A stretch of 64,000 bases of DNA, taken from positions 16,341 through 80,340 of the forward strand of contig UQAW01000003.1 in assembly GCA_900539175.1 (NCBI GenBank), given 5' to 3'. This stretch comes from an uncultured Lachnospiraceae bacterium (GTDB lineage Bacteria; Bacillota; Clostridia; Lachnospirales; Lachnospiraceae). The stretch's first letter is position 1; every line of letters starts with the position of its first letter. Below are positions 1-64,000 of the stretch, in pieces. Both the position numbers and the translations under genes were made by a program. Below the pieces are notes generated by a model. The model was not told the DNA's origin. It saw only the letters and a list, made by a program, of their open reading frames with translations, and made no database searches.

Positions 1-479
1 GACAAGGTTTGAAAGCAGAGACGAAAAAGGTAATTCGCCTTCTGGGGCGATTTTTGTTTGTGATTTATATACTTGCACTGATTTATCTGTTGTTTCTGTC
101 AGAAGGGTATGGCAGGCGGGAATTTCAGAATCAGGATTATCGTTATAATTTGGTGCCGTTTCGGGAAATCTGCAGATTCTGGCGTCATCGTCAGGCTGTA
201 GGATGGATGGCGTCGTTTCTGAATCTTGGGGGCAATGTAATCGGTTTTCTCCCGTTAGGTTTTATTTTGCCTGTGATGCATCGGAATATGAAACGATTCT
301 GGTTGGTAACGTTTCTGGGTTTTGCTTTAAGTCTGACCGTTGAGACGATTCAGCTGGTATGTAAGGTGGGATGCTTTGATGTGGATGATTTGCTGTTGAA
401 TACCATTGGTTCGGCACTGGGATATGTGTTGTTCCTGATCTGTGATAAATTCAGGAGGATACGATATGAAAAAGTATAA
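1..479 (+). CDS. VanZ-like family membrane protein, possibly 5' partial or alternative start
   Basis: The translation carries VanZ-like hydrophobic motifs (NLVPF, GNVIGFLPLGF). The reading frame is open to the window edge and has no ATG near the 5' end, so only a TTG at position 9 is available as a start. The 3' end overlaps the next gene by 14 nt. Confidence 0.5.
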   Translation, partial: QGLKAETKKVIRLLGRFLFVIYILALIYLLFLSEGYGRREFQNQDYRYNLVPFREICRFWRHRQAVGWMASFLNLGGNVIGFLPLGFILPVMHRNMKRFWLVTFLGFALSLTVETIQLVCKVGCFDVDDLLLNTIGSALGYVLFLICDKFRRIRYEKV

Positions 480-780
480 ATACTCCTTTGCACCGGATGC
501 AAATGCAAAAGGAGGCGTGGAAGCAACGATAGCGGCTGCTGTTTCTCTTGGCTTTTTGGTGGTCGCATCCATTATTTCCTTTGTATTTGAAGGACGGGGC
601 GGTAATTATCTGGGGGCGATGGGGCTGTTTTCTTTTTTACTGTCCGCTTATGGCTTTTATTTGGGAATTAAAAGTTTCTCTGAAAAAAAAGTAAATCATC
701 GGTACAGTATTGTTGGTTCGCTTGCAAGCGGCATTCTGGCAGTTCTCTGGTTGGGTATTTTTCTGACAGGAATTTCCTGA
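466..780 (+). CDS. small hypothetical membrane protein with 3 predicted TM helices
   Basis: An AGGAGG motif sits 7 nt upstream of the ATG at 466. The product is hydrophobic (MKKYKYSF...GILAVLWLGIFLTGIS). No recognisable family could be assigned from the sequence alone. Confidence 0.45.
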   Translation: MKKYKYSFAPDANAKGGVEATIAAAVSLGFLVVASIISFVFEGRGGNYLGAMGLFSFLLSAYGFYLGIKSFSEKKVNHRYSIVGSLASGILAVLWLGIFLTGIS

Positions 781-815
781 ATGCAGTGAGATAGATTGGT
801 GTGGTGAGGTGAAAG

Positions 816-2867
816 ATGGACGAATTATTGAAAGAGCGCTATGCGTTATCGATGGAAAGGGTCTGCCAGATTCGGGAAGAAGAGGAAGTGGCAGAACCAT
901 TCAGAAGTTTTTTTCTACACGAAGCGAAATATCTGGTATTCATGGATGAATATCGCCGTGCCGTGGAAGCAAAGCAGTTTGAATGCATGACTCTGGAGCA
1001 GATGCAGGATTATAACCGGAGGATGTACGCAGAGATTTTACCGGAATATTATGGTAACTGTTACGGGAATCCTGCTTATGCAGTCAAGCGGTTTGGGCAG
1101 GAGTATGGACAGATTTTCAGCTTTCTTTATGCGGAACTGCGGGGCATGATCGTATTTGCCTGTGAGCAGCGAATCTGGGATATGGTGATTGTTCTGGAGT
1201 TGTTTCTTGAGATTTACCGTATGTTTGCAGATGCTCCTTATCCGGAAGTAAAATATCTGAAAGAGAGCATCTATTGGTACGTCAGTGATTATGCAGATGA
1301 TCTGATGGAATTAAATGTGAAAAGTCAGGTGGACCCGGAAGATAATTTTGCTGTGGACCTGATCAGGAATGCTGATTTATCCGATCTTCGGTATCTTTAT
1401 CGATTCGGAGAATATGTGACAGATAATGAGGAGAGAACGGCAGCATTTCTGAATACACTTTCTGAAAAAGAAATCAAAGATATGGCGCGTACCTTCACAG
1501 AAGGATACCGGATCGGATTTCTCAATGGACATAAGCCCCTTGAGAAGAAGAGGACGGTTAATATTCGTTACACGTTGGGATTTGAACGTTTGGTAAGAGC
1601 GGCGATCCGCCAGTTTGAAGATATGGGACTCCGGGCAACCATTTACCGTTCTGCAGTTCATGTGGTACAGAAGAGCCGTCATGGACGCATCGGTTATTAT
1701 GGTGCGGTTCCAAATCCCCAGTTTGACTTTGATCATAGAAATGATGCCGCCCTTTTTCTGGATAAAGATTTTGTCACAAGGAAGCTCAGAGCGCTGCAGA
1801 CTGCTTATGAAAAATACCGGGAACTGGCAGCGGTTCACGGCGGTCCGGCCTGTATGGAGATCTTCGGCAGCACTCCCTTTGAGCCCAAACCCTGCGGGGA
1901 GGCACTTGCCTATTCTGAGGAACAGCAGAAGCTTCAGGTACAGTATGACAATGAGGCAGGGCAGATTGTCAATCGCTATATCAAGGGTGAGGAACGCAGT
2001 TTTACAATTATAGCCTATCCGGTTCCGGCGATCGGTGGGAATTTTGAAGAAATTTTTCGTGAGACAGTAAAGATCAATACCTTGGATTATCAGAAATATC
2101 AGCGGATTCAGCAGTGTATCATTGATGTTCTGGATCAGGGATGCAGGGCGCATATACGGGGAATGAACGGAAATCGGACAAATCTGACCGTTCAGTTTCA
2201 TAAGCTTGAAGACCCAAAGAAGCAGACGAATTTTGAGAATTGTGTAGCGGATGTCAATATACCAGTAGGAGAGGTGTTTACTTCTCCGCTTCTTACAGGA
2301 ACGAACGGAATTCTTCATGTGAGCAAGGTTTATCTGGAAGAATTGAACTATGTAGATCTGGAACTTGAGATAACTGATGGGATGATAACGAATTATTCCT
2401 GTAAGAACTTTCCAGAGGAAGCGGAAAACCGCAGGTATATATTGGAAAACATCCTGTATCATCACAAGACCATACCGATGGGTGAGTTTGCCATCGGAAC
2501 GAATACAACTGCTTATGTGATGGCTAAAAAGTATCAGATAGCGGAAAAGCTGCCGATTTTGATTGCCGAGAAGATGGGACCCCACTTTGCATTCGGTGAT
2601 ACCTGTTACAGCTGGCAGGAGGATACGCCTGTGTATAACCCGGATGGAAAAGAAATTATTGCAAGAGACAATGAAGTTTCGATTTTGAGAAAATCGGATG
2701 TGGCAAAGGCATATTTTGGGTGTCATACGGATATCACAATTCCTTACGATGAACTGGGAAGTATTGTCGTGGAGCGGGAGGATGGAACTATGACAGAGAT
2801 TTTGAGGGACGGAAGATTTGTTCTGCCGGGAACCCTGGAATTGAATGAGGCATTTGACAAAATTTGA
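816..2867 (+). CDS. aminopeptidase-like protein (M29/AmpS-like C-terminal region, long form)
   Basis: This is a 683-aa ORF with a GGTGAGGTGA ribosome-binding site. The C-terminal half resembles thermophilic-type M29 aminopeptidases (HFAFGDT..., GCHTDIT). The N-terminal extension is unassigned. Confidence 0.45.
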   Translation: MDELLKERYALSMERVCQIREEEEVAEPFRSFFLHEAKYLVFMDEYRRAVEAKQFECMTLEQMQDYNRRMYAEILPEYYGNCYGNPAYAVKRFGQEYGQIFSFLYAELRGMIVFACEQRIWDMVIVLELFLEIYRMFADAPYPEVKYLKESIYWYVSDYADDLMELNVKSQVDPEDNFAVDLIRNADLSDLRYLYRFGEYVTDNEERTAAFLNTLSEKEIKDMARTFTEGYRIGFLNGHKPLEKKRTVNIRYTLGFERLVRAAIRQFEDMGLRATIYRSAVHVVQKSRHGRIGYYGAVPNPQFDFDHRNDAALFLDKDFVTRKLRALQTAYEKYRELAAVHGGPACMEIFGSTPFEPKPCGEALAYSEEQQKLQVQYDNEAGQIVNRYIKGEERSFTIIAYPVPAIGGNFEEIFRETVKINTLDYQKYQRIQQCIIDVLDQGCRAHIRGMNGNRTNLTVQFHKLEDPKKQTNFENCVADVNIPVGEVFTSPLLTGTNGILHVSKVYLEELNYVDLELEITDGMITNYSCKNFPEEAENRRYILENILYHHKTIPMGEFAIGTNTTAYVMAKKYQIAEKLPILIAEKMGPHFAFGDTCYSWQEDTPVYNPDGKEIIARDNEVSILRKSDVAKAYFGCHTDITIPYDELGSIVVEREDGTMTEILRDGRFVLPGTLELNEAFDKI

Positions 2868-2895
2868 AAAAGATGTAGGGCAGCTGAAATAGCAG

Positions 2896-2924
2896 TTGAC
2901 AACCAGTTACCAGTTCAGTAAAAT
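2896..2924 (+). promoter_or_regulatory. candidate sigma-A promoter of the pur operon (TTGACA-17-TAAAAT)
   Basis: TTGACA at 2896-2901 is followed by a 17-nt spacer and TAAAAT at 2919-2924. Two palindromic 10-mers follow immediately downstream. Confidence 0.4.
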
Positions 2925-3003
2925 AACTTATAAGTAGAGGTGAATTGATAAAATTTACTTATAAGTAATTCTAATGAATAGTTATGAGAAAAGGAGAGCA
3001 ATC

Positions 3004-3510
3004 ATGGCAAAAGTAGGTATTGTAATGGGAAGCGATTCTGATATGCCTGTTATGAGTAAGGCAGCAGATATGCTGGAGAAGTTTGGAATCGATTATGAGA
3101 TGACAATTATCTCCGCACACAGAGAGCCCGATGTATTCTTTGAGTATGCAAAAAGTGCAGAGGAAAAAGGGTTCAAAGTAATCATCGCAGGCGCTGGTAT
3201 GGCAGCTCATCTTCCAGGTATGTGTGCAGCGATTTTCCCGATGCCGGTAATCGGAATTCCGATGCATACCACTTCTTTAGGAGGACGTGATTCTTTGTAT
3301 TCCATCGTTCAGATGCCAAGCGGCATTCCGGTGGCAACTGTGGCAATTAACGGCGGAGCGAACGCAGGAATTCTGGCTGCAAAGATTCTGGCAACTTCGG
3401 ATCCGGAACTGCTCAGGAAACTGAAAGATTATGCAGCGGAACTGAAAGATCAGGTTGTGGAAAAAGATGCAAAGCTGCAGGAAGTCGGATATAAGAATTA
3501 CAGCAAATAA
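3004..3510 (+). CDS. purE: 5-(carboxyamino)imidazole ribonucleotide mutase PurE
   Basis: The sequence MAKVGIVMGSDSDMPVMSKAA... with the GAGMAAHLPG motif is typical PurE. The start was moved to M11 (3004) because of the AAAGGAGAG ribosome-binding site. Confidence 0.9.
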   Translation: MAKVGIVMGSDSDMPVMSKAADMLEKFGIDYEMTIISAHREPDVFFEYAKSAEEKGFKVIIAGAGMAAHLPGMCAAIFPMPVIGIPMHTTSLGGRDSLYSIVQMPSGIPVATVAINGGANAGILAAKILATSDPELLRKLKDYAAELKDQVVEKDAKLQEVGYKNYSK

Positions 3511-3573
3511 AGCAATTTGAAAAAATTTTATGTGGCAGATTAAGATGAGATACTGCTTATTAGGAGGATGAAG

Positions 3574-4599
3574 ATGGATTACAAGAACGCAGGTGTGGAC
3601 ATTGAAGCTGGTTACAAGTCAGTGGAACTGATGAAAGAGCATATTAAGAAGACGATGCGTCCCGAGGTATTGACAAATATCGGAGGATTTTCCGGTGCAT
3701 TTTCAATGGAAAAGTTTAAAGAGATGGAGAAACCGACGTTGGTTTCCGGTACAGACGGTGTCGGCACGAAGCTGAAGTTGGCATTTCTGATGGACAAGCA
3801 TGATACCGTGGGGATTGACTGTGTCGCAATGTGTGTCAATGATATTGCCTGTGCAGGAGGAGAACCATTGTTTTTCCTGGACTATATTGCCTGTGGAAAG
3901 AACTATCCGGAGAAGATCGCTCAGATCGTGAAGGGTGTGGCAGAGGGCTGTGAACAGTCCAGTGCGGCTTTAATCGGTGGTGAGACTGCGGAGATGCCCG
4001 GATTTTATCCGGAAGATGAATATGATCTGGCTGGATTTGCAGTTGGTATCGTAGACGAAAAAGACCTGATTACAGGAAAAGATTTGTGTGCAGGGGATGT
4101 TTTGGTGGGTATCGCTTCTTCCGGTGTGCATAGCAATGGTTTTTCGCTGGTTCGTAAAGTATTTGAGATGACGAAAGAATCTTTGGATACTTACTATGAT
4201 GAGCTGGGTAAAACTCTGGGTGAGGCACTGATCGCACCGACCAAGATTTATGTAAAGGCACTTCGCAGTGTGAAAGAAGCGGGTGTGAAGATTAAAGCCT
4301 GCAGCCATATCACAGGGGGTGGATTTTATGAGAACGTTCCGCGTATGCTCAAAGACGGCGTAAAGGCTGTGATTACGAAGGACAGCTATCCGATTCCGCC
4401 GATTTTCACCTTGATGGCAAAGACCGGAAATATTGAAGAAAAGATGATGTACAATACTTATAATATGGGTATCGGTATGATCGTGGCAGTGAATCCGGAA
4501 GATGTCAATGTTGCAATGGATGCCATTAAAGCGGCTGGTGAGACACCGTACATCATTGGCCATATTGAAGCGGGAGAAAAGGGAGTCGAATTATGCTAA
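3574..4599 (+). CDS. purM: phosphoribosylformylglycinamidine cyclo-ligase (AIR synthetase) PurM
   Basis: [14 protein letters not shown] ... [12 protein letters not shown] is canonical PurM. AGGAGG sits 6 nt before the ATG at 3574. Confidence 0.92.
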
Positions 4600-5219
4600 A
4601 GATGGCAGTTCTGGTATCCGGGGGCGGCACCAACCTGCAGGCCATTATGGATGCCATTGATCAAGGTACAATTACCAATGCAGAAATTTCCGTAGTCATC
4701 AGTAATAACGCAGGAGCTTATGCATTGGAGCGTGCCAAAGCGAAGGGAATCGATGCAGTCTGTATATCACCGAAGTCCTATGAGACGAGAGATGCATTTA
4801 ACGAGGCGCTTCTGGAAAAAATTCAGTCTTACAAGGTGGATTTGGTGGTACTTGCCGGATGTCTGGTTGTGATTCCGAAGATTATGGTGGATGCCTATCC
4901 GAATAAAATCATCAATATCCATCCGGCATTGATTCCGTCTTTTTGCGGAACCGGATATTATGGGTTGAAGGTGCATGAGGCGGTTCTTGCCAGAGGTGCA
5001 AAAATAACTGGTGCAACCGTTCATTTTGTGGATGACGGTACAGATACCGGTCCGATTATTCTGCAGAAGGCGGTGGAAGTCCGTCAGGGTGATACACCGA
5101 AGGAGCTGCAGCTTCGGGTGATGCAGGAGGCGGAATGGGTAATTATGCCAAAGGCGATTGACCTGATTGCCAATGGGAAAGTATCGGTAGTGGATGGATT
5201 GGTTCAGATAAAGGAGTAG
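4593..5219 (+). CDS. purN: phosphoribosylglycinamide formyltransferase PurN
   Basis: [15 protein letters not shown] plus the [10 protein letters not shown] motif identify PurN. The gene overlaps purM by 7 nt, which suggests translational coupling. Confidence 0.9.
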
Positions 5220-5225
5220 AGGACG

Positions 5226-6497
5226 ATGAAGATTCTGATTGTAGGCAGCGGCGGAAGGGAACATGCGATTGCATGGAAGGTAGCACAAAGCCCGAAGGCT
5301 GAGAAGATTTACTGCGCTCCTGGTAATGCGGGAATCGCAGAGTATGCAGAGTGTGTGGACATTGGAGCCATGGAATTTGAAAAACTGGCTGCATTTGCGA
5401 AAGAAAAAGAGATTGATTTGACCGTTGTCGGTATGGATGATCCGCTGGTGGGCGGAATTGTGGATGTATTTGAGGCGGAGGGACTTCGGGTATTCGGACC
5501 GCGTAAGAATGCGGCAATTCTGGAAGGCTCCAAGGCGTTTTCCAAAGACTTGATGAAGAAGTATCATATTCCGACTGCGGCATACGAGAATTTTACAGAT
5601 CCGGAAAAAGCGCTTGCTTATCTGGAGACAGCGAAATTCCCGATTGTACTGAAGGCGGATGGGCTTGCTCTGGGAAAAGGTGTTTTGATCTGCCAGAATC
5701 TGGAAGAGGCAAAAGCAGGCGTAAAAGAAATCATGTTGGATAAGAAGTTTGGTTCAGCAGGAAATGAGATGGTAATTGAGGAATTTATGACCGGCCGTGA
5801 AGTGTCTGTACTTTCTTATGTAGACGGAAAGACCATCAAGACAATGACTTCTGCACAGGATCATAAGCGTGCAAAGGATGGGGACCAGGGTCTGAATACG
5901 GGCGGAATGGGAACTTTCTCACCAAGTCCTTTCTATACAGAGGAAGTGGATGCGTTCTGTCAGAAGTATGTCTATCAGCCGACCGTGGATGCGATGGCTG
6001 CTGAGGGCAGAGAATTTAAGGGGATTATTTTCTTTGGACTGATGCTTACGGAGGAAGGACCGAAGGTTCTGGAGTATAATGCAAGATTCGGTGACCCGGA
6101 GGCTCAGGTTGTGCTTCCGCGTATGAAAAATGATATCGTTGATGTCTTTGAAGCTTGTGTGGATGGTACATTGGATCAGATTGATCTTCAGTTTGAGGAT
6201 AATGCGGCTGTCTGTGTGGTTCTGGCAAGCGACGGCTATCCGGTTTCCTATGAGAAAGGTTATCCGATTCATGGATTGGAGAAGTTCAAGGGAAGTGATG
6301 AATACTTTGTATTCCATGCCGGAAGTAAATTTAAGGATGGTGAAATTGTGACAAACGGCGGCCGTGTACTTGGTGTGACTGCAAAAGGCGCTGATTTGAA
6401 ACAGGCGCGTGCCAATGCTTATCAGGCAGTGGAACTGATAGAATTTGAAAATAAATATTATCGCCATGATATTGGTAAGGCGATTGATGAGGCATAA
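5226..6497 (+). CDS. purD: phosphoribosylamine--glycine ligase PurD
   Basis: MKILIVGSGGREHAIAWK... is the ATP-grasp GAR synthetase signature. An AAAGGAG ribosome-binding site precedes it. Confidence 0.92.
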   Translation: MKILIVGSGGREHAIAWKVAQSPKAEKIYCAPGNAGIAEYAECVDIGAMEFEKLAAFAKEKEIDLTVVGMDDPLVGGIVDVFEAEGLRVFGPRKNAAILEGSKAFSKDLMKKYHIPTAAYENFTDPEKALAYLETAKFPIVLKADGLALGKGVLICQNLEEAKAGVKEIMLDKKFGSAGNEMVIEEFMTGREVSVLSYVDGKTIKTMTSAQDHKRAKDGDQGLNTGGMGTFSPSPFYTEEVDAFCQKYVYQPTVDAMAAEGREFKGIIFFGLMLTEEGPKVLEYNARFGDPEAQVVLPRMKNDIVDVFEACVDGTLDQIDLQFEDNAAVCVVLASDGYPVSYEKGYPIHGLEKFKGSDEYFVFHAGSKFKDGEIVTNGGRVLGVTAKGADLKQARANAYQAVELIEFENKYYRHDIGKAIDEA

Positions 6498-6791
6498 GAA
6501 AGCGTGAAGAATAGCAGCAATCGGAAGATTTGAGGTAAGCTGCTATGAAGGAGGGACTGCGGTTCGAAAGATGCAGAAATTGTATCTGCAGGTTCGGACT
6601 GTGGTCTTTTCTAGTATGATCCACGGTAATTAGCGATATGTTTTATGCAGGATAAATTTTCAGTCTACAAGGCGGAGGAATGAGGCGATGCGGTTGGTGA
6701 TGAAAGGAATGATAATTGACGAGAGGAAAGTCTTGTGGCACAATAAAGGCAGAAACAGTTTTTGAAGATTGTTGAAAACGGAGATTGGAAC

Positions 6792-7703
6792 ATGAAGATT
6801 ACTTATATTGAGCATAGTGGGTATGCTATAGAATGGGAGTCGTGTATTTGGGTATTTGATTATTACCGTGGAAAAATTCCGGACTGGGAGAAGACAAAGC
6901 CTCTGATCATTTTTGCAAGCCATGCACATAAGGATCATTTTGCTCCGGAGATTTTTTCACTATTTAAGGAGTTTGAGCATGTTACGTATCTCTTATCCAC
7001 AGATATCAGAAAGAAAATAAAAAGGATGTCGTTGGATGAAAAGGTTTTAGCACAGATTCGTTATGCCACACCCGGAGAGCAGCTATCACTTCCCGTATCC
7101 GAGGGAAAAGAAATACTTGTAAATGTTTTTGATTCTACAGATTGCGGGGTATCCTTTCTGGTAACGTATGAAGAACGCAAGATCTTCCATGCCGGTGATT
7201 TGAACTGTTGGATCTGGGAGGAGGAGTCTAAGGCAGAGAGGAATTCCATGCTTGCCCGGTATCAGCGGGAGATTCAGAAATTACCGGAAAACTTGATTGA
7301 CTGTGCATTCCTTCCGGTGGATTATCGTCTGGGAGCGTCTTATGATTACGGAGCCAGATATTTTCTGGAGCATGTAAAAGTGTCTCATGTATTTCCCATG
7401 CATTTGTGGGGGAGGTACAGTATTGTTGAAACGTTCCGGAATTCTTTTCGGGATCCGAAGGAGCGTGAGAAGATCGTGTCTGTAAAGCAGGCAGGACAAC
7501 AGTGGGAGTTTGGAGTGGTGACAGAAATCGTGGAACCGGATTTTGGGTGCGAAGGACGGCCGGACGAAGGAAAGGTAAAGGACCAGGTTTTTGTTCAGTT
7601 GGAGAATGGAGAAAAACGTTTATTGGAAATTGAGGATCAGGAATTATATGAGCGCGGAATTGATGAAGGATCCTCTTTATTGATAGAAAGAGGAAAGGAG
7701 TAA
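6792..7703 (+). CDS. MBL-fold metallo-hydrolase family protein
   Basis: The H-x-H-x-D-H motif (ASHAHKDHF) marks the beta-lactamase fold. The ATG at 6792 was preferred over the TTG given in the ORF track. Confidence 0.55.
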   Translation: MKITYIEHSGYAIEWESCIWVFDYYRGKIPDWEKTKPLIIFASHAHKDHFAPEIFSLFKEFEHVTYLLSTDIRKKIKRMSLDEKVLAQIRYATPGEQLSLPVSEGKEILVNVFDSTDCGVSFLVTYEERKIFHAGDLNCWIWEEESKAERNSMLARYQREIQKLPENLIDCAFLPVDYRLGASYDYGARYFLEHVKVSHVFPMHLWGRYSIVETFRNSFRDPKEREKIVSVKQAGQQWEFGVVTEIVEPDFGCEGRPDEGKVKDQVFVQLENGEKRLLEIEDQELYERGIDEGSSLLIERGKE

Positions 7704-7708
7704 GGGAC

Positions 7709-8545
7709 ATGATTCAGGATATTGCACCGCATCAGTACCAGGTGTGTTATCAGCCTACGGCACCTGGGGATATGGATGTGGTATTGATTTACAGGGACAA
7801 TAAAATATTGACAGAATATTGTGACGGACAGCTCCGGTATCCTACGGTTGCAGAGATCCGAACTGTTTTTCCGCAGATCGCTGAGAAGGCGAAATTTCTG
7901 TTTCGCATCGACCATCAGGACTATTATGAACTGCGAAAACCGGTTGTTGAGGAATTCCATTCCTGGAAATACGAGAACACGGTGGTTTTGAGGGAAGCAA
8001 AGCCGATGTGGAAAGCCTTTGCGGGGATTACCGGTTATCAGATTCATAACTGGTACAGTGATACGAAATTTTGCGGACGCTGTGGGACAAAGATGCTGCC
8101 CCACGGACAGGAACGGGCGATGCGCTGTCCGGCCTGCGGGAAGATTACATATCCTACGATTGCACCAAGTGTGATTGTAGGTGTAACAGATGGAGACAGG
8201 ATATTACTTACCCGGTATGCATCCAATCATAGTAATTACAAGAAATATGCATTGGTAGCAGGATATACGGAAGTGGGGGAAACGCTCGAGGAGACGGTGC
8301 GCAGAGAGGTGATGGAGGAAGTCGGATTGAAAGTTAAGAATATCCGATATTACAAAAGTCAGCCATGGGCGTTTACAGGAACGTTGTTGGCCGGTTTCTA
8401 CTGTGAAGTAGATGGGGATCCGTCGATTCGTCTGGATGAAAGTGAACTGTGTGAGGCTGCCTGGTTTAAACGCAGTGAGATTCCGGTGAATCCGTCGAAA
8501 ATCAGCCTGACCAATGAAATGATCGAACATTTCAGAAATTCTTAG
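7709..8545 (+). CDS. nudC: NAD(+) diphosphatase NudC (NUDIX hydrolase with zinc ribbon)
   Basis: The zinc ribbon CGRCG...CPACG is followed by a Nudix box (GYTEVGETLEETVRREVMEEVG). An AAAGGAG ribosome-binding site precedes it. Confidence 0.8.
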   Translation: MIQDIAPHQYQVCYQPTAPGDMDVVLIYRDNKILTEYCDGQLRYPTVAEIRTVFPQIAEKAKFLFRIDHQDYYELRKPVVEEFHSWKYENTVVLREAKPMWKAFAGITGYQIHNWYSDTKFCGRCGTKMLPHGQERAMRCPACGKITYPTIAPSVIVGVTDGDRILLTRYASNHSNYKKYALVAGYTEVGETLEETVRREVMEEVGLKVKNIRYYKSQPWAFTGTLLAGFYCEVDGDPSIRLDESELCEAAWFKRSEIPVNPSKISLTNEMIEHFRNS

Positions 8546-8550
8546 AATAA

Positions 8551-8722
8551 TATGATGATACCAGAGTCAAAAGGTTATGCGTTTCATGCTTGCATGAAAA
8601 AGCATGACTTTGGGACCCGTAAAACATGAGAAAGTAGCCCGAACAGGGCGGATTTCGAATGTTTTTCGGATTGCGGGAGCATGAAATGCGGAGCAATCCG
8701 TGTATCATAAGGGCCAAAAAGT
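8551..8722 (+). repeat. intergenic repeat element, copy A (hairpin-rich, about 170 bp)
   Basis: It shares the core gtagcccgaacagggcggatttcgaatgttt...ggattgcgggagcatgaaatgcggagcaatccgtgtatcata with copies at 25290-25400 and 60321-60506. Its left end, tatgataccagagtcaaaagg, recurs in the inverted copy at 18818-18880. Confidence 0.6.
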
Positions 8723-8741
8723 TTCAGGAGGAATAATAGTA

Positions 8742-8954
8742 ATGGAGAAAAAACAATTTGTCTGTGCAAAATGTGGATGTACAACTTATGAAAGCGATCA
8801 GTTTCAGGCAACAGGAGGTAATTTTGCTAAAATTTTTGATGTTCAGAATAAAAAGTTTATAACCGTTAGCTGCACACGCTGCGGGTATACGGAGTTGTAT
8901 AAGGCTACTACTTCGGATGGATGGAATATACTTGATTTTCTGATCGGTAATTAA
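8742..8954 (+). CDS. zinc-ribbon domain protein (DUF2082-like, two CxxC pairs)
   Basis: The sequence MEKKQFVCAKCGC...SCTRCGY matches the family. AGGAGG lies 8 nt upstream of the ATG at 8742. The start given in the ORF track lies inside the repeat and was not used. Confidence 0.6.
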   Translation: MEKKQFVCAKCGCTTYESDQFQATGGNFAKIFDVQNKKFITVSCTRCGYTELYKATTSDGWNILDFLIGN

Positions 8955-9034
8955 GCAGATATCTGTCCTCATTTTTCAGAAGGAGGATGCTGTGGTTGGT
9001 CGTTTGAATGGATGGAGTATACGAGGAGAAAGAG

Positions 9035-9559
9035 ATGAAGATTTTAGTTGTAGTTGATATGCAGAATGATTTTATAACAGGTGCACTTGGATCGGCGGAA
9101 GCACAGGCGGTGGTTCCAAAGGTAAAGGGGTATATTGAACAATGGTTGGAGGAGAAGAAGGGAAGTCTTTACTTTACCAGAGATACACATCATGATAATT
9201 ATGCCGGGACACAGGAGGGCAGGAATCTTCCGGTTCTGCATTGTGTCGAGGGCAGCGATGGATGGGAAATCTGCCGGGAACTTCAGGAATACACGTTGGA
9301 TGTTCCGGTATTTGACAAGCCCACATTCGGATGTCAGGATCTGGCGGAATATCTTCAGGAGACAGAAGGACAGCCGGATGAGATTGTGTTAATCGGTCTT
9401 TGTACGGACATCTGCGTTATTTCCAACGCTATGTTGTTGAAAGCATTTTTCCCGGAAACAGTAATTACGGTAGTGGAAAAATGTTGTGCCGGAGTGACGC
9501 CCGAGAGTCATAAGCGTGCGTTGGAAGCCATGCAAGTCTGCCAGATTCGGGTCGTGTAA
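9035..9559 (+). CDS. isochorismatase-family cysteine hydrolase, nicotinamidase/pyrazinamidase-like
   Basis: MKILVVVDMQNDF and the catalytic-cysteine motif LIGLCTDICV are typical of PncA-like enzymes. A GAGGAG ribosome-binding site precedes it. Confidence 0.7.
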   Translation: MKILVVVDMQNDFITGALGSAEAQAVVPKVKGYIEQWLEEKKGSLYFTRDTHHDNYAGTQEGRNLPVLHCVEGSDGWEICRELQEYTLDVPVFDKPTFGCQDLAEYLQETEGQPDEIVLIGLCTDICVISNAMLLKAFFPETVITVVEKCCAGVTPESHKRALEAMQVCQIRVV

Positions 9560-9566
9560 CTGGAAT

Positions 9567-10493
9567 ATGAGCAGAAGGATCAGGATTCAGATTGGATGGG
9601 AGCAGGATGGAAGCACTATACAGTCTGTTTTAAGAGAGGCGGGATTTTCCAGACATCAGATTCGAAGTCTGAAATTTCGTGAGCGTGGAATCTGTGTCAA
9701 TGGAATCCAGAAGCGGGTGACAGACTGTCTGAAAAGCGGTGACTGTCTGGAACTGCTTATTGAGGATGGGAAAACTCAAACAGATGGAGAACCGGGAGTG
9801 AAAGAAGTAACAGAAGAAAGAGCAGTGCATCCGGAGGTATTATATGAGGATGAAGATCTGCTGCTGATCAATAAGCCCGCAGGTATCCCAACACATCCGG
9901 GGAGAGGACATTATCAGGATTCTGCCGCCGATTTGGCAGGCAGGATAGAACAGAAGCGGGATGGTGCGGCAGCGGTCACAGCTCAGAGACGGGCAGTCGG
10001 AAGGCTGGATAAAGAGACATCCGGTGTGTTGGTATTTGCAAAACATCGGATGGCGGCTGCAAGACTGGCAAGGCAGAGGGAACAGGGACAGATGGTGAAA
10101 GAATATGCGGCGGTGGTGCACGGAGTCCCGAAATTGCCTGCCGGATGGATCGAATTGCCAATCGGAAAGGTTCCGGGAAGTCTGAATCGGATGGAGGTCC
10201 GGCCGGATGGGAAGTATGCTGCCACGTATTATGAAGTATTACGGAATAAGGCAGACAGTGCACTTGTTTTATGCAGATTAAAGACAGGAAGAACACATCA
10301 GATACGGGTGCACATGGCAGCGATCGGGCACCCGTTATTTTGTGATTCTCTATATGGAGCAGATGGTTCTAACGGGATGGCAGCTCTCCATGCATGGAAG
10401 GTGAGAATGCTGCAGCCTTTTACAGGAGAAGAGATTTGTGTGACAGCACCGATTTATAGAACAGAGTTTAAGGAGCAGGGATATGAATTATAA
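9567..10493 (+). CDS. RluA-family 23S rRNA/tRNA pseudouridine synthase with N-terminal S4-like domain
   Basis: LLINKPAGIPTHPG and the catalytic motif GRLDKETSGVLVFAK identify the family. The start is set at MSRR, which precedes the S4 domain. Confidence 0.8.
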   Translation: MSRRIRIQIGWEQDGSTIQSVLREAGFSRHQIRSLKFRERGICVNGIQKRVTDCLKSGDCLELLIEDGKTQTDGEPGVKEVTEERAVHPEVLYEDEDLLLINKPAGIPTHPGRGHYQDSAADLAGRIEQKRDGAAAVTAQRRAVGRLDKETSGVLVFAKHRMAAARLARQREQGQMVKEYAAVVHGVPKLPAGWIELPIGKVPGSLNRMEVRPDGKYAATYYEVLRNKADSALVLCRLKTGRTHQIRVHMAAIGHPLFCDSLYGADGSNGMAALHAWKVRMLQPFTGEEICVTAPIYRTEFKEQGYEL

Positions 10494-11226
10494 AATGGTT
10501 CTGCAATACGATGGAACACGGTATGATGGATGGCAGAAACAGGGAAATACAGCACATACAATACAGGGAAAACTGGAGACGGTGTTGTCGAGAATGATCG
10601 GAGAGCCGGTGGCAGTTCAGGGGGCCGGAAGGACGGATGCCGGTGTACATGCTTACGGACAGACGGCGAGTTTTCAACTGTCGGAAGAAAAGCCGGCAGA
10701 GGAAATCCGCCAATATCTGAATCACTATCTTCCGGAGGATATCGAGGTGTTGCGTCTGGAGGAGGCTCCCAAACGTTTTCATGCCCGGCTTTCAGCTATA
10801 CGGAAAACTTATCTGTACCGTATTGGAACCGGAGACAGGAAGTATGTTTTTGACAGAAAGTATCTTTATCGGCAGGGTGGCAGGTTGGATATTTCTGCGA
10901 TGAGGAGGGCGGCGCAGATTTTACTGGGCACCCATGATTTCCGAAGCTTCTGTTCCAATAAGCGGATGAAGAAATCAACCGTCCGGACACTTTACGATAT
11001 ACAAATCCAGGAAGATAAGGAGGGACAGGAGATCCGCATATCCTTCACGGGAAATGGTTTTTTATATAATATGGTGCGGATCCTGACAGGCACATTGATT
11101 GAAATCGGGCAGGGAGAACGGCAGCCGGAGGAAATCCGTGCGATTTTGCAGGCAAAGAATCGGGAAGCTGCTGGTTTTACGGCGCCGCCTCAGGGGCTTG
11201 TTTTAGTTTCTGCAGAGTATGAATAA
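10483..11226 (+). CDS. truA: tRNA pseudouridine(38-40) synthase TruA
   Basis: MVLQYDGTRYDGWQKQ...GAGRTDAGVHAYGQ is canonical TruA. The gene overlaps the previous one by 11 nt. Confidence 0.9.
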   Translation: MNYKMVLQYDGTRYDGWQKQGNTAHTIQGKLETVLSRMIGEPVAVQGAGRTDAGVHAYGQTASFQLSEEKPAEEIRQYLNHYLPEDIEVLRLEEAPKRFHARLSAIRKTYLYRIGTGDRKYVFDRKYLYRQGGRLDISAMRRAAQILLGTHDFRSFCSNKRMKKSTVRTLYDIQIQEDKEGQEIRISFTGNGFLYNMVRILTGTLIEIGQGERQPEEIRAILQAKNREAAGFTAPPQGLVLVSAEYE

Positions 11227-11238
11227 GGAGTACAAGAG

Positions 11239-11934
11239 ATGAAGATTTATGAAGGAGCGATTTTTGACCTGGATGGGACGCTTCTGGATTCCATGAATGT
11301 ATGGAGAAAGATTGATGTGGATTTTCTGGGCAAACGAGGATTTCAGGTTCCCCGGGATTATCTGGAGGCGATTACCCCTTTGGGAACCATGGCAGCGGCA
11401 GATTATACCATCCGCCGGTTTGGATTACAGGAAAAACAGGCAGAGATTATTGAGGAATGGCTGTCTATGGCAAGGGATGCTTATGCAAATACGGTACCTT
11501 TGAAACCTTTTGTGAAAGAATATCTGGGGCAGATAAAAAGACTGGGAATTCCGGTAGCAGCGGCAACTTCATCGGAAAGAGAACTGGTCATACCTGCCTT
11601 GAAGCGAAACGGGATTTATGAATACTTTGATGTGATCGTTACCGTGAGTCAGGTGAAACGGGGAAAGGGATTCCCTGATATTTATGAAAAGGCGGCTTTT
11701 GAGCTGAACCGAAAACCGGAAACTTGCGTGGTTTATGAAGATATTATTGAAGGAATCCGCGGGGCCAATCAAGGGGGCTTTTTTTCTGTCGGAGTCTATG
11801 ATCCGGAGTCTGAATTTTCCAGAGAAGCGATTATCAGGGAAGCAGCGCTTTATATTCAGGGATTTGAGGAACTGATGAAGCAGCATAAAGAAAAGTTTGT
11901 GTTCTACGATGAAGGTCCCGGACAGCAGCCATGA
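11239..11934 (+). CDS. HAD-IA family hydrolase (beta-phosphoglucomutase-like phosphatase)
   Basis: The HAD motif I DLDGTLLDS is present. An AAGGAG ribosome-binding site precedes it. Confidence 0.7.
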   Translation: MKIYEGAIFDLDGTLLDSMNVWRKIDVDFLGKRGFQVPRDYLEAITPLGTMAAADYTIRRFGLQEKQAEIIEEWLSMARDAYANTVPLKPFVKEYLGQIKRLGIPVAAATSSERELVIPALKRNGIYEYFDVIVTVSQVKRGKGFPDIYEKAAFELNRKPETCVVYEDIIEGIRGANQGGFFSVGVYDPESEFSREAIIREAALYIQGFEELMKQHKEKFVFYDEGPGQQP

Positions 11935-11970
11935 GGAGTGCGAAGGGCGCAGGCAAATTCAGAAAAACAT

Positions 11971-12000
11971 TTGCAAGATTTGGAAGAAGGGTGTTATAAT
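11971..12000 (+). promoter_or_regulatory. candidate promoter TTGCAA-18-TGTTATAAT (extended -10)
   Basis: The motif was read directly from the sequence upstream of the topoisomerase operon. Confidence 0.45.
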
Positions 12001-12044
12001 GCTTTGGTATGTGCAATTGAAACTAAAACAATAAAGGTGAGAAT

Positions 12045-13967
12045 ATGGCGAAAGAAACTTATGATGCCAGCAGCATATCGGTTTTAGAAGGACTGGAAGC
12101 AGTGCGGAAACGGCCGGGTATGTATATTGGCAGTACAACAAAAAAAGGTTTACACCATCTGATATATGAGATTGTAGATAATGCGGTGGATGAGCATCTG
12201 GCGGGGTACTGTGATAAGATTCAGGTGATTCTGGAGGCGGATGGTTCCTGTACGGTAAATGACAATGGGCGTGGAATTCCGGTGGGGATGCATGAGAAAG
12301 GAATGTCTGCGGAACGTCTGGTCTTTACCACACTGCATGCGGGCGGAAAATTTGACAATAACGCCTACAAAACCAGCGGCGGACTTCACGGCGTGGGATC
12401 TTCGGTGGTAAATGCACTGTCTACGTATCTGGATATCAAGATCAGCCGGGAAGGTTATATCCATCACGATTATTATGAACAGGGTGTGCCGAAGCTGGAT
12501 TTGGAGCATGGACTTCTTCCAAAGATCGGAAAAACGAAAGCAACGGGAACCTGCGTAAATTTCCTGCCCGATTCTGAGATTTTTGAGAAAATAAAATTTT
12601 CGTCTGCGGATGTCAAATCACGTCTCCATGAGACGGCTTATCTGAATCCGAATCTGACGATTGAATTCGAAGACAGGCGGGAAGGCAGTCAGGAGCAGGT
12701 GACCTTCCATGAACCAGATGGAATCGCCGGATATGTAAAAGATATTAACAAGAAAAAAGAAGTGATTCATGAGCCTGTCTATTTCAAGGGAGAAAGTGAA
12801 GGAATCACTGTTGAGGTAGCGTTTCAATATATCAATGAATTTCAGGAAAATGTACTCGGTTTTTGTAATAACATTTACAATGCGGAGGGCGGAACCCATC
12901 TGACAGGATTCAAGACACAGTTTACTTCAGTGATGAACAGTTACGCCCGGGAACTGGGAATTCTGAAGGAAAAGGATACGAACTTTACCGGTGCGGATAT
13001 CCGTAACGGTATGACGGCAGTCATTTCCATTAAGCACCCGGATCCCCGGTTCGAGGGACAGACAAAGACAAAATTGGATAATCAGGACGCCTCCAAGGCG
13101 GCAAGTAAAGTGACTGGAGAGGAAGTGGTTCTCTATTTTGACCGGAATCTGGAAGTGTTAAAAAATGTACTTGCCTGTGCGGAACGTTCGGCGAAGATTC
13201 GAAAGACCGAGGAAAAGGCAAAGACGAACATGCTGACGAAGCAGAAGTATTCTTTTGACTCCAACGGAAAACTGGCAAATTGTGAAAGCAGGGACGCTTC
13301 CAAATGTGAGATTTTTATTGTTGAGGGAGATTCTGCAGGTGGTTCTGCCAAGACGGCGAGGAATCGGAATTTTCAGGCGATTCTCCCGATTCGGGGGAAG
13401 ATTCTGAACGTTGAGAAAGCGACAATTGACAAAGTGTTGGCCAATGCGGAGATTAAGACGATGATCAATGCATTTGGATGTGGTTTTTCCGAGGGTTATG
13501 GGAATGATTTTGACATTACAAAGCTGCGTTACCATAAGATTATTATTATGGCGGATGCCGACGTGGACGGTGCCCATATCTCCACGCTTTTGCTGACATT
13601 GTTTTATCGTTTTATGCCGGAACTGATTTACGAGGGGCATGTATACGTTGCGATGCCTCCTCTGTATAAGGCAATGCCGTCCAAAGGAACTGAAGAATAT
13701 CTTTATGACGATAAAGCTCTGGAAAAATACCGAAAATTGCATAAGAATGAAAAGTTCACACTTCAGAGATATAAAGGTCTTGGCGAGATGGATGCCCAGC
13801 AGCTTTGGGAGACGACGTTAAATCCCAAGACCAGGATGTTGAAACAGATCGAAATTGAGGATGCAAGGATGGCTTCGGATATGACCGAAATTCTCATGGG
13901 AACCGATGTGCCGCCCCGGAAAGCATTCATCTACGAACATGCACAGGATGCAGAGTTGGATATCTAG
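12045..13967 (+). CDS. parE: type IIA topoisomerase ATPase subunit B (GyrB/ParE family; topo IV-like by pairing)
   Basis: The GHKL ATPase and Toprim domains are present (LEGLEAVRKRPGMYIGST, EGDSAGG). The gene is paired with an A subunit that lacks the GyrA-box. Confidence 0.6.
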   Translation: MAKETYDASSISVLEGLEAVRKRPGMYIGSTTKKGLHHLIYEIVDNAVDEHLAGYCDKIQVILEADGSCTVNDNGRGIPVGMHEKGMSAERLVFTTLHAGGKFDNNAYKTSGGLHGVGSSVVNALSTYLDIKISREGYIHHDYYEQGVPKLDLEHGLLPKIGKTKATGTCVNFLPDSEIFEKIKFSSADVKSRLHETAYLNPNLTIEFEDRREGSQEQVTFHEPDGIAGYVKDINKKKEVIHEPVYFKGESEGITVEVAFQYINEFQENVLGFCNNIYNAEGGTHLTGFKTQFTSVMNSYARELGILKEKDTNFTGADIRNGMTAVISIKHPDPRFEGQTKTKLDNQDASKAASKVTGEEVVLYFDRNLEVLKNVLACAERSAKIRKTEEKAKTNMLTKQKYSFDSNGKLANCESRDASKCEIFIVEGDSAGGSAKTARNRNFQAILPIRGKILNVEKATIDKVLANAEIKTMINAFGCGFSEGYGNDFDITKLRYHKIIIMADADVDGAHISTLLLTLFYRFMPELIYEGHVYVAMPPLYKAMPSKGTEEYLYDDKALEKYRKLHKNEKFTLQRYKGLGEMDAQQLWETTLNPKTRMLKQIEIEDARMASDMTEILMGTDVPPRKAFIYEHAQDAELDI

Positions 13968-13987
13968 AGAAGGGAGAGTGAACGAAG

Positions 13988-16225
13988 ATGGAAGAACAGA
14001 TTATAAAAACCGAGTATTCCGAGCTGATGCAGAAATCTTATATTGATTATGCTATGAGCGTTATCGTCGCACGTGCCCTTCCGGATGTGCGGGACGGATT
14101 GAAACCGGTACAGAGGAGAACGCTGTATGATATGCAGGAGCTGGGAATCAGTTATGACAAGCCTTATCGGAAATGTGCCCGTATTGTGGGGGATACCATG
14201 GGTAAATACCACCCGCACGGTGACAGTTCCATCTATGAAGCACTGGTGGTGATGGCACAGGATTTTAAGAAGGGCCAGCCGTTGGTGGACGGGCACGGAA
14301 ACTTTGGCTCTATCGAGGGAGACGGTGCCGCTGCCATGCGTTATACGGAAGCAAGACTGCAGAAGATCACACAGGAGGTCTATCTGAAGGATATGGACAA
14401 GGATGTGGTAAACTTTGTCCCCAATTTCGATGAGACGGAGAAGGAGCCTGAGGTTCTTCCGGTACGTGTCCCAAACCTGCTGATTAACGGTGCAGACGGA
14501 ATTGCAGTCGGTATGGCAACCAGTATTCCACCACATAATCTGGGAGAAGTGGTGGATGCGGTAAAGGCATACATGCAGGATGAAGATATCACCACAAAAG
14601 GTTTGATGAAATATATCAAAGGACCGGATTTCCCAACCGGAGGTATCGTAGCCAATAAAGATGATCTCCGTCAGATTTATGAGACTGGAAGTGGTAAGAT
14701 CAAGCTGAGGGGAAAGGTTGAAGTGGAGAAGGGAAAAGGCGGTAAACAATACCTGATCATTACCGAAATTCCTTATACCATGATCGGCGCTAACATCGGA
14801 AAATTCCTGAATGATGTTGCGGCACTGGTGGATTCCAAAAAAACAACAGATATTGTGGATATCTCAAATCAGTCTTCCAAAGAAGGAATCCGGATTGTAC
14901 TGGAGCTTAAAAAGGGTGCGGATATTGAGCGGCTGACGAACATGCTCTATAAGAAAACCCGGCTTGAGGATACGTTTGGCGTTAATATGCTGGCAGTTGC
15001 CCAGAAGCGTCCGGAAACCTTGAGTTTGAAGAAAATCATTGAGCATCATGTGGACTTCCAGTTTGAAGTCTGTACCAGAAAATATCAGAATCTTCTGACG
15101 AAGGAACTGGACAGGAAAGAAGTTCAGGAGGGACTGATCAAGGCATGTGATGTGATTGATCTGATTATTGAGATTCTCCGCGGAAGTAAGAATCAGAAAC
15201 AGGTGAAAGATTGCCTGACCATGGGAATTACCGAAGGAATCAAGTTCAAGACAAAAGCCAGTGAAAAGGAGGCAAAAAAGCTTGCCTTTACTCAGAGACA
15301 GGCCACAGCGATTCTGGAGATGCGTCTCTATAAACTGATCGGATTAGAGATTGAGGCACTGATGAAAGAGCATCAGGATACCTTAGACAAGATTGCCCGT
15401 TATGAGGATATTTTGAACAATTATGATTCCATGGCACAGGTGATCATGAAGGATCTGGATGGAATCAAGAAGGAATACGGCAGAAAGCGCAGGACGGTGC
15501 TTGAAAATGCAGAGGAAATCGTCTTCGAAGAGAAGAAAATCGAGGAGATGGAGATCGTATTTCTTATGGATCGGTTCGGGTATGCAAAGACGGTGGATGT
15601 ATCCACGTATGAGCGGAACCGGGAATCGGCAGATGCCGAGAATAAGTATGTGTTCCGTTGTATGAATACCGATAAGATTTGTGTCTTCACCGATCAGGGA
15701 AAGATGCATACCATAAAGGCGTTGGATCTGCCCTATGGAAAATTCCGGGATAAGGGAACGCCGATTGACAATCTTTGTAATTACAGCAGTTCTCAGGAGC
15801 AGATGGTATTTGTTTCCAGTCTGGAACAGGTTAAGCAGAATAAACTTGTATTTGTTACCAGATCCAGTATGTGTAAGGTTGTGGAAGGATTTGAATTTGA
15901 TGTATCCAAACGTACCATCGCGGCAACCAAACTTGCCGATGAAAATGACAGCGTTGCACTTGTGGGCATCTACGGTGAAAGTGATTACCTGGTGCTTCAG
16001 AGTCATCTGGGATACTTTCTGCGTTTCCTGGTCAATGAGATACCGGAGAAAAAGAAAACGGCGATCGGTGTGCGGGGAATGCGGCTTGGAGAGAAAGACT
16101 TCATTGAACATGCCTATCTGTTGGCAAACCGTATGGAATATGAGATTGATTACAAAGAGAAAAAATTGGTTTTAAATAAATTAAAACTGGCGAAAAGGGA
16201 TACAAAGGGAACAAAAAAACAATAA
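13988..16225 (+). CDS. parC: type IIA topoisomerase subunit A (GyrA/ParC family; no GyrA-box, short CTD, so ParC-like)
   Basis: The active-site tyrosine region RYTEARL is present. The protein is 745 aa. No QRRGGKG-type GyrA-box was found in the C-terminal domain. Confidence 0.6.
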   Translation: MEEQIIKTEYSELMQKSYIDYAMSVIVARALPDVRDGLKPVQRRTLYDMQELGISYDKPYRKCARIVGDTMGKYHPHGDSSIYEALVVMAQDFKKGQPLVDGHGNFGSIEGDGAAAMRYTEARLQKITQEVYLKDMDKDVVNFVPNFDETEKEPEVLPVRVPNLLINGADGIAVGMATSIPPHNLGEVVDAVKAYMQDEDITTKGLMKYIKGPDFPTGGIVANKDDLRQIYETGSGKIKLRGKVEVEKGKGGKQYLIITEIPYTMIGANIGKFLNDVAALVDSKKTTDIVDISNQSSKEGIRIVLELKKGADIERLTNMLYKKTRLEDTFGVNMLAVAQKRPETLSLKKIIEHHVDFQFEVCTRKYQNLLTKELDRKEVQEGLIKACDVIDLIIEILRGSKNQKQVKDCLTMGITEGIKFKTKASEKEAKKLAFTQRQATAILEMRLYKLIGLEIEALMKEHQDTLDKIARYEDILNNYDSMAQVIMKDLDGIKKEYGRKRRTVLENAEEIVFEEKKIEEMEIVFLMDRFGYAKTVDVSTYERNRESADAENKYVFRCMNTDKICVFTDQGKMHTIKALDLPYGKFRDKGTPIDNLCNYSSSQEQMVFVSSLEQVKQNKLVFVTRSSMCKVVEGFEFDVSKRTIAATKLADENDSVALVGIYGESDYLVLQSHLGYFLRFLVNEIPEKKKTAIGVRGMRLGEKDFIEHAYLLANRMEYEIDYKEKKLVLNKLKLAKRDTKGTKKQ

Positions 16226-16228
16226 TAA

Positions 16229-16290
16229 AAAGAGAGGGGCGGCAGTCATGTCATGTGGAACATGGTCTGCCGTCTCTCTTTTCCTTTATG
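16229..16290. terminator. bidirectional hairpin terminator between convergent genes
   Basis: The stem agagaggggcggcag ... ctgccgtctctct is followed by a T-tract. Confidence 0.5.
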
Positions 16291-16314
16291 GAAATCAGGA
16301 ACATTTTGTGATAA

Positions 16315-17658
16315 TCAGGGGTTTGGGTCATCCAAAACCAGAGTGGCCACTGCCTTTTCATTGTACTGGGAGGAGATGATTCCGCCGTCTGATAGCCGGG
16401 AATAAATGCCTGCGAATTCACCATTGTATACGAAGAGTCCGGACATATTCGTGTAAGGTTTAAAGGCGGCATCCGCATCCGGGAAATAGATGTTGGCTGT
16501 CTGATAAGGAGGACAGTATTCCTGATAAATATAGCCCTTGTTAAAATGACGTTCTACGATTTCATCCCATTCGGACTGCGTGTAGTCGATTCCTGCAAAA
16601 ACACCGCGGGAAGCGTAAGAATCCAATGGTTTGATGATCCAACGGTCCTTTTCCTGGGTAATCTGATTCCGGCGGCAGAAACGGTTGTCCATCAGATTCG
16701 TATAGGGGATATGATCCAGGACAAATTGTTGTTCTTCTTTGGTGAGCAGGCTTAAGGTGGCTTTTTCTCTTAAGATCTTAAACAGCCATTTGTTGTGAAT
16801 GATCTGGGTGCAGAAAGAGCCGATCACACAGACATCCTGATGCAGGACTGCCTGGACAAAATCCTGAACTTCCGAATAATGTTCCATGACATCAGTGGTA
16901 ACTGCACGGCGGTAGATGAGATCTACCGGATGACCGGAAGGAGAGTACAGAATATGATCCTGGTATTTCATCTGGGTAATCTCACAGATTTCACACAGAT
17001 ATCCGGCTTTTTCAAACCGTCTTTTAAATTCCTCAAACTCTGTAATAGAGCAATGCTCCAGAAAATCAACAATAGCAATATAGGGCTGCTCTTTCTTTTT
17101 TTTATAGGTGCCGTATAAATCAAGGAGTGTCTGTACCCAGGTGTCGAATAATTCGAATGTATGAAAGGTATGACCTTCTTTTATATGAGAATGGGCAATA
17201 TTTTGTTCAATCGCCTGATTCAGTACATAATCTTCATTCATGGCACTGGTGCCGTCTGTGTTGATTTCACAGAATTTGAAGGAATGATCCTCCTCATTAA
17301 AAAAGATATCAAAGCGGGCAATCGGCAGGAGGCTGTCATATAGATTCGGTACCAAAATCAATGCTTCCAGCTCCTTTGAAAAAGGAAAAATTTTTCGATA
17401 CTCCGGATTATCCAGATATTCCCGAATGACCTTACAGAAAATTCCATAGGTGGTTTTAACAATCTCTTTATAGATGGTGATGACATCTTCTGTAAAAATT
17501 TTCGGAATATGGAGTGTGTGGACGCAGCGGCCATGATAGGCTACAGAGGAATGCTCCAGATAGTCTTTTACTGCCAGGGCAGAAGTCCGGTTTTCGTCAA
17601 AATGTTCTTTGATATAAGATTCGTATTCGTTTCGAATTGTTTTCATGTGATTCTCCAT
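16315..17658 (-). CDS. glutathionylspermidine synthase (GspS/YgiC) family amide ligase
   Basis: The C-terminal region aligns by eye with E. coli YgiC: IIKPLDSYASRGVFAGID against VVKPIFSREGANVSIIE, and GLFVYNGEFAGIYSR against IGSWLVNDQPAGIGIRE. Confidence 0.5.
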   Translation of the reverse strand: MENHMKTIRNEYESYIKEHFDENRTSALAVKDYLEHSSVAYHGRCVHTLHIPKIFTEDVITIYKEIVKTTYGIFCKVIREYLDNPEYRKIFPFSKELEALILVPNLYDSLLPIARFDIFFNEEDHSFKFCEINTDGTSAMNEDYVLNQAIEQNIAHSHIKEGHTFHTFELFDTWVQTLLDLYGTYKKKKEQPYIAIVDFLEHCSITEFEEFKRRFEKAGYLCEICEITQMKYQDHILYSPSGHPVDLIYRRAVTTDVMEHYSEVQDFVQAVLHQDVCVIGSFCTQIIHNKWLFKILREKATLSLLTKEEQQFVLDHIPYTNLMDNRFCRRNQITQEKDRWIIKPLDSYASRGVFAGIDYTQSEWDEIVERHFNKGYIYQEYCPPYQTANIYFPDADAAFKPYTNMSGLFVYNGEFAGIYSRLSDGGIISSQYNEKAVATLVLDDPNP

Positions 17659-17748
17659 TCTATTTATTGCTTTCTTTTGTCATCAGGTTACAGCGTGATA
17701 TGTAATTCACAAGTTTCTAAAAAAAATAGAAAAAAATAAAAAAAATAG

Positions 17749-17776
17749 TTGAAATTTTTGCAAAATGCGGTATAAT
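17749..17776 (+). promoter_or_regulatory. strong sigma-A promoter TTGAAA-17-TATAAT for the tRNA
   Basis: Both hexamers are consensus. The -10 element ends about 20 nt before the tRNA 5' end. Confidence 0.6.
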
Positions 17777-17796
17777 AATCATTGTGTCATGCACAA

Positions 17797-17869
17797 GCCG
17801 AAATAGCTCAGTTGGTAGAGCACTTCACTCGTAATGAAGGGGTCGTCGGTTCGAGTCCGATTTTCGGCT
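17797..17869 (+). tRNA. tRNA-Thr (anticodon CGT)
   Basis: The cloverleaf was folded by hand: acceptor GCCGAAA/TTTCGGC, D-arm GCTC/GAGC, anticodon stem CTTCA/TGAAG with loop CTCGTAA, and T-arm GTCGG/CCGAT with TTCGAGT. CCA is not encoded. Confidence 0.88.
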
Positions 17870-17881
17870 TTTTCTTATTAT

Positions 17882-17922
17882 CATCCGACAGCTTTTGGAA
17901 AAGCGGGTTCGGATGTTTTTTG
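17882..17922 (+). terminator. rho-independent terminator after the tRNA
   Basis: The stem catccgac...gttcggatg is followed by TTTTTT. Confidence 0.55.
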
Positions 17923-18004
17923 CTTTATGAGTGCTTTCCATAGTTTTTTCTGTATGTTCTATTGACACTTCGATATTTTACGTCATATCACATCAGATGT
18001 CAAA

Positions 18005-18676
18005 TCATGATGTGTATTTATTTCCAAAAGGGAAGAAAAATTCCGGTATGCCGCTGGCATAAGGGGCGATATCATACTGTTGATAGTAGATAACGATCCC
18101 ACCGGGACGCAGATAATAATTTTCCGGTTGAAAGTGTTCCTGAAGAAGCGCTGCATAGTCAGGAAAATAGGCAGAAGGTGTGGCCTTCAGACGCCCGATG
18201 ATCTGTCCCTCGATCTCATTTAAGAGGCTTTTCGGAAATGACGAAGTACGGGGATAGAACCGCTCAAGCGGAAGCTGATTGCCGGTATGAAAATCCCAGG
18301 TGGCGGATGTGCGGAGTGTCTCACCGTGAGCGCCGCCCATAAACGTATATTGATTCATGATAAGACTGGTGATACAATTACGGTTATAGGTAATCTGATA
18401 GTCAACAGTCAGTTCATAGCTGTGAAACGGCGGTTGATTTGTCTGGATATATTGGGCGCTTTCCAAAGCCATAGGGTAAAGAACTGTGCGGCAGTACGCT
18501 TCTGTTTTGCGGGCAGCAGATGTGTAATAAGCGTTAACCTTTTGTGCGCCATCTATACTGCATGTTGTTTGAAAAGAAGGGTAATGAATGGTATACAGGA
18601 ATACTGGTATCTTATTGGAATACATGGTATCCTTCAGGGTTTGACGGATAATAGTCTGCATAAGATCCTCAATCAA
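18005..18676 (-). CDS. DUF3298/DUF4163 (RsiV/PdaC-like) domain protein
   Basis: Composition and motifs (MGGAHG) are typical of the paired DUF4163-DUF3298 architecture. Confidence 0.5.
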   Translation of the reverse strand: MIEDLMQTIIRQTLKDTMYSNKIPVFLYTIHYPSFQTTCSIDGAQKVNAYYTSAARKTEAYCRTVLYPMALESAQYIQTNQPPFHSYELTVDYQITYNRNCITSLIMNQYTFMGGAHGETLRTSATWDFHTGNQLPLERFYPRTSSFPKSLLNEIEGQIIGRLKATPSAYFPDYAALLQEHFQPENYYLRPGGIVIYYQQYDIAPYASGIPEFFFPFGNKYTS

Positions 18677-18817
18677 TAAAAAGAAGTTATTATAGTATAT
18701 TACCGAAAATTAGGTAAAGACACAATTACATAGAGCTGCCGTATGAGAGATTTCCCTTACGGCAGCTTTTCTATCATATCATGAACTGACAGGGGAAATA
18801 AGACCATCGGTCAGATG

Positions 18818-18880
18818 CTTTTTTATGCAAGCATGAAAAAGCATAACCTTTTGACCCTGGTATCATAGATTACCAGGGCA
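18818..18880 (-). repeat. partial inverted copy (D) of the intergenic repeat family
   Basis: The reverse complement reads tatgataccagggtcaaaaggttatgctttttcatgcttgcat, which matches the left part of copy A at 8553-8600. Confidence 0.5.
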
Positions 18881-19070
18881 TGAAATCATCCCAGTCGTGT
18901 TGTCTGCGGTTATCCCGGCGATTGTCCCATCTGTCATTACGGCGGTCATCCCGTCTGTCGTCCCGGCGGTCATTGCGTCTGTCGTCCCGGTCACAGCGGC
19001 AGGGCGGGCAAGGAGGGCAGCCATTTCTGCGTCTGTCATCCCAAAAGCGTGGATCAAAGTCGTTCGGCAT
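18870..19070 (-). CDS. putative small Arg/Asp-rich low-complexity protein with a CPPCPPCRC motif
   Basis: AAGGAA lies 8 nt upstream of the ATG. The product is 66 aa and is built from tandem repeats of about 24 bp (DRRNDRRDDRR). All three frames are open here, so coding status is uncertain. Confidence 0.3.
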   Translation of the reverse strand: MPNDFDPRFWDDRRRNGCPPCPPCRCDRDDRRNDRRDDRRDDRRNDRWDNRRDNRRQHDWDDFMPW

Positions 19071-19256
19071 ATATAAAATTCCTTTTTCTTTTATGGTATG
19101 TTAAAAAATGAAATAAGTGAGAAATCTGTAAAGATGCAGCTATCCGGTACTTTCACAGTTACGTGAATATTTACAATGGGACCACAGATATGATAAGATG
19201 TTAAACAATGGAATACCACAGAATCCTGAAAAGCAGGAAAAGGAGAATATGCTTGT

Positions 19257-21449
19257 ATGAAAACATTAGTGATCGCAGAGAAGCCATCGGTGGGCAGAGA
19301 CATTGCCCGTGTGCTTCATTGCAGTAAGAAGGGAAACGGTTGCCTGGAAGGAAATCAGTATGTTGTAACCTGGGCACTGGGGCATCTTGTAACGCTGCAG
19401 GACCCGGAAGATTATGATAAAAAATATAAAGAATGGAAGCTGGAAGTGCTTCCGATGATGCCTGAGAAGTTAAAAATTAAAGTCATTCCGCAGACAGGAA
19501 AACAGTACCATGCGGTTTTTGCTTTGCTTTCCAGAAAAGATATCAGTCAGGTAGTCATTGCCACAGACGCGGGAAGGGAGGGTGAATTGGTTGCCCGTTG
19601 GATTCTGGAAAAGGCACATAACCAGAAACCTTGTAAGCGGCTCTGGATTTCTTCTGTGACAGATAAGGCAATCAGAGAAGGATTTGCACATCTGAAAGAT
19701 GCAAAAGAATATGACCATCTGTATCATGCGGCAGTTTCCAGGGCAGAAGCAGATTGGCTGGTCGGAATCAATTGTACCCGTGCCCTGACCTGTAAGTATA
19801 ATGCCCAGCTCTCCTGCGGTCGTGTTCAGACGCCGACACTTGCCATGATTGATAAGCGGGAACAGGAAATCCGTAGTTTTGTACCACAGCCATATTATAC
19901 CATTACAGCTGTGGCGGGCGGTGTCAGTTATACCTGGAAGGATCATAAGAACGGGGGAAGCAGAACATTTTCCAAAGAGCAGGCCGAAGAGATACAAAAA
20001 AAGGGGGCAGAGGGAACACTGGAGGTGACACGGGTAGAAAAGAAAGAGAAGAGAACCTTTGCTCCTCTTTTGTATGATCTGACGGAGCTGCAGCGGGATG
20101 CCAATAAGCGGTTTGGATATTCGGCAAAACAGACGTTGAATATTATGCAGAGATTATATGAGACACATAAAGTGCTGACGTATCCAAGAACAGATTCGCG
20201 GTATCTGACAGCGGATATCATTCCTACGATTAAAGAGCGTTTAGATGCAGTTGCTGTAGGACCTTATAAAGCGGCGGCAGCTAAGGCAAAGCAGAAAAAA
20301 TTGACCGGAAAACTTCCTTTTGTAAATGATGCAAAGGTCTCCGATCATCATGCAATCATTCCGACGGAGCAGTTTGTGCAGCTTACTGCTATGTCTGTGG
20401 AGGAACGCAGAATTTATGATCTGGTAGTACGCAGATTTCTAAGCGTACTTTTTCCGCCCTGTGTCTATGAGGAGACAACTCTTACGGCGAAACTGGCAGA
20501 GGAGACTTATACAGCAAAAGGAAAAAGAATTGTAGAAAACGGATGGAGGGAAGCGTACGAAACCATCGGCGATATCGAGGAGGAAGAGACAGAGGAAGAT
20601 TTAAAAGAACAGACTCTTCCACTTCTGTCACAGGGGCAGAAGTTCAAAAGTCCGAAAGTGATATTACGGGAAGGGAAGACAAAGCCGCCGGCACGCTTTA
20701 CTGAGGCAACACTTCTTTCCGCTATGGAAAATCCGGTCCGTTATATGGAAGCTTCCGACGCCCGGATGGCAAAGACCTTAGGTGAAACCGGAGGACTTGG
20801 AACTGTGGCGACCCGCGCAGATATTATAGAGAAATTATTTAACAGTTTTCTGATGGAGAAAAAAGGAAATGAAATCCTGCTCACAAGTAAAGCGAAACAG
20901 CTGTTGAAACTGGTTCCCTCCGATCTGAAAAAACCGGAACTTACAGCGACCTGGGAGATGAAGCTTTCTGATATTGCAAAAGGAAAACTTCCCAGTCGGA
21001 AATTTATGACGGAGATTCGGACCTATACACAGGAACTGGTACAGGAGATCAAGACAGAGGAAGGAACCTTCCGTCATGAGAATCTGACCAATAAGAAGTG
21101 TCCTGACTGCGGGAAACGTCTGCTGGCTGTCAATGGAAAGAATGCAAAACTGCTGGTCTGCCAGGACAGAGCGTGCGGTTATCGTGAAACCATCTCCCGT
21201 ACTACGAATGCCCGCTGTCCGGTCTGCCACAAGCGGATGGAACTGTTTGGCAAAGGAGAGGAGGCCACCTTTATCTGTTCCTGCGGTCACAAGGAGCGGA
21301 TGAACAAATTCGAAGAACGCCGCAGGAAAGAGGGCGGCGGAGTATCCAAAAAAGATGTGGTAGCCTATATGGCAAAACAGAAAAAAGAAGCAGCGGAACC
21401 TGTCAACAATGCATTTGCGGCTGCCCTGAAAGGAATCAAACTGAATTGA
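19257..21449 (+). CDS. topB: DNA topoisomerase III (type IA) with C-terminal zinc ribbons
   Basis: MKTLVIAEKPSVGRDIA marks the Toprim domain. The active-site region is present, and the C-terminus carries the zinc ribbons CPDCGKRL and CPVCHKRM. Confidence 0.88.
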   Translation: MKTLVIAEKPSVGRDIARVLHCSKKGNGCLEGNQYVVTWALGHLVTLQDPEDYDKKYKEWKLEVLPMMPEKLKIKVIPQTGKQYHAVFALLSRKDISQVVIATDAGREGELVARWILEKAHNQKPCKRLWISSVTDKAIREGFAHLKDAKEYDHLYHAAVSRAEADWLVGINCTRALTCKYNAQLSCGRVQTPTLAMIDKREQEIRSFVPQPYYTITAVAGGVSYTWKDHKNGGSRTFSKEQAEEIQKKGAEGTLEVTRVEKKEKRTFAPLLYDLTELQRDANKRFGYSAKQTLNIMQRLYETHKVLTYPRTDSRYLTADIIPTIKERLDAVAVGPYKAAAAKAKQKKLTGKLPFVNDAKVSDHHAIIPTEQFVQLTAMSVEERRIYDLVVRRFLSVLFPPCVYEETTLTAKLAEETYTAKGKRIVENGWREAYETIGDIEEEETEEDLKEQTLPLLSQGQKFKSPKVILREGKTKPPARFTEATLLSAMENPVRYMEASDARMAKTLGETGGLGTVATRADIIEKLFNSFLMEKKGNEILLTSKAKQLLKLVPSDLKKPELTATWEMKLSDIAKGKLPSRKFMTEIRTYTQELVQEIKTEEGTFRHENLTNKKCPDCGKRLLAVNGKNAKLLVCQDRACGYRETISRTTNARCPVCHKRMELFGKGEEATFICSCGHKERMNKFEERRRKEGGGVSKKDVVAYMAKQKKEAAEPVNNAFAAALKGIKLN

Positions 21450-22009
21450 AAAATTATCAGATCACACAGTGGTGCCATCACTTTATAAGAGAGCAGGTAC
21501 AACCCGGAGATTTCTGCATTGATGCCACCATGGGAAACGGCAACGACACTCAGCTGCTCAGCCAACTTGCAGGTCCAAAAGGAAAAGTAATTGCCTTTGA
21601 CATTCAATCCCAGGCGCTTACAAAAACAAAAGAACGCCTGGAACGTGTCAAGGCCCCTGAAAATTACCAGCTCTATCTGGAGTCCCACACACACATGGCA
21701 GACTACGCTGCCCCCGGAACGGTTAGCTGCATTACCTTCAACTTTGGTTACCTCCCCGGCGGTGACCACACCATGTGTACTCAGGCCGAAACAAGCATCA
21801 CCGCTATCAAAACAGGACTGAATCTTCTGAAAAAAGGAGGAATCCTCTCCCTATGCATCTACAGCGGCGGTGATACCGGTTTTGAAGAACGTGATGCCAT
21901 CCTCTCTTACCTGAAAACCCTGGACAGCCAAAACTATCTGGTCATCCAATCTGAATACCTGAACCGTCCCAACAACCCACCCATCCCAGCCCTGGTAATT
22001 CGGTTATAG
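21446..22009 (+). CDS. class I SAM-dependent methyltransferase, YtqB/MnmM-like (putative tRNA mnm5s2U methyltransferase)
   Basis: The SAM motif DATMGNGNDTQ is present. The protein is about 190 aa. It uses a TTG start that overlaps the topB stop codon. Confidence 0.55.
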   Translation: MKNYQITQWCHHFIREQVQPGDFCIDATMGNGNDTQLLSQLAGPKGKVIAFDIQSQALTKTKERLERVKAPENYQLYLESHTHMADYAAPGTVSCITFNFGYLPGGDHTMCTQAETSITAIKTGLNLLKKGGILSLCIYSGGDTGFEERDAILSYLKTLDSQNYLVIQSEYLNRPNNPPIPALVIRL

Positions 22010-22120
22010 GATGAAAGATAGCATGATTTAAAGATTAGTTATTAATTTATAAATTTTGCCGAGTGTACTGACATTTGGTGAAATATGAACATGTCACTAC
22101 ACGAGTACCAGCAGCAGGGA

Positions 22121-22362
22121 GCTGGTTTTGACATCCCGGATTTCTGGTATCTGCAGATCTGTTACAAGTTCTTAAACGAAAGCGGCACGGTTTTTACAGA
22201 CAACATCTGGTGTACCACGCCAGATGTTGAAGGGCACTGAGCCGGAAAAACATCAGTTTTTCCAGCGAATTGCCCTGGTTCTGTAAAAATTGTGCTGCTT
22301 TCGTTTTTAGAACTTGTTAAGGTCGAAGCCAACACAGAAATCCGGGATGTCAAAACCTGTTC
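22121..22362. repeat. nested long inverted-repeat structure in the asnA 5' region
   Basis: The outer 23-bp perfect inverted repeat is 22124-22146 paired with 22335-22357. An inner imperfect arm pair of about 38 bp (22162-22200 with 22280-22319) and two central hairpins (22201-22229 and 22244-22263) lie inside it. Confidence 0.55.
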
Positions 22363-22481
22363 CTTGCTGCGTCCGTTATACTGCATTCATTTTGCAACTT
22401 TCACTTGATTTTCTGGAAAATCATGATAAACTCTAGTAGTGAGAAAGATTCAGCAAATCAGATATAGAAGAGGGAATTAAG

Positions 22482-23492
22482 ATGGGAGAAATTATGATTC
22501 CGCAGGGATATGCTTCTGCATTGAACCTGCACGAAACCCAAGTAGCGATTAAGACGGTCAAAGACTTTTTCCAACAGGAACTTGTAAAGCGTCTGAATCT
22601 GCTCCGTGTGACTGCACCGCTGTTTGTCCGCCCGGAGACGGGATTAAACGACAATCTGAACGGCGTGGAGCGTCCAGTTGCATTCGAAATCAAAGATCCT
22701 GATCATACCACTGCAGAGATCGTACATTCGCTTGCAAAGTGGAAGCGGTTTGCACTTCAGAAATACGGTTTTTCAGCAGGTGAAGGCCTTTATACCGATA
22801 TGAATGCGATTCGCCGGGATGAGGACACAGACAATATTCATTCTATTTATGTAGATCAGTGGGACTGGGAGAAAATTATTACTCCGGAAGAACGGTGCGA
22901 AGAAACTCTGCGTGAAACTGTGAGGGCTATTTACAAGGCATTGAAACATACGGAAAAGTATATGGCTATTCAGTATGAATACATTCATGAGATTCTGCCA
23001 AAGGAGATTTTCTTTGTCACAACTCAGGAATTAGAGGATATGTATCCTGAGCTTTCCCCGAAGGAGCGGGAATACGAGCTTGTTAAGGAAAAAGGTGCAA
23101 TCTTTCTGATGCAGATTGGTGATAAACTGGCTTCCGGAAAACCCCATGATGGTCGTGCTCCGGATTATGATGATTGGAAATTAAATGGAGATATCATTGT
23201 ATACTATCCGGTTTTAGATATTGCTTTGGAACTTTCCTCCATGGGTATTCGGGTGGATGCCGAGGCTTTGAAAGAGCAGCTTGCAAAGAGCAACTGCGAG
23301 GAGCGGGCAGAACTGCCATTTCAGAAAGCCGTTTTGGATGGGACACTTCCGCTGACAATCGGCGGTGGAATCGGTCAATCCAGAATCTGCATGTTTTTCC
23401 TGAGAAAAGCTCATATTGGGGAGGTACAGTGTTCGATCTGGCCGAAGGAAGCCCTTGAAGTCACTGATGCCTGTGGTATACAGCTTTTGTAA
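22482..23492 (+). CDS. asnA: aspartate--ammonia ligase (asparagine synthetase A)
   Basis: The sequence has AsnA family architecture (class II aaRS-like) and is about 330 aa long. Confidence 0.85.
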   Translation: MGEIMIPQGYASALNLHETQVAIKTVKDFFQQELVKRLNLLRVTAPLFVRPETGLNDNLNGVERPVAFEIKDPDHTTAEIVHSLAKWKRFALQKYGFSAGEGLYTDMNAIRRDEDTDNIHSIYVDQWDWEKIITPEERCEETLRETVRAIYKALKHTEKYMAIQYEYIHEILPKEIFFVTTQELEDMYPELSPKEREYELVKEKGAIFLMQIGDKLASGKPHDGRAPDYDDWKLNGDIIVYYPVLDIALELSSMGIRVDAEALKEQLAKSNCEERAELPFQKAVLDGTLPLTIGGGIGQSRICMFFLRKAHIGEVQCSIWPKEALEVTDACGIQLL

Positions 23493-23563
23493 GGGATGAA
23501 AGTATTGTTGACAACTGACTTTCCTATATGGTGATGTCTGCGCCAGCAGATAGGTCTGTTTAG

Positions 23564-23614
23564 AGAGATTATTGTTTGGCAGGAAGGTCTGCCGCAATAA
23601 TCTCTTTTGCATTT
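23564..23614 (+). terminator. rho-independent terminator after asnA
   Basis: An 11-bp stem (agagattattg / caataatctct) with an inner ggcag/ctgcc pair is followed by a T-tract. Confidence 0.5.
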
Positions 23615-23672
23615 TGGAAGCAGAAAGAAGAGCTCAAATTGTTTTGTTTTGCAGAAAAGCCAAAAATTATCG

Positions 23673-23701
23673 TTGACAGAAAGAAAAAAACAAAGTAATA
23701 T
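23673..23701 (+). promoter_or_regulatory. candidate promoter TTGACA-17-TAATAT for citrate synthase
   Basis: The motif was read from the sequence. Confidence 0.4.
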
Positions 23702-23778
23702 AGTAAAAAATCATTTACTTTAACAATTTACAATAGTGATGCGATTGTATACGATAATACAAAAAGGAGGAGATAAGG

Positions 23779-25146
23779 ATGACAATGTCTTCGAACAAGC
23801 TGGAGGAGAAGCTGAATCAGTTAGTTGAGTTCAGTAAGAACTCCGGTCAGATTGATTTAACACTGTATACAGAGTATGATGTGAAACGTGGACTTCGCGA
23901 TTCTACAGGAAAGGGTGTACTGACCGGATTGACTGAAATTTCAGATGTGGTGTCTTTTAAGTATGATGAATTCGGGCGTAAGGTGCCGGATGACGGACAT
24001 CTGTATTATCAGGGTTACGATGTTGAAAAGTTAATACAAGGGTTCGAAAACAGACGTTTCGGGTTTGAGGAGATTACTTATCTTCTGATGTTTGGAGAGT
24101 TACCTTCAAAAGTACAGTTGGATGATTTTGTAGAAATCTTAAGTTATTACCGGGATCTGCCGGATACGTTCGTGCGCGATGTCATTATGAAGGCTACGAG
24201 CAAGAATATGATGAATTCTCTTCAGAAAGGTGTTTTGACGCTGTATTCTTACGATGAAGATCCGGACAATATTACAATTCCGAATGTATTGAAACAGGAA
24301 TTGAGTCTGATTGCCAAGTTCCCGTTGATTGCAGTATATAGTTACCATGCATATCGTCATTATCATCTGAATAAGAATCTGGTGATCCGGAATCCGAGAC
24401 CGGAACTTTCTTTTGCAGAAAATATTCTGCAGATGCTGCATCCGGACGGCAGTTATACGGAACTGGAGGCGAAGGTACTGGATGTTGCGCTTGTTCTTCA
24501 TGCGGAGCACGGCGGCGGTAATAACTCTACATTTACCACCCATGTTGTATCTTCCTCCGGGACAGATACTTATTCGGCAGTAGCGGCATCTCTCGGTTCA
24601 TTGAAAGGACCGAAGCACGGAGGTGCCAATTTGAAGGTTCAGGAGATGTTTGAGGACATCAAAGAGCATATTACGGATTGGAACGATGAGGATGCTTTGA
24701 GGGAGTATCTGAATAAGATTTTGGACAGAGAGGCATTTGACCATGCTGGTTTGATTTATGGAATGGGTCATGCGGTTTATACGAATTCCGATCCCAGAGC
24801 AGTGATATTGAAAACATATGCAAAAGCACTTTCGAAAGAAAAGCAAAAAGAGAAAGAATTTGCGTTGTATGAGACGGTGGAACGGATTGCAGGTGAATGT
24901 ATTGCCAGAAAACGAAGACTTTTGAAACCTGTCTGTGCAAATGTGGATTTCTTCAGCGGCTTTGTATATACGATGCTGGGACTGCCGAAAGAATTATATA
25001 CTCCGATTTTTGCCATTGCCCGTATTTCGGGATGGTCGGCTCATCGAATTGAAGAATTGGTAAATGCAGGAAAGATTATCCGTCCAGCATATAAGTATGT
25101 AGGACACCATAAAGATTATACGGAATTAGAAGATAGAAATTGGTAA
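23779..25146 (+). CDS. citrate synthase (Si-type, homodimeric family)
   Basis: The family signature GYGHAVYTNSDPRA is present. An AAAGGAGGAG ribosome-binding site precedes it. Confidence 0.88.
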   Translation: MTMSSNKLEEKLNQLVEFSKNSGQIDLTLYTEYDVKRGLRDSTGKGVLTGLTEISDVVSFKYDEFGRKVPDDGHLYYQGYDVEKLIQGFENRRFGFEEITYLLMFGELPSKVQLDDFVEILSYYRDLPDTFVRDVIMKATSKNMMNSLQKGVLTLYSYDEDPDNITIPNVLKQELSLIAKFPLIAVYSYHAYRHYHLNKNLVIRNPRPELSFAENILQMLHPDGSYTELEAKVLDVALVLHAEHGGGNNSTFTTHVVSSSGTDTYSAVAASLGSLKGPKHGGANLKVQEMFEDIKEHITDWNDEDALREYLNKILDREAFDHAGLIYGMGHAVYTNSDPRAVILKTYAKALSKEKQKEKEFALYETVERIAGECIARKRRLLKPVCANVDFFSGFVYTMLGLPKELYTPIFAIARISGWSAHRIEELVNAGKIIRPAYKYVGHHKDYTELEDRNW

Positions 25147-25289
25147 TAATGAATCAATAGAAGGTAATGTTCCTATTGATTGGTTATGAAGACGGATGAC
25201 AGACTGGCAGCATGCAGTGTGTCTGTCGAAGGGAAAGAGCATGTGTGGAAAATAGGCGGCGCCTGTTTTTCTCATATGCTTTTTGCGTT

Positions 25290-25400
25290 TTGAAGTAGCC
25301 CGAACAGGGCGGATTTCAAATGTTCTTAGGATTGCGGGAGCATGAAATGCGGAGCAATCCGTGTATCATAGTGGTCAAAATACCTTTTGACCCCAACATC
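25290..25400 (+). repeat. intergenic repeat element, copy B (left part missing)
   Basis: It has the gtagcccgaacagggcggatttcaaatgttcttaggattgcgggagcatgaaatgcggagcaatccgtgtatcata core. The terminal hairpin is ggtcaaaataccttttgacc. Confidence 0.55.
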
Positions 25401-25542
25401 ATTTATAGTGTTCCGGCAAAAAAAATGAGAGATTATGAATGAGAATAAACGAATATAAATAAAATAGACAAAAAGAAATAAAAACAATCAAATTTGTGCA
25501 AATTAAACCAAAATAATTCACTATATTTGTGAATTAAATTGA

Positions 25543-25571
25543 TTGAAAATGAATGAATTTGGCTGTATAAT
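25543..25571 (+). promoter_or_regulatory. candidate promoter TTGAAA-17-TATAAT for the fru operon
   Basis: The motif was read from the sequence. Two direct repeats of ATTTGTG-N-ATTAAA (25492-25509 and 25525-25541) lie just upstream and could be operators. Confidence 0.4.
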
Positions 25572-25628
25572 AAGACCAACAGTTGAGAACAAAACGAAAC
25601 TATGAAAAATCAGTCAGGAGGAGAGCAC

Positions 25629-26534
25629 ATGATTTACACGGTTACATTTAATCCATCCTTGGATTACATCGTATCCGTTGATGCATTTCAGCTTGGATTT
25701 ACCAACCGCACCAGTTCAGAACTAATTCTTCCGGGGGGAAAGGGAATCAACGTTTCTACGGTTTTGAAGAACCTTGGAATCGAAAGTACGGCGCTTGGAT
25801 TTACCGCTGGATTTACCGGAGATGAGATCCGTAGAGAGGTAGAGCGAATGGGTGTGAGAGCGGAATTTATTCGGATTGAAGAAGGAATTTCAAGAATCAA
25901 TCTGAAGTTGAAATCGATCGACGGTACGGAGATTAACGGATGCGGACCGGTTATTGGTCCGGGAAAAGTGAAAGATCTGATGAAAAGACTGGATGCCTTG
26001 CAGAAGGGGGATGTTTTGATTCTGGCAGGCAGTATCCCGGCTTCGCTTCCGGATGATATCTATCGGGATATCATGAAAAGACTGGAGGGAAGGGAAGTGA
26101 TGATCGTGGTGGATGCCACGAAGGATCTATTGTTGAACGTTCTGGAATATCATCCATTTTTGATCAAACCCAATAATCATGAACTGGGAGAAATCTTCGG
26201 GGTGGAATTGAGAAGCCGGCAGGAGGTGTTCCCCTATGCGCAGAAACTTCAGGAGATGGGTGCCAGGAATGTACTGGTTTCTATGGCAGGAGAGGGGGCG
26301 GTTCTGGCAGCGGAAGACGGATGTATGTTTGAGGCTCCGGCTCCCAAAGGAAAATTGATCAATGCAGTTGGTTCCGGGGATTCCATGGTGGCAGGCTTCA
26401 TTGCAGGCTGGATAGAACAGAAAGATTACGGTCATGCCTTTAAGATGGGAATCGCCGCAGGAAGTGCCAGTGCTTTTTCGGAGTACCTGGCAACACAGGA
26501 AGAGATTGAAACGATCTATCATAAAATTGTATAG
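25629..26534 (+). CDS. fruK: 1-phosphofructokinase
   Basis: This is a PfkB-family sugar kinase (MIYTVTFNPSLDY...) in a fructose PTS context. AGGAGGA lies upstream of the ATG at 25629. Confidence 0.85.
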   Translation: MIYTVTFNPSLDYIVSVDAFQLGFTNRTSSELILPGGKGINVSTVLKNLGIESTALGFTAGFTGDEIRREVERMGVRAEFIRIEEGISRINLKLKSIDGTEINGCGPVIGPGKVKDLMKRLDALQKGDVLILAGSIPASLPDDIYRDIMKRLEGREVMIVVDATKDLLLNVLEYHPFLIKPNNHELGEIFGVELRSRQEVFPYAQKLQEMGARNVLVSMAGEGAVLAAEDGCMFEAPAPKGKLINAVGSGDSMVAGFIAGWIEQKDYGHAFKMGIAAGSASAFSEYLATQEEIETIYHKIV

Positions 26535-26548
26535 AAGGGAAGTGCGGT

Positions 26549-28462
26549 ATGAGAATTACGGATTTGCTGGATAGACGGAGCATCTGTCTGGATGCTGCTC
26601 CGAAATCAAAAAGTGAGGCGCTTGATCAGGTTATTCATCTGATGGTCAAAAGCGGAAAGATTAATGATGAGGAGGCATACCGGAAACAGGTTTATGCAAG
26701 GGAAGAAGAAAGTACCACCGGTATCGGGGAGGGCCTTGCCATTCCCCATGGGAAATGCAATGCGGTAGACAGACCTGGTCTTGCTGCTATGGTGGTGAAA
26801 GACGGCGTTGATTTTGATGCACTGGACGGAGAACCTGTTACATTGATTTTCCTGATTGCAGCACCAAATACAAAGGATAACATTCATCTTGATGTTTTAA
26901 GTAAGCTGTCTGTCCTGATGATGGATGAAGAGTTTTCGAAAAATCTGAGAAATGCACGGACCGTAGAGGAATTCCTGGAGATCATTGATGATGCGGATCA
27001 TGAGAAGGCAGATATTGATGAGCGGTTGGCAGATACCGGGGAAGCTAAGGCAGGACAGATCAGGATTTTGGCGGTTACCTCCTGCCCGACAGGAATTGCA
27101 CATACGTATATGGCGGCAGAAGGAATTGAGAAGGCGGCAAAGGCAAGGGACTGTTTTATCAAGGTGGAGACCAGAGGTTCCGGAGGTGCAAAAAATGTAT
27201 TGAGCGGAAAGGAAATTGAAGATGCGGATTGTATTATCGTAGCAGCGGATGCCAAGGTGCCGATGGAGCGGTTTGACGGAAAGAAAGTGATTGAATGTCC
27301 GGTGTCCGATGGAATCAGTAAAGCGGATAAGCTGTTAGAACAGGCGATTGCCGGTACCGTGCCCATATACCATGCAGGCAGTACGGCAAAAACATCTGCT
27401 TCTTCTACCCAAAAAAGCGGAGGAATCGCTCATCAGGTTTATACGCAGTTGATGAACGGAGTGTCTCATATGCTTCCGTTTGTCGTGGGCGGCGGTATTT
27501 TGATTGCGATTGCATTCCTGATTGACGGTCTGAGCGTAGATATCAATACACTTCCGGTAGAGGAGAGAGTTGCTTTTGGTACAATTACCCCGGCGGCAGC
27601 ATTGTTCAAGGGAATCGGCGGAACCGCATTTGGCTTTATGCTTCCGGTGCTGGCGGGATTTATTGCTATGGCAATCGGTGACCGACCGGCGCTTGCAGTA
27701 GGCTTTGTCGGCGGAATGATGGCATCTCAGGGAAAATCAGGATTCCTTGGTGCATTGGTTGCAGGTTTTGCAGCAGGATATCTGATTCTCGGTCTGAGGA
27801 AATTGTGTGAGAAGCTTCCGCAGGCGCTTGAGAAGATTGCTCCGGTATTGATTTATCCGGTAGTTGGAATCTTGTTAATGGGAATTTTTATGAATTATGC
27901 AGTGGAACCGGTCATGGGCGGCATTAATACAGCCCTGAACAACGGATTGACGGGTATGAGCGGTTCCAGCAAAATAGTTCTGGGTACAATTCTGGGAGCA
28001 ATGATGGCCATTGATATGGGTGGTCCGTTTAATAAAGCGGCATATGTATTCGGAACTGCGTCCATTGCAGCGGGAAATTATGAGATTATGGCGGCAGTTA
28101 TGATCGGTGGTATGACTCCGCCTTGTGCAATCGCGCTTGCGACCTTGCTTTTCAAGGATAAGTTTACAAAAGAGGAACGGGAAAATGGTCCCATGAACTT
28201 CATCATGGGATTGGCATTTATCACAGAAGGGGCGATTCCATATGCAGCTTCGGATCCGCTTCGGGTACTTCCGGCATGTATGATTGGTTCCGGAGTGGCA
28301 GGTGCGCTGTCCATGCTGTTCAACTGTTCCTTGATGGCGCCACACGGTGGAATTTTCGTATTTCCGGTTGTCGGAAATGCATTGATGTACCTGGTGGCTT
28401 TGGTGGCAGGAACTTTCGTATCGACAGCATTGTTGGGCGCTCTCAAGAAAAAAATTGTGTGA
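26549..28462 (+). CDS. fruA: PTS fructose transporter subunit IIABC
   Basis: The IIA domain has the active-site region GIAIPHG. The IIB motif is TSCPTGIAHTYMAAE. A multi-TM IIC domain follows. Confidence 0.9.
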   Translation: MRITDLLDRRSICLDAAPKSKSEALDQVIHLMVKSGKINDEEAYRKQVYAREEESTTGIGEGLAIPHGKCNAVDRPGLAAMVVKDGVDFDALDGEPVTLIFLIAAPNTKDNIHLDVLSKLSVLMMDEEFSKNLRNARTVEEFLEIIDDADHEKADIDERLADTGEAKAGQIRILAVTSCPTGIAHTYMAAEGIEKAAKARDCFIKVETRGSGGAKNVLSGKEIEDADCIIVAADAKVPMERFDGKKVIECPVSDGISKADKLLEQAIAGTVPIYHAGSTAKTSASSTQKSGGIAHQVYTQLMNGVSHMLPFVVGGGILIAIAFLIDGLSVDINTLPVEERVAFGTITPAAALFKGIGGTAFGFMLPVLAGFIAMAIGDRPALAVGFVGGMMASQGKSGFLGALVAGFAAGYLILGLRKLCEKLPQALEKIAPVLIYPVVGILLMGIFMNYAVEPVMGGINTALNNGLTGMSGSSKIVLGTILGAMMAIDMGGPFNKAAYVFGTASIAAGNYEIMAAVMIGGMTPPCAIALATLLFKDKFTKEERENGPMNFIMGLAFITEGAIPYAASDPLRVLPACMIGSGVAGALSMLFNCSLMAPHGGIFVFPVVGNALMYLVALVAGTFVSTALLGALKKKIV

Positions 28463-28491
28463 TTAAAATAATAAAAAAGGAGAATTGTATC

Positions 28492-28749
28492 ATGAAAGAA
28501 TTCAAGTATGTAATCACAGACGCAGAAGGAATCCATGCACGTCCGGCAGGGTTGCTTGTAAAAGAGGCAAGCAAATTTAAAAGTGCGATCAAACTGGTAA
28601 AGGACGGAAAATCCGGTGATTGTAAGCGGATTTTCGGAGTTATGGGACTGGCAGTGAAGGCAGGACAGGAAGTGACTCTTACGTTTGAAGGAGAAGACGA
28701 AGAGGAGGCTTTTGAGGCAATCAGCAGATTTATGAAAGAAACTCTTTAA
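28492..28749 (+). CDS. ptsH: phosphocarrier protein HPr
   Basis: MKEFKYVITDAEGIHARPAG contains the His15 region. The protein is 85 aa. An AAAGGAG ribosome-binding site precedes it. Confidence 0.9.
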   Translation: MKEFKYVITDAEGIHARPAGLLVKEASKFKSAIKLVKDGKSGDCKRIFGVMGLAVKAGQEVTLTFEGEDEEEAFEAISRFMKETL

Positions 28750-28841
28750 AAGTTATGAAGAAGTAAGCGATTGCAGAACTCTTACAATATCAATTTAGCG
28801 TTTCGCAATCGCCTGTGAGGAAGCTTTGAGAGGAGAAGGAT

Positions 28842-30491
28842 ATGCGGATATATCAAGGTAAGAGTGTTTTTGGTGGAATCGCCATAGGGAAGATCAGCGT
28901 TTACAAGAAGCGTGAACAGCAAGTAAAGCGTGTGAAAATTGCGGATGCGGCGGCGGAAATTGCACGCTATGAGTCCGCAAAGAGCATGGCGCTCACCCAG
29001 CTTCAGGAGTTATATGAGAAGGCTTTGCAGGAGGTTGGAGAAGCAGACGCTGCAATTTTTGAGATTCATCAGATGATGTTGGAGGATGGAGGATACAATG
29101 AATCTGTTGTAAACATTATAAAGACGCAAAGCGTCAATGCAGAATATGCTGTTGCATCCACTAGTGACAGTTACTCCCAGATGTTTGCGGATATGGATGA
29201 TGCATATATGAGAGAACGTGCCGCAGATATCAAAGATATATCAGAGCGGGTGCTTTCTGTCCTGAATGGCAGCAGTTCGGAAAAGATGAATATGTCGGAG
29301 CCTGTGATCATTCTGGCAGAGGATCTTGCGCCTTCTGAGACGGTTCAATTGGACAAAGAGAAGGTATTGTCTTTTGTGACCGTGCATGGCTCTGTGAATT
29401 CTCATACGGCGATTCTTGCAAGAACTATGGGAATTCCTGCATTGATCGGTACAGCGATTCCGTTGGATGAATCCGTTGACGGCAAGCTTGCAGTGGTGGA
29501 CGGAATTCATGGTATGGTATATGTGGAGCCGGAGGAAGAGACTTTAAAGGAGATGGAATTGAGGCTTCGGGAGGAGCAGGAGAAAAAAGAACTGCTTCTG
29601 CAGCTGAAGGGCCGGGAGAATGTAACACTTGACGGGAAAAGAGTCATGTTATATGCTAATATCGGTGATATCAAAGACCTGTCCATGGTGCAGCAAAATG
29701 ATGCAGGCGGTATCGGACTGTTTCGCAGTGAATTCATCTATCTTGAGAAGAATCATTATCCGACAGAAGAAGAGCAGTTTCTGATCTATAAAACGGCGGC
29801 AGAGACCATGGAAGGCAAAAAAGTGATTATTCGTACCCTGGATATCGGAGCAGATAAGCAATGTGACTATTTTGAGATGGAACAGGAAGAAAATCCTGCG
29901 TTAGGATTTCGGGCAATCCGAATTTGCCTGACGCATCCGGAAATCTTTAAGACCCAGCTTCGGGCGTTGTTTCGGGCAAGCGCTTATGGGAATCTGTCCA
30001 TTATGTATCCGATGATCACAAGTGTATGGGAGGTAAAGCGAATCAAAGAATTGGCAGAGGAAGTAAAGGCAGAGCTTCAAATGCAGGAGATTGCCTATGG
30101 GAATCCGGAACAGGGAATCATGATCGAGACTCCGGCAGCGGTGATGGTCAGTGAAGAGCTTGCCAGAGAGGTGGATTTTTTCAGTATCGGGACCAACGAT
30201 CTGACGCAGTATACACTGGCAGTGGATCGCCAGAATCCGAAACTGGATATATTTTATGATCCTCACCATCCGGCAGTACTGCGTATGATCTCTATGGTTG
30301 TGGAGAATGCCCACAAAGCGGGAATCTGGGTCGGAATTTGTGGCGAACTGGGTGCGGACCCGGAACTGACAAAGGAATTTCTGGCAATGGGTGTGGACGA
30401 ATTGTCTGTATCTCCCGGAAGAATTCTGCCTATCCGTAAAACGATTCTTGAGACGGATGTGGAAGCGTATAAGAAGGAGAACATGAGATAA
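28842..30491 (+). CDS. ptsI: phosphoenolpyruvate--protein phosphotransferase (PTS enzyme I)
   Basis: The catalytic His region GSVNSHTAILARTMGIP and the PEP-utilizing domain are present. Confidence 0.93.
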   Translation: MRIYQGKSVFGGIAIGKISVYKKREQQVKRVKIADAAAEIARYESAKSMALTQLQELYEKALQEVGEADAAIFEIHQMMLEDGGYNESVVNIIKTQSVNAEYAVASTSDSYSQMFADMDDAYMRERAADIKDISERVLSVLNGSSSEKMNMSEPVIILAEDLAPSETVQLDKEKVLSFVTVHGSVNSHTAILARTMGIPALIGTAIPLDESVDGKLAVVDGIHGMVYVEPEEETLKEMELRLREEQEKKELLLQLKGRENVTLDGKRVMLYANIGDIKDLSMVQQNDAGGIGLFRSEFIYLEKNHYPTEEEQFLIYKTAAETMEGKKVIIRTLDIGADKQCDYFEMEQEENPALGFRAIRICLTHPEIFKTQLRALFRASAYGNLSIMYPMITSVWEVKRIKELAEEVKAELQMQEIAYGNPEQGIMIETPAAVMVSEELAREVDFFSIGTNDLTQYTLAVDRQNPKLDIFYDPHHPAVLRMISMVVENAHKAGIWVGICGELGADPELTKEFLAMGVDELSVSPGRILPIRKTILETDVEAYKKENMR

Positions 30492-30509
30492 AGTATCGGG
30501 AGGAGAAAG

Positions 30510-31259
30510 ATGCTGACGGAAAAGCGGTATGATGTGATATTGAAATTGCTGGAGAAGAAGAAAAGTGTTACCGTAACAGAACTGAAGGAGATTTTAAATA
30601 CTTCGGAGTCCACCATAAGAAGAGATTTGAACACACTTGATCAGGCGGGGCGTCTGGTCAAGGTCTTCGGAGGGGCTGTGACAGCAGATGCTTCTTTTAC
30701 GTCCGCAGAGCCTTCTGTGGCGCAGAAGGAAGGACTGCATAAGGAGGAAAAGCAGTTGATTGCCCGTTATGCAGCATCTTTGATTGAAGCGGAGGATTTT
30801 GTATATCTGGATGCCGGGACTTCAACTGGTCATATGATTCCTTATATTACGGAAAGAGGTGCGACTTTTGTCACGAATGCTGTGGATCATGCAAAGCGGT
30901 TGGCGGCTGCAGGTTTCCGTGTGCTGCTGATCGGCGGGGAACTGAAAGGAACCACAGAGGCAATTGTCGGAAATCAGGCAATTTTAAATATTCTGAATTA
31001 CCATTTCAGCAAGGGCTTCTTCGGAACCAACGGTGTCAGCAAAAAGGCGGGATATACGACACCGGATTACAATGAAGCATTAGTGAAAAAAACAGCGTTG
31101 GAATCCTGCCAGAAAAGCTATGTGTTATGTGATCATTCCAAGTTTGGAAATATCAGTTCCGTAACATTTGCTCCCATGGATGCATCGGTGATTCTTACCG
31201 ATCAGAAACCGCCGGAAATCTTCCAATCCTGTGATCATATAATTGTGATAGAAAAATAA
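30510..31259 (+). CDS. fruR: DeoR/GlpR-family transcriptional regulator (fructose operon repressor-like)
   Basis: The N-terminal HTH region is VTVTELKEILNTSESTIRRDL. A DeoR C-terminal sensor domain follows. Confidence 0.75.
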   Translation: MLTEKRYDVILKLLEKKKSVTVTELKEILNTSESTIRRDLNTLDQAGRLVKVFGGAVTADASFTSAEPSVAQKEGLHKEEKQLIARYAASLIEAEDFVYLDAGTSTGHMIPYITERGATFVTNAVDHAKRLAAAGFRVLLIGGELKGTTEAIVGNQAILNILNYHFSKGFFGTNGVSKKAGYTTPDYNEALVKKTALESCQKSYVLCDHSKFGNISSVTFAPMDASVILTDQKPPEIFQSCDHIIVIEK

Positions 31260-31320
31260 AAGAAAGCTTTCAATCCTGAGTATCTGAGATAATCATGGTT
31301 GAAAGCTTTCTTTTATTTTG
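31260..31320 (+). terminator. strong hairpin terminator after the fru operon
   Basis: A stem of about 15 bp (aagaaagctttcaa ... ttgaaagctttctt) is followed by TTTTATTTT. Confidence 0.6.
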
Positions 31321-31454
31321 TATGTCAGGCAGACTTTCTGTGAAATATTCAAAATTGGGCTATAAATAGGCCGTAAGAAACAATTTAAAATAATACTTAG
31401 GTTATATACAGTACGAAATTTTGTGATGCCTGGTAAGAATGGAGAATTGTTTAT

Positions 31455-32162
31455 ATGGCAGATGAATATAGAGATGTGGTAAAACATCTGAAGGCCTATC
31501 GCAAAGAGATGAGTATCAATCAGGAAGAGATGGGTAAAAGAATGGGGTTGACGCAGAGTCATTATTGTAAAGTTGAGAAAGGGCAGTTAATTATATCTTA
31601 TAAGAGTCTGCAGGAACTTTTGAAAAATAATATGGATATTGATTATCTGATTACAGGGAAAAAGTCTGCAACCAGTGCATTGGATCATTTGATGGACCGC
31701 TGTTCGCAGGACGAGCGGCCGGAATTGATGGAGTTGATTGTCTGGGCTGTGACTCAGGGACTTAAGACTTTGGAGAAAGAGGTACAGATGGATTATATGC
31801 AGCAGGTAGAAATTCTGCATCAGCATGTGCATACGAATAAACCAATCTGGTATATTCTGCGTTGGGTAAATAGGCTGACACAGGAGGAGATGGCCTCCCG
31901 GCTGGGTATGAATATCAAGAGATATCGAAAGCTGGAAAAATCTCAGACAGTGGCAGACGCGGCTGATTTTGCGGTTTTGTATAAGAAAATGGCTTATCCC
32001 CCTTCTCTGGTCATGAGCGGAAAAGCATATTCTCTTGGAACCGTGAATGAAATCTGGAATTGTCTGGACCCGAAATTGGCAGAAACCTTATACTCTTATA
32101 TCGAGCGTGGATTGGTTATTATGAAAAATACCATTGGCAACAGCGGGGAGGAAAAGAAATAA
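31455..32162 (+). CDS. XRE-family HTH transcriptional regulator with duplicated HTH domains
   Basis: Two HTH_3-like segments are visible (MGLTQSHYCKVEKG and LGMNIKRYRKLEKS). Confidence 0.5.
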   Translation: MADEYRDVVKHLKAYRKEMSINQEEMGKRMGLTQSHYCKVEKGQLIISYKSLQELLKNNMDIDYLITGKKSATSALDHLMDRCSQDERPELMELIVWAVTQGLKTLEKEVQMDYMQQVEILHQHVHTNKPIWYILRWVNRLTQEEMASRLGMNIKRYRKLEKSQTVADAADFAVLYKKMAYPPSLVMSGKAYSLGTVNEIWNCLDPKLAETLYSYIERGLVIMKNTIGNSGEEKK

Positions 32163-32259
32163 AAAGAAGATACACAGGAAACTGCAGAAAGTCAAGTGAT
32201 TTTACGGTTGACAAGAGAGTCTACACATGTTATCTTATTAGTTAAGAAAAGGAAAAGCA

Positions 32260-32555
32260 AAATGCTAGGACGAGGATTAGTACATCAGTATTTCGATTCC
32301 AGAAAGCTGCTGGGTGATGTGAAGCAGTAGAGAGAACTTTTGGAACTGCCCTCTGAGCGGCTGCCTGAAATTCTTTGGAAAAGTAGGCGCAGACGGAAGC
32401 CCACCGTTACACGGGCAGGATATAAGATTGATAGAATCCGTATCCCCAGAGTGTGTGAAGCTTTCACAAATAAGAGTGGTACCGCGCAGGACTTGAATAG
32501 CAGTCGTTCGTCTCTTACAGATAAACTGTAAGTACGAAGGGCTTTTTCTTTTGCA
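32260..32555 (+). promoter_or_regulatory. T-box riboswitch leader (probable Leu) upstream of leuA
   Basis: The conserved T-box sequence AGAGTGGTACCGCG sits at 32473-32486 (consensus AGGGTGGNACCGCG). A downstream terminator hairpin at about 32506-32540 is followed by GGGCTTTTTCTTTT. A candidate promoter, TTGACA-17-TATCTT, lies at 32208-32236. Confidence 0.6.
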
Positions 32556-32616
32556 GGCAGCGGGTGCAAGAGCTGCAGAAACAGAAATAGAATAGAAATA
32601 GGGAGGAAAATGAATC

Positions 32617-34278
32617 ATGATGAATCCGAACAAGTATAAGAGACAGTATTATATGCCGCCAGCAGGTTATCAGGAGTGGGTGACAAAGGAATATGTGGAG
32701 AAAGCTCCGATCTGGTGCAGTGTTGACTTACGTGACGGAAACCAGGCACTGGTAATCCCGATGAGTCTGGAACAGAAGATTCAGTTTTTTAAATTACTGG
32801 TAAAAATCGGTTTTAAGGAGATTGAGGTCGGATTTCCGGCTGCGTCAGAGACTGAATATGAGTTTTTACGTGCGCTGATTGAGCAGAATCTGATTCCAGA
32901 TGATGTTACCGTGCAGGTATTGACACAGGCAAGAGAGCATATTATCCGTAAAACCTTTGAGGCACTGGATGGTTGCAAGCAGGCAATTGTTCACGTTTAT
33001 AATTCTACTTCCTTTGCACAGCGTCAGCAGGTATTTAAAAAATCTAAGGAAGAGGTTTTGAAGATTGCCGTTGACGGTGCAGAACTCTTGAAAAAGCTGG
33101 CAGATGAGACTGAGGGTAATTTCCGTTTTGAGTATTCACCGGAGAGTTTTACAGGAACAGAGCCAGAATATGCGCTGGAAGTATGTAATGCGGTGCTGGA
33201 TGTCTGGAAACCTACGGCGGACAGAAAAGCAATCATCAATCTGCCGAGTACCGTACAGCTTTCCATGCCCCACGTTTATGCAAGCCAGATTGAGTATATG
33301 AGCAAGAACCTGAAATACCGTGAGAATGTGATTCTTTCTCTTCATCCTCACAATGACCGTGGATGCGGTGTCAGCGATGCAGAGATGGGTATCCTGGCAG
33401 GCGCAGACCGAATTGAAGGAACCTTATTCGGTAATGGAGAGCGTACTGGTAATGTGGATATTGTAACGTTGGCTATGAATATGTATTCGCAGGGCGTAGA
33501 TCCTGAGTTGAATTTCTCTGATATGCCGGATGTCTGTGAAAAATATGAATCTTATACAGGAATGAAGGTGGATGAGAGAAGTCCGTACAGCGGTGCACTG
33601 GTATTTGCTGCATTTTCCGGTTCTCATCAGGATGCGATTGCAAAGGGAATGCATTGGATTGAGACAGAAGATCCAGAACATTGGACAGTGCCGTATCTGC
33701 CGATTGATCCTACCGATGTGGGAAGAAATTACGATGCAGATGTCATCCGGATCAACAGTCAGTCCGGAAAAGGCGGAGTAGGTTATATACTGGAGACAAA
33801 ATACGGTCTGAATCTGCCGCCGAAGATGCGGGAAGCTATGGGCTATGCAGCCAAAGCACTTTCCGATCATCTGCACAAAGAACTCTTGCCGGACGAGATT
33901 TTCACGCTCTTTAAGCAGACCTTTGAAAATGTAGTGACTCCGTATCATGTCAACGGTGTTCACTTCAGACAGCTTCCGGACGGCGGAATTGAGACAGAGG
34001 TTACTTCCGGATTCAATGGAAGTAAGGAGATTACAACTACTGCAGTCGGTAATGGCCGTCTGAATGCAGTAAGCAATGCGATGAAGAAAGCATACAACCT
34101 GAAATTTGATCTTGTTACGTATCAGGAACATGCATTGGAGCAGAGTTCCAGTTCCAAGGCGATTGCGTATGTGGGTATCCGGAAACCGGACGGCAGCCTT
34201 GCCTGGGGTGCAGGTGTGGATGCCGATATTATCCGTGCAAGTATTGATGCGTTGATTACGGCGATTAACAATCGATAA
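32617..34278 (+). CDS. leuA: 2-isopropylmalate synthase, long form (LeuA type 2)
   Basis: The DRE-TIM metallolyase motifs are present (VDLRDGNQA, HPHNDRGCGV). The 553-aa long form carries a C-terminal regulatory domain. Confidence 0.8.
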   Translation: MMNPNKYKRQYYMPPAGYQEWVTKEYVEKAPIWCSVDLRDGNQALVIPMSLEQKIQFFKLLVKIGFKEIEVGFPAASETEYEFLRALIEQNLIPDDVTVQVLTQAREHIIRKTFEALDGCKQAIVHVYNSTSFAQRQQVFKKSKEEVLKIAVDGAELLKKLADETEGNFRFEYSPESFTGTEPEYALEVCNAVLDVWKPTADRKAIINLPSTVQLSMPHVYASQIEYMSKNLKYRENVILSLHPHNDRGCGVSDAEMGILAGADRIEGTLFGNGERTGNVDIVTLAMNMYSQGVDPELNFSDMPDVCEKYESYTGMKVDERSPYSGALVFAAFSGSHQDAIAKGMHWIETEDPEHWTVPYLPIDPTDVGRNYDADVIRINSQSGKGGVGYILETKYGLNLPPKMREAMGYAAKALSDHLHKELLPDEIFTLFKQTFENVVTPYHVNGVHFRQLPDGGIETEVTSGFNGSKEITTTAVGNGRLNAVSNAMKKAYNLKFDLVTYQEHALEQSSSSKAIAYVGIRKPDGSLAWGAGVDADIIRASIDALITAINNR

Positions 34279-34423
34279 GAAAATTTTTGAAAATCCAGAA
34301 AAATGTGTGCAGTAAAAAACAGCAAGAAAGAAGCTACTATAAATTAAGTTTATAATATTAATTAAAATTAGAGTAAGGGGCTGTCGGTTAGTAACAATTT
34401 TTAGTCCCATTAACAAAGAATAA

Positions 34424-34480
34424 GAACATTCCCACAAAAATCAAGAGTTTTTAATACTTGATTTTCTTGTGGGAATGTTC
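34424..34480. repeat. 22-24 bp near-perfect palindrome overlapping the transposase-fragment stop codon
   Basis: The arms are gaacattcccacaaaaatcaag and cttgattttcttgtgggaatgttc. This could be a terminator or an IS-end remnant. Confidence 0.4.
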
Positions 34481-34950
34481 TTTTCTGTTTCTCGAAAGAA
34501 CGGTAATAAAATTTTCATTTTCCTTGATATTGCCAAAATAACCTTCCGTCTGGAAAGACTGTATCTGACGGTTCGAGATCCCGTATGTTCGCATGGGATT
34601 TCTCTTTCCGTTCTTCTCATTGATTTTCATGACTTTCTTTTTATCCCCGTCTTTTTCGGCATCATATTTATATAAGCATCTGGCTTTGCGCTCACATCCG
34701 CTGCAGTCGTCGCATCCATACATCTGGAAGGTCTGGGTATAGCCTTCCTGCTGTCTGGTTTCTATGTGGATATGCAGCAGTTTTTTTCCGTTAGGGCAGA
34801 TATAATAACGTTCATCCTCATAGACTATCCACTTTATGGTGTAGTATTTACTGATATCTTCTACATACGCACGGGCCTTTCTCTTTTTATGATCCTGAAG
34901 CTTGATATAACCAGAGACCTCATTCTGTTTCTGATACAGGCGGAATTATG
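34451..34950 (-). pseudogene. IS1182-family transposase, C-terminal fragment (remnant)
   Basis: An open frame of about 165 aa ends ...YICPNGKKLL...CDDCSGCERKARC...TEGYFGNIKENENF. The Cys cluster and the EG-FG-K tail are typical of IS1182-family transposases. There is no N-terminal part. Confidence 0.5.
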
Positions 34951-35139
34951 ATAGATGATGAATATGAGGACTTTATGATGGGAACACCGAAAGGAGGAAA
35001 TCTTTCACCATTATTAGCGAATATCATGCTAAATAAACTTGATAAGAAAGTAGGGAAAAGAGACCTGAATTTTGTGCGGTATGCTAATTTAAGAAAAATT
35101 CTTCCTACTCGATCGGTTCGGGCATCCGGCAGAGTGTGA
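34948..35139 (+). pseudogene. group II intron reverse transcriptase/maturase fragment
   Basis: GTPKGGNLSPLLANIMLNKLD ... FVRYAN matches RT motifs 4-5 (GTPQGG-SPLLAN...YADD), but the YADD is degenerate and only about 60 aa remain. Confidence 0.45.
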
Positions 35140-35323
35140 AGGATTGGGGGAGAAAAGTTTTAACTTCTGGTAGCTATTGAAGAAAAATTATTGTATAATT
35201 AGAAAAAATGAAATTTCTGGGGGCAGATTTTTGTTTTGATGCACTATCTTTGGTGGGGCGATAATTGTGAAGATTATGAACCGTTATGAAAAATGGATGT
35301 ATGGAAGGGAGAAAGGTGATAGG

Positions 35324-36499
35324 ATGAGAAGGACAGGTGAAAACAGCCGTGTTTCCAGCCAGCATAACAGGGGTCTGATTTTAAGACTGATTGCTACAGG
35401 TCGATGTCATTCCAGGATTGAGTTGGCCAGAGAAACAAAGTTAACAAAGATGACAATTACGAACATTGTTGCGGAGTTCCGCCGGAATCATATTTTAGAA
35501 GAAGCAGAAGAACGGCCCAATGATATCAGAGGCCGTAATCCAATTACCGTCAAGGTTGCACCTGAGGCGCCGAAAGTGATTGGTGTATTGATCGGTAAAA
35601 CTTATTGTGAAACTGTGCTCTGCGATTTAAATCTCCAGATATTAGAAAGGGAAAAGAAAACTTTTGGTTCAGAATTGACGGAATCCGCTCTGATTGAGAA
35701 TATCTGTCATTTGATTGACCAGATGCTTCAGAAAGAGCAGAAAATTTTTGGGATCGGTATTGCAAGTATCGGGCCGATTGATGGAACCCGTGGAACAATC
35801 CTGAATCCATCTGATTTTTATGGTATTCAAAATGTCGAAGTAACAGAAGCATTACGAAATCGTTATGATTATCCGGTATTTATGGATCGGGATGGGAATA
35901 GTGCTGCTCTGGCAGAGGCTCTGTACGGAGAGGGAAAGGAAGATCACGATTTTATTTATCTGGGAATAGCGGATGAAATCAATTCTGCTGTAATTACAGA
36001 AGGAGAATTGTTCCGTAATCGTAAGGGGTATGCGCCTGAGATTGGACATGTATGTATTAATCCTCATGGGAATTCCTGTATTTGCGGGCATCACGGCTGT
36101 CTTCAGGCTTACGCGGGAAGCGGTGTTGTGTTGGAGAAGATGAAATCGGCGACAGGAGAAAACAGGACATTTGAAGAATTTTGCAGTCATGTTTCTGAGG
36201 GGAAGACAGATCAGATTTTGAAAGAAATGATGGAAGATATTTCCGTTGCTTTGGTCAGCAGTATTAATCTGCTGCATCCGGAATCAATACTTATTGGAGA
36301 AGAGGGGGTATATCTCCCGGATCAGTATCTGGAGTATCTGGAGTGTAACATCAATGCCAATAAGTTTATACAAGGCCAGTCTGATATTGCAGTGAAGCGG
36401 GCAGGCTTCCGAAAAGATGCCCGGCTGCTGGGAGCGGCATGTAACGTGATTCTGGAGGTGTTTAACGGTAATATTCTATTTCAGGCCGAGACGGAGTAA
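35324..36499 (+). CDS. ROK-family transcriptional regulator/sugar kinase-like protein
   Basis: An N-terminal wHTH is followed by a ROK sugar-kinase fold with CxCGxxGC zinc motifs (CICGHHGC). An AAAGGTGA ribosome-binding site sits before the ATG at 35324. Confidence 0.75.
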   Translation: MRRTGENSRVSSQHNRGLILRLIATGRCHSRIELARETKLTKMTITNIVAEFRRNHILEEAEERPNDIRGRNPITVKVAPEAPKVIGVLIGKTYCETVLCDLNLQILEREKKTFGSELTESALIENICHLIDQMLQKEQKIFGIGIASIGPIDGTRGTILNPSDFYGIQNVEVTEALRNRYDYPVFMDRDGNSAALAEALYGEGKEDHDFIYLGIADEINSAVITEGELFRNRKGYAPEIGHVCINPHGNSCICGHHGCLQAYAGSGVVLEKMKSATGENRTFEEFCSHVSEGKTDQILKEMMEDISVALVSSINLLHPESILIGEEGVYLPDQYLEYLECNINANKFIQGQSDIAVKRAGFRKDARLLGAACNVILEVFNGNILFQAETE

Positions 36500-36637
36500 C
36501 AATCAAAAATAAAACAACGTGTGTCTGTTAAAAAGAAATCGGAAAGTACATCGAGAAAGATGTTCTGTCCGATTTCTTTTTTAATTGCGTACGGGAACGT
36601 GTTTGAACAAAGATCCTGCGCATTTCGTTCGATTATT

Positions 36638-37342
36638 TTAAAGTGAAGCAGATTTTAGGGAAACCGGGATTTTCTGGTCAATAAGCATCAAATCCGGTTT
36701 CACCAGGCAATCATAAGCCAGGATACTGACTCCCAGTTCTGCTGCTTCCCGGAGTGCATCTCCAAAGGCAGGATGGGTGGTATCGTTTGGCTCTAAGTGA
36801 TCGATTCCCTTCATCTGAATGACAAAGAGAAGATAGGATTCGTATCCTTGTTTCTGACAGGAAATCAATTCCTGGATATGTTTGATTCCGCGTTTGGTTG
36901 GAGCATCCGGAAATCGGGCAACGCCATGATCTTCCAGTGTGACACCTTTTACTTCCATAAATGCTTTACGGTCACCGTCTTCAATATAAAGATCAAACCG
37001 GGAGCTTCCGAAAGTGACTTCACGGCGGATGACAGCATTTGCAGAGAACAGATTTCCGTTCGCAAGCCATTCCGCAGCGGCAAGATTGGGGGCTTGAGAA
37101 TCCATGTTGATCAGAGTTCCGTTTTTATTTACGGCTATCAGATCGTATTTGGTTTTGCGGGAGAGATTATCAGATTTCTGAATAAATACTTCGGTGCCTG
37201 GTATCAGCAGTTCCCTGCAGCGTCCGGTATTTTTGACATGGCAGATTTCAGTAACTCCTTTTCGGGAATTTAATTCAATATGGGCGATAAAACGGTTGGG
37301 GCGGGAAAGAAAGATCCCTTTCTCAATATGATGATAAATCAT
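36638..37342 (-). CDS. sfsA: sugar fermentation stimulation protein A
   Basis: The RPNRF...NTG motifs typical of SfsA are present. The start is set at MIYHH because an AAAGGA ribosome-binding site precedes it. Confidence 0.8.
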   Translation of the reverse strand: MIYHHIEKGIFLSRPNRFIAHIELNSRKGVTEICHVKNTGRCRELLIPGTEVFIQKSDNLSRKTKYDLIAVNKNGTLINMDSQAPNLAAAEWLANGNLFSANAVIRREVTFGSSRFDLYIEDGDRKAFMEVKGVTLEDHGVARFPDAPTKRGIKHIQELISCQKQGYESYLLFVIQMKGIDHLEPNDTTHPAFGDALREAAELGVSILAYDCLVKPDLMLIDQKIPVSLKSASL

Positions 37343-37550
37343 AGCAGTATACATCCTTTTTTGTAGTTAATCAATAGGCGATTGCGAAATTCTTCGAGAA
37401 TCGGTGTTCTTTGCGGATGGTGCCATTATACAGGAAAGAGACGTATGGATGCAAGTGAAAGAAAAATCGGATGTTGGTGTCTTTGTATTTTATAATTTTC
37501 GAAAATAAATAATATAAAAAATATTAAATAAATTTTGAATTATGGCAAAT

Positions 37551-37583
37551 GAGGGGAGTTCACGATGTCTGTGAACTCCTCTC
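37551..37583 (-). terminator. hairpin overlapping the M23 peptidase stop codon (probable terminator)
   Basis: The stem is gaggggagttcac ... gtgaactcctctc. Confidence 0.35.
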
Positions 37584-38660
37584 ATTTGCTGCAGGGTCTT
37601 TTATTTCATAGACTCTGTTGTAGTCTTTGGTTTCCGGATCTTTGCAGGTTTCGGAGCGGTTTTGTGCCAGAAAACGAGTCAGCTGATAGCAGTCGATCCA
37701 GATTTCGTTATTCCCGTCTTTCTGTGATTCGTCAAAAATCAATTGTAAGCCCCAGTGAAGATGAACCGTTTCGATATTGTTTACATTTTCAGTGGAACTG
37801 TATCCGGTATGCCCCATATAACCGATCACATCACCGGCCTGTACGATACTTCCTTCTTTCAGTGTCTGATAGTAAGGAAAATTCTGGCGTAGATGTGCAT
37901 AGTAATAGTACCGTTTTTTATCAAAACTTCGGATACCGATCCGCCATCCGCCATACTGATTCCAGCCAAGTGCTTCTACATAACCAGATTCTATCGCTGT
38001 AATTGGAGTACCAATCTGTCCCATCATATCATGTCCAAGATGAGGTCTGCTGTATCCATAGGCCCGTGGTTTTCCGAAATCATCATAATCATAGTATTCG
38101 AACCCTTTTGCAATAGGAGAAAATGCTTTTAAGCCGTATTTGGTTTCCCAGGTTTTTTCACCGTTTTCCCCATCAATCTGAATTTCATAGGTTCCAACCA
38201 TACCGTCAAGTACTGCTGTATAGGCTTCCAGATAGTAGGAATAATATTTCTTATCTTTGGTCATCTCTTCCAGTGTGGTTTCATGATTGATCAGAATTTC
38301 TGCTATGGTATCCATATCAGAAGAATGATAATCAGAAAAATCTCCCCCGTTTCTGCAGGCGAGATAGGCAAGCAGAGAGATCCAGTGTAATTCCACTTCC
38401 TGTCCGTGCGTTTTTACATCCCACAGATAGGCATCTTCCAAAGCCTGATAGCAGACGTTGAAGTCCACCCATTTTATGTAATCTTTCTGTTCGTTTTCCG
38501 TGTCCTGTTGTTCAAGATCGCTTACTTCCGAGTGTACGAAGACAGGGAAATTCAGGTTCTTAAGTGTATTGCCGATTCCAATGCACCCCAGGAGAAATCC
38601 GGACCCGAGGATCAGTACAATTCTTTTTTTCTTCCAATATTTTTTCAAACAGCTCTCCAA
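37560..38660 (-). CDS. M23-family metallopeptidase with N-terminal membrane anchor
   Basis: The HxxxD and HxH motif region is present (HLGHDMMG..., HTGYSS...VHLHW). There is an N-terminal hydrophobic segment. Confidence 0.78.
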   Translation of the reverse strand: MESCLKKYWKKKRIVLILGSGFLLGCIGIGNTLKNLNFPVFVHSEVSDLEQQDTENEQKDYIKWVDFNVCYQALEDAYLWDVKTHGQEVELHWISLLAYLACRNGGDFSDYHSSDMDTIAEILINHETTLEEMTKDKKYYSYYLEAYTAVLDGMVGTYEIQIDGENGEKTWETKYGLKAFSPIAKGFEYYDYDDFGKPRAYGYSRPHLGHDMMGQIGTPITAIESGYVEALGWNQYGGWRIGIRSFDKKRYYYYAHLRQNFPYYQTLKEGSIVQAGDVIGYMGHTGYSSTENVNNIETVHLHWGLQLIFDESQKDGNNEIWIDCYQLTRFLAQNRSETCKDPETKDYNRVYEIKDPAANERSSQTS

Positions 38661-38712
38661 TATTAGGAAATCTCATTTTATATTTACGCTGTTTTGTAAA
38701 TAATATGAATGT

Positions 38713-39453
38713 TCAGAATGGATTTACAAGTCGGGGCAGCACATTCTCGGGTTTGTCCAGGATCACCAGATCAGCACGATAATCCTGATGGTGGGGTTCC
38801 TTATGGATGAGTACAAGGTTGCTGCCGCTGAAATACTTGATATAGTGGTGAAAAACATCTGACTCCAGAGTGGTTCCAAGCAAAAGAAGAGTGTCTGCTT
38901 TTTCAACCTCCAATGCAGTTCTTGTCATAATCTGACTGTCAAGCATCTCGCCGTAAAGCAGAAGCTTGGGGCGGATTGTATAGCCGCAGGATTCACAGCG
39001 GGGCACTTTCTCGGAGTTGAGCACGTAATCTTTGGCGTAGATACGTTGGCAATGAGGACAGATGAAGTGATTGGCTGTTCCGTGAAGGTGAATCACATTC
39101 TGGCATCCTGCTTTTGTATCCAGCTCAAAAACGTTCGTTGTAATAATGCACTTGAGAAGCCCCAGACGTTCCAGTTCTGCCATTGCATAAGAGGATGGAC
39201 CGGGGGTCAGGTTTAAAGTGAGCATTTCCTCTTTGAAAAATTCATAAAATTTTTCAGGTCTCGTGTTAAAATAAGCGCTGGTATAGATATATTCCGGGGA
39301 TACTCCATATTTTTCTTCGATTTCATAGCTGTAATTTGGAGATTTCAGGCTGGAGAGACCGCATTCTTTCAGCATACCAGAACCGCACAAGGCTACGGTA
39401 TGAGTGCTGTTGTTAAGGATTTGTTTTAGATAGGAAAGCTTGTCCATCGACAT
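38713..39453 (-). CDS. NAD-dependent protein deacylase, Sir2 family
   Basis: The motifs GSGMLKECG, a zinc ribbon CPHC...CESCG and ITTNVFELD are present. Confidence 0.82.
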   Translation of the reverse strand: MSMDKLSYLKQILNNSTHTVALCGSGMLKECGLSSLKSPNYSYEIEEKYGVSPEYIYTSAYFNTRPEKFYEFFKEEMLTLNLTPGPSSYAMAELERLGLLKCIITTNVFELDTKAGCQNVIHLHGTANHFICPHCQRIYAKDYVLNSEKVPRCESCGYTIRPKLLLYGEMLDSQIMTRTALEVEKADTLLLLGTTLESDVFHHYIKYFSGSNLVLIHKEPHHQDYRADLVILDKPENVLPRLVNPF

Positions 39454-39760
39454 AAAAACACCTCGTTTCTTTTGAAAGAATAAATTTTCTCTTGTTTTGC
39501 TTGTGATGACATTATTATGCTATAATAAAGGAGAAAATTCATCAAAATTCTTATAAAAATTTAAAAAATATTATATTGTTGTAGACATAACAGAAAAAAG
39601 ATAAATTTACAGAAAAGTCTTTTATTGCTTCTGTAAATGGTATATACTTACAATATAGTAAGTAAACGGACTCCATGACCCTGCGTGTGCCAGCACACTC
39701 CGGTTCATGGCTGCTGTCCGGGACTTTCATAGAAAGGTATTACAAGGAGATGATCGTTTC

Positions 39761-39802
39761 ATGATTTTCAGAACATTTGTAGGAGCAATAGACAGGGTGT
39801 AA
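39761..39802 (+). CDS. possible 13-aa leader micro-ORF (MIFRTFVGAIDRV) in the PPK2 5' leader
   Basis: AAGGAG sits 8 nt upstream of the ATG, inside a hairpin-rich leader of about 240 nt. This is speculative. Confidence 0.15.
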   Translation: MIFRTFVGAIDRV

Positions 39803-39845
39803 TGACAGAAGCAGGGATTCATAAGAATGAATAGGAGGGAGTTCT

Positions 39846-41402
39846 ATGCTGGAACAAATTGATTTGACCAAAAAGATGACGAAGAAGGACTTTAAAGAGC
39901 GTATGGAGGTGTTGGAACCCGAATTGGGGCGTCTTCAGCGGAGATGCAAAGAACTGGGGATTCCGGTTATGGTCGTCTTTGAAGGGTTTGGTGCGGCGGG
40001 GAAAGGGTATCAGATCAGCAGATTGATACGTGCGTTGGATCCCCGGGGATTTTCTGTGTATGCGGTTGGAAAGGAGACAGAAGAGGAACGTATGCACCCG
40101 TTCCTGTGGCGTTTCTGGACAAAGACACCTGCAAAAGGACAATTTGCACTTTATGACCGGAGCTGGTATCGAAAAGTACTGATTGATCGGTTTGATAAAG
40201 TTACACCGAAGAGTCAGCTTGCTTCTGCCTATGAGGAAATCAATTCTTTTGAACGGCAGTTGGCTGATGGAGGCACGGTGTTGATAAAACTATTTCTCTG
40301 TATTTCAAAGAAGGAACAGAAAAAAAGATTTCAAAAACTGCAGGATTCACCATTCAGTGCATGGCGGGTGACGAAGGATGACCTGAAGCGTAATCACCAG
40401 TTCGATGAGTATAAGCAGATGAATGATGAAATGTTGGAAAAGACGGATACCGACTATGCCCACTGGACGTTGATTGAATCTATGGATCGGGAATTTGCCA
40501 CAGCAAAAATCTATACGGCAGTGATTACAACACTTCAGGCGGCAGTTCAAAAAAAGGATACACAGCTTGCTGAAAAATCAGTCCGGAAAACAAGGCGGGT
40601 AAAAAAAGAGGAAGAACAACCGGCAGCAGAGCCGATACAGAAAGATGAGGTGCTTCGGACCTCCAGTCTTCAGAATGTAGATTTGTCTCTGAAATTGACA
40701 CAGGCTCAGTATAAGAAAAAGTTATCGGAGCTGCAAAGTGAGATTGCAAGACTTCACGGGGAATTGTATCGGCGGAGAATTCCTATGGTAATCGGGTTTG
40801 AAGGCTGGGATGCCGGAGGAAAGGGCGGTGCCATCAAACGTCTGACAGAAACCATGGATCCGCGCGGTTATCAGGTAAATCCTGTATCTGCACCAAATGA
40901 CATAGAGAAAGTGCATCATTATCTCTGGCGCTTCTGGCAGCATATGCCGAAGGATGGTCATATTGCCGTCTTTGACCGAACGTGGTACGGAAGAGTAATG
41001 GTGGAGCGTATTGAAGGTTTCTGCAGTGAGCATGAGTGGCAGCGTGCTTATCAGGAGATCAATGATATGGAGAAAAATCTCCATCAACACGGGGCAATTG
41101 TTTTGAAATTCTGGATGCAGATTGATAAGGATGAGCAGGAACGCCGTTTCAGAGAAAGGATGGAGAACCCTGAAAAACAATGGAAGATTACGGATGAAGA
41201 CTGGAGAAACCGGGAAAAGTGGGAACTCTATGAGACGGCAGTGGATGAAATGCTGGTTCGAACCTCTACCACATATGCTCCGTGGATTATTGTGGAAGGG
41301 AATTGTAAATATTATGCCCGTATCAAAGTGCTTCAGTCAGTAGTGGATGCTGTACATCAGCGTTTGTCAGCTGAACAGAAGGCGGAAGAAGAGAAAAACT
41401 AA
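39846..41402 (+). CDS. two-domain polyphosphate kinase 2 family protein (polyphosphate:AMP phosphotransferase-like)
   Basis: Two tandem PPK2 domains each carry Walker A-like FEGFGAAGKG / FEGWDAGGKG and the lid motif. Confidence 0.82.
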   Translation: MLEQIDLTKKMTKKDFKERMEVLEPELGRLQRRCKELGIPVMVVFEGFGAAGKGYQISRLIRALDPRGFSVYAVGKETEEERMHPFLWRFWTKTPAKGQFALYDRSWYRKVLIDRFDKVTPKSQLASAYEEINSFERQLADGGTVLIKLFLCISKKEQKKRFQKLQDSPFSAWRVTKDDLKRNHQFDEYKQMNDEMLEKTDTDYAHWTLIESMDREFATAKIYTAVITTLQAAVQKKDTQLAEKSVRKTRRVKKEEEQPAAEPIQKDEVLRTSSLQNVDLSLKLTQAQYKKKLSELQSEIARLHGELYRRRIPMVIGFEGWDAGGKGGAIKRLTETMDPRGYQVNPVSAPNDIEKVHHYLWRFWQHMPKDGHIAVFDRTWYGRVMVERIEGFCSEHEWQRAYQEINDMEKNLHQHGAIVLKFWMQIDKDEQERRFRERMENPEKQWKITDEDWRNREKWELYETAVDEMLVRTSTTYAPWIIVEGNCKYYARIKVLQSVVDAVHQRLSAEQKAEEEKN

Positions 41403-41511
41403 AGAAAGAATGCCGCTCATTAATATTTTATAAAGTCGTCGGGAATTGTTGACTTCCGAAAAAAAGATGCGTATTATTCATAAGTAAGAGAACTGTGAAG
41501 GGAGGCAGCAT

Positions 41512-43365
41512 ATGAAAGAAGTGAAATCACCGAAGAAGCCGATGGCTTTTTATTATCTTGTAGCCATTGTAGCCATACTTCTGATGAATGCATTGTTTTT
41601 TCCAAAAGTTTTGGAACGGCAGGTGAAAGAAGTTGATTACGGTGTCTTTAAAGAGATGATAAGGGAAGGTGATATCGGTGCCGTACAGATTGAGAAGGAT
41701 GATAAAATCACATTCACGGATAAATCCGGAGAAAATTATTATAAAACAGGATATCTGGAGGATGCGGATCTGATTTCTCAATTGGAGGAAAAGGGGATTT
41801 CCAGATACGGAACCCCGATTGTGGAGAAAGCTTCTCCGATTCTTACGTTTTTGATTTCCTGGCTTTTGCCGATTGTGCTTATGATTGCGGTGGGACAGCT
41901 GTTGATGCGCCAATTGACAAAGAAGATGGGCGGAGGCATGGGAAATGCCATGAGTTTCGGCAAAAGTAATGCGAAAATTTATGTACAGTCGGAGACCGGT
42001 ATTAAGTTCCGCGATGTAGCCGGCGAAGATGAGGCCAAGGAGGTTTTGCAGGAAATTGTAGATTTTCTGCATAATCCGCAGAAGTATACGGAAATCGGTG
42101 CCAAGATGCCGAAAGGAGCACTGTTGGTGGGACCTCCGGGAACCGGTAAAACATTACTTGCAAAAGCTGTGGCAGGCGAGGCAAATGTTCCGTTCTTTTC
42201 CATCTCAGGTTCTGAATTTGTAGAGATGTTTGTGGGTATGGGCGCCGCCAAGGTTCGTGATCTTTTTAAACAGGCGAATGACAAAGCTCCTTGTATTGTA
42301 TTCATTGATGAGATTGATACAATTGGTAAAAAGCGTGACGGCGGCGGATTCAGCGGAAATGATGAACGTGAGCAGACGCTGAATCAGCTGCTGACAGAGA
42401 TGGATGGATTTGACGGGAAGAAAGGAGTGGTTATTCTTGCCGCCACCAATCGTCCGGAGTCCCTGGATCCGGCATTGCTGCGTCCGGGTCGTTTTGACCG
42501 CCGGGTTCCGGTGGAGCTTCCGGATCTGAAAGGTCGTGAGGAGATCCTGAAAGTACATGCAAAGAATATCCGGATCAGTGACAATGTGGATTTTGCATCC
42601 ATTGCCCGGGCAGCTTCGGGTGCAAGCGGTGCAGAATTAGCCAATATGATTAACGAGGGGGCCCTGCGGGCAGTCAGGGATGGACGGAAGTTTGTGACTC
42701 AGGCTGATCTGGAAGAGAGCGTGGAAGTTGTCATAGCCGGATATCAGAAGAAGAATAAAATTCTTTCGGATAAGGAAAAACTGATCGTTTCTTATCATGA
42801 AGTAGGACATGCGCTTGTGGCTGCTTTGCAGACGCACTCTGCACCGGTTACCAAAATTACGATTATTCCAAGAACATCGGGCGCATTGGGATATACGATG
42901 CAGGTAGATGAGGAAGATCATAATCTGATGTCGAAAGAGGAATTAGAGAACAGGATTGCAACATTTACCGGAGGACGTGTGGCGGAGGATCTGGTATTTC
43001 ATTCTGTCACCACCGGTGCATCCAATGATATCGAGCAGGCGACAAAGATGGCTCGTGCTATGATTACCCGGTTCGGCATGAATGACGAAATCGGAATGGT
43101 TGCTTTTGAGACGGTAAATAATCCATATTTGGGAAATGATACGACTCTGATGTGTTCAGAGCAGACGGCATCTGAGATTGATAAAAAGGTAATTCAGGTT
43201 GTGGGACAGGCATATGAGAAGGCGGAGCATCTGCTGAAAGAGAATATGGCGAAGTTACATGAACTGGCAAAATTTTTGTATGAGAAGGAAACGATTAACG
43301 GGGAGGAATTTATGGAAATTCTTCAAAGAGAGCCGGAGAAATTGACTTCTTTAACAAAAGAATAA
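41512..43365 (+). CDS. ftsH: ATP-dependent zinc metalloprotease FtsH
   Basis: An N-terminal TM is followed by AAA+ Walker A GPPGTGKT and the HEVGHA zinc site. Confidence 0.95.
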
Positions 43366-43368
43366 AGT

Positions 43369-43406
43369 GAGAAAACATCCGGCTGTATTTGGGCGGATGT
43401 TTTTTC
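43369..43406 (+). terminator. rho-independent terminator after ftsH
   Basis: The stem catccgg...ccggatg is followed by TTTTTT. Confidence 0.55.
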
Positions 43407-43635
43407 GTGAAAGGAAAAAGTATGATAATGAGGAGTTGTTACGAAAGTGTGAAAAAAGGGTAGAAAGGATTATTGAAAATAACGGATTCCGGATCGAAAT
43501 TTCATGAAAAAAGTATAAATTTAGGGGTGTCGTATTTTAGAATTCTATGATATAATAAATGCCATGGAACGTTTTGTAATATAAATGTAATAAATTGTAA
43601 AATATTAAGTTTACATAAGAGGAGTAGCAGGGAGT

Positions 43636-45006
43636 ATGAGGAATAAGAAGATGAGGAATACGAAGGCGGCAGGGATTGTGCTTGCATTGGTGCTGACAAT
43701 TTCCAATGTTTATCCGGTTATGGCAACATCGGCCGCCGGAGGAAAAATGCAGGAGCAAGTGCAGAGTGGGAAAAAGGAAGGAAAGGTTATTTTTCTTGAT
43801 ACCAAGGCTGGAAAGGATGAAGCGGACGGAGCTTCAGAGAAAAATGCGGTAAAATCATTGGATCAGGCACTGAAACTGACAGGTGAGAAGGGCAGGATCA
43901 TACTTTGTGGGGAGACAAAGTTGGATGAAGCGGAAAAGACAAAGATTCCCGCAGGAATTCAGGTTCAGACTTTAAAAAATTATCAGGACTCTCTGGTTGT
44001 GACAACACCGGAGGCAACGCCGACACCAGAGGCTGCAGCAACGCCGGAAGTGACGCCGACACCGGAGGTTACGGCAGCACCGGAAGCGACGCCGACACCA
44101 GAGGCTACAGTAACGCCAACACCGGAGGTTACAGTAACGCCAACACCAGAGGTTACGGTAACACCAACACCACAGATTACACCTCAGCCGGGAGTGACAC
44201 CGACACCGGAACCAACGGCAGGACCGGAAGATATGGAAATTCCGGAAGAAAGCCCGATTGTTTCAGACAACAATACGGAGGGGCAGCAGGAAAAAGATAA
44301 GCAGCAGGACGGTGGATTGGAAGAAGAGAGCACGGAAGATAAGAAGCAGGAGAATGAGACGAAAGTAAGTGATATTGAAGACCAGCAAGTTGAAGAGAAG
44401 AAAATGATGGCACTTTCTGCAAATGTTGCTTATGAGTCTGAGAACGAAGGTGACGAGACCAGTTCGGTGGATACAGAAGAAGAACGCACAGCAAAAGCAG
44501 CGGAAACGGCGAAAGAGGATCAATTGTCAGCGCTTGCCACAGCAGCTAATACAGCAGGATCCGGTAAACGTTCAATTGGAAGCATTCTGGTAGGGAATAC
44601 AGATGATTTTTATCAGAGTGCCAGTGCAGGAAACAGCACAGGAAATAATAACAATAGCTCTAATAAAGGGAATACTTCATCAGGCGGTGGAAGCAGTACA
44701 TCAGGGAATGGAACGAAGTCTTCAAATAAGGGGAGTAATTCTGGCTCTTCCACAACAAAAAAGAGTTCTTCCGGAAGTACTGCCAAGAAAGTGACAACAC
44801 AGACGCCGTCGAGAACCTCAGGCAGGTCCAGAGCATATGTGAAGACCGGTGATACGAATCAGGTGCTGCCGCTTACTGTATCTTCTGTGATGGCATTGCT
44901 GATGGGTGTCTCACTTGCAGGAATGAAGATGGAAAGAAAGCGTAATTGTATGCGCGCGCAGGCAGCAGAAGAATGGAATACGTTCCATGAGGCATGCAGA
45001 TTTTGA
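43636..45006 (+). CDS. secreted Thr/Pro-repeat surface protein with C-terminal membrane anchor and atypical sorting-like signal
   Basis: There is a signal peptide. A TPEATPTPEV repeat block is followed by a Ser/Gly/Asn-rich low-complexity region. The C-terminus reads KTGDTN, then a hydrophobic helix, then KMERKR. Confidence 0.55.
   Translation: MRNKKMRNTKAAGIVLALVLTISNVYPVMATSAAGGKMQEQVQSGKKEGKVIFLDTKAGKDEADGASEKNAVKSLDQALKLTGEKGRIILCGETKLDEAEKTKIPAGIQVQTLKNYQDSLVVTTPEATPTPEAAATPEVTPTPEVTAAPEATPTPEATVTPTPEVTVTPTPEVTVTPTPQITPQPGVTPTPEPTAGPEDMEIPEESPIVSDNNTEGQQEKDKQQDGGLEEESTEDKKQENETKVSDIEDQQVEEKKMMALSANVAYESENEGDETSSVDTEEERTAKAAETAKEDQLSALATAANTAGSGKRSIGSILVGNTDDFYQSASAGNSTGNNNNSSNKGNTSSGGGSSTSGNGTKSSNKGSNSGSSTTKKSSSGSTAKKVTTQTPSRTSGRSRAYVKTGDTNQVLPLTVSSVMALLMGVSLAGMKMERKRNCMRAQAAEEWNTFHEACRF
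44010..44200 (+). repeat. intragenic tandem repeats encoding the (T/A)PEVTPTPE linker
   Basis: Units of about 24-27 nt, ACGCCGACACCGGAGGTTACGG-like, repeat about seven times. Confidence 0.6.
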
Positions 45007-45030
45007 ACAATTCCTAACATATTGTGAACA

Positions 45031-45066
45031 ACCCTCCCATATAGTATAAATATGGGAGGGACTTTT
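45031..45066 (+). terminator. hairpin terminator (11-bp stem plus TTTTT) abutting the next start codon
   Basis: The stem ccctcccatat...atatgggaggg is followed by ACTTTTT, then the ATG. Confidence 0.5.
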
Positions 45067-45067
45067 T

Positions 45068-45442
45068 ATGAATCAGACACAGCCGGTTGTACAAAAGATG
45101 TTACGTGTATTGAAAGCACTTCTGGCAGCATATCTATTGACTACTGTTTGTCTGATGATTCTTGCATTTCTTCTGCTGAAACTGGACTTGAATGAGGGGA
45201 ATGTGAATATTGGAATCATCATAACGTATCTGCTGTCTTGTTTCCTCGGGGGCTTCATTTTGGGAAAGACCATGGGAAGGAGAAAATTTCTCTGGGGCAT
45301 GGGGCTTGGTGCGGCTTATTTTGTGATAGCGCTGGTGATTTCAGCAATTGCATATCAGGGGATGCCCTCTGTAGCTACCCATGTGATCACTACGATGTTG
45401 CTCTGCGTCGGAGGAGGCATGGGAGGGGGAATGCTATCATAA
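45068..45442 (+). CDS. small integral membrane protein (4 predicted TM helices)
   Basis: The product is hydrophobic and 124 aa. A GGGAGGG ribosome-binding site precedes it. The gene sits immediately upstream of the SCIFF gene. Confidence 0.5.
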   Translation: MNQTQPVVQKMLRVLKALLAAYLLTTVCLMILAFLLLKLDLNEGNVNIGIIITYLLSCFLGGFILGKTMGRRKFLWGMGLGAAYFVIALVISAIAYQGMPSVATHVITTMLLCVGGGMGGGMLS

Positions 45443-45512
45443 AAAAACACTTTAAAAATTGAGAAGGCTATGTTATAATCATATCTAGCTAAAATATAAG
45501 GAGGAACAAGCG

Positions 45513-45656
45513 ATGAAGCATATCAAAACTTTGAATACCAAAAGTTTACAGAATACAGTGAAAAAAGGCGGATGCGGCGAATGTCAGACTTCCTGCCAGT
45601 CTGCATGCAAGACTTCTTGTACTGTAGGAAACCAGAGCTGCGAACATAAAAACTGA
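45513..45656 (+). CDS. SCIFF six-cysteine ranthipeptide precursor (47 aa)
   Basis: The translation MKHIKTLNTKSLQNTVKKGGCGECQTSCQSACKTSCTVGNQSCEHKN has six Cys in the C-terminal core. AAGGAGG lies 7-8 nt upstream. The gene lies 160 nt upstream of a SPASM radical SAM gene and matches the TIGR03973 family pattern. Confidence 0.8.
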   Translation: MKHIKTLNTKSLQNTVKKGGCGECQTSCQSACKTSCTVGNQSCEHKN

Positions 45657-45819
45657 TTATGCGACCAGACCCTGATTGGTCTGGTGACAGGTCTGTGGGA
45701 GAATTCCTGCAGACACGCTCTAGTGAACGGGACAGTACACTAGTAATAGAACGCAGAGAAAGAATCAATGTTCCCAGGCCGCAAGGTTATGGGAACATTG
45801 TCTTGAAGGGAGAAGGCTT

Positions 45820-47178
45820 TTGATACATCAATATAAAAGCAATGGATACAACATCGTGCTGGATATTAACAGCGGTTCGGTTCATGTAGTTGATGATCTG
45901 GTATATGACGTGCTGGAACAGATGCAGAAGTCCGATGACGGAGAAGAAATCAGCCGTAATCTGGAAGTCAGGTATCCGTTGGACGAGATAAGAGAAGCAG
46001 TGAAAGAATGCGAAGAATTGAAAAGACAGGGAATGTTGTTTACAACAGATATTTACGAAAAGGCCGTGGATGCTTTTCGGGACCGGCCGGTCGTTGTAAA
46101 GGCACTTTGTCTTCACATTGCGCATGACTGCAACCTTGCCTGCCGTTATTGCTTTGCTGAGGAAGGTGAATATCACGGAAGAAGGGCTTTGATGTCCTTT
46201 GAAGTGGGGAAAAAGGCTTTGGATTTTCTGATCGCCAATTCCGGAAGCAGAAGGAATCTGGAAGTGGATTTCTTCGGCGGAGAACCGCTTATGAACTGGC
46301 AGGTGGTGAAGGATCTGGTTGCATATGGCAGGGAACAGGAAAAAGTACATAATAAGAATTTCCGTTTCACATTGACAACCAATGGAGTTTTGTTAAATGA
46401 TGAGATCATGGAATTCTGCAATCGAGAAATGGGAAATGTCGTTTTAAGCATTGACGGAAGAAAAGAAGTTCATGATTTCATGCGTCCCTTCCGGAATGGA
46501 AAAGGAAGCTATGATCTGATTATACCGAAATTCCAGAAATTTGCGGATAGCCGGAATCAGGACAAGTATTATGTGCGCGGCACATTTACACATTTCAATC
46601 TGGATTTTGCGAAAGATGTCCTGCATCTGGCAGATCTTGGCTTTAAGCAGATTTCTGTGGAACCGGTCGTGGCTCCGCCGGAAGCCGATTACGCCATCCG
46701 GGAGGAAGATTTGCCGATCATCTTTGAACAGTATGACATTCTGGCAAAAGAGATGATTCGGCGGGAGAAAGAAGGAAGAGGGTTTAATTTCTTTCATTTT
46801 ATGATTGATTTGACAGGAGGTCCCTGCGTGTACAAACGTTTGTCCGGCTGTGGTTCGGGAACGGAGTATCTGGCGGTCACGCCGTGGGGAGATTTCTATC
46901 CCTGTCATCAGTTTGTGGGGAATGAAGCATTTTTGCTCGGCAATGTGGAAGAAGGTGTCGTGCAAAGAGATCTGATCTGTGAATTTCAGCAGTGTAATGT
47001 CTATGCCAAAGATGAATGCAGAAACTGTTTTGCGAGATTTTACTGCAGCGGTGGGTGTGCGGCAAATGCCTATAACTTCCATCAGAAGATTACCGCTGTT
47101 TACGAGGTTGGATGTAAGATGCAGCAAAAGCGGATTGAGTGTGCATTGATGATAAAGGCAGCATTAGCTGAAGAATAA
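45820..47178 (+). CDS. SCIFF radical SAM maturase (SPASM-domain ranthipeptide synthase)
   Basis: The N-terminus MIHQYKSNGYNIVLDINSGSVH is typical of this maturase. The radical SAM CxxxCxxC is CNLACRYC. A C-terminal Cys-rich SPASM domain follows. The gene uses a TTG start. Confidence 0.82.
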   Translation: MIHQYKSNGYNIVLDINSGSVHVVDDLVYDVLEQMQKSDDGEEISRNLEVRYPLDEIREAVKECEELKRQGMLFTTDIYEKAVDAFRDRPVVVKALCLHIAHDCNLACRYCFAEEGEYHGRRALMSFEVGKKALDFLIANSGSRRNLEVDFFGGEPLMNWQVVKDLVAYGREQEKVHNKNFRFTLTTNGVLLNDEIMEFCNREMGNVVLSIDGRKEVHDFMRPFRNGKGSYDLIIPKFQKFADSRNQDKYYVRGTFTHFNLDFAKDVLHLADLGFKQISVEPVVAPPEADYAIREEDLPIIFEQYDILAKEMIRREKEGRGFNFFHFMIDLTGGPCVYKRLSGCGSGTEYLAVTPWGDFYPCHQFVGNEAFLLGNVEEGVVQRDLICEFQQCNVYAKDECRNCFARFYCSGGCAANAYNFHQKITAVYEVGCKMQQKRIECALMIKAALAEE

Positions 47179-47204
47179 ATCTCAAGACAAAGGGGAAAAA
47201 AGAC

Positions 47205-49367
47205 ATGAAGAAAAATCAAAGTATCATCACTCTGATTGTGACGTTGCTGGTGACCGTTCTTCTGGGATTTACGGTGGTTGCAGGCTGGGGGCCTACAGGA
47301 ACCGGTTCCATGAAGAATATTCGTACCGGGCTGGATCTGTCCGGAGGTGTCAGCATCACCTATCAGGCAAAGGAGAGTAATCCTTCATCAGAAGATATGC
47401 AGGATACGATCGGAAAACTTCAGAAACGTGTAGAACAGTACAGTACAGAGGCTCAGGTTTACCAGCAGGGAAGTAACCGGATCTGTATCGAGATTCCGGG
47501 AGCATCGGATGCCAACACAATTCTGCAGGAACTGGGCAAGCCAGGTTCACTGCTGTTTCAGGATCCGGACGGAAATACGGTTCTGGAGGGAACGGATATT
47601 GCCGATGCGCAGGGAGTAACGCAGTCAGATCAAACTACAAATCAGAGAGAATATGTTGTTGATCTGACGCTGAATGACAGCGGCAAGAGCAAATTTGCAG
47701 AGGCTACACAGGCGAATATCGGAAAAAGTATTTCCATCGTTTATGACGGAGAGGTGATCAGCGCACCTACTGTCCAGACGGCAATCACTGATGGGAAATG
47801 TCAGATTACCGGTATGGAGAGCATTGATGCAGCCAGAGAACTGGCTTCCACCATTCGTATCGGTGCATTGTCATTGGAACTGGAGGAGCTGTACTCCAAC
47901 GTTGTAGCTGCACAGCTTGGCCAAGAAGCGCTTAGTACCAGCGTTGTGGCAGGGTTGATCGGGATTATCCTGATCGTTATCTTCATGATCTGTGTTTACC
48001 GGATTCCTGGTATTGCGGCAGGATGGTCGCTGATTCTTTATACATTCCTGATGCTGGGGGCTTTGAATGCGTTTGATTTAACACTGACATTGCCGGGAAT
48101 CGCAGGTATCATCCTGTCGATTGGTATGGCAGTGGATGCAAATGTGATTATTTATGCCCGTATCCGTGAGGAAATTTCAGCCGGCAGAAGTGTACGAAAC
48201 GCTATTTTAGCCGGTTTTCAGAAAGCTTTTTCTGCAATTTTGGATGGCAACGTTACAACACTGATTGCAGCAGGAATTCTGTATTTCATGGGAACAGGAA
48301 CAATCCGCGGATTCTCTATCACACTTGCGCTTGGTATTGTGTTGTCTATGATTTCCGCACTGCTGATTTCCAGAATGCTGATCAGTGCTTTGTATGGTGT
48401 TGGGTTTAAGGATGAAAAATTCTTTGGGCGTCAGAAAGAACGCAAGATTGTAAATTTTGTTGGAAAGAGAAAAATCTTCTTTATACTTTCGGCAGTGTTG
48501 GTTCTGTCTGCACCGGCGGGAATGGGTGTGTTCCAGGCTAAGGATGGACACACGCTGAATTTCAGCCTTGAATTTATCGGAGGTACTTCCACAACAGTAA
48601 CTTTCCCGGAGGATATGAGTATCAGTCAGCTGGACAGCGATGTGCAGCCAGTGGTTCAGGAAGTAACCGGTGATGCCAATATTATGTTCCAGAAGGTTGT
48701 TGACAGTGAAGCCGTTATTATTAAGACACGTGAACTTACCGTAGAGGAGAGAGAGACGCTGAATCAGTCTCTTGCAGATAATTTCGGTGTGGATAAAGCA
48801 GCAATTACAGCAGAGAATATCTCTTCTACCATGAGTGATGAGATGAGATCGGATGCGATACTTGCGGTGATCGTGGCTGTTATCTTTATGTTGCTGTACA
48901 TCTGGTTCCGGTTCAAGGATATCCGGTTTGCTTCCAGTGCCGTACTTGCATTGGTACATGATATCGTCGTTGTAATTGCATTCTATGCATGGTTCCGGTT
49001 CTCAGCAGGTACCACATTTATTGCAGTGCTGCTTACTATTTTAGGTTATTCTATCAACGGAACAATTGTTATCTTTGACCGTATCCGTGAGAATCTGCCG
49101 ATTATGCGCAAAGATGATCTGGATGTGATTGTGAATACATCAATCACACAGACGTTGACAAGAACGCTGTACTCATCACTTACAACGTTTGCAACAATTT
49201 TTGTTTTATATCTGATGGGTGTTCCGGCAGTCAAGGAATTTGCTCTGCCTATCATCATCGGAGTTGTCTGCGGTACTTATACATCTGTATGTATCACGGG
49301 TCCGCTTTGGTATGTGTTCAAGACGAAACTGGGCAAAAAGGTTTCCGCTCCGGCGAAAAAGAAATAA
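47205..49367 (+). CDS. secDF: protein translocase subunit SecDF (fused)
   Basis: The SecD periplasmic domain, 12 TM helices and the SecF half are present in a 720-aa product. Confidence 0.9.
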   Translation: MKKNQSIITLIVTLLVTVLLGFTVVAGWGPTGTGSMKNIRTGLDLSGGVSITYQAKESNPSSEDMQDTIGKLQKRVEQYSTEAQVYQQGSNRICIEIPGASDANTILQELGKPGSLLFQDPDGNTVLEGTDIADAQGVTQSDQTTNQREYVVDLTLNDSGKSKFAEATQANIGKSISIVYDGEVISAPTVQTAITDGKCQITGMESIDAARELASTIRIGALSLELEELYSNVVAAQLGQEALSTSVVAGLIGIILIVIFMICVYRIPGIAAGWSLILYTFLMLGALNAFDLTLTLPGIAGIILSIGMAVDANVIIYARIREEISAGRSVRNAILAGFQKAFSAILDGNVTTLIAAGILYFMGTGTIRGFSITLALGIVLSMISALLISRMLISALYGVGFKDEKFFGRQKERKIVNFVGKRKIFFILSAVLVLSAPAGMGVFQAKDGHTLNFSLEFIGGTSTTVTFPEDMSISQLDSDVQPVVQEVTGDANIMFQKVVDSEAVIIKTRELTVEERETLNQSLADNFGVDKAAITAENISSTMSDEMRSDAILAVIVAVIFMLLYIWFRFKDIRFASSAVLALVHDIVVVIAFYAWFRFSAGTTFIAVLLTILGYSINGTIVIFDRIRENLPIMRKDDLDVIVNTSITQTLTRTLYSSLTTFATIFVLYLMGVPAVKEFALPIIIGVVCGTYTSVCITGPLWYVFKTKLGKKVSAPAKKK

Positions 49368-49418
49368 GAAAGACAGGGCTGCTGCAGATATTGCGGCGGC
49401 CCTTTTTGAGGTAATTAG

Positions 49419-51134
49419 ATGGAAAAATGGGTAGTAAAGGCAAAAAAAGCTGATTTTCAGAAAATCGGAGTGGATTTTCACATTGATCCAGTGATTGCAA
49501 GGCTGATACGAAACAGGGATGTTATCGGATATGATGCAATGGAAGAATACCTTCATGGCGATTTGAAAAATCTTGCAGATGTCTGGCAGCTGAAGGATAT
49601 AGAAAAGGCTGTGGAGCTGCTGAATACAGGTATTCGTGAAAAAAAGAAGATTCGGATTATCGGTGATTATGATATCGATGGGATTATGGCAACATATGTC
49701 CTTTTGCGGGGTCTGGAACGGGTAGGGGCCAATGTAGATACACAGATTCCCAACAGAATTACAGATGGATATGGCTTGAATGAATCCCTGGTTCGTGAAG
49801 CGGCCCGGGAGGGTGCTGAGATGATTCTTACCTGCGACAACGGAATCGCTGCCTCAGAGCAGATCAGAATTGCCAGGGAATTGGGACTGCAGGTAATTGT
49901 AACAGATCATCACGAGGTACCATATGAAGAAGGAGAGGATGGAGCACGTAAGTTTATTCTGCCTCCCGCAGATGCAGTTATTAATCCCAAGCAGGCTGAT
50001 TGCGGGTATCCGTTTAAAGGACTCTGCGGAGCTGCAGTGGCATGGAAAGTAATCTGTGCCTTGTATGAACAAATGGGGATCCCAAAGTCTGAGACAGAAG
50101 AATTTTTAGAATATGTGGCCATTGCCACAGTAGGAGATGTAATGGAACTTCAGGGGGAAAACCGTATTCTGGTAAAGGAAGGGCTGAGACGTCTGCATAC
50201 TACAGAGAACCAGGGACTTCTGGAATTGATGCGGGCCAATAATCTGGAACCGGAGCAGATAAATACTTACCATATCGGTTTTATACTTGGACCATGTCTG
50301 AATGCCAGCGGACGTCTGGATACAGCAAAGCGTGCGCTCGAAATGCTTTGTGCCAAACAGCCGGAGGAAGCTGCCCGGTTGGCGGGGGATCTGAAAGCCC
50401 TGAATGACAGCCGCAAAGAGATGACGGTAAATGGAACAGAAGAGGCAATACGTCTTGTGGAAGAATCTGATCTGAAGAAGGATCGTGTTCTGGTTGTATA
50501 TCTTCCAGAGTGTCATGAAAGTCTGGCAGGTATCATTGCGGGAAGACTAAAAGAACATTATCATAGACCTGCGTTTGTATTGACAAAAACGGAGGAAGGG
50601 ATAAAAGGGAGCGGTCGTTCGATTGAAGCTTATTCAATGTATGAAGAACTTTGCAAATGCAGGGAAGTGTTGACAAAATTCGGCGGACACCCGATGGCAG
50701 CAGGGATATCTCTGAAAGAAGAAAATATTCAGATACTACATAAGAAATTAAATGAAAATTGTACGTTGACGGAGGAGGATCTTGCGGAAAAAGTGGTAAT
50801 TGACATGATGATGCCTATTGCTTATATCAGCAGAAGACTAATTCAGCAAATAGATCTTCTTGAACCCTTTGGGGCTGGGAACAAAAAACCTCTTTTTGTG
50901 CAGAAAAATTTGAATGTCAGTCGTGTCAGAATTCTGGGCAAAAACCGGAATGTGGCAAAAACTCAGGTGGTTGATGAGCATGGTTATGCTATGGATGCGT
51001 TGTATTTCGGAGATGTGGAAAAGTTTCAGGAATATGCGGCAGGACATCGCCGAATGATGCTTACTTATTATCCCACAATTAATTCTTATATGGGGCGTGA
51101 GACACTTCAGATCACAATACAAAATTACCGATAA
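49419..51134 (+). CDS. recJ: single-stranded-DNA-specific exonuclease RecJ
   Basis: DHH motifs (IGDYDIDG, DHH) and a DHHA1 domain are present. Confidence 0.88.
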   Translation: MEKWVVKAKKADFQKIGVDFHIDPVIARLIRNRDVIGYDAMEEYLHGDLKNLADVWQLKDIEKAVELLNTGIREKKKIRIIGDYDIDGIMATYVLLRGLERVGANVDTQIPNRITDGYGLNESLVREAAREGAEMILTCDNGIAASEQIRIARELGLQVIVTDHHEVPYEEGEDGARKFILPPADAVINPKQADCGYPFKGLCGAAVAWKVICALYEQMGIPKSETEEFLEYVAIATVGDVMELQGENRILVKEGLRRLHTTENQGLLELMRANNLEPEQINTYHIGFILGPCLNASGRLDTAKRALEMLCAKQPEEAARLAGDLKALNDSRKEMTVNGTEEAIRLVEESDLKKDRVLVVYLPECHESLAGIIAGRLKEHYHRPAFVLTKTEEGIKGSGRSIEAYSMYEELCKCREVLTKFGGHPMAAGISLKEENIQILHKKLNENCTLTEEDLAEKVVIDMMMPIAYISRRLIQQIDLLEPFGAGNKKPLFVQKNLNVSRVRILGKNRNVAKTQVVDEHGYAMDALYFGDVEKFQEYAAGHRRMMLTYYPTINSYMGRETLQITIQNYR

Positions 51135-51144
51135 CAGGAAAAAA

Positions 51145-51173
51145 GTTGATTCCATCAGAAAAGAATGCTATAA
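51145..51173 (+). promoter_or_regulatory. candidate promoter TTGATT-17-TATAAT upstream of apt
   Basis: The motif was read from the sequence. Confidence 0.4.
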
Positions 51174-51226
51174 TTTGTATTGTGATGTCAAAAATAACAT
51201 TTTAACGAATAAAAGGGGTGCCTGAT

Positions 51227-51751
51227 ATGAAAAAGTTAGAAGATTATGTAGTAAGTATTCCGGATTTCCCGGAGGCCGGTGTTGTTTTTCGGGATGTGAC
51301 CAGTATTCTTCAGGATGCTGACGGATTGCAGCTTGCGATTGATTCGCTGCAGAGACTGCTTGAGGGAGTTGAGTTTGATGTGCTTGCAGGAACTGAATCC
51401 CGTGGTTTTATTTTCGGCGTTCCGGTTGCTTATAATATGCATAAGCCTTTCGTACCAATTCGTAAAAAGGGCAAGCTTCCCCGGGAGACAATAGAATGCA
51501 GTTATGAACTTGAATATGGAAGTGCCACGATAGAGATGCACAAAGATGCCATCAAACCGGGACAGAAAGTAGTCCTGGTGGATGATCTGATTGCAACCGG
51601 AGGTACCATCGAAGCGTGTGCAAAGATGATGGAGGCTCAGGGTGCAGAAGTAGTCAAGATTATATTTCTGATGGAGCTGGCAGGTCTGAAGGGCAGGGAA
51701 AAACTCCAGAAATATGATGTTGCTTCTGTAATTTGTTATGAAGGAAAGTAA
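51227..51751 (+). CDS. apt: adenine phosphoribosyltransferase
   Basis: The PRPP-binding motif VVLVDDLIATGGT is present. The product is 174 aa. An AAAAGGGG ribosome-binding site precedes it. Confidence 0.9.
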   Translation: MKKLEDYVVSIPDFPEAGVVFRDVTSILQDADGLQLAIDSLQRLLEGVEFDVLAGTESRGFIFGVPVAYNMHKPFVPIRKKGKLPRETIECSYELEYGSATIEMHKDAIKPGQKVVLVDDLIATGGTIEACAKMMEAQGAEVVKIIFLMELAGLKGREKLQKYDVASVICYEGK

Positions 51752-51801
51752 AATACGAGTTACCATTCACTGAATTAATTTTGGCATAAGTGAGGAAATG
51801 T

Positions 51802-54108
51802 ATGGACGCTGATACAAAGATTCTGGAAAAGGAAAAACTAAAGCAGGAGATTGAAGCCGTGGATGCCGGCGTGAAATCCATGAAGGATTTTACCAGTCCT
51901 GATGTGCTGTATCAGGAGTTAATTGCCAGTGTGAAAAGGTATCATCCATCGGCAGATATTTCGCTGATTGACAAAGCATACCGGACAGCCTATGAAGCAC
52001 ATAAATCACAAAAACGCAAATCAGGGGAACCTTATATCATTCATCCGTTGTGCGTCGGAATCATTCTGGCAGATCTGGAACTGGATAAAGAGACCATCGC
52101 CGCAGGACTTCTGCATGATGTGGTGGAAGACACCATTATGACAGTGGAAGAACTGAAGGTGGAATACGGAGAAGAAGTTGCTTTGATCGTGGATGGAGTC
52201 ACGAAGCTGGGACGTCTGAGCTATTCGGTTGATAAGGTGGAAGAACAGGCCGAGAATCTGCGTAAGATGTTCCTGGCGATGGCAAAGGATATCCGGGTGA
52301 TTCTGGTGAAACTGGCTGACCGTCTTCATAATATGAGGACGGCAAAATACTGGTCTCCACCCAAGCAGAAAGAAAAGGCAAGAGAGACGATGGATATTTA
52401 TGCTCCCATTGCCCAGCGTCTTGGTATTTCCAAAATTAAAGTGGAACTGGATGATCTTTCTCTGAAATATCTGGAGTCGGACGCTTATTATGACCTGGTA
52501 GAACAGGTGAATATGAAAAAAAGTGAACGGCAGGACTTTGTGGATGCGATTGTAGAGGAAGTGAAGCATCATATCGACGAGTCGGGAATTGAAGGGCAGG
52601 TTTCCGGACGGATCAAGCATTTCTTCAGTATTTATAAAAAGATGGTCAATCAGCATAAAACATTGGAACAGATTTATGACTTATTTGCTGTGCGGATTAT
52701 TGTGGAAAGTGTGAAGGATTGTTATGCGGCACTTGGAGTTATTCATGAAATGTATACTCCGATCCCCGGAAGGTTTAAGGATTATATCGCGATGCCGAAG
52801 CCAAATATGTATCAGTCTTTGCATACGACGCTGATTGGACCCAACGGGCAGCCTTTTGAGATACAGATCCGTACTTTTGAGATGCACCGTACTGCAGAAT
52901 ACGGGATTGCCGCCCATTGGAAATATAAGGAGGCATCGGACGGAAAGACATCCGGTCCGGAGCAGGAAGAAGAGAAATTAAGCTGGCTGCGCCAGATTCT
53001 GGAGTGGCAGCAGGATATGTCAGATAATAAAGAGTTCATGAGCCTGTTGAAAAGTGATCTGGATCTTTTTGCTGATAATGTTTATTGTTTCAGCCCGGCA
53101 GGGGATGTAAAGACACTGCCGAGCGGTTCCTGTACCATTGATTTTGCATATATGATACATTCGGCTGTCGGCAATAGGATGGTGGGGGCGCGTGTAAACG
53201 GGAAAATGGTTCCGATTGAATATCAGCTCCGCAACGGTGATCGTGTAGAGATTCTCGTTTCCCAGAACTCCAGAGGTCCCAGCCGCGACTGGCTGAAAAT
53301 TGTAAAAAGTTCACAGGCAAAGAACCGGATTAACCAGTGGTTTAAGGCACAGCTCAAAGAGGATAATATCTTAAAGGGCAAGGAGATGCTGACGAATTAT
53401 GCGAAGCTGAAAGGAAAGACGCTTGGGATTTATCTGAAACCCCGGTTTATGGAAACAGTTATGCATAAGTATGGTTTCCGTGACTGGGATTCGGTATTAG
53501 CAGCTTTGGGGCACGGAGGCCTGAAAGAGGGACAGATTTTAAATAAGCTGATGGAGGCTTATGAGAAGGAGCATAAGGCGCAGATTACCGATCTGGAGGT
53601 GCTTCAGTCTGTTGCCGTAGAGGGAAAGACAGAAATACCGGTAACAAAATCCAAAGGGGGGATTGTTGTACGCGGCATTCATGATGTGGCAGTCCGCTTT
53701 TCCAAATGCTGTTCTCCGATTCCGGGAGATGAAATTGTGGGCTTTGTTACCAGAGGGCGTGGAATTACGATCCATAGGACAGATTGTATCAATGTGATGA
53801 ATCTTCCGGAACAGGAGCGCGCCCGTCTGATTGATGCGGAATGGGAACCGGACAGCCTTCATGGAAAGACGTATACGGTAGAAATTAATGTCTATGCCAA
53901 TAACCGTACGGGATTGTTGGTTGATCTTTCTAAATTGTTTGCAGAACGCAAGATTGATATCAGCGCAATGAATATCCGTACCAGTAAACAAGGGACGGCT
54001 ACGGTTGATATGGCATTTGATGTGAAGAGTAAGGAAGAATTAAACAGCCTGATCGAGAAGATACGTCAGGTGGAGAGTGTGATTGATATAGAACGTTCGA
54101 GAGGATAG
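51802..54108 (+). CDS. relA: bifunctional (p)ppGpp synthetase/hydrolase Rel
   Basis: The HD hydrolase domain (HPLCVGIILADLELD...HDVVEDT) is followed by the synthetase, TGS and ACT domains. Confidence 0.92.
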   Translation: MDADTKILEKEKLKQEIEAVDAGVKSMKDFTSPDVLYQELIASVKRYHPSADISLIDKAYRTAYEAHKSQKRKSGEPYIIHPLCVGIILADLELDKETIAAGLLHDVVEDTIMTVEELKVEYGEEVALIVDGVTKLGRLSYSVDKVEEQAENLRKMFLAMAKDIRVILVKLADRLHNMRTAKYWSPPKQKEKARETMDIYAPIAQRLGISKIKVELDDLSLKYLESDAYYDLVEQVNMKKSERQDFVDAIVEEVKHHIDESGIEGQVSGRIKHFFSIYKKMVNQHKTLEQIYDLFAVRIIVESVKDCYAALGVIHEMYTPIPGRFKDYIAMPKPNMYQSLHTTLIGPNGQPFEIQIRTFEMHRTAEYGIAAHWKYKEASDGKTSGPEQEEEKLSWLRQILEWQQDMSDNKEFMSLLKSDLDLFADNVYCFSPAGDVKTLPSGSCTIDFAYMIHSAVGNRMVGARVNGKMVPIEYQLRNGDRVEILVSQNSRGPSRDWLKIVKSSQAKNRINQWFKAQLKEDNILKGKEMLTNYAKLKGKTLGIYLKPRFMETVMHKYGFRDWDSVLAALGHGGLKEGQILNKLMEAYEKEHKAQITDLEVLQSVAVEGKTEIPVTKSKGGIVVRGIHDVAVRFSKCCSPIPGDEIVGFVTRGRGITIHRTDCINVMNLPEQERARLIDAEWEPDSLHGKTYTVEINVYANNRTGLLVDLSKLFAERKIDISAMNIRTSKQGTATVDMAFDVKSKEELNSLIEKIRQVESVIDIERSRG

Positions 54109-54112
54109 TAGA

Positions 54113-54742
54113 ATGGCTAAGATTGAGATTCGTAATCTTGTTTTGGGAATGGTGGCAACAAACACTTATTTCGTGATGAATCAGCAGACGAAGGAGATGC
54201 TGCTGATTGATCCGGCGGATGAACCGGAGACGATGGAACAGCAGGTGCTCAGGATGGAGGGAGAACCGAAGGCGGTGTTGTTGACACACGGGCATTTTGA
54301 CCATATGATGGCTGCATCTGCTTGTGCCGCGAAGTATGGAATTTCGGTTTATGCCCATGAATTGGAGGAAGAAGTGCTGGAGAATGCGCAGTATAATCTG
54401 TCTGGCCGATGGATGCATGCATATACGATGAAGGCCGATCGGCTGGTAAAGGACGGCGATATCCTGAACCTTGCAGGTTTCAGGATCTGTGTGTATCATA
54501 CACCGGGGCATACCCAGGGAAGTGTCTGTTACTATCTGCCGGAAGAAGCCGTATTATTTTCCGGAGATACGATATTTGCCCAGTCTTATGGCAGGACGGA
54601 TTTTCCAACGTCCAGTATGAAAGATATGCAAAAAAGCGTGGCAAAGATTCTCCTGAAATTGCCGGATAATACGGACATTTATCCGGGACATAATGAAGCC
54701 ACAACCATTGCCATAGAAAAGAGGTACAATCCCCTTGCTTAG
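54113..54742 (+). CDS. MBL-fold metallo-hydrolase (hydroxyacylglutathione hydrolase-like)
   Basis: The THGHFDH motif is present. The product is 209 aa. Confidence 0.7.
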   Translation: MAKIEIRNLVLGMVATNTYFVMNQQTKEMLLIDPADEPETMEQQVLRMEGEPKAVLLTHGHFDHMMAASACAAKYGISVYAHELEEEVLENAQYNLSGRWMHAYTMKADRLVKDGDILNLAGFRICVYHTPGHTQGSVCYYLPEEAVLFSGDTIFAQSYGRTDFPTSSMKDMQKSVAKILLKLPDNTDIYPGHNEATTIAIEKRYNPLA

Positions 54743-56204
54743 CATGAGTCTGAAGTTTAATAAAAAAGATTTTGAATATGATATCTATTCTCTGATCCGG
54801 GCATTTTACCCGGGCAGTGAAATTAAAATCTGGTATGATGGGGAAGAACCTCCGCAAGGAGAATATGTATACACCTATGAGATGGAATACAGACCGGATT
54901 CTGTGATGTTTGCAGTCGGTAAGGAGGGCAGTCTGATTGGCAGTGAAACCATTGTTCTTTCGGAAGGTGCACAGAGGACAGACCGGAAAAATCAGATAAA
55001 GAATCTGGTGTACCGTACTCTTGTGGACATTACGGGGACAGAGCTTCCATGGGGGAATCTGACAGGAATCCGTCCAACCAAGATTCCCATGCGTTTGCTG
55101 GAAGAAGGCAAATCGAATGTGGAGATTGCCAGGTTTATGCGTGAGACATACGGAACCAGTAAAGAAAAGACTGCACTTGCGATTGCCACTGCCAACAGAG
55201 AACGTGCAATTTTAAAAGAGATTGATTATGAACAAGGGTACAGCCTGTATGTAGGGATTCCATTTTGCCCCTCCATCTGTCTGTACTGTTCTTTTGGCTC
55301 CCATGTGCTGAAAACCTGGTCTCATATGGTAGAGCCGTATCTGAAAGCGTTGTTTCAGGAATTATCCTTTATCAGCGAACAGATGCGAGGAAAAACCCTG
55401 GATACGATCTATATTGGCGGCGGAACCCCTACGACACTGGAAGCAGATCAGCTGCGCAGACTTCTGGTGCATATCCAAAGGGAGTTTCCGATGGAAGAAT
55501 TAAAGGAATTTACGGTGGAGGCAGGAAGACCGGATACCATAACACGGGAGAAGCTGGCTGTTCTGAAGGAATTTCCAGTGAGCCGTATCTCCATCAATCC
55601 TCAGACGATGAATCAGGAAACACTGGATCTGATCGGCAGGAAACACACGGTAGAGGATATCAGAGAAAAGTTCTGGACTGCCCGTGAACTTGGGTTCGAT
55701 AATATAAATATGGATTTGATTGTAGGGCTGCCCGGGGAGCACAAGGAGCAGGTAGCTCATACATTAGAAGAAATGAAAAAGTTGGATCCTGACAGTCTGA
55801 CCGTTCATTCGCTTGCTTTGAAGCGGGCAACCCGATTGAATCTCTTTAAGGATCAGTATGAAGAGATTTCCTTTGAAAACAGCAGGGAGATTATGCAGAT
55901 GACGGAATCTTGTGCCCGGGAGATGGGAATGGGTCCGTATTATCTGTACAGACAAAAGAATATTGCTGGCAATTTTGAGAATGTGGGTTATGCAAAGCTT
56001 GACAAAGCCGGAATATACAATATACTGATAATGGAAGAGAAACAGACGATTATAGCGGCGGGAGCAGGGGCTTCCACGAAGTTTGTCTTTCAGCATGGAG
56101 AGCGGATTGAACGGGTAGAGAATGTGAAGGACCTGAAAAATTATGTGGAGAGAATCGATGAAATGCTGGAACGAAAACGTGACGGAATCAAAAAATATTT
56201 ATGA
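54735..56204 (+). CDS. HemN/HemZ-like oxygen-independent coproporphyrinogen oxidase-family radical SAM protein
   Basis: The radical SAM motif CPSICLYC lies within a HemN-like domain. The N-terminal extension is typical of HemZ. Confidence 0.7.
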   Translation: MLSMSLKFNKKDFEYDIYSLIRAFYPGSEIKIWYDGEEPPQGEYVYTYEMEYRPDSVMFAVGKEGSLIGSETIVLSEGAQRTDRKNQIKNLVYRTLVDITGTELPWGNLTGIRPTKIPMRLLEEGKSNVEIARFMRETYGTSKEKTALAIATANRERAILKEIDYEQGYSLYVGIPFCPSICLYCSFGSHVLKTWSHMVEPYLKALFQELSFISEQMRGKTLDTIYIGGGTPTTLEADQLRRLLVHIQREFPMEELKEFTVEAGRPDTITREKLAVLKEFPVSRISINPQTMNQETLDLIGRKHTVEDIREKFWTARELGFDNINMDLIVGLPGEHKEQVAHTLEEMKKLDPDSLTVHSLALKRATRLNLFKDQYEEISFENSREIMQMTESCAREMGMGPYYLYRQKNIAGNFENVGYAKLDKAGIYNILIMEEKQTIIAAGAGASTKFVFQHGERIERVENVKDLKNYVERIDEMLERKRDGIKKYL

Positions 56205-56223
56205 TGCTGGAAACCGTAAGCAT

Positions 56224-56799
56224 ATGCTTCAGTATACGTTGTCTGAGCAGATCAGCCATGGAATGGATGTCAGTAATCTGGCATATGATGTGGCGCGTGA
56301 ATTGGGGCTGGAGGAGGCAGTTTGCCATGAACTTGCAATTGCAGGAATTCTCCATGATGTGGGAAAGATTATTCTGATGGAAGAAGTTGATGAACAGGAA
56401 AATCCGTTGGTTGTAGAGGAAATCAGATTCGTCCGCATGCATGCCGCACAGAGTTACGAGGTTGCAAAAGCTCACGGTTATTCGGATTTTATCCAGGAAA
56501 GTATCTTGTACCATCACGAGAATTTTGACGGAAGCGGTTATCCTTATAATCTGTCCGGGTACAAGATTCCCTTTGGCGCCAGGATCTTAAGAGTATGTGA
56601 TGTTTACTGTGCATTGACTTCTGACCGGCCTTACCGTAAAGCATTTGACAGAGATGTGGCGGTGGAGTTGATGATTGATGATATTAAAGATTTTGATGTT
56701 GGAGTATTTCTGGCTTTCCAGAAAGTGCTGCATGAAAAAGAGCGGACGTCCGCCAGGATCGGCGAACTGACTGTGAATGAGAGAGGAGAGATAGAATAA
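56224..56799 (+). CDS. HD-GYP-type HD domain phosphohydrolase
   Basis: ILHDVGK ... HHENFDGSGYP are the HD and GYP motifs. The start is uncertain, and 56143 is an alternative. The gene abuts hisS with no gap. Confidence 0.6.
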   Translation: MLQYTLSEQISHGMDVSNLAYDVARELGLEEAVCHELAIAGILHDVGKIILMEEVDEQENPLVVEEIRFVRMHAAQSYEVAKAHGYSDFIQESILYHHENFDGSGYPYNLSGYKIPFGARILRVCDVYCALTSDRPYRKAFDRDVAVELMIDDIKDFDVGVFLAFQKVLHEKERTSARIGELTVNERGEIE

Positions 56800-58056
56800 A
56801 TGGCTTTAAAGAAAAAACCTGTAACGGGTATGAAAGATATTCTGCCGGCTGAGATGGCAATCCGGGATTATGTGATCCGTCTGATTAAAGAAACTTATGG
56901 TACTTTTGGATTTTCTTCCATGGAGACTCCTTGTGTGGAACACATTGAAAACCTGAGCAGCAAGCAGGGAGGGGAAAATGAAAAGCTGATTTTCAAAATT
57001 TTAAAACGTGGTGAAAAGCTGAAATTAGAGGAAGCTTCCTGTGAGGCTGACCTGGTGGACAGCGGTCTGCGCTACGATTTGACGGTCCCGCTCTGCAGAT
57101 ATTATTCCAATCATGCCAATGAATTACCGGGTCCGTTCAAAGCACTTCAGATGGGAAATGTGTGGAGAGCAGACCGTCCCCAGAGAGGGCGCTTCCGTCA
57201 GTTTATGCAGTGCGATATTGATATTTTAGGAGAACCGACGAACCTTGCTGAAATTGAGTTGATTCTGGCAACGACTACGCTGCTGGGAAAACTGGATTTT
57301 AAGAATTTTACGATTCGTATCAATGACCGCCGGATTCTGAAAGCTATGGCTGCTTACAGCGGATTTCCGGAAGCGTCTTATGACACGGTATTCATCATTC
57401 TGGACAAGATGGATAAGATTGGTCTGCATGGTGTTGCCGAAGAGTTGGAAAAAGAAGGATTTGCAAAAGAATCCATTGATAAATATCTGGAACTTTTCAA
57501 AGAAGTGACGCCGGATATCAGGGGTGTAGCATTTGTGCAGGAAAAATTGGGCGAGTATCTGGATGCTGCTTACGCGGAAGGGCTTCGCACGATCATGGAA
57601 AGTGTGGATGCAGTGAAGAGTGCCGATTTTAAAATTGCTTTTGATCCTACGTTGGTACGCGGAATGTCTTACTATACCGGACCGATTTTTGAAATCTCCA
57701 TGGATGAATTTGGCGGTTCTGTAGGCGGAGGCGGCCGTTATGATGAAATGATCGGAAAATTTACAGGAAGTCAGGTTCCTGCCTGCGGTTTTTCGATTGG
57801 TTTTGAGCGTATTGTAATGCTTTTGTTGGAACGGAATTATCAGATTCCAGGTGCAGCATTAAAGAAGGCATATCTGGTGGAAAAGAATATGCCGTCCGAT
57901 AAGATGCGGCGTATTATCACGCAGGCATGTGAGGAACGAAAGAACGGCATTCAGGTGAATATTGCGGTCATGAAGAAGAATAAGAAATTCCAGAAAGAAC
58001 AGCTTCAATCCGAAGGATATGAAGAGATCGTGGAGTTTTTCGCTGATCGTATGTAA
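56800..58056 (+). CDS. hisS: histidine--tRNA ligase
   Basis: The class II aaRS motifs and the HisRS N-terminus MKDILPAEMAIRDYV are present. Confidence 0.92.
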   Translation: MALKKKPVTGMKDILPAEMAIRDYVIRLIKETYGTFGFSSMETPCVEHIENLSSKQGGENEKLIFKILKRGEKLKLEEASCEADLVDSGLRYDLTVPLCRYYSNHANELPGPFKALQMGNVWRADRPQRGRFRQFMQCDIDILGEPTNLAEIELILATTTLLGKLDFKNFTIRINDRRILKAMAAYSGFPEASYDTVFIILDKMDKIGLHGVAEELEKEGFAKESIDKYLELFKEVTPDIRGVAFVQEKLGEYLDAAYAEGLRTIMESVDAVKSADFKIAFDPTLVRGMSYYTGPIFEISMDEFGGSVGGGGRYDEMIGKFTGSQVPACGFSIGFERIVMLLLERNYQIPGAALKKAYLVEKNMPSDKMRRIITQACEERKNGIQVNIAVMKKNKKFQKEQLQSEGYEEIVEFFADRM

Positions 58057-58142
58057 AAACAGGAAGCGTTAAATACTTCAAAGGATAGAATCTGTAAGAG
58101 TACAGATAAAAATGATTGACGGAAGTTTGGAGGAAAAAAAGA

Positions 58143-59936
58143 ATGGCAGAGTCTATGAAAGGCATGAAGAGAAGCCATCGCTGTGCAGAGGTTACAAAGG
58201 CTGAGATTGGTCAGAAAGTAACATTGATGGGCTGGGTGCAAAAGAATCGTAACAAAGGCGGAATCATCTTTGTGGATCTGCGTGACCGTACCGGTATCAT
58301 GCAGTTGATTTTCGAGAATGGAAGTATTGATGAAGAAGGATTTGAAAAGGCTGCGAAGCTGAGAAGTGAATTTGTAATTGCTGTGACTGGTACTGTGGAA
58401 GCACGTTCCGGAGCAGTGAATCATAATCTGAAAACCGGTGAGATTGAGGTGCGGGTGGATTATTTAAGAATCCTTTCCGAGTCTGATACGCCGCCGTTTC
58501 CGATTGAGGAGAATTCCAAGACGAAGGACGAGATTCGGCTGAAATACCGTTATCTGGATCTTCGCCGTCCGGATATCCAGAAAAATCTGATGATGAGATC
58601 TCAGGTTGCCATGCTGACACGTCAGTTTATGGCAAAAGAAGGATTTCTGGAGATTGAGACACCGATGCTTACAAAATCCACACCGGAAGGTGCCCGTGAT
58701 TATCTGGTGCCAAGCCGTGTGCATCCGGGTAAATTCTATGCATTGCCTCAGTCGCCGCAGTTATTTAAGCAGCTTTTGATGTGTTCCGGTTATGATCGTT
58801 ATATTCAGATTGCAAGATGTTTCCGTGACGAGGATCTGCGTGCAGATCGTCAGCCGGAGTTTACACAGATCGACATGGAGCTTGCATTTGTGGATGTGGA
58901 CGATGTGATTGATGTCAATGAGAGATTGTTGGCTTATCTGTTCAAGGAAGTACTGGATGTGGAGGTACAGCTTCCGATTCAGCGGATGAGCTGGCAGGAG
59001 GCAATGGATCGTTTTGGTTCTGACAAACCGGATCTGCGTTTCGGCATGGAGCTGCAGAATGTCTCAGATGTAGTGAAAGACTGTGAGTTCGTAGTCTTTA
59101 AAAATGCCCTTGAAAATGGCGGATCAGTCCGTGGTATCAATGCCAAAGGACAGGGTACAATGCCAAGAAAGAAGATTGATAAGCTGGTAGAGTTTGCTAA
59201 GGGTTATGGGGCAAAGGGTCTGGCTTATGTGGCGATTCAGGAGGATGGAAGTCGTAAGTCTTCTTTTGCAAAATTTATGACCGATGAGCAGATGGATGCT
59301 CTGGTACAGGCAATGAATGGACAGCCGGGGGATTTACTTCTGTTTGCTGCTGACCGGAATAAGATTGTCTGGAATGTTCTCGGTGCACTGCGTCTGGAAC
59401 TGGCAGAGCAGATGGGTCTGTTGGATAAGAATGAATACCGGTTTGTATGGATTACCGAATTCCCGTTATTGGAGTGGTCGGATGAAGAGAACCGCTTTAT
59501 GGCGATGCATCATCCATTTACCATGCCGATGGAAGAGGACTGGGATAAGATTGATACCGATCCCGGTGCCGTTCGGGCAAAGGCATATGATATCGTGCTC
59601 AATGGTACGGAACTGGGCGGCGGTTCTGTCCGTATTCATCAGGATGATATACAGGAGAAGATGTTTGAGGTTCTTGGATTTACCAAAGAGCAGGCGTGGG
59701 AGCAGTTTGGATTCCTGCTGAGTGCATTCCAGTATGGGGTACCGCCTCACGCAGGACTGGCTTACGGTCTGGATCGTCTGATTATGCTGATGGCAAAAGT
59801 GGATAGCATCCGTGATGTAATTGCGTTCCCGAAGGTGAAGGATGCGTCTTGTCTGATGTCGGAAGCGCCGAATGTGGTTTCGGAGAAACAGTTGGAAGAA
59901 TTAGGGATTGGGATTACAGAATTAGAAGAAGAATAG
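58143..59936 (+). CDS. aspS: aspartate--tRNA ligase
   Basis: The OB-fold N-terminus, the FRDEDLRADRQPEFTQID region and the C-terminal class II motif 3 are present. Confidence 0.95.
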   Translation: MAESMKGMKRSHRCAEVTKAEIGQKVTLMGWVQKNRNKGGIIFVDLRDRTGIMQLIFENGSIDEEGFEKAAKLRSEFVIAVTGTVEARSGAVNHNLKTGEIEVRVDYLRILSESDTPPFPIEENSKTKDEIRLKYRYLDLRRPDIQKNLMMRSQVAMLTRQFMAKEGFLEIETPMLTKSTPEGARDYLVPSRVHPGKFYALPQSPQLFKQLLMCSGYDRYIQIARCFRDEDLRADRQPEFTQIDMELAFVDVDDVIDVNERLLAYLFKEVLDVEVQLPIQRMSWQEAMDRFGSDKPDLRFGMELQNVSDVVKDCEFVVFKNALENGGSVRGINAKGQGTMPRKKIDKLVEFAKGYGAKGLAYVAIQEDGSRKSSFAKFMTDEQMDALVQAMNGQPGDLLLFAADRNKIVWNVLGALRLELAEQMGLLDKNEYRFVWITEFPLLEWSDEENRFMAMHHPFTMPMEEDWDKIDTDPGAVRAKAYDIVLNGTELGGGSVRIHQDDIQEKMFEVLGFTKEQAWEQFGFLLSAFQYGVPPHAGLAYGLDRLIMLMAKVDSIRDVIAFPKVKDASCLMSEAPNVVSEKQLEELGIGITELEEE

Positions 59937-59943
59937 AAATTGA

Positions 59944-59982
59944 CGGCGCCTGCGGGGCTTTGCCCCTCGGGCGCGTTTTCGG
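59944..59982 (+). terminator. GC-rich hairpin terminator after aspS
   Basis: gcgcctgcggggctttgcccctcgggcgcg is followed by TTTTCGG. Confidence 0.5.
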
Positions 59983-59984
59983 TA

Positions 59985-60315
59985 TGGGGACGAGCCTTGC
60001 GGGCTTTTGCAACCGTCTCATTCCCACCGCGGATTCTGCTGACAGGCACGGGGCGGTTTCGCGGAATGGGAAGTTCTAAGTGAAGCGGCGGCGCCGAAAG
60101 ATGTGAACCAATGCAATTCGCACCAAAGCCTGTATGGCTTTGCTGCTTAGTGCATTTTGGATGCAGGACTTGTGGTCCCGCATCCATCACATCTTTCGGC
60201 GCCGCCGTTTCACTAAGAACTTCTGCAATCCGCTGCAAATGCCCCGTGTCTTGTCAGCAGAATCCGCGGTGGAAATGAGACGGTTGGAAAGCCGCAAGGG
60301 CTCTGGGAGGTGAGT
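59985..60315. repeat. very long imperfect palindrome (about 330 bp, arms about 115-120 bp around a structured centre of about 75 bp)
   Basis: The left arm at 59991-60107 matches the reverse complement of the right arm at 60181-60305 almost end to end. This includes a 37-bp near-perfect core gaagttctaagtgaagcggcggcgccgaaagatgtga. Confidence 0.6.
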
Positions 60316-60320
60316 GGGTT

Positions 60321-60506
60321 ATACTATAGTATGATACAAGCGTCAAAAGGCATGACTTTGGGACGCGAAAAACACCGAAAAGTAGCCATTTTTCGTAGAA
60401 AAATGAGCGAATTTGAGGTGTTTTAGGATTGCGGGAGCATGAAATGCGAAGCAATCCGTATATCATAAGCGTCAAAATACCTTTTGACGCTTTCATCATA
60501 GTATAT
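60321..60506 (+). repeat. intergenic repeat element, copy C (most complete, bounded by terminal inverted repeats of about 28 bp)
   Basis: The left end tatactatagtatgatacaagcgtcaaaagg matches the reverse complement of the right end (atatactatgatgaaagcgtcaaaagg). The core ggattgcgggagcatgaaatgcgaagcaatccgtatatcata is shared with copies A and B. Confidence 0.6.
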
Positions 60507-60635
60507 ATTAGTACATGTGGAGACAAGTTGTTTGAGGGGGATTTTGAGATTTCGTGGTTGACGGGAGGGGGTGGATTTTTTATACTGAAGGTGGAGGTAT
60601 AGGAACGGCAAGTGAAAATACAAGGAGATGAAGGT

Positions 60636-61673
60636 ATGGCGAATTTAAAATTGAAGAAGACAATATTGGAAGTGGTTGATAATCAGTTAAAGGCGAATGA
60701 TCCTCCATGTACGAAGGATGCTTATGAAAAATTGCTGAATGCCGGGTATTCAGATTCAGAAGCAAAGGATAAAATCGGTGCAGTAGTATTGACCGAAATT
60801 TATGACATTATGAAAGTGGGGGAATCCTTCGATGAAGAGAAATATAAAAACAGTCTTGAGGAGTTGGTAAAGCAATGTATTGATTATGAAGACGTTCATC
60901 ACATAGAGACAGAATGGGATGTGTGGGATGATTTGACTCAAAAGGGATATGAATGCTTTATAGAAGAAAGATCAGCAGAAGGTTTGTCTTTCTGGCAGGA
61001 TGCATGGGAAGTATTTTGTTCTATTATGGAACGGAATTTGGAAATATATACACTCTATGAATTTATGGATGTACTGGATTATGCATATCCGATTGACGGC
61101 TGGCTTGAGGATTATGAGATGGAATTGGGAAATGCCGGGAAATATGAGGAAAGAATGGAGTTTTGCCAGAAAGTATTGGAAGTGTTTGACTGGCAGGAAG
61201 AGGATGACAGTTGTTTTAGGTGCGGTATCGGCGAATCCCTTTTTCGAGAGGGAAAGGTTGCAGAAGCATATGAGTATTATGAAAAGTGGCTGGCAGAAGA
61301 TCCGCAAAACATAAACGGAATCAATAGTTTTAGCTGGATTCTTTTTGAAAATGGAGAGGTTGGGAAAGCGTATGAAGTGGTAAGAAGAGTGATATGGGGT
61401 ACTTCATGCTACGCGGACAATTCGGTTCTTTTTATGCGTGCGAAACAATTGGCTGAGTATGTTGGAAAAGAAGATGAGAGTAAATGGTACCAGCAGCAAT
61501 TAGACAAGTTTGAGAAATCCATCGGAAAATGGGAAATAGATGAAGATGTACTTTTTGATGAATTTACGGCACCGAAGCAGATTCCGGTTGTAAAAGAGAA
61601 GAAACCATATCCGAACGATCCCTGTCCGTGCGGCAGCGGCAGGAAGTACAAGAAATGCTGTGGAAAGCGGTAG
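60636..61673 (+). CDS. SEC-C motif domain protein (YecA-like C-terminal metal-binding motif)
   Basis: The C-terminus reads [22 protein letters not shown]. An AAGGAG ribosome-binding site lies 8 nt before the ATG at 60636. Confidence 0.6.
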
Positions 61674-61699
61674 TTATAAAATTGAAAAAGGGTGATTAT

Positions 61700-62701
61700 A
61701 TGGAAGGGGATTTGTTGGAGGAGGTAGATGGGATGCAGATTAAGGAGCGGAAGGCGATGGAAAGGAGAGGGGGAAAGAAAGGAAGGGAGAAGATTGAGGT
61801 TTGGGTTGAAGGGGTCAGATTGGATGTGCTGAGATTGTTGGGGGAGTGTTGGGCTTTTTTTGTATTGGTTGGGGTTGCTAATTTGTTGGGGATGATTGTT
61901 GGAGGAGTGATTTCTCATTTTACGTATATCAATTTTTATGTAAGGGATGCGGGAGAGGGGGTTTCGGAATTCAATCTGGCTTGTGTATCAGTTGTTCCGA
62001 TGGCAATTGTGGCTTTGGTGGGAGGAGTGGCTTTTTTTGGTTTTCGCAGGAAAATCAGGAGAGGAAGCAACAGGCTGGCTGTTCTGGTTTTTGATTTGTT
62101 TGGGGTTTTGACTGTTGGGGTTGAGATTTATTTTATTGTTGAGCGGTTTGCTTATTATGTGGGGGAGAATTTTTTTAGTAATTATTCTTTTTGTGCGGAA
62201 GCGGTTTATTTTACAGTATGTCTGATGATGGGCTTGCTGCTCGGTGGTATTGCGGGTGAGAAGAAAATGGTTGTCGGTGCGGTGGTGGTCGGAGGGATGA
62301 TGGCAGTTTTATTACTTACCGGGGTGAATTTGTATCTGGTGTATCGGGGAGAGGAATTCGAATGGTTTTTTGGGACTTATGAGTATGGGATGCAGTTATT
62401 TGCGAGCAGTGTCCTGATGAATTATTCGATTCTTTCGCTGGCCAGTATCTGGGGAATGGTGGTCAGGACGGCTGGTCTTGTGTTGGCGGGTATTTGGTTA
62501 AAGGAAGTATGGAAACGATGTGGGGAGCAGGAAGCGTTGGTGTTTCAAAGAATGGAGATGATGGAGCAAGCGGAAAGGGCTGATGATAGAGAGAAAGCAG
62601 AATTTTGGGACAACGACAGTGATGAGGTGGAGGAAATGGAATTGTATGGGGGAATGGCAGTACCGCCGTTTAGTCCGGGGGACAACAGGGAGTACGAATG
62701 A
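61700..62701 (+). CDS. hypothetical polytopic membrane protein with acidic C-terminal tail
   Basis: Multiple hydrophobic helices are present. Codon composition on the coding strand is unusually G/T-rich (GGG, TTG, GTT) relative to neighbours. The start is uncertain. Confidence 0.4.
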   Translation: MEGDLLEEVDGMQIKERKAMERRGGKKGREKIEVWVEGVRLDVLRLLGECWAFFVLVGVANLLGMIVGGVISHFTYINFYVRDAGEGVSEFNLACVSVVPMAIVALVGGVAFFGFRRKIRRGSNRLAVLVFDLFGVLTVGVEIYFIVERFAYYVGENFFSNYSFCAEAVYFTVCLMMGLLLGGIAGEKKMVVGAVVVGGMMAVLLLTGVNLYLVYRGEEFEWFFGTYEYGMQLFASSVLMNYSILSLASIWGMVVRTAGLVLAGIWLKEVWKRCGEQEALVFQRMEMMEQAERADDREKAEFWDNDSDEVEEMELYGGMAVPPFSPGDNREYE

Positions 62702-62710
62702 TGGTTTGAA

Positions 62711-62775
62711 AAAAATGGTTTGTACCATCCGAAGCGTTTGTTTTAGAAACGTTTGGGGATGTACAAACCATTTTT
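62711..62775. terminator. bidirectional terminator between convergent genes
   Basis: A 15-bp outer stem pairs aaaaatggtttgtac with gtacaaaccattttt. A/T tracts lie on both sides. Confidence 0.55.
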
Positions 62776-62815
62776 ATGATAAGGGTTGTAGTGAACAGTA
62801 TCAACCGTTTGGAAT

Positions 62816-64000
62816 TTAGATCGTACCTTTTGATTTGGCTACCTTATCGAATTCATCCTGGATTTCCTGGGATGGAGATTTGGTTGCAAGGCTGAAGATG
62901 ACAATCATCAGGATACTGATGGCAAAACCGATGGCCAGTGAATAAAGGCCTGTATATGTACCGAGTGTCTGACCGCCGATAAGGGGGATGTAATCCCAGA
63001 TAATAACGGTAAGACCGCCGGAGATAATTCCGGCAACTGCTCCGGCAAGATTGGTGCGTTTCCAGAACAGTGACAACAGAACGATTGGTCCGAAGGCGGA
63101 ACCAAGACCGGCCCAGGCATTGGATACCAGTCCCATGATGCTGCTGTTCGGATCCCAGGCAATCAGGAAAGCCAGAACTGCCACAACCAGAACCGTAATC
63201 CGGCTGATCTTCAGAATCTTGCCGCTGTCGGCATCTTTGCTCACAAAGTTATGATATAAGTCTTCCGATACAGAAGAAGCAGTAACCAGAAGCTGTGAAT
63301 CGGCTGTTGACATAATAGCAGCCAGAATACCGCAAAGGAAGAGGCCTCCAATAAAAGGAAGAGCGAGGTCCTGAGTAAATATCTTTATAATCATTTCGAT
63401 GAAAACATTTTCAGTAGAAGCGGCACCATCTGTACCTAAAAGAGTAGGATACAGATAAGCTCTTCCGAATACGCCGATTACACAGGCAGCGCCGAGGGAG
63501 ATAACAACCCAGATAATGGCGATAACTCTTGATTTTTTCAGTTCTTTTTCGTTGCGGATCGCCATAAAGCGGGTCAGGATATGGGGCATACCGCAGTATC
63601 CAAGACCCCAGGCAAGCTGAGAGATGATTTCAACGGCGCTGTATGATCTGGTTCCGTTGGAAAAGAAATTCAGGTAGCCGTCGGCTCCGCCTTCCACACC
63701 GCTTTGGTTCAGCAGTGAGATAATATTTCCGTCCATCAGAACATAAGCTACGATTGGAACAACCAGAAGCCCGATCAGCATCAGAGTCCCCTGAATAAAA
63801 TCTGTTGTACAGACAGCCATGAAGCCGCCCATAAATGTGTAGATCAAAATTACGGCTGCCCCGATTGCCAGAGCAATGTGGTAATCCAATCCAAAGACGG
63901 AATTGAACAGTTTTCCGCCGGCTGCCAGTGCAGAAGCAGTATAGACCAGGAAAAAGATGACGATGACGATTGAAGAGATCAAAAGTAAGATCCGCTTTTT
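62816..64000 (-). CDS. sodium:solute symporter (SSS family, PutP/PanF-like), 5' end beyond the window
   Basis: The product is multi-TM with SSS family character. The frame stays open to the window edge, so the N-terminus is missing. Confidence 0.7.
   Translation of the reverse strand, partial: KKRILLLISSIVIVIFFLVYTASALAAGGKLFNSVFGLDYHIALAIGAAVILIYTFMGGFMAVCTTDFIQGTLMLIGLLVVPIVAYVLMDGNIISLLNQSGVEGGADGYLNFFSNGTRSYSAVEIISQLAWGLGYCGMPHILTRFMAIRNEKELKKSRVIAIIWVVISLGAACVIGVFGRAYLYPTLLGTDGAASTENVFIEMIIKIFTQDLALPFIGGLFLCGILAAIMSTADSQLLVTASSVSEDLYHNFVSKDADSGKILKISRITVLVVAVLAFLIAWDPNSSIMGLVSNAWAGLGSAFGPIVLLSLFWKRTNLAGAVAGIISGGLTVIIWDYIPLIGGQTLGTYTGLYSLAIGFAISILMIVIFSLATKSPSQEIQDEFDKVAKSKGTI

What the first reader, a model, noticed from the sequence alone, without database searches (positions are those of the whole stretch)
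8551..8722. Family of hairpin-rich intergenic repeat elements (3.5 copies in 64 kb) with compensatory stem changes
A block of about 110-185 bp recurs at 8551-8722, 25290-25400 and 60321-60506, all on the + strand and all in intergenic spots between co-directional genes. A partial inverted copy lies at 18818-18880. The shared core is gtagcc-[hairpin]-ggatttcgaatgttt...ggattgcgggagcatgaaatgcggagcaatccgtgtatcata, then a terminal hairpin gtcaaaa-ta-ccttttgac. In copies A and B the first hairpin is GCCCgaacaGGGC. In copy C the same position is TTTTTcgtagAAAAA. The sequence differs but the structure is preserved, which is the pattern expected for a functional RNA or a protein-recognised DNA hairpin rather than a neutral duplicate. 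The ends carry tatgatac...gtcaaaagg motifs arranged as terminal inverted repeats, which fits a MITE. This may be an IS200/IS605-type derivative with subterminal hairpins, though no cognate transposase lies in the window. The copies lie at operon boundaries: after nudC, after citrate synthase and after aspS. They could therefore contribute terminator or promoter activity. ORFs called inside them, which share YGLLRISCSRNPK, are artefacts of the repeat.
Basis: seen in the sequence. Interest (0 to 1): 0.65.

Follow-up and report, generated by a model that had tools for sequence, protein, structure and literature searches.

The report
Known gut RNA motif on a transposon
The repeat is the already catalogued 'Clostridiales-1' structured RNA motif (Rfam RF01699, function unknown), and here it sits inside a small non-coding jumping element with inverted ends and 5-bp target duplications, which explains why it is scattered between unrelated genes.

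Summary
Copies at 8556-8707, 25229-25370 (only about 25293-25401 is homologous) and 60332-60465 all pass the Rfam gathering score for RF01699, Clostridiales-1 RNA (119.9, 54.3 and 84.8 bits; cut-off 48). This four-stem motif was described by Weinberg et al. in 2010, and I found no later functional study.

What is not in that description is that the window's subfamily is a MITE. A 19-nt terminal inverted repeat (TGATRCCAGGGTCAAAAGG ... CCTTTTGACCCCAACATCA) bounds the element. Flanking 5-6-bp direct repeats differ from site to site: 17 of 22 genome copies and 21 of 42 metagenome copies, against 0.67 expected.

- Copy C is intact (60332-60498, duplication TAGTA).
- Copies A and B are one-ended relics.
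- 18809-18865(-) is a left-end fragment.
- A related species with the same gene order has 5 nt where copy A occupies 197 nt.
- Deletion derivatives without the RNA core still carry duplications.

The fold itself is strongly conserved. 39 of 45 pairs show compensatory changes, the + strand is the more stable in 46 of 49 copies, and the element tends to run the same way as the downstream gene.

The IS200/IS605 idea fails. No transposase partner, promoter or terminator was found. Verdict: a known family with modest added insight.

The parts
8556..8707 (+). Copy A: full four-stem RF01699 RNA module (P1 8556-8562 pairs with 8701-8707).
   Evidence: Rfam 119.9 bits, model positions 1-166. Own covariance model R1 gives 144 bits.
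8556..8574 (+). Copy A left terminal inverted repeat, TGATACCAGAGTCAAAAGG.
   Evidence: Motif search. It also forms P1-5' and the base of P2.
8708..8722 (+). Copy A decayed remnant of the 3' hairpin (TAAGGGCCAAAAAGT). The right inverted repeat is lost, and the downstream ribosome-binding site follows.
   Evidence: Sequence read compared with intact copies. The orthologous site in a relative is empty.
25293..25370 (+). Copy B: 5'-truncated RNA module. It keeps the P3 tip, P4 and the P1-3' strand, and lacks P1-5' and P2.
   Evidence: Repeat family D2 at 93% identity. Rfam hit 25229-25370 at 54.3 bits. Sequence read.
25373..25401 (+). Copy B 3' hairpin (GGTCAAAA-tacc-TTTTGACC) and right terminal inverted repeat (25383-25401, CCTTTTGACCCCAACATCA).
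60327..60331 (.). Copy C target-site duplication TAGTA, left copy.
60332..60498 (+). Copy C: intact 167-bp element. It comprises the left inverted repeat (60332-60350), the RF01699 module (60332-60465), the 3' hairpin (60468-60491) and the right inverted repeat (60480-60498).
   Evidence: Rfam 84.8 bits. Inverted repeat I10. Repeat ends and duplication. Present at the same site in relatives whose downstream protein is 93% identical.
60499..60503 (.). Copy C target-site duplication TAGTA, right copy.
18809..18865 (-). Solo left-end fragment: left inverted repeat (18847-18865) plus a truncated P2 hairpin. No RNA core.
   Evidence: (I6). No Rfam hit.

Best explanation
The blocks are copies and relics of a non-autonomous transposable element (a MITE) of gut Lachnospiraceae. 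Its body is the Clostridiales-1 structured RNA motif (Rfam RF01699).

Shown:
- The three copies are members of RF01699.
- The intact form is bounded by a 19-nt imperfect terminal inverted repeat that starts TG and ends CA.
- It inserts with a 5-bp (sometimes 6-bp) duplication at an AT-rich, roughly palindromic target, A|TRWTA|T.
- One window site is empty in a related species that keeps the same gene order.
- Internally deleted derivatives lacking P3, or both P3 and P4, still have both ends and fresh duplications. The ends are therefore enough for movement.

Inferred:
- Movement is catalysed in trans by a DDE transposase of the kind that makes TG...CA ends and short staggered cuts (IS3, IS21, Mu or Tn7-like chemistry). 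That enzyme is encoded elsewhere and was not found.
- Right-end/spacer/left-end junctions and tandem 1.2- to 3-unit arrays in other genomes hint at circle or tandem-dimer intermediates, or at insertion next to existing ends.

The four-stem fold (P1 closing the element, P2 with a CUUG loop, P3 with tandem G-A pairs, and an invariant P4 hairpin GGAUUGC-GGGA-stem-GGA-GCAAUCC) is maintained by selection on the + strand as a single strand. That is most likely RNA, because the element usually runs the same way as the gene just downstream and carries no promoter or terminator of its own. It would then be transcribed by read-through, as part of a neighbour's UTR or of an intergenic operon transcript. 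What the folded RNA does is unknown. My best guess is a portable protein-binding or RNA-stability module that helps the element persist.

In this window, copy C is structurally intact. Copies A and B and the fragment at 18.8 kb are immobile relics.
For: RF01699 membership: scores of 119.9, 84.8 and 54.3 bits against a cut-off of 48.

Distribution: more than 116 genome stretches, nearly all Lachnospiraceae. Several copies occur per genome, with at least 8 in the Muricomes intestini DSM 29489 loci fetched.

Inverted repeat and duplication:
- In the genome-derived set, 13 of 22 repeat-bounded elements have an exact 5-bp flanking repeat and 4 more an exact 6-bp one. Permuted flank pairs give a mean of 0.67 and a maximum of 4.
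- The duplicated sequence differs at each site (TATTA, TAATA, TGATA, CATTA, TAGCG, TGACA and others).
- The base before the duplication is A in 13 of 13, and the base after is T in 12 of 13.
- In an independent metagenome set, 21 of 42 elements have exact duplications, and many mini-elements do too. Copies in viral contigs also do.

Empty site: L128 (NudC 77% identical, same six-gene order) has 5 nt between nudC and the Zn-ribbon gene. The window has 197 nt there.

Derivatives with both ends and a duplication but no P3, or no P3 and P4: L044, L083, L063:5862, L131, L135, L172, L241.

Assemblies break inside the element, as expected for a repeat.

No recurrent neighbouring protein appears among 116 loci.

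Fold:
- 94.3% of cells are paired, against 69% in shuffles and 28-40% when partners are slid.
- 39 of 45 pairs carry double changes. On a sequence-only alignment it is 19 of 28.

Strand:
- The + strand minimum free energy is lower than the - strand's in 46 of 49 copies, by a mean of 9.8 kcal/mol.
- G-U plus U-G pairs number 163, against 75 A-C plus C-A.

Orientation: 61 of 86 copies run the same way as the downstream gene (p = 1e-4). Between co-directional genes the count is 37 sense to 14 antisense.
Against: - No autonomous element or transposase with matching ends was found. I searched 1.8 Mb of fetched loci, the viral and metagenome hits, plasmids and phages.
- Inverted repeats plus duplications are seen only in the TGATRCC subfamily. 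Other subfamilies (P1 = TATAAGCT, GAAAGCCC, GTAAAAG and others) show no outer inverted repeat or duplication. They are often followed instead by a direct partial repeat of their own 5' end, or form tandem arrays. Mobility may therefore work differently there, or be absent.
- About half of the metagenome copies lack an exact duplication.
- The exact empty allele of site C was not found, and the insertion is shared by 93%-identical relatives.
- Transcription is not shown.
- The covariation counts come from an alignment fitted to the model, and the G-U/A-C bias is partly favoured by that fitting.
- The orientation test uses crude ORF calls.
- C-GNA-G triloops are also stable in single-stranded DNA, so a DNA-level role for the fold is not excluded.
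Confidence: 0.75

Rival explanations
1. These are ordinary chromosomal small-RNA genes: a paralogous family of stand-alone Clostridiales-1 sRNAs, as Rfam types them. They would have been duplicated by recombination rather than transposition, and the inverted ends would simply be stem P1 and a 3' hairpin of the RNA.
For: Rfam classes RF01699 as 'Gene; sRNA'. Covariation is strong and the fold is strand-specific. Most subfamilies have no outer inverted repeat or duplication.
Against: Site-specific 5-bp flanking repeats occur far above chance. There is an empty orthologous site. One-ended relics, left-end fragments and core-less mini-elements with duplications exist. No promoter or terminator is associated with the copies. 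The outer right repeat lies beyond P1 and is not needed for the Rfam fold.
Confidence: 0.1
2. The fold matters only as single-stranded DNA. The hairpins would bring the two ends together, or be recognised during transposition or replication, and any RNA made from the element would be irrelevant.
For: P1 joins the two ends. The left inverted repeat is also the base of P2, and the right one is half of the 3' hairpin. C-GNA-G triloops are very stable in DNA (own knowledge). The element is clearly mobile.
Against: Mini-elements without P3 and P4 still transposed. A 5-bp duplication with inverted ends points to double-strand DDE chemistry, not a single-strand HUH mechanism. Orientation is biased with respect to neighbouring transcription. 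Conserved purine-rich internal loops and tandem G-A pairs are typical of RNA.
Confidence: 0.12
3. The element is an IS200/IS605-type derivative (a palindrome-associated element or REP-like unit) moved by a Y1 HUH transposase.
For: The element is rich in hairpins, and there are hairpins near both ends. Other subfamilies have a T-rich TTTAY sequence 5' of the element and no duplication.
Against: Terminal inverted repeats and variable 5-bp target duplications are present in the window's subfamily. IS200/IS605 elements have neither and insert 3' of a fixed tetra- or pentanucleotide (established knowledge). No TnpA or TnpB recurs next to copies.
Confidence: 0.03
4. It is a cis-regulatory leader or 3' UTR element of a particular gene family, such as a riboswitch-like or attenuator element.
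For: It often lies about 70 nt upstream of a co-oriented gene. The 3' strand of the 3' hairpin can pair alternatively with the 5' end (sequence).
Against: Neighbouring genes are unrelated: NudC, citrate synthase, AspRS, and no recurrent family in 116 loci. 25 of 86 copies are antisense to the downstream gene. There is no U-tract after the 3' hairpin. Weinberg et al. scored it 'not cis-regulatory'.
Confidence: 0.03

Closest known systems
Clostridiales-1 RNA motif (Rfam RF01699; Weinberg et al. 2010, PMC2864571)
   Same: It is the same family. All three copies pass the gathering score over the full model. They share the four-stem architecture, the taxa (Clostridiales and human gut) and the lack of a consistent 5' UTR position.
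   Different: The published description and the Rfam model stop at P1. They do not mention the conserved 3' hairpin, the outer terminal inverted repeat, target-site duplications, truncated or mini derivatives, or insertion polymorphism.
bcr1 repeat of the Bacillus cereus group (Okstad 2004; Klevan 2007; reviewed in PMC3184786)
   Same: It is a Firmicute intergenic repeat of about 155 bp, flanked by 5-bp direct repeats, with a non-conserved genomic distribution. It is transcribed, and compensatory changes maintain an RNA fold. No transposase is known. This is the closest analogue in how the element behaves.
   Different: The host clade differs. The bcr1 duplication is reported as a fixed TTTAT (own recollection) rather than a variable 5-mer, and its fold is a two-arm cruciform rather than a four-stem junction. 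Sequence homology was not tested because I had no bcr1 sequence.
Classical bacterial MITEs (Correia/nemis, RUP, ERIC, Nezha and others)
   Same: They are small, non-coding and multicopy, with terminal inverted repeats and target-site duplications. They insert between genes, are co-transcribed with neighbours, and fold as RNA (review PMC3184786).
   Different: Most are simple long hairpins formed by their inverted repeats, and are traceable to a parent IS. This one carries a multi-stem junction with invariant internal loops, conserved across very divergent subfamilies, and no parent IS was found.
IS200/IS605 palindrome-associated elements and REP/RAYT units
   Same: They are hairpin-rich, intergenic and multicopy.
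   Different: They have no terminal inverted repeats and no target duplication, and they integrate as single strands 3' of a fixed short target. Here both inverted repeats and variable 5-bp duplications are present.

Membership tests
Rfam RF01699 Clostridiales-1 RNA | The covariance-model score reaches the curated gathering threshold (48 bits). | tested here: met
   119.9, 84.8 and 54.3 bits for copies A, C and B. Copy B passes only through its 3' half.
Rfam RF01699 Clostridiales-1 RNA | A four-stem structure (P1 closing; P2, P3, P4) supported by covariation. | tested here: met
   cmscan alignment of copy A over model positions 1-166. 39 of 45 pairs show double changes and 94.3% of cells are paired in 112 distinct sequences. 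On an alignment not fitted to the model it is 19 of 28.
Rfam RF01699 Clostridiales-1 RNA | It is transcribed as an RNA. | not testable with these tools
   The evidence is indirect only: strand asymmetry and orientation bias.
MITE (non-autonomous DDE-type transposable element) | Small and non-coding. | tested here: met
   Elements are 95-206 bp. The only ORFs inside are short overlapping ones, such as 8532-8717(-) at 61 aa.
MITE (non-autonomous DDE-type transposable element) | Terminal inverted repeats. | tested here: met
   A 19-nt repeat with 15 of 19 positions complementary, in copy C and in dozens of copies elsewhere (I10, 12, 15, 77). Copies A and B each keep one end only.
MITE (non-autonomous DDE-type transposable element) | A target-site duplication of fixed length and variable sequence. 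| tested here: met
   17 of 22 and 21 of 42 elements have an exact 5-6-bp duplication, against about 0.67 of 22 for permuted flanks. Copy C has TAGTA.
MITE (non-autonomous DDE-type transposable element) | Insertion polymorphism (filled versus empty orthologous sites). | tested here: met
   The site of copy A is empty in L128, which keeps the same gene order. This is a between-species comparison, so the exact empty-site sequence is not recoverable. The site of copy C is filled in the close relatives examined.
MITE (non-autonomous DDE-type transposable element) | A cognate autonomous IS with matching ends in the same genomes. | tested here: inconclusive
   None was found in about 1.8 Mb of fetched loci, nor in plasmid, phage or viral collections. 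No whole carrier genome could be searched.
IS200/IS605-derived element | No terminal inverted repeats; subterminal hairpins only. | tested here: not met
   A 19-nt terminal inverted repeat is present.
IS200/IS605-derived element | No target duplication; insertion 3' of a fixed tetra- or pentanucleotide. | tested here: not met
   Variable 5-bp duplications lie on both sides.
IS200/IS605-derived element | TnpA (Y1) or TnpB is encoded with matching ends. | tested here: inconclusive
   No recurrent neighbouring ORF was found. Whole genomes were not searchable.

The most novel reading that the evidence does not exclude
The orphan Clostridiales-1 RNA would not be a host sRNA gene at all. It would be the conserved cargo, or a cis-acting cofactor, of an active transposon lineage in human-gut Lachnospiraceae, a bacterial analogue of a SINE. 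On this reading the multi-stem RNA, with its invariant P4 hairpin, has been kept over deep divergence because it promotes the element's own mobilisation or retention. It might do so by recruiting a host or transposase protein, or by forming alternative pairings between the 5' end and the 3' hairpin. Alternatively, it delivers a portable post-transcriptional module to whatever gene it lands beside.
Probability: 0.15. Interest if true: 0.7.

Novelty: already known. Interest (0 to 1): 0.35.

Why it matters
RF01699 has been in Rfam since 2010 as a very common human-gut RNA motif with no function or biological context, and I found no later functional study. Showing that at least one large subfamily is a MITE gives three practical gains.

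- It gives a mechanistic reason for the motif's abundance, its scattered gene contexts and its fragmentary copies.
- It explains why metagenome assemblies break at these positions.
- It turns 'what does this RNA do?' into testable questions: which transposase moves it, and is the fold needed for mobility or for an effect on neighbouring genes?

For annotating this window the result is ordinary. These are copies and relics of a known repeat. They are not novel genes, and the ORFs inside them should not be called.

Tried and rejected
- Exact empty-site 26-mer for copy C in metagenome contigs: no hit. Relatives whose downstream protein is 93% identical carry the insertion, with a 2-bp difference in the flank. 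This site is therefore old.
- Homologues of the SEC-C protein downstream of copy C: gene order is not conserved, so they say nothing about that site.
- Plasmid collection: no match. Phage collection: three weak, unannotated matches.
- Search for an autonomous partner, by four routes:
  - All-against-all clustering of 905 ORFs from the loci gave only an ABC-transporter-like cluster.
  - A search for solo inverted repeats found fragments and mini-elements only.
  - A generic long-range inverted-repeat scan found nothing relevant, and its output was swamped by runs of N.
  - Repeat pairs 0.5-6 kb apart enclose what look like host genes (read by eye, not scanned: aminotransferase-like, methyltransferase-like, integrase-like, epimerase-like, S1-like) and have no duplication.
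- Viral and metagenome scans with the inverted-repeat sequence returned only more MITE copies.
- Promoter and terminator scans of the three copies: nothing above shuffles.
- Organism name via cluster look-up: none was given.
- Considered and dropped:
  - Retron ncRNA, because no reverse transcriptase lies nearby.
  - Integron attC, because of the duplications and the housekeeping flanks.
  - Omega or bridge guide RNAs, because there is no adjacent nuclease or recombinase.
  - A canonical K-turn in P4, because the loop geometry does not fit.
- The long palindromes beside copy C turned out to be symmetric DNA inverted repeats, not G-U-rich RNA hairpins.

Full report
**1. Observation**

A repeat scan found a direct-repeat family at 8632-8719, 25293-25380 and 60390-60477, with 93% and 73% identity to the first copy. 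It found a second family joining 8581-8639, 18820-18878 and 60329-60387. It also found a 29-nt inverted repeat, 60325-60353 against 60477-60505, that brackets copy C.

The end motif TATGATACnnnnGTCAAAAGG occurs five times, against 0.23 expected from shuffles. The sites are 8554(+), 18847(-), 25383(-), 60330(+) and 60480(-).

The hairpin swap (GCCCgaacaGGGC in A and B, TTTTTcgtagAAAAA in C) is as described.

Three corrections are needed:
- Copy A lacks the terminal hairpin.
- Copy B is 5'-truncated, with homology starting near 25293.
- The 18.8-kb piece is a minus-strand left-end fragment (18809-18865).

**2. Identity**

A scan of the window against Rfam 15 places all three copies in RF01699, Clostridiales-1 RNA:
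- 8556-8707 scores 119.9 bits.
- 60332-60465 scores 84.8 bits.
- 25229-25370 scores 54.3 bits.

The gathering score is 48, and the E-values are 9e-27, 2e-17 and 4e-9. The alignment of copy A covers model positions 1-166. A permissive whole-window scan adds no further copy.

Weinberg et al. 2010 (PMC2864571) list the motif as a probable RNA that is not cis-regulatory. [quoted passage not shown] It says nothing about repeats, ends or mobility.

Full-text searches for 'Clostridiales-1' and 'RF01699' found no functional study. A search for MITEs in Lachnospiraceae found nothing relevant.

**3. Relatives**

Nearly all are Lachnospiraceae: Muricomes, Bilifractor, Blautia, Hungatella, Fusicatenibacter, Agathobacter, Oribacterium and Lachnoanaerobaculum. 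Several stretches came from single genomes.

The copies fall into very divergent subfamilies whose P1 strands differ completely, for example TGATACCA/TGGTATCA, TATAAGCT/AGCTTATA, GAAAGCCC/GGGCTTTC and GTAAAAGC/GCTTTTAC.

All-against-all clustering of 905 ORFs from these loci found no protein that recurs beside the element. The flanks in the window are unrelated housekeeping genes: NudC and Zn_ribbon_13, citrate synthase and PfkB, AspRS and a SEC-C protein.

**4. The fold is real and strand-specific**

On a plain MAFFT alignment of 49 full-length copies, RNAalifold predicted 28 pairs. Of these, 19 keep pairing through changes on both sides.

I built a covariance model from 20 sequences of the window's subfamily and a few close relatives. 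It found 114 matches in 99 sources. On that alignment:
- 94.3% of cells form standard pairs, against 69.2% in shuffles and 28-40% when partners are slid.
- 39 of 45 pairs show double changes, in 986 cells against 270 in shuffles.

This alignment is fitted to the model, so the numbers lean towards the structure. The invariance of the lower P4 stem is partly imposed by my search pattern.

Two tests point to the + strand:
- The + strand folds more stably than its complement in 46 of 49 copies. The mean difference is 9.8 kcal/mol (Wilcoxon p = 2e-9).
- Pairs that are G-U on the + strand outnumber those that would be G-U on the - strand, 163 to 75.

With crude ORF calls, the element runs the same way as the downstream gene in 61 of 86 cases (p = 1e-4). 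It lies sense rather than antisense between co-directional genes 37 to 14. Its 3' end is a median of about 70 nt from the next start codon.

The copies carry no terminator-like site and only one weak promoter-like match (9 of 12), within the number expected from shuffles. Transcription by read-through is therefore the likely route, but this is an inference.

**5. The window's subfamily is a MITE**

Beyond the Rfam model, intact copies continue with a perfect hairpin (GGGGTCAAAA-tacc-TTTTGACCCC) and a tail ending CATCA. The last 19 nt (CCTTTTGACCCCAACATCA) are the inverted complement of the first 19 (TGATRCCAGGGTCAAAAGG) at 15 of 19 positions.

*Genome-derived set.* There are 22 repeat-bounded elements.
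- 13 have an exact 5-bp flanking direct repeat and 4 more an exact 6-bp one.
- Permuting the flanks gives a mean of 0.67 and a maximum of 4. Controls with shifted registers give 0-1, apart from the four 6-bp cases.
- The duplicated 5-mers differ from site to site.
- The base before the duplication is A in 13 of 13, and the base after is T in 12 of 13. The target is therefore roughly palindromic, A|TRWTA|T.

*Independent metagenome scan seeded with the left end.*
Many matches lie at contig ends, as expected for a repeat.
- Among 42 distinct elements with both ends, 21 have exact 5- or 6-bp duplications. Several more are one mismatch or one base out of register.

Copies in viral contigs behave the same way.

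*Deletion derivatives.* Among left ends with enough downstream sequence, 51 carry the P4 core. About 41 are internally deleted mini-elements or truncations. Many of these still have both ends and a duplication:
- Minis that keep only the left end, P2 and the right end, without P3 or P4: L131 (TTTTA), L135 and L192 (TTCTGA), L172 and L210 (TAGAA), L241 (TTATA), L063:5862 (TATGA).
- Derivatives that lack P3 but keep P4: L083 (TTATA). L044 (117 nt, TAATA) also keeps P4.

The ends are therefore enough for movement, and the P3-P4 core is dispensable for it.

*Copies in the window.*
- Copy C is intact: element 60332-60498, with duplication TAGTA at 60327-60331 and 60499-60503.
- Copy A keeps only the left end.
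- Copy B keeps only the right end (25383-25401).
- 18809-18865(-) is a left end plus P2.

**6. Presence and absence**

A NudC homologue at 77% identity lies on a contig (L128) with the same order of six genes as the window: Lactamase_B, NudC, Zn_ribbon_13, Isochorismatase, PseudoU_synth_2 and PseudoU_synth_1. There the nudC stop and the Zn-ribbon start are 5 nt apart. In the window they are 197 nt apart, and the alignment gap coincides with copy A.

Copy C is present at the same site in contigs whose downstream protein is 93% identical, and those contigs end inside the element. An exact empty allele of that site was not found.

**7. Mechanism**

Inverted ends that start TG and end CA, a fixed short duplication and a palindromic target are the signature of DDE transposases. 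Examples with these termini are IS3, IS21, Mu and Tn7; this rests on established knowledge and is an inference here.

Right-end/spacer/left-end junctions hint at circle or tandem-dimer intermediates, or at a preference for inserting at existing ends. This is inference only. The observations are:
- L031 has a 36-nt direct repeat on both sides of the unit. It is made of the last 6 nt of the element, then TATGA, then the first 25 nt.
- Similar junctions occur in L105 and L063.
- Tandem arrays occur in L010 (three units), L023 and L065.

I found no autonomous partner by ORF clustering, solo-repeat inspection, long-range repeat pairing, or in plasmids, phages, viral or metagenome hits.

IS200/IS605 is rejected for this subfamily because both inverted repeats and duplications are present.

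**8. Open points**

Other subfamilies show no outer inverted repeat or duplication. Instead, 16 of 65 full-length copies across many subfamilies are followed by a direct partial copy of their own 5' end. An outer inverted repeat was detected in 12 of 65, nearly all in the TGATRCC subfamily. How those other subfamilies spread is unresolved.

The function of the RNA is unknown. Three features suggest a protein-binding or tertiary-contact RNA rather than a neutral palindrome:
- The invariant P4 hairpin has a purine-rich 4x3 internal loop.
- P3 carries tandem G-A pairs.
- The loops are stable types (CUUG and C-GNA-G).

A role for the fold as single-stranded DNA is not excluded.

**9. Comparison and verdict**

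The copies are members of a known Rfam family, so the finding is 'already known' as an object.

In behaviour the closest analogue is bcr1 of the Bacillus cereus group. That repeat is about 155 bp, has 5-bp flanking repeats and a non-conserved distribution, is transcribed, and keeps an RNA fold through compensatory changes (PMC3184786).

The added value here is evidence that a major RF01699 subfamily is a mobile MITE. I did not find this stated in the original description or in the searchable literature. Interest is modest.

Noticed in passing
window 59992-60305 and window 22101-22380: Two long, near-perfect palindromes lie in intergenic DNA, with arms of about 130-150 nt. RNAfold gives -233.5 and -167.4 kcal/mol, almost equal on both strands, so these are DNA-level inverted repeats. 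One sits directly between the aspS stop and copy C. They have no Rfam hit, no similarity to each other and no similarity to any fetched locus.
   Followed up: partly
L010:474-1002, L023:7299-7694, L065:7246-7569: RF01699 units occur as head-to-tail tandem arrays in other genomes, with periods of about 184, 226 and 169 nt. L010 has three units. In many subfamilies a full unit is followed by a partial direct copy of its own 5' end.
   Followed up: partly
L031:6266-6502: A 36-nt direct repeat flanks one unit. It is made of the last 6 nt of the right end, the 5-bp TATGA, and the first 25 nt of the left end. It looks like a circle or tandem-dimer junction on both sides.
   Followed up: partly
L122, L123 and many of L130-L249: Logan and ENA metagenome contigs frequently begin or end inside the element, within about 20-60 nt of the inverted repeat. 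The repeat breaks assemblies of these gut genomes.
   Followed up: no
L188:2598-7196: Several inverted-repeat-bearing elements cluster around ORFs that look, by eye, like a DNA cytosine methyltransferase and a tyrosine recombinase (not scanned against a family library). This suggests MITE copies pile up in a mobile-element region.
   Followed up: no
window 8545 and L128:2849: The insertion of copy A changed the C-terminus of NudC. The relative ends ...FRNGKIGG*, while the window ends ...FRNS*. It also separated nudC from the ribosome-binding site of the Zn-ribbon gene that it overlapped.
   Followed up: partly
window 32258-32518 and 17797-17869: A T-box leader (RF00230, 101.9 bits) and a tRNA gene. 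Both are ordinary features and unrelated to the finding.
   Followed up: no
window 43995-44225: A degenerate 18-nt-period tandem repeat (ACGCCGACACCGGAGG-like, 8 or more units). It was not examined further, and I did not check whether it lies within a coding region.
   Followed up: no

What the first reader, a model, noticed from the sequence alone, without database searches (positions are those of the whole stretch)
45513..47178. Unannotated SCIFF ranthipeptide precursor with its SPASM radical SAM maturase and a structured spacer
A 47-codon gene, missed by the ORF track because it is under 60 aa, encodes MKHIKTLNTKSLQNTVKKGGCGECQTSCQSACKTSCTVGNQSCEHKN. Six Cys in a C-terminal core of about 25 residues, behind a strong ribosome-binding site, is the hallmark of the SCIFF family found across Clostridia. 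It lies 160 nt upstream of a radical SAM gene with the characteristic MIHQYKSNGYNIV N-terminus, CNLACRYC motif and a Cys-rich SPASM tail, which is the dedicated thioether-forming maturase. The 160-nt spacer holds two hairpins (45664-45686, and about 45764-45794 just upstream of the maturase TTG start). These could attenuate read-through to set the precursor:enzyme ratio. A small 4-TM membrane protein gene (45068-45442) sits directly upstream and may be a co-conserved partner. The mature product and function of SCIFF peptides are still poorly defined, so a clean chromosomal copy with intact neighbours is worth noting.
Basis: partly seen in the sequence, partly recalled or inferred. Interest (0 to 1): 0.6.

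Follow-up and report, generated by a model that had tools for sequence, protein, structure and literature searches.

The report
Known SCIFF peptide–maturase gene pair
This is an ordinary, already catalogued copy of the SCIFF six-cysteine peptide gene and its radical SAM maturase, as found across Clostridia; the only mildly new point is that a terminator-like RNA hairpin between the two genes is kept in every related genome examined.

Summary
The 47-codon ORF (45513-45656) scores 87.8 bits on TIGR03973 (cutoff 50). The downstream TTG-started gene (45820-47178) scores 802 bits on TIGR03974 (cutoff 425). It is 62% identical end to end to CteB (PDB 5WGG), with all cluster cysteines conserved. The upstream membrane gene is TIGR04086/DUF3792. 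None of this is new. The exact three proteins are already in public collections, two of them under these family names.

The 163-nt spacer folds far better than shuffles (z = -5.35). It has four hairpins, not two. Only the last (45766-45800) is conserved in relatives, with compensatory changes at 7 of 14 pairs.

All 124 distinct scfA-scfB spacers from Lachnospiraceae carry a strong hairpin. So do the four Acetivibrio, Pseudoclostridium and Ruminiclostridium loci, three of them with canonical terminators. scfA has a conserved strong promoter, SD and ATG. scfB mostly starts with GTG or TTG. This fits a leaky terminator or stabiliser favouring precursor over enzyme, a standard RiPP operon design. 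It is untested experimentally.

The parts
45032..45060 (+). Terminator-like hairpin ending the upstream surface-protein gene. It marks the 5' boundary of the DUF3792-scfA-scfB-secDF block. Its 3' arm overlaps the SD of the DUF3792 gene.
   Evidence: 11-pair stem, then ACTTTTTATG. Sequence.
45068..45442 (+). TIGR04086/DUF3792 small membrane protein (124 aa), a frequent upstream neighbour of scfA.
   Evidence: TIGR04086 95.3 bits (cutoff 30). PF12670 106.4 bits; upstream on the same strand in 73 of 113 distinct loci; also present in Pseudoclostridium and Ruminiclostridium; hydropathy.
45451..45479 (+). Predicted scfA promoter: TTTAAA, 17-nt spacer, extended -10 TGTTATAAT.
   Evidence: 10 of 12 matches with TG; both elements conserved in relatives while the spacer between them varies; the same type lies upstream of CteA.
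45498..45504 (+). Shine-Dalgarno AAGGAGG of scfA, 8 nt before the ATG.
   Evidence: sequence. Invariant in the alignment.
45513..45656 (+). scfA, the SCIFF ranthipeptide precursor (47 aa). Cys at 21, 24, 28, 32, 36, 43; Thr at 34 and 37.
   Evidence: TIGR03973 87.8 bits (cutoff 50). PF13165 88.9 bits (cutoff 27); residue positions; exact sequence already public under this name.
45664..45743 (+). Three lineage-specific hairpins: H1 45664-45685, H2 45691-45714, H3 45720-45743. They form an insertion relative to the closest non-conspecific relative. No evidence of conserved function.
   Evidence: structure; absent from L163, which has 90% ScfB identity; no blastn match in 160 loci. H1 is unique in the window.
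45766..45800 (+). H4, the conserved terminator-like hairpin. The extended stem runs 45760-45804 with dG about -22 kcal/mol. Its tail GUCUUG runs straight into the scfB SD. Proposed leaky terminator or mRNA 3' stabiliser.
   Evidence: perfect 11-nt arms; dG -21.9; conserved in relatives at 81-90% ScfB identity; 7 of 14 pairs show compensatory changes.
45806..45816 (+). SD region AAGGGAGAAGG of scfB. It is unpaired in the centroid structure.
45820..47178 (+). scfB, the SCIFF thioether-forming radical SAM/SPASM maturase (452 aa, TTG start).
   Evidence: TIGR03974 802 bits (cutoff 425), model positions 1-451. CteB 5WGG E = 9e-193; 62% identity, all cluster Cys conserved.
47205..49367 (+). Fused SecDF gene, 26 nt after scfB with no terminator between them. 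Probably co-transcribed. A conserved neighbour.
   Evidence: family hits; no terminator; downstream in 152 of 162 loci, median gap 24 nt.

Best explanation
This is a standard chromosomal SCIFF ranthipeptide locus of a Lachnospiraceae bacterium.

scfA encodes a 47-aa precursor: a leader of about 20 residues and a six-Cys core. ScfB is its dedicated radical SAM/SPASM maturase. By homology to CteB and Tte1186, ScfB binds the leader through an N-terminal RRE domain. It uses a 5'-deoxyadenosyl radical and auxiliary Fe-S clusters to form a thioether between Cys32 and a nearby Thr (34 or 37).

Expression appears to be built to give much more precursor than enzyme. scfA has its own conserved extended -10 promoter, a perfect SD and an ATG start. 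A conserved hairpin (H4, 45766-45800) lies between the genes and most likely acts as a leaky intrinsic terminator and/or 3'-end stabiliser. scfB has no promoter of its own downstream of H4 and starts with TTG, so it is probably expressed by read-through. It is probably co-transcribed with secDF.

Shown here: family membership, conservation and covariation of H4, conservation of the promoter and SD, and synteny. Inferred: the chemistry (from homologues), termination or stabilisation at H4, and the resulting precursor:enzyme ratio.
For: Identity of the genes:
- HMM scores far above curated cutoffs; rival radical SAM families fall far below theirs.
- 62% identity over 447 aa to CteB. The CX3CX2C cysteines and all CteB cysteines of the C-terminal SPASM region are conserved.
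- Cys32, Thr34 and Thr37 are at the published crosslink positions.
- the same proteins, or near-identical ones, carry these names in public databases.

Spacer:
- z = -5.35.
- all 78 spacers from GTDB loci fold better than shuffles, at lengths of 60-338 nt.
- every one of 124 distinct spacers has a strong hairpin. They fall into at least three unrelated sequence classes plus idiosyncratic canonical terminators.
- the window's H4 is conserved in relatives at 81-90% ScfB identity, with compensatory changes at 7 of 14 pairs.
- the CteA-CteB locus and two related genera carry 13-14-bp stems followed by UUUUUU directly after scfA.
- U after the stem is 3.6 of 8, against 2.0 expected.

Expression signals:
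- the promoter and SD are conserved.
- no promoter-like site on the + strand inside the spacer.
- scfA starts with ATG in 115 of 120 loci. scfB starts with GTG or TTG in 78 of 124.
Against: - There are no expression data for this or any related locus. No held paper addresses the spacer.
- In the window the U-tail of H4 is poor (GUCUUGAA). The consensus scanner does not call it a terminator. It also misses the apparently canonical one in L174.
- Across loci, A upstream of the stem is enriched as much as U downstream, so the strand-asymmetry test is not significant (p = 0.9). The hairpins could therefore be stabilisers or processing sites rather than terminators.
- H1-H3, which give much of the window's folding energy, are not conserved.
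- The number and position of thioethers in native SCIFF peptides are disputed in the literature. The mature product is unknown.
Confidence: 0.85

Rival explanations
1. The spacer hairpins do not terminate transcription. They act only after transcription, as 3'-exonuclease barriers or RNase processing sites. A processed scfA mRNA then outlives the scfB-secDF part of a single long transcript.
For: - Weak U-tail in the window.
- No U-versus-A asymmetry around the strongest hairpins.
- Many class A and B tails are short, such as AUU or AUUUGU.
- H4 ends only about 6 nt before the scfB SD, which leaves little room for a termination and release zone.
Against: - Several lineages have textbook terminators with 6 U at the same position.
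- U after the stem is enriched 1.8-fold over composition.
- The two mechanisms are not exclusive and give the same outcome.
Confidence: 0.3
2. The structure in the window's spacer is mostly non-functional. H1-H3 are a recently inserted palindromic sequence, and the low folding energy has no regulatory meaning.
For: - H1-H3 are absent from the relative at 90% ScfB identity.
- They have no match in 160 other loci.
- Spacer length varies from 60 to 520 nt among relatives. Some long spacers hold very long perfect palindromes.
Against: - This holds only for H1-H3. H4 is conserved with covariation.
- Every distinct spacer keeps at least one strong hairpin.
- H1 is not a dispersed repeat within the 64-kb window.
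Confidence: 0.5
3. The spacer is a ligand- or protein-responsive riboregulator, such as a riboswitch, thermometer or antitermination target, that controls scfB and secDF in response to a signal.
For: - High structural content.
- H1's 5' arm could pair with either of two GGUCUG copies (direct repeat D3), which hints at mutually exclusive helices.
- Reported quorum-sensing phenotypes of SCIFF mutants would fit regulated expression.
Against: - No Rfam family matches, even at E <= 10 in the window or at gathering score in 9 representative loci.
- No sequence conservation across lineages beyond simple stems.
- The hairpin classes are unrelated in sequence, which argues against a specific ligand pocket.
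- The part with possible alternative pairing (H1/H2) is not conserved.
Confidence: 0.05
4. The radical SAM enzyme is not a SCIFF maturase but belongs to a neighbouring family: anaerobic sulfatase maturase, QhpD, PapB or an orphan 'not_ScfB'.
For: It shares the SPASM architecture and gives sub-threshold hits to these families.
Against: One search gives these scores:
- TIGR03974: 802 bits, cutoff 425.
- TIGR03942 (anSME): 101.9 against 349.
- TIGR03906 (QhpD): 266.6 against 453.
- NF047865 (PapB): 276.4 against 340.
- NF040492 (orphan): 603.5 against 855.

A bona fide SCIFF gene lies 163 nt upstream. ScfB is 62% identical to CteB.
Confidence: 0.01

Closest known systems
CteA/CteB (thermocellin) of Acetivibrio (Clostridium) thermocellus; crystal structures 5WGG and 5WHY
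   Same: - ScfB is 62% identical over 447 aa, with an end-to-end alignment and every cluster Cys conserved.
- The precursor core is GGCGECQTSCQSACKTSCTV(G/A)NQSCE, identical but for one residue.
- Both loci have an extended -10 promoter, then scfA, then a structured spacer of about 150 nt with a hairpin, then scfB, then secD/F downstream.
   Different: - The hairpin sequence is unrelated. The CteA locus has a canonical U6 terminator, while the window's tail is weak.
- The CteB locus has an HD-domain gene between scfB and separate secD and secF genes, and lacks the DUF3792 gene upstream.
- The window has a fused secDF directly after scfB.
Tte1186a/Tte1186 of Caldanaerobacter subterraneus, the first SCIFF pair characterised in vitro
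   Same: Same family. The crosslink was reported between the fourth Cys (Cys32) and Thr37, and both residues are present at the same numbering here.
   Different: Not compared at sequence level here. It is a different order of Clostridia.
PapA/PapB (freyrasin) and QhpD, the neighbouring radical SAM/SPASM thioether-forming families
   Same: Same enzyme architecture and same kind of non-alpha thioether chemistry.
   Different: Sub-threshold HMM scores: PapB 276 against 340, QhpD 267 against 453. Those substrates have Cys-X3-Asp repeats or are a protein subunit. This peptide has the SCIFF core instead.
Hairpin or leaky terminator between the precursor gene and the modification genes in other RiPP operons (for example nisA-nisB, sboA-albA). 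Cited from general knowledge, not checked here.
   Same: A strong promoter, a short precursor ORF and a stem-loop before the enzyme genes, giving excess precursor transcript.
   Different: This has not been shown experimentally for any SCIFF locus. Here the downstream operon continues into a housekeeping gene (secDF).

Membership tests
SCIFF precursor (TIGR03973 / PF13165) | Scores above the curated HMM cutoff over the full model | tested here: met
   87.8 bits against 50, model positions 1-43 of 43; 88.9 bits against 27.
SCIFF precursor (TIGR03973 / PF13165) | Six Cys in a C-terminal core within a peptide of about 45 aa | tested here: met
   47 aa, with Cys at 21, 24, 28, 32, 36 and 43.
SCIFF precursor (TIGR03973 / PF13165) | Encoded within 500 bp of a TIGR03974 radical SAM gene (the criterion used in PMC5300114) | tested here: met
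   163 nt upstream of scfB, on the same strand.
SCIFF precursor (TIGR03973 / PF13165) | Occurs in Clostridia | tested here: met
   the closest relatives are all Lachnospiraceae or Clostridia (Lacrimispora, Pelethocola, Scatomonas, Blautia).
SCIFF precursor (TIGR03973 / PF13165) | Carries a radical-SAM-installed non-alpha thioether in the mature peptide | not testable with these tools
   Needs co-expression and MS/NMR. The donor Cys32 and the acceptors Thr34 and Thr37 are present.
ScfB SCIFF maturase (TIGR03974) | Scores above the equivalog cutoff and below the cutoff of the orphan 'not_ScfB' exception model | tested here: met
   TIGR03974 802 against 425. NF040492 603.5 against 855.
ScfB SCIFF maturase (TIGR03974) | CX3CX2C radical SAM cluster motif | tested here: met
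   Cys 104/108/111 (CNLACRYC), aligned with CteB 107/111/114.
ScfB SCIFF maturase (TIGR03974) | C-terminal SPASM domain with the Cys ligands of two auxiliary 4Fe-4S clusters | tested here: met
   Cys 336, 344, 362, 400, 403, 409, 413, 432 and 441 match CteB Cys 339, 347, 365, 403, 406, 412, 416, 435 and 444. The Pfam SPASM score alone is just under its cutoff (20.4 against 21.5).
ScfB SCIFF maturase (TIGR03974) | N-terminal leader-binding (RRE-type) domain | tested here: inconclusive
   residues 1-95 align without large gaps to the N-terminal region of CteB. No structure was predicted and no RRE model was run here.
ScfB SCIFF maturase (TIGR03974) | Catalyses SAM-dependent thioether formation on ScfA | not testable with these tools
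   Needs a biochemical assay.
Intrinsic (factor-independent) terminator or attenuator | Stable stem-loop in the transcript | tested here: met
   H4 has 11 perfect pairs plus an inner stem, dG about -22 kcal/mol.
Intrinsic (factor-independent) terminator or attenuator | The structure, not the sequence, is conserved (covariation) | tested here: met
   7 of 14 pairs have compensatory changes in 11 sequences; unrelated hairpins occupy the same position in other lineages.
Intrinsic (factor-independent) terminator or attenuator | U-rich tract of about 5 or more U in 8 nt directly after the stem | tested here: inconclusive
   - The window has 3 U in TCTTGAAG after the perfect arms, or 5 of 9 (AUUGUCUUG) if counted from the G+C core. 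The scanner does not call it.
- Close relatives have longer tails, GUCUUGUUUAUC and UCUUUUUG.
- Across loci, 66 of 119 have at least 4 U in 8.
Intrinsic (factor-independent) terminator or attenuator | RNA 3' ends and a drop in read-through at the site in vivo or in vitro | not testable with these tools
   No transcript data available.
TIGR04086 / DUF3792 membrane protein | Scores above the curated HMM cutoffs | tested here: met
   95.3 against 30; 106.4 against 31.3.

The most novel reading that the evidence does not exclude
The SCIFF module may be functionally tied to the accessory Sec machinery. DUF3792-scfA-scfB lies immediately upstream of secDF in 152 of 162 Lachnospiraceae loci. In two of the four loci from other orders it sits between yajC and secD/secF, the genes of one membrane complex. 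The conserved hairpin after scfA could then be a regulated attenuator that couples bursts of peptide expression to expression of scfB and secDF. The modified peptide or the DUF3792 protein might act at or through the SecDF-YajC complex, rather than the arrangement being mere inherited synteny.
Probability: 0.08. Interest if true: 0.6.

Novelty: already known. Interest (0 to 1): 0.15.

Why it matters
For the genome scan, this finding can be closed as a correct call on a known, curated system. It adds no new biology about the peptide or the enzyme.

Its modest value lies in the comparative by-product. Across 124 distinct Lachnospiraceae spacers and four loci from other Clostridia, the precursor gene always has strong expression signals and is followed by a hairpin. 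The maturase mostly has a weak start codon. The pair is almost always fused to the secDF operon.

That gives anyone studying SCIFF function a concrete expression model to test. The function is still debated, with quorum-sensing phenotypes in two Clostridium species. It is also a reminder that gene callers often miss or mis-call the peptide.

Tried and rejected
- **Rfam.** I scanned the window region at E <= 10 and nine representative loci at gathering score. There were no meaningful hits, so the spacer is not a described RNA family.
- **blastn of the window spacer against 160 related loci.** Nothing matched, so I could not use those loci to test H1-H3. I fetched closer relatives through exact-protein look-ups instead.
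- **Metagenome scan with ScfB.** It returned nothing closer than 82% identity.
- **Strand-asymmetry test for terminators, U after the stem versus A before it.** It was not significant (p = 0.9). I therefore do not claim that the hairpins are proven terminators.
- **The consensus terminator scanner.** It does not call H4. It also does not call the CteA-locus hairpin, which has a 13-14-bp stem followed by UUUUUU in the MFE. A·U pairs at the stem base probably use up the tail under its rule. I treated it as uninformative here.
- **tblastn for the DUF3792 neighbour.** It undercounted, so I replaced it with an iterated HMM.
- **Haft & Basu 2011.** I could not retrieve it by DOI or by a guessed PMC id. 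I therefore cannot say what the founding paper states about neighbours.
- **Literature searches.** Searches for SCIFF with terminator and transcript, for SCIFF gene-product names, and for SCIFF with SecD or YajC found nothing relevant.
- **Dispersed-repeat idea for H1.** Rejected within the window. It could not be tested genome-wide.
- **Structure prediction.** Not run, because the end-to-end 62% match to a solved structure made it unnecessary.
Full report
**1. What is there**

- A 47-codon ORF lies at 45513-45656. It encodes MKHIKTLNTKSLQNTVKKGGCGECQTSCQSACKTSCTVGNQSCEHKN, behind an AAGGAGG Shine-Dalgarno at 45498-45504.
- A 452-codon ORF starts 163 nt downstream with TTG at 45820 and ends at 47178.
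- A 124-codon hydrophobic ORF lies upstream at 45068-45442.
- A fused SecDF gene follows at 47205-49367, then RecJ.

**2. Family tests**

- The peptide scores 87.8 bits on TIGR03973 (cutoff 50) over the whole model. It scores 88.9 bits on Pfam SCIFF PF13165 (cutoff 27).
- The enzyme scores 802 bits on TIGR03974 (cutoff 425), covering model positions 1-451. This also confirms the TTG start.

Every rival radical SAM/SPASM family is far below its own cutoff:

| Model | Score | Cutoff |
|---|---|---|
| Orphan 'not_ScfB' NF040492 | 603 | 855 |
| PapB | 276 | 340 |
| QhpD | 267 | 453 |
| Anaerobic sulfatase maturase | 102 | 349 |

Further support:

- Against solved structures, the enzyme aligns end to end with CteB of Acetivibrio thermocellus (5WGG/5WHY), E = 9e-193. 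Identity is 62% over 447 residues.
- The CX3CX2C cysteines (104/108/111) and every CteB cysteine of the C-terminal SPASM region have counterparts.
- The peptide's fourth Cys is Cys32, and Thr is present at 34 and 37. This is the numbering of the published crosslink sites: Cys32-Thr37 in vitro, and Cys32-Thr34 through the gamma carbon in vivo (PMC8326336; PMC8172795).
- The upstream gene is a TIGR04086/DUF3792 membrane protein (95 bits against 30). Hydropathy gives three clear hydrophobic segments and a weaker Gly-rich fourth.

**3. Is it new?**

No.

- The exact peptide, maturase and membrane-protein sequences are already in NCBI, ENA and Logan, and the peptide and membrane protein also in JGI. 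They occur on 327, 299 and 593 contigs respectively. The peptide is labelled 'six-cysteine peptide SCIFF' and the membrane protein 'TIGR04086 family'. The exact maturase sequence carries no source name there.
- Gene callers on contigs with the identical maturase call all five genes in the same order.
- Relatives at 81-87% identity are annotated 'thioether cross-link-forming SCIFF peptide maturase'.
- The family was defined in 2011. PMC5300114 treats it as a model 'pure' subsystem in which every ScfA has a ScfB within 500 bp.
- A recent pangenome study finds SCIFF ranthipeptide clusters to be among the most conserved biosynthetic clusters in Clostridia, with at most one per species (bioRxiv 10.1101/2025.02.12.637840).

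**4. The structured spacer in the window**

This is the only part of the finding that goes beyond annotation.

- The 163-nt spacer folds to -65.2 kcal/mol, against -43.8 +/- 4 for dinucleotide shuffles (z = -5.35).
- It has four hairpins, not two: H1 45664-45685, H2 45691-45714, H3 45720-45743 and H4 45766-45800.
- No Rfam family matches.
- The spacer has no nucleotide-level match in 160 related loci. I therefore fetched closer relatives.

Results from the closer relatives:

- Strains with 99-100% identical ScfB have the same spacer with one to three SNPs.
- A relative at 90% ScfB identity lacks H1-H3 altogether. It keeps H4 starting 21 nt after the stop codon.
- Relatives at 84-87% keep H4 too.

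In an alignment of 11 H4-type hairpins, 7 of 14 predicted pairs show compensatory double changes. The outer stem varies as AAUG/CAUU, GAUG/CAUC and GGUG/CACC. The inner stem is entirely rewritten but still pairs.

So H4 is under selection as a structure.

**5. Generality of the hairpin**

- I collected 80 genome loci, 80 metagenome loci and 13 close-relative loci, all Lachnospiraceae-like. They give 124 distinct scfA-scfB spacers of 60-520 nt.
- All 78 spacers tested fold better than their shuffles.
- Every distinct spacer has a strong hairpin. Median dG is -20.5 kcal/mol, and the hairpin starts a median of 28 nt after the stop codon.
- The hairpins fall into at least three sequence classes:
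  - UAAGCAGCGG-loop-CCGCUGCUUAUU, in 65 spacers
  - GACCGUnCGC-loop-GCGnACGGUCAUUUGU, in 14 spacers
  - the window's GUGUUCCC...GGGAACAUU type, in 15-17 spacers
- A further 28 are idiosyncratic. Many of these are textbook terminators, such as GAGGCG...CGCCUCAUUUUUU.
- Outside the family, the characterised CteA-CteB locus and loci from Pseudoclostridium and Ruminiclostridium have 13-14-bp stems followed by UUUUUU right after scfA. Their spacers are 138-339 nt.

Unrelated hairpins held at the same position across orders argue for function.

Three caveats apply.

- U after the stem is enriched (3.6 of 8 against 2.0 expected). A before the stem is enriched as well, so a strand-asymmetry test is not significant (p = 0.9).
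- The window's own tail (GUCUUGAA) is weak.
- The simple scanner does not call H4 a terminator.

**6. Other expression signals**

- Upstream of scfA lies TTTAAA, a 17-nt spacer, then TGTTATAAT (45451-45479). Both promoter elements and the AAGGAGG SD are conserved in relatives, while the sequence between them varies.
- The same promoter type precedes CteA.
- No promoter-like site lies on the + strand within the spacer. H4 ends about 6 nt before the scfB SD. scfB is therefore most simply expressed by read-through.
- scfA starts with ATG in 115 of 120 distinct loci. scfB starts with GTG or TTG in 78 of 124.
- scfB is followed after 26 nt, without a terminator, by secDF. SecDF is downstream in 152 of 162 loci, with a median gap of 24 nt.

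**7. Mechanism**

The best-supported reading has these steps.

1. A strong promoter, SD and ATG drive abundant scfA expression.
2. A conserved hairpin acts as a leaky terminator and/or 3' stabiliser.
3. Read-through transcripts carry scfB, which has a weak start codon, and secDF.
4. The result is a large excess of precursor over enzyme.

This is the usual design of RiPP operons (general knowledge).

The chemistry is inferred from CteB and Tte1186: leader binding followed by radical thioether formation at Cys32. The biological role is not settled. Mutants in two Clostridium species show altered quorum-sensing and sporulation gene expression.

**8. The neighbours**

- DUF3792 is directly upstream on the same strand in 73 of 113 distinct Lachnospiraceae loci, with a median gap of 85 nt. 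Other genes take its place elsewhere.
- In Pseudoclostridium and Ruminiclostridium the order is tgt-yajC-DUF3792-scfA-scfB-(one gene)-secD-secF. The trio thus sits inside what is the yajC-secD-secF operon in other bacteria.
- No held paper mentions SCIFF together with SecD or YajC.
- yajC and tgt are not in this window.
- This may be nothing more than inherited synteny. I give a functional link low probability.

**9. Verdict**

The system is already known and catalogued, so interest is low. The comparative result on the hairpin, the promoter and the start codons is a tidy but unsurprising addition that awaits transcript mapping.

Noticed in passing
window 45032-45070: The terminator-like hairpin after the surface-protein gene (CCCTCCCATAT...ATATGGGAGGG, then ACTTTTT) contains the probable SD (GGGAGGG) of the DUF3792 gene in its 3' arm. 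The ATG at 45068 follows the U-run directly. Read-through transcripts would have a sequestered RBS. A possible overlapping promoter (TTGTGA, 17 nt, TATAAA at 45022-45050) would start a transcript lacking the 5' arm. That promoter was read by eye and fails the scanner's rule.
   Followed up: no
window 43636-45006: A 456-aa ORF with no family hit. It has a signal-peptide-like N-terminus, long Pro/Thr-rich repeats (TPTPE...), a Ser/Gly/Asn-rich region, and a C-terminal sorting-signal-like end (VKTGD, a hydrophobic stretch, then KMERKR). Its length differs between strains with identical ScfB (456 against 464 aa). Relatives match only at 21-35%. It is probably a fast-evolving cell-surface protein.
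   Followed up: no
L003, L010, L014, L018, L024, L030, L077 and others (spacer between scfA and scfB): 65 of 124 distinct Lachnospiraceae spacers share one hairpin with a near-invariant stem, UAAGCAGCGG-(variable loop of 4-10 nt)-CCGCUGCUUAUU. They span several genera, including Blautia, Fusicatenibacter and Marvinbryantia. The stem sequence is more conserved than a generic terminator would need, although my regex fixed its 6-nt core. Outer pairs covary.
   Followed up: partly
L175 946-6344; L176 1-6344: In Pseudoclostridium and Ruminiclostridium, DUF3792-scfA-scfB is inserted between yajC and secD/secF, with tgt (and, in L176, queA) upstream. In A. thermocellus and A. saccincola, a signal peptidase II gene and a pseudouridine synthase gene precede scfA instead. 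An HD-domain gene separates scfB from secD.
   Followed up: partly
L165 against L166; L167/L168 1118-1504; L169 1167-1355: Gene callers handle the peptide inconsistently. No SCIFF gene is called on L165, although the locus with the same maturase and an identical scfA-scfB spacer, L166, has one. A spurious 128-aa ORF spanning the spacer is called on L167 and L168 in place of scfA. An N-terminally extended 62-aa version is called on L169.
   Followed up: no
L051, L063, L070, L079, L022 (scfA-scfB spacers of 260-340 nt): Some spacers are very long, with z-scores of -8 to -10. They contain long near-perfect palindromes of 25-35 bp per arm, in addition to the usual hairpin. These may be inserted palindromic elements.
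   Followed up: no
L007, L165/L166: In a few lineages (Candidatus Scatomonas pullistercoris, Candidatus Pelethocola) scfB is followed directly by recJ, with no secDF between them. The secDF linkage is therefore not absolute.
   Followed up: no
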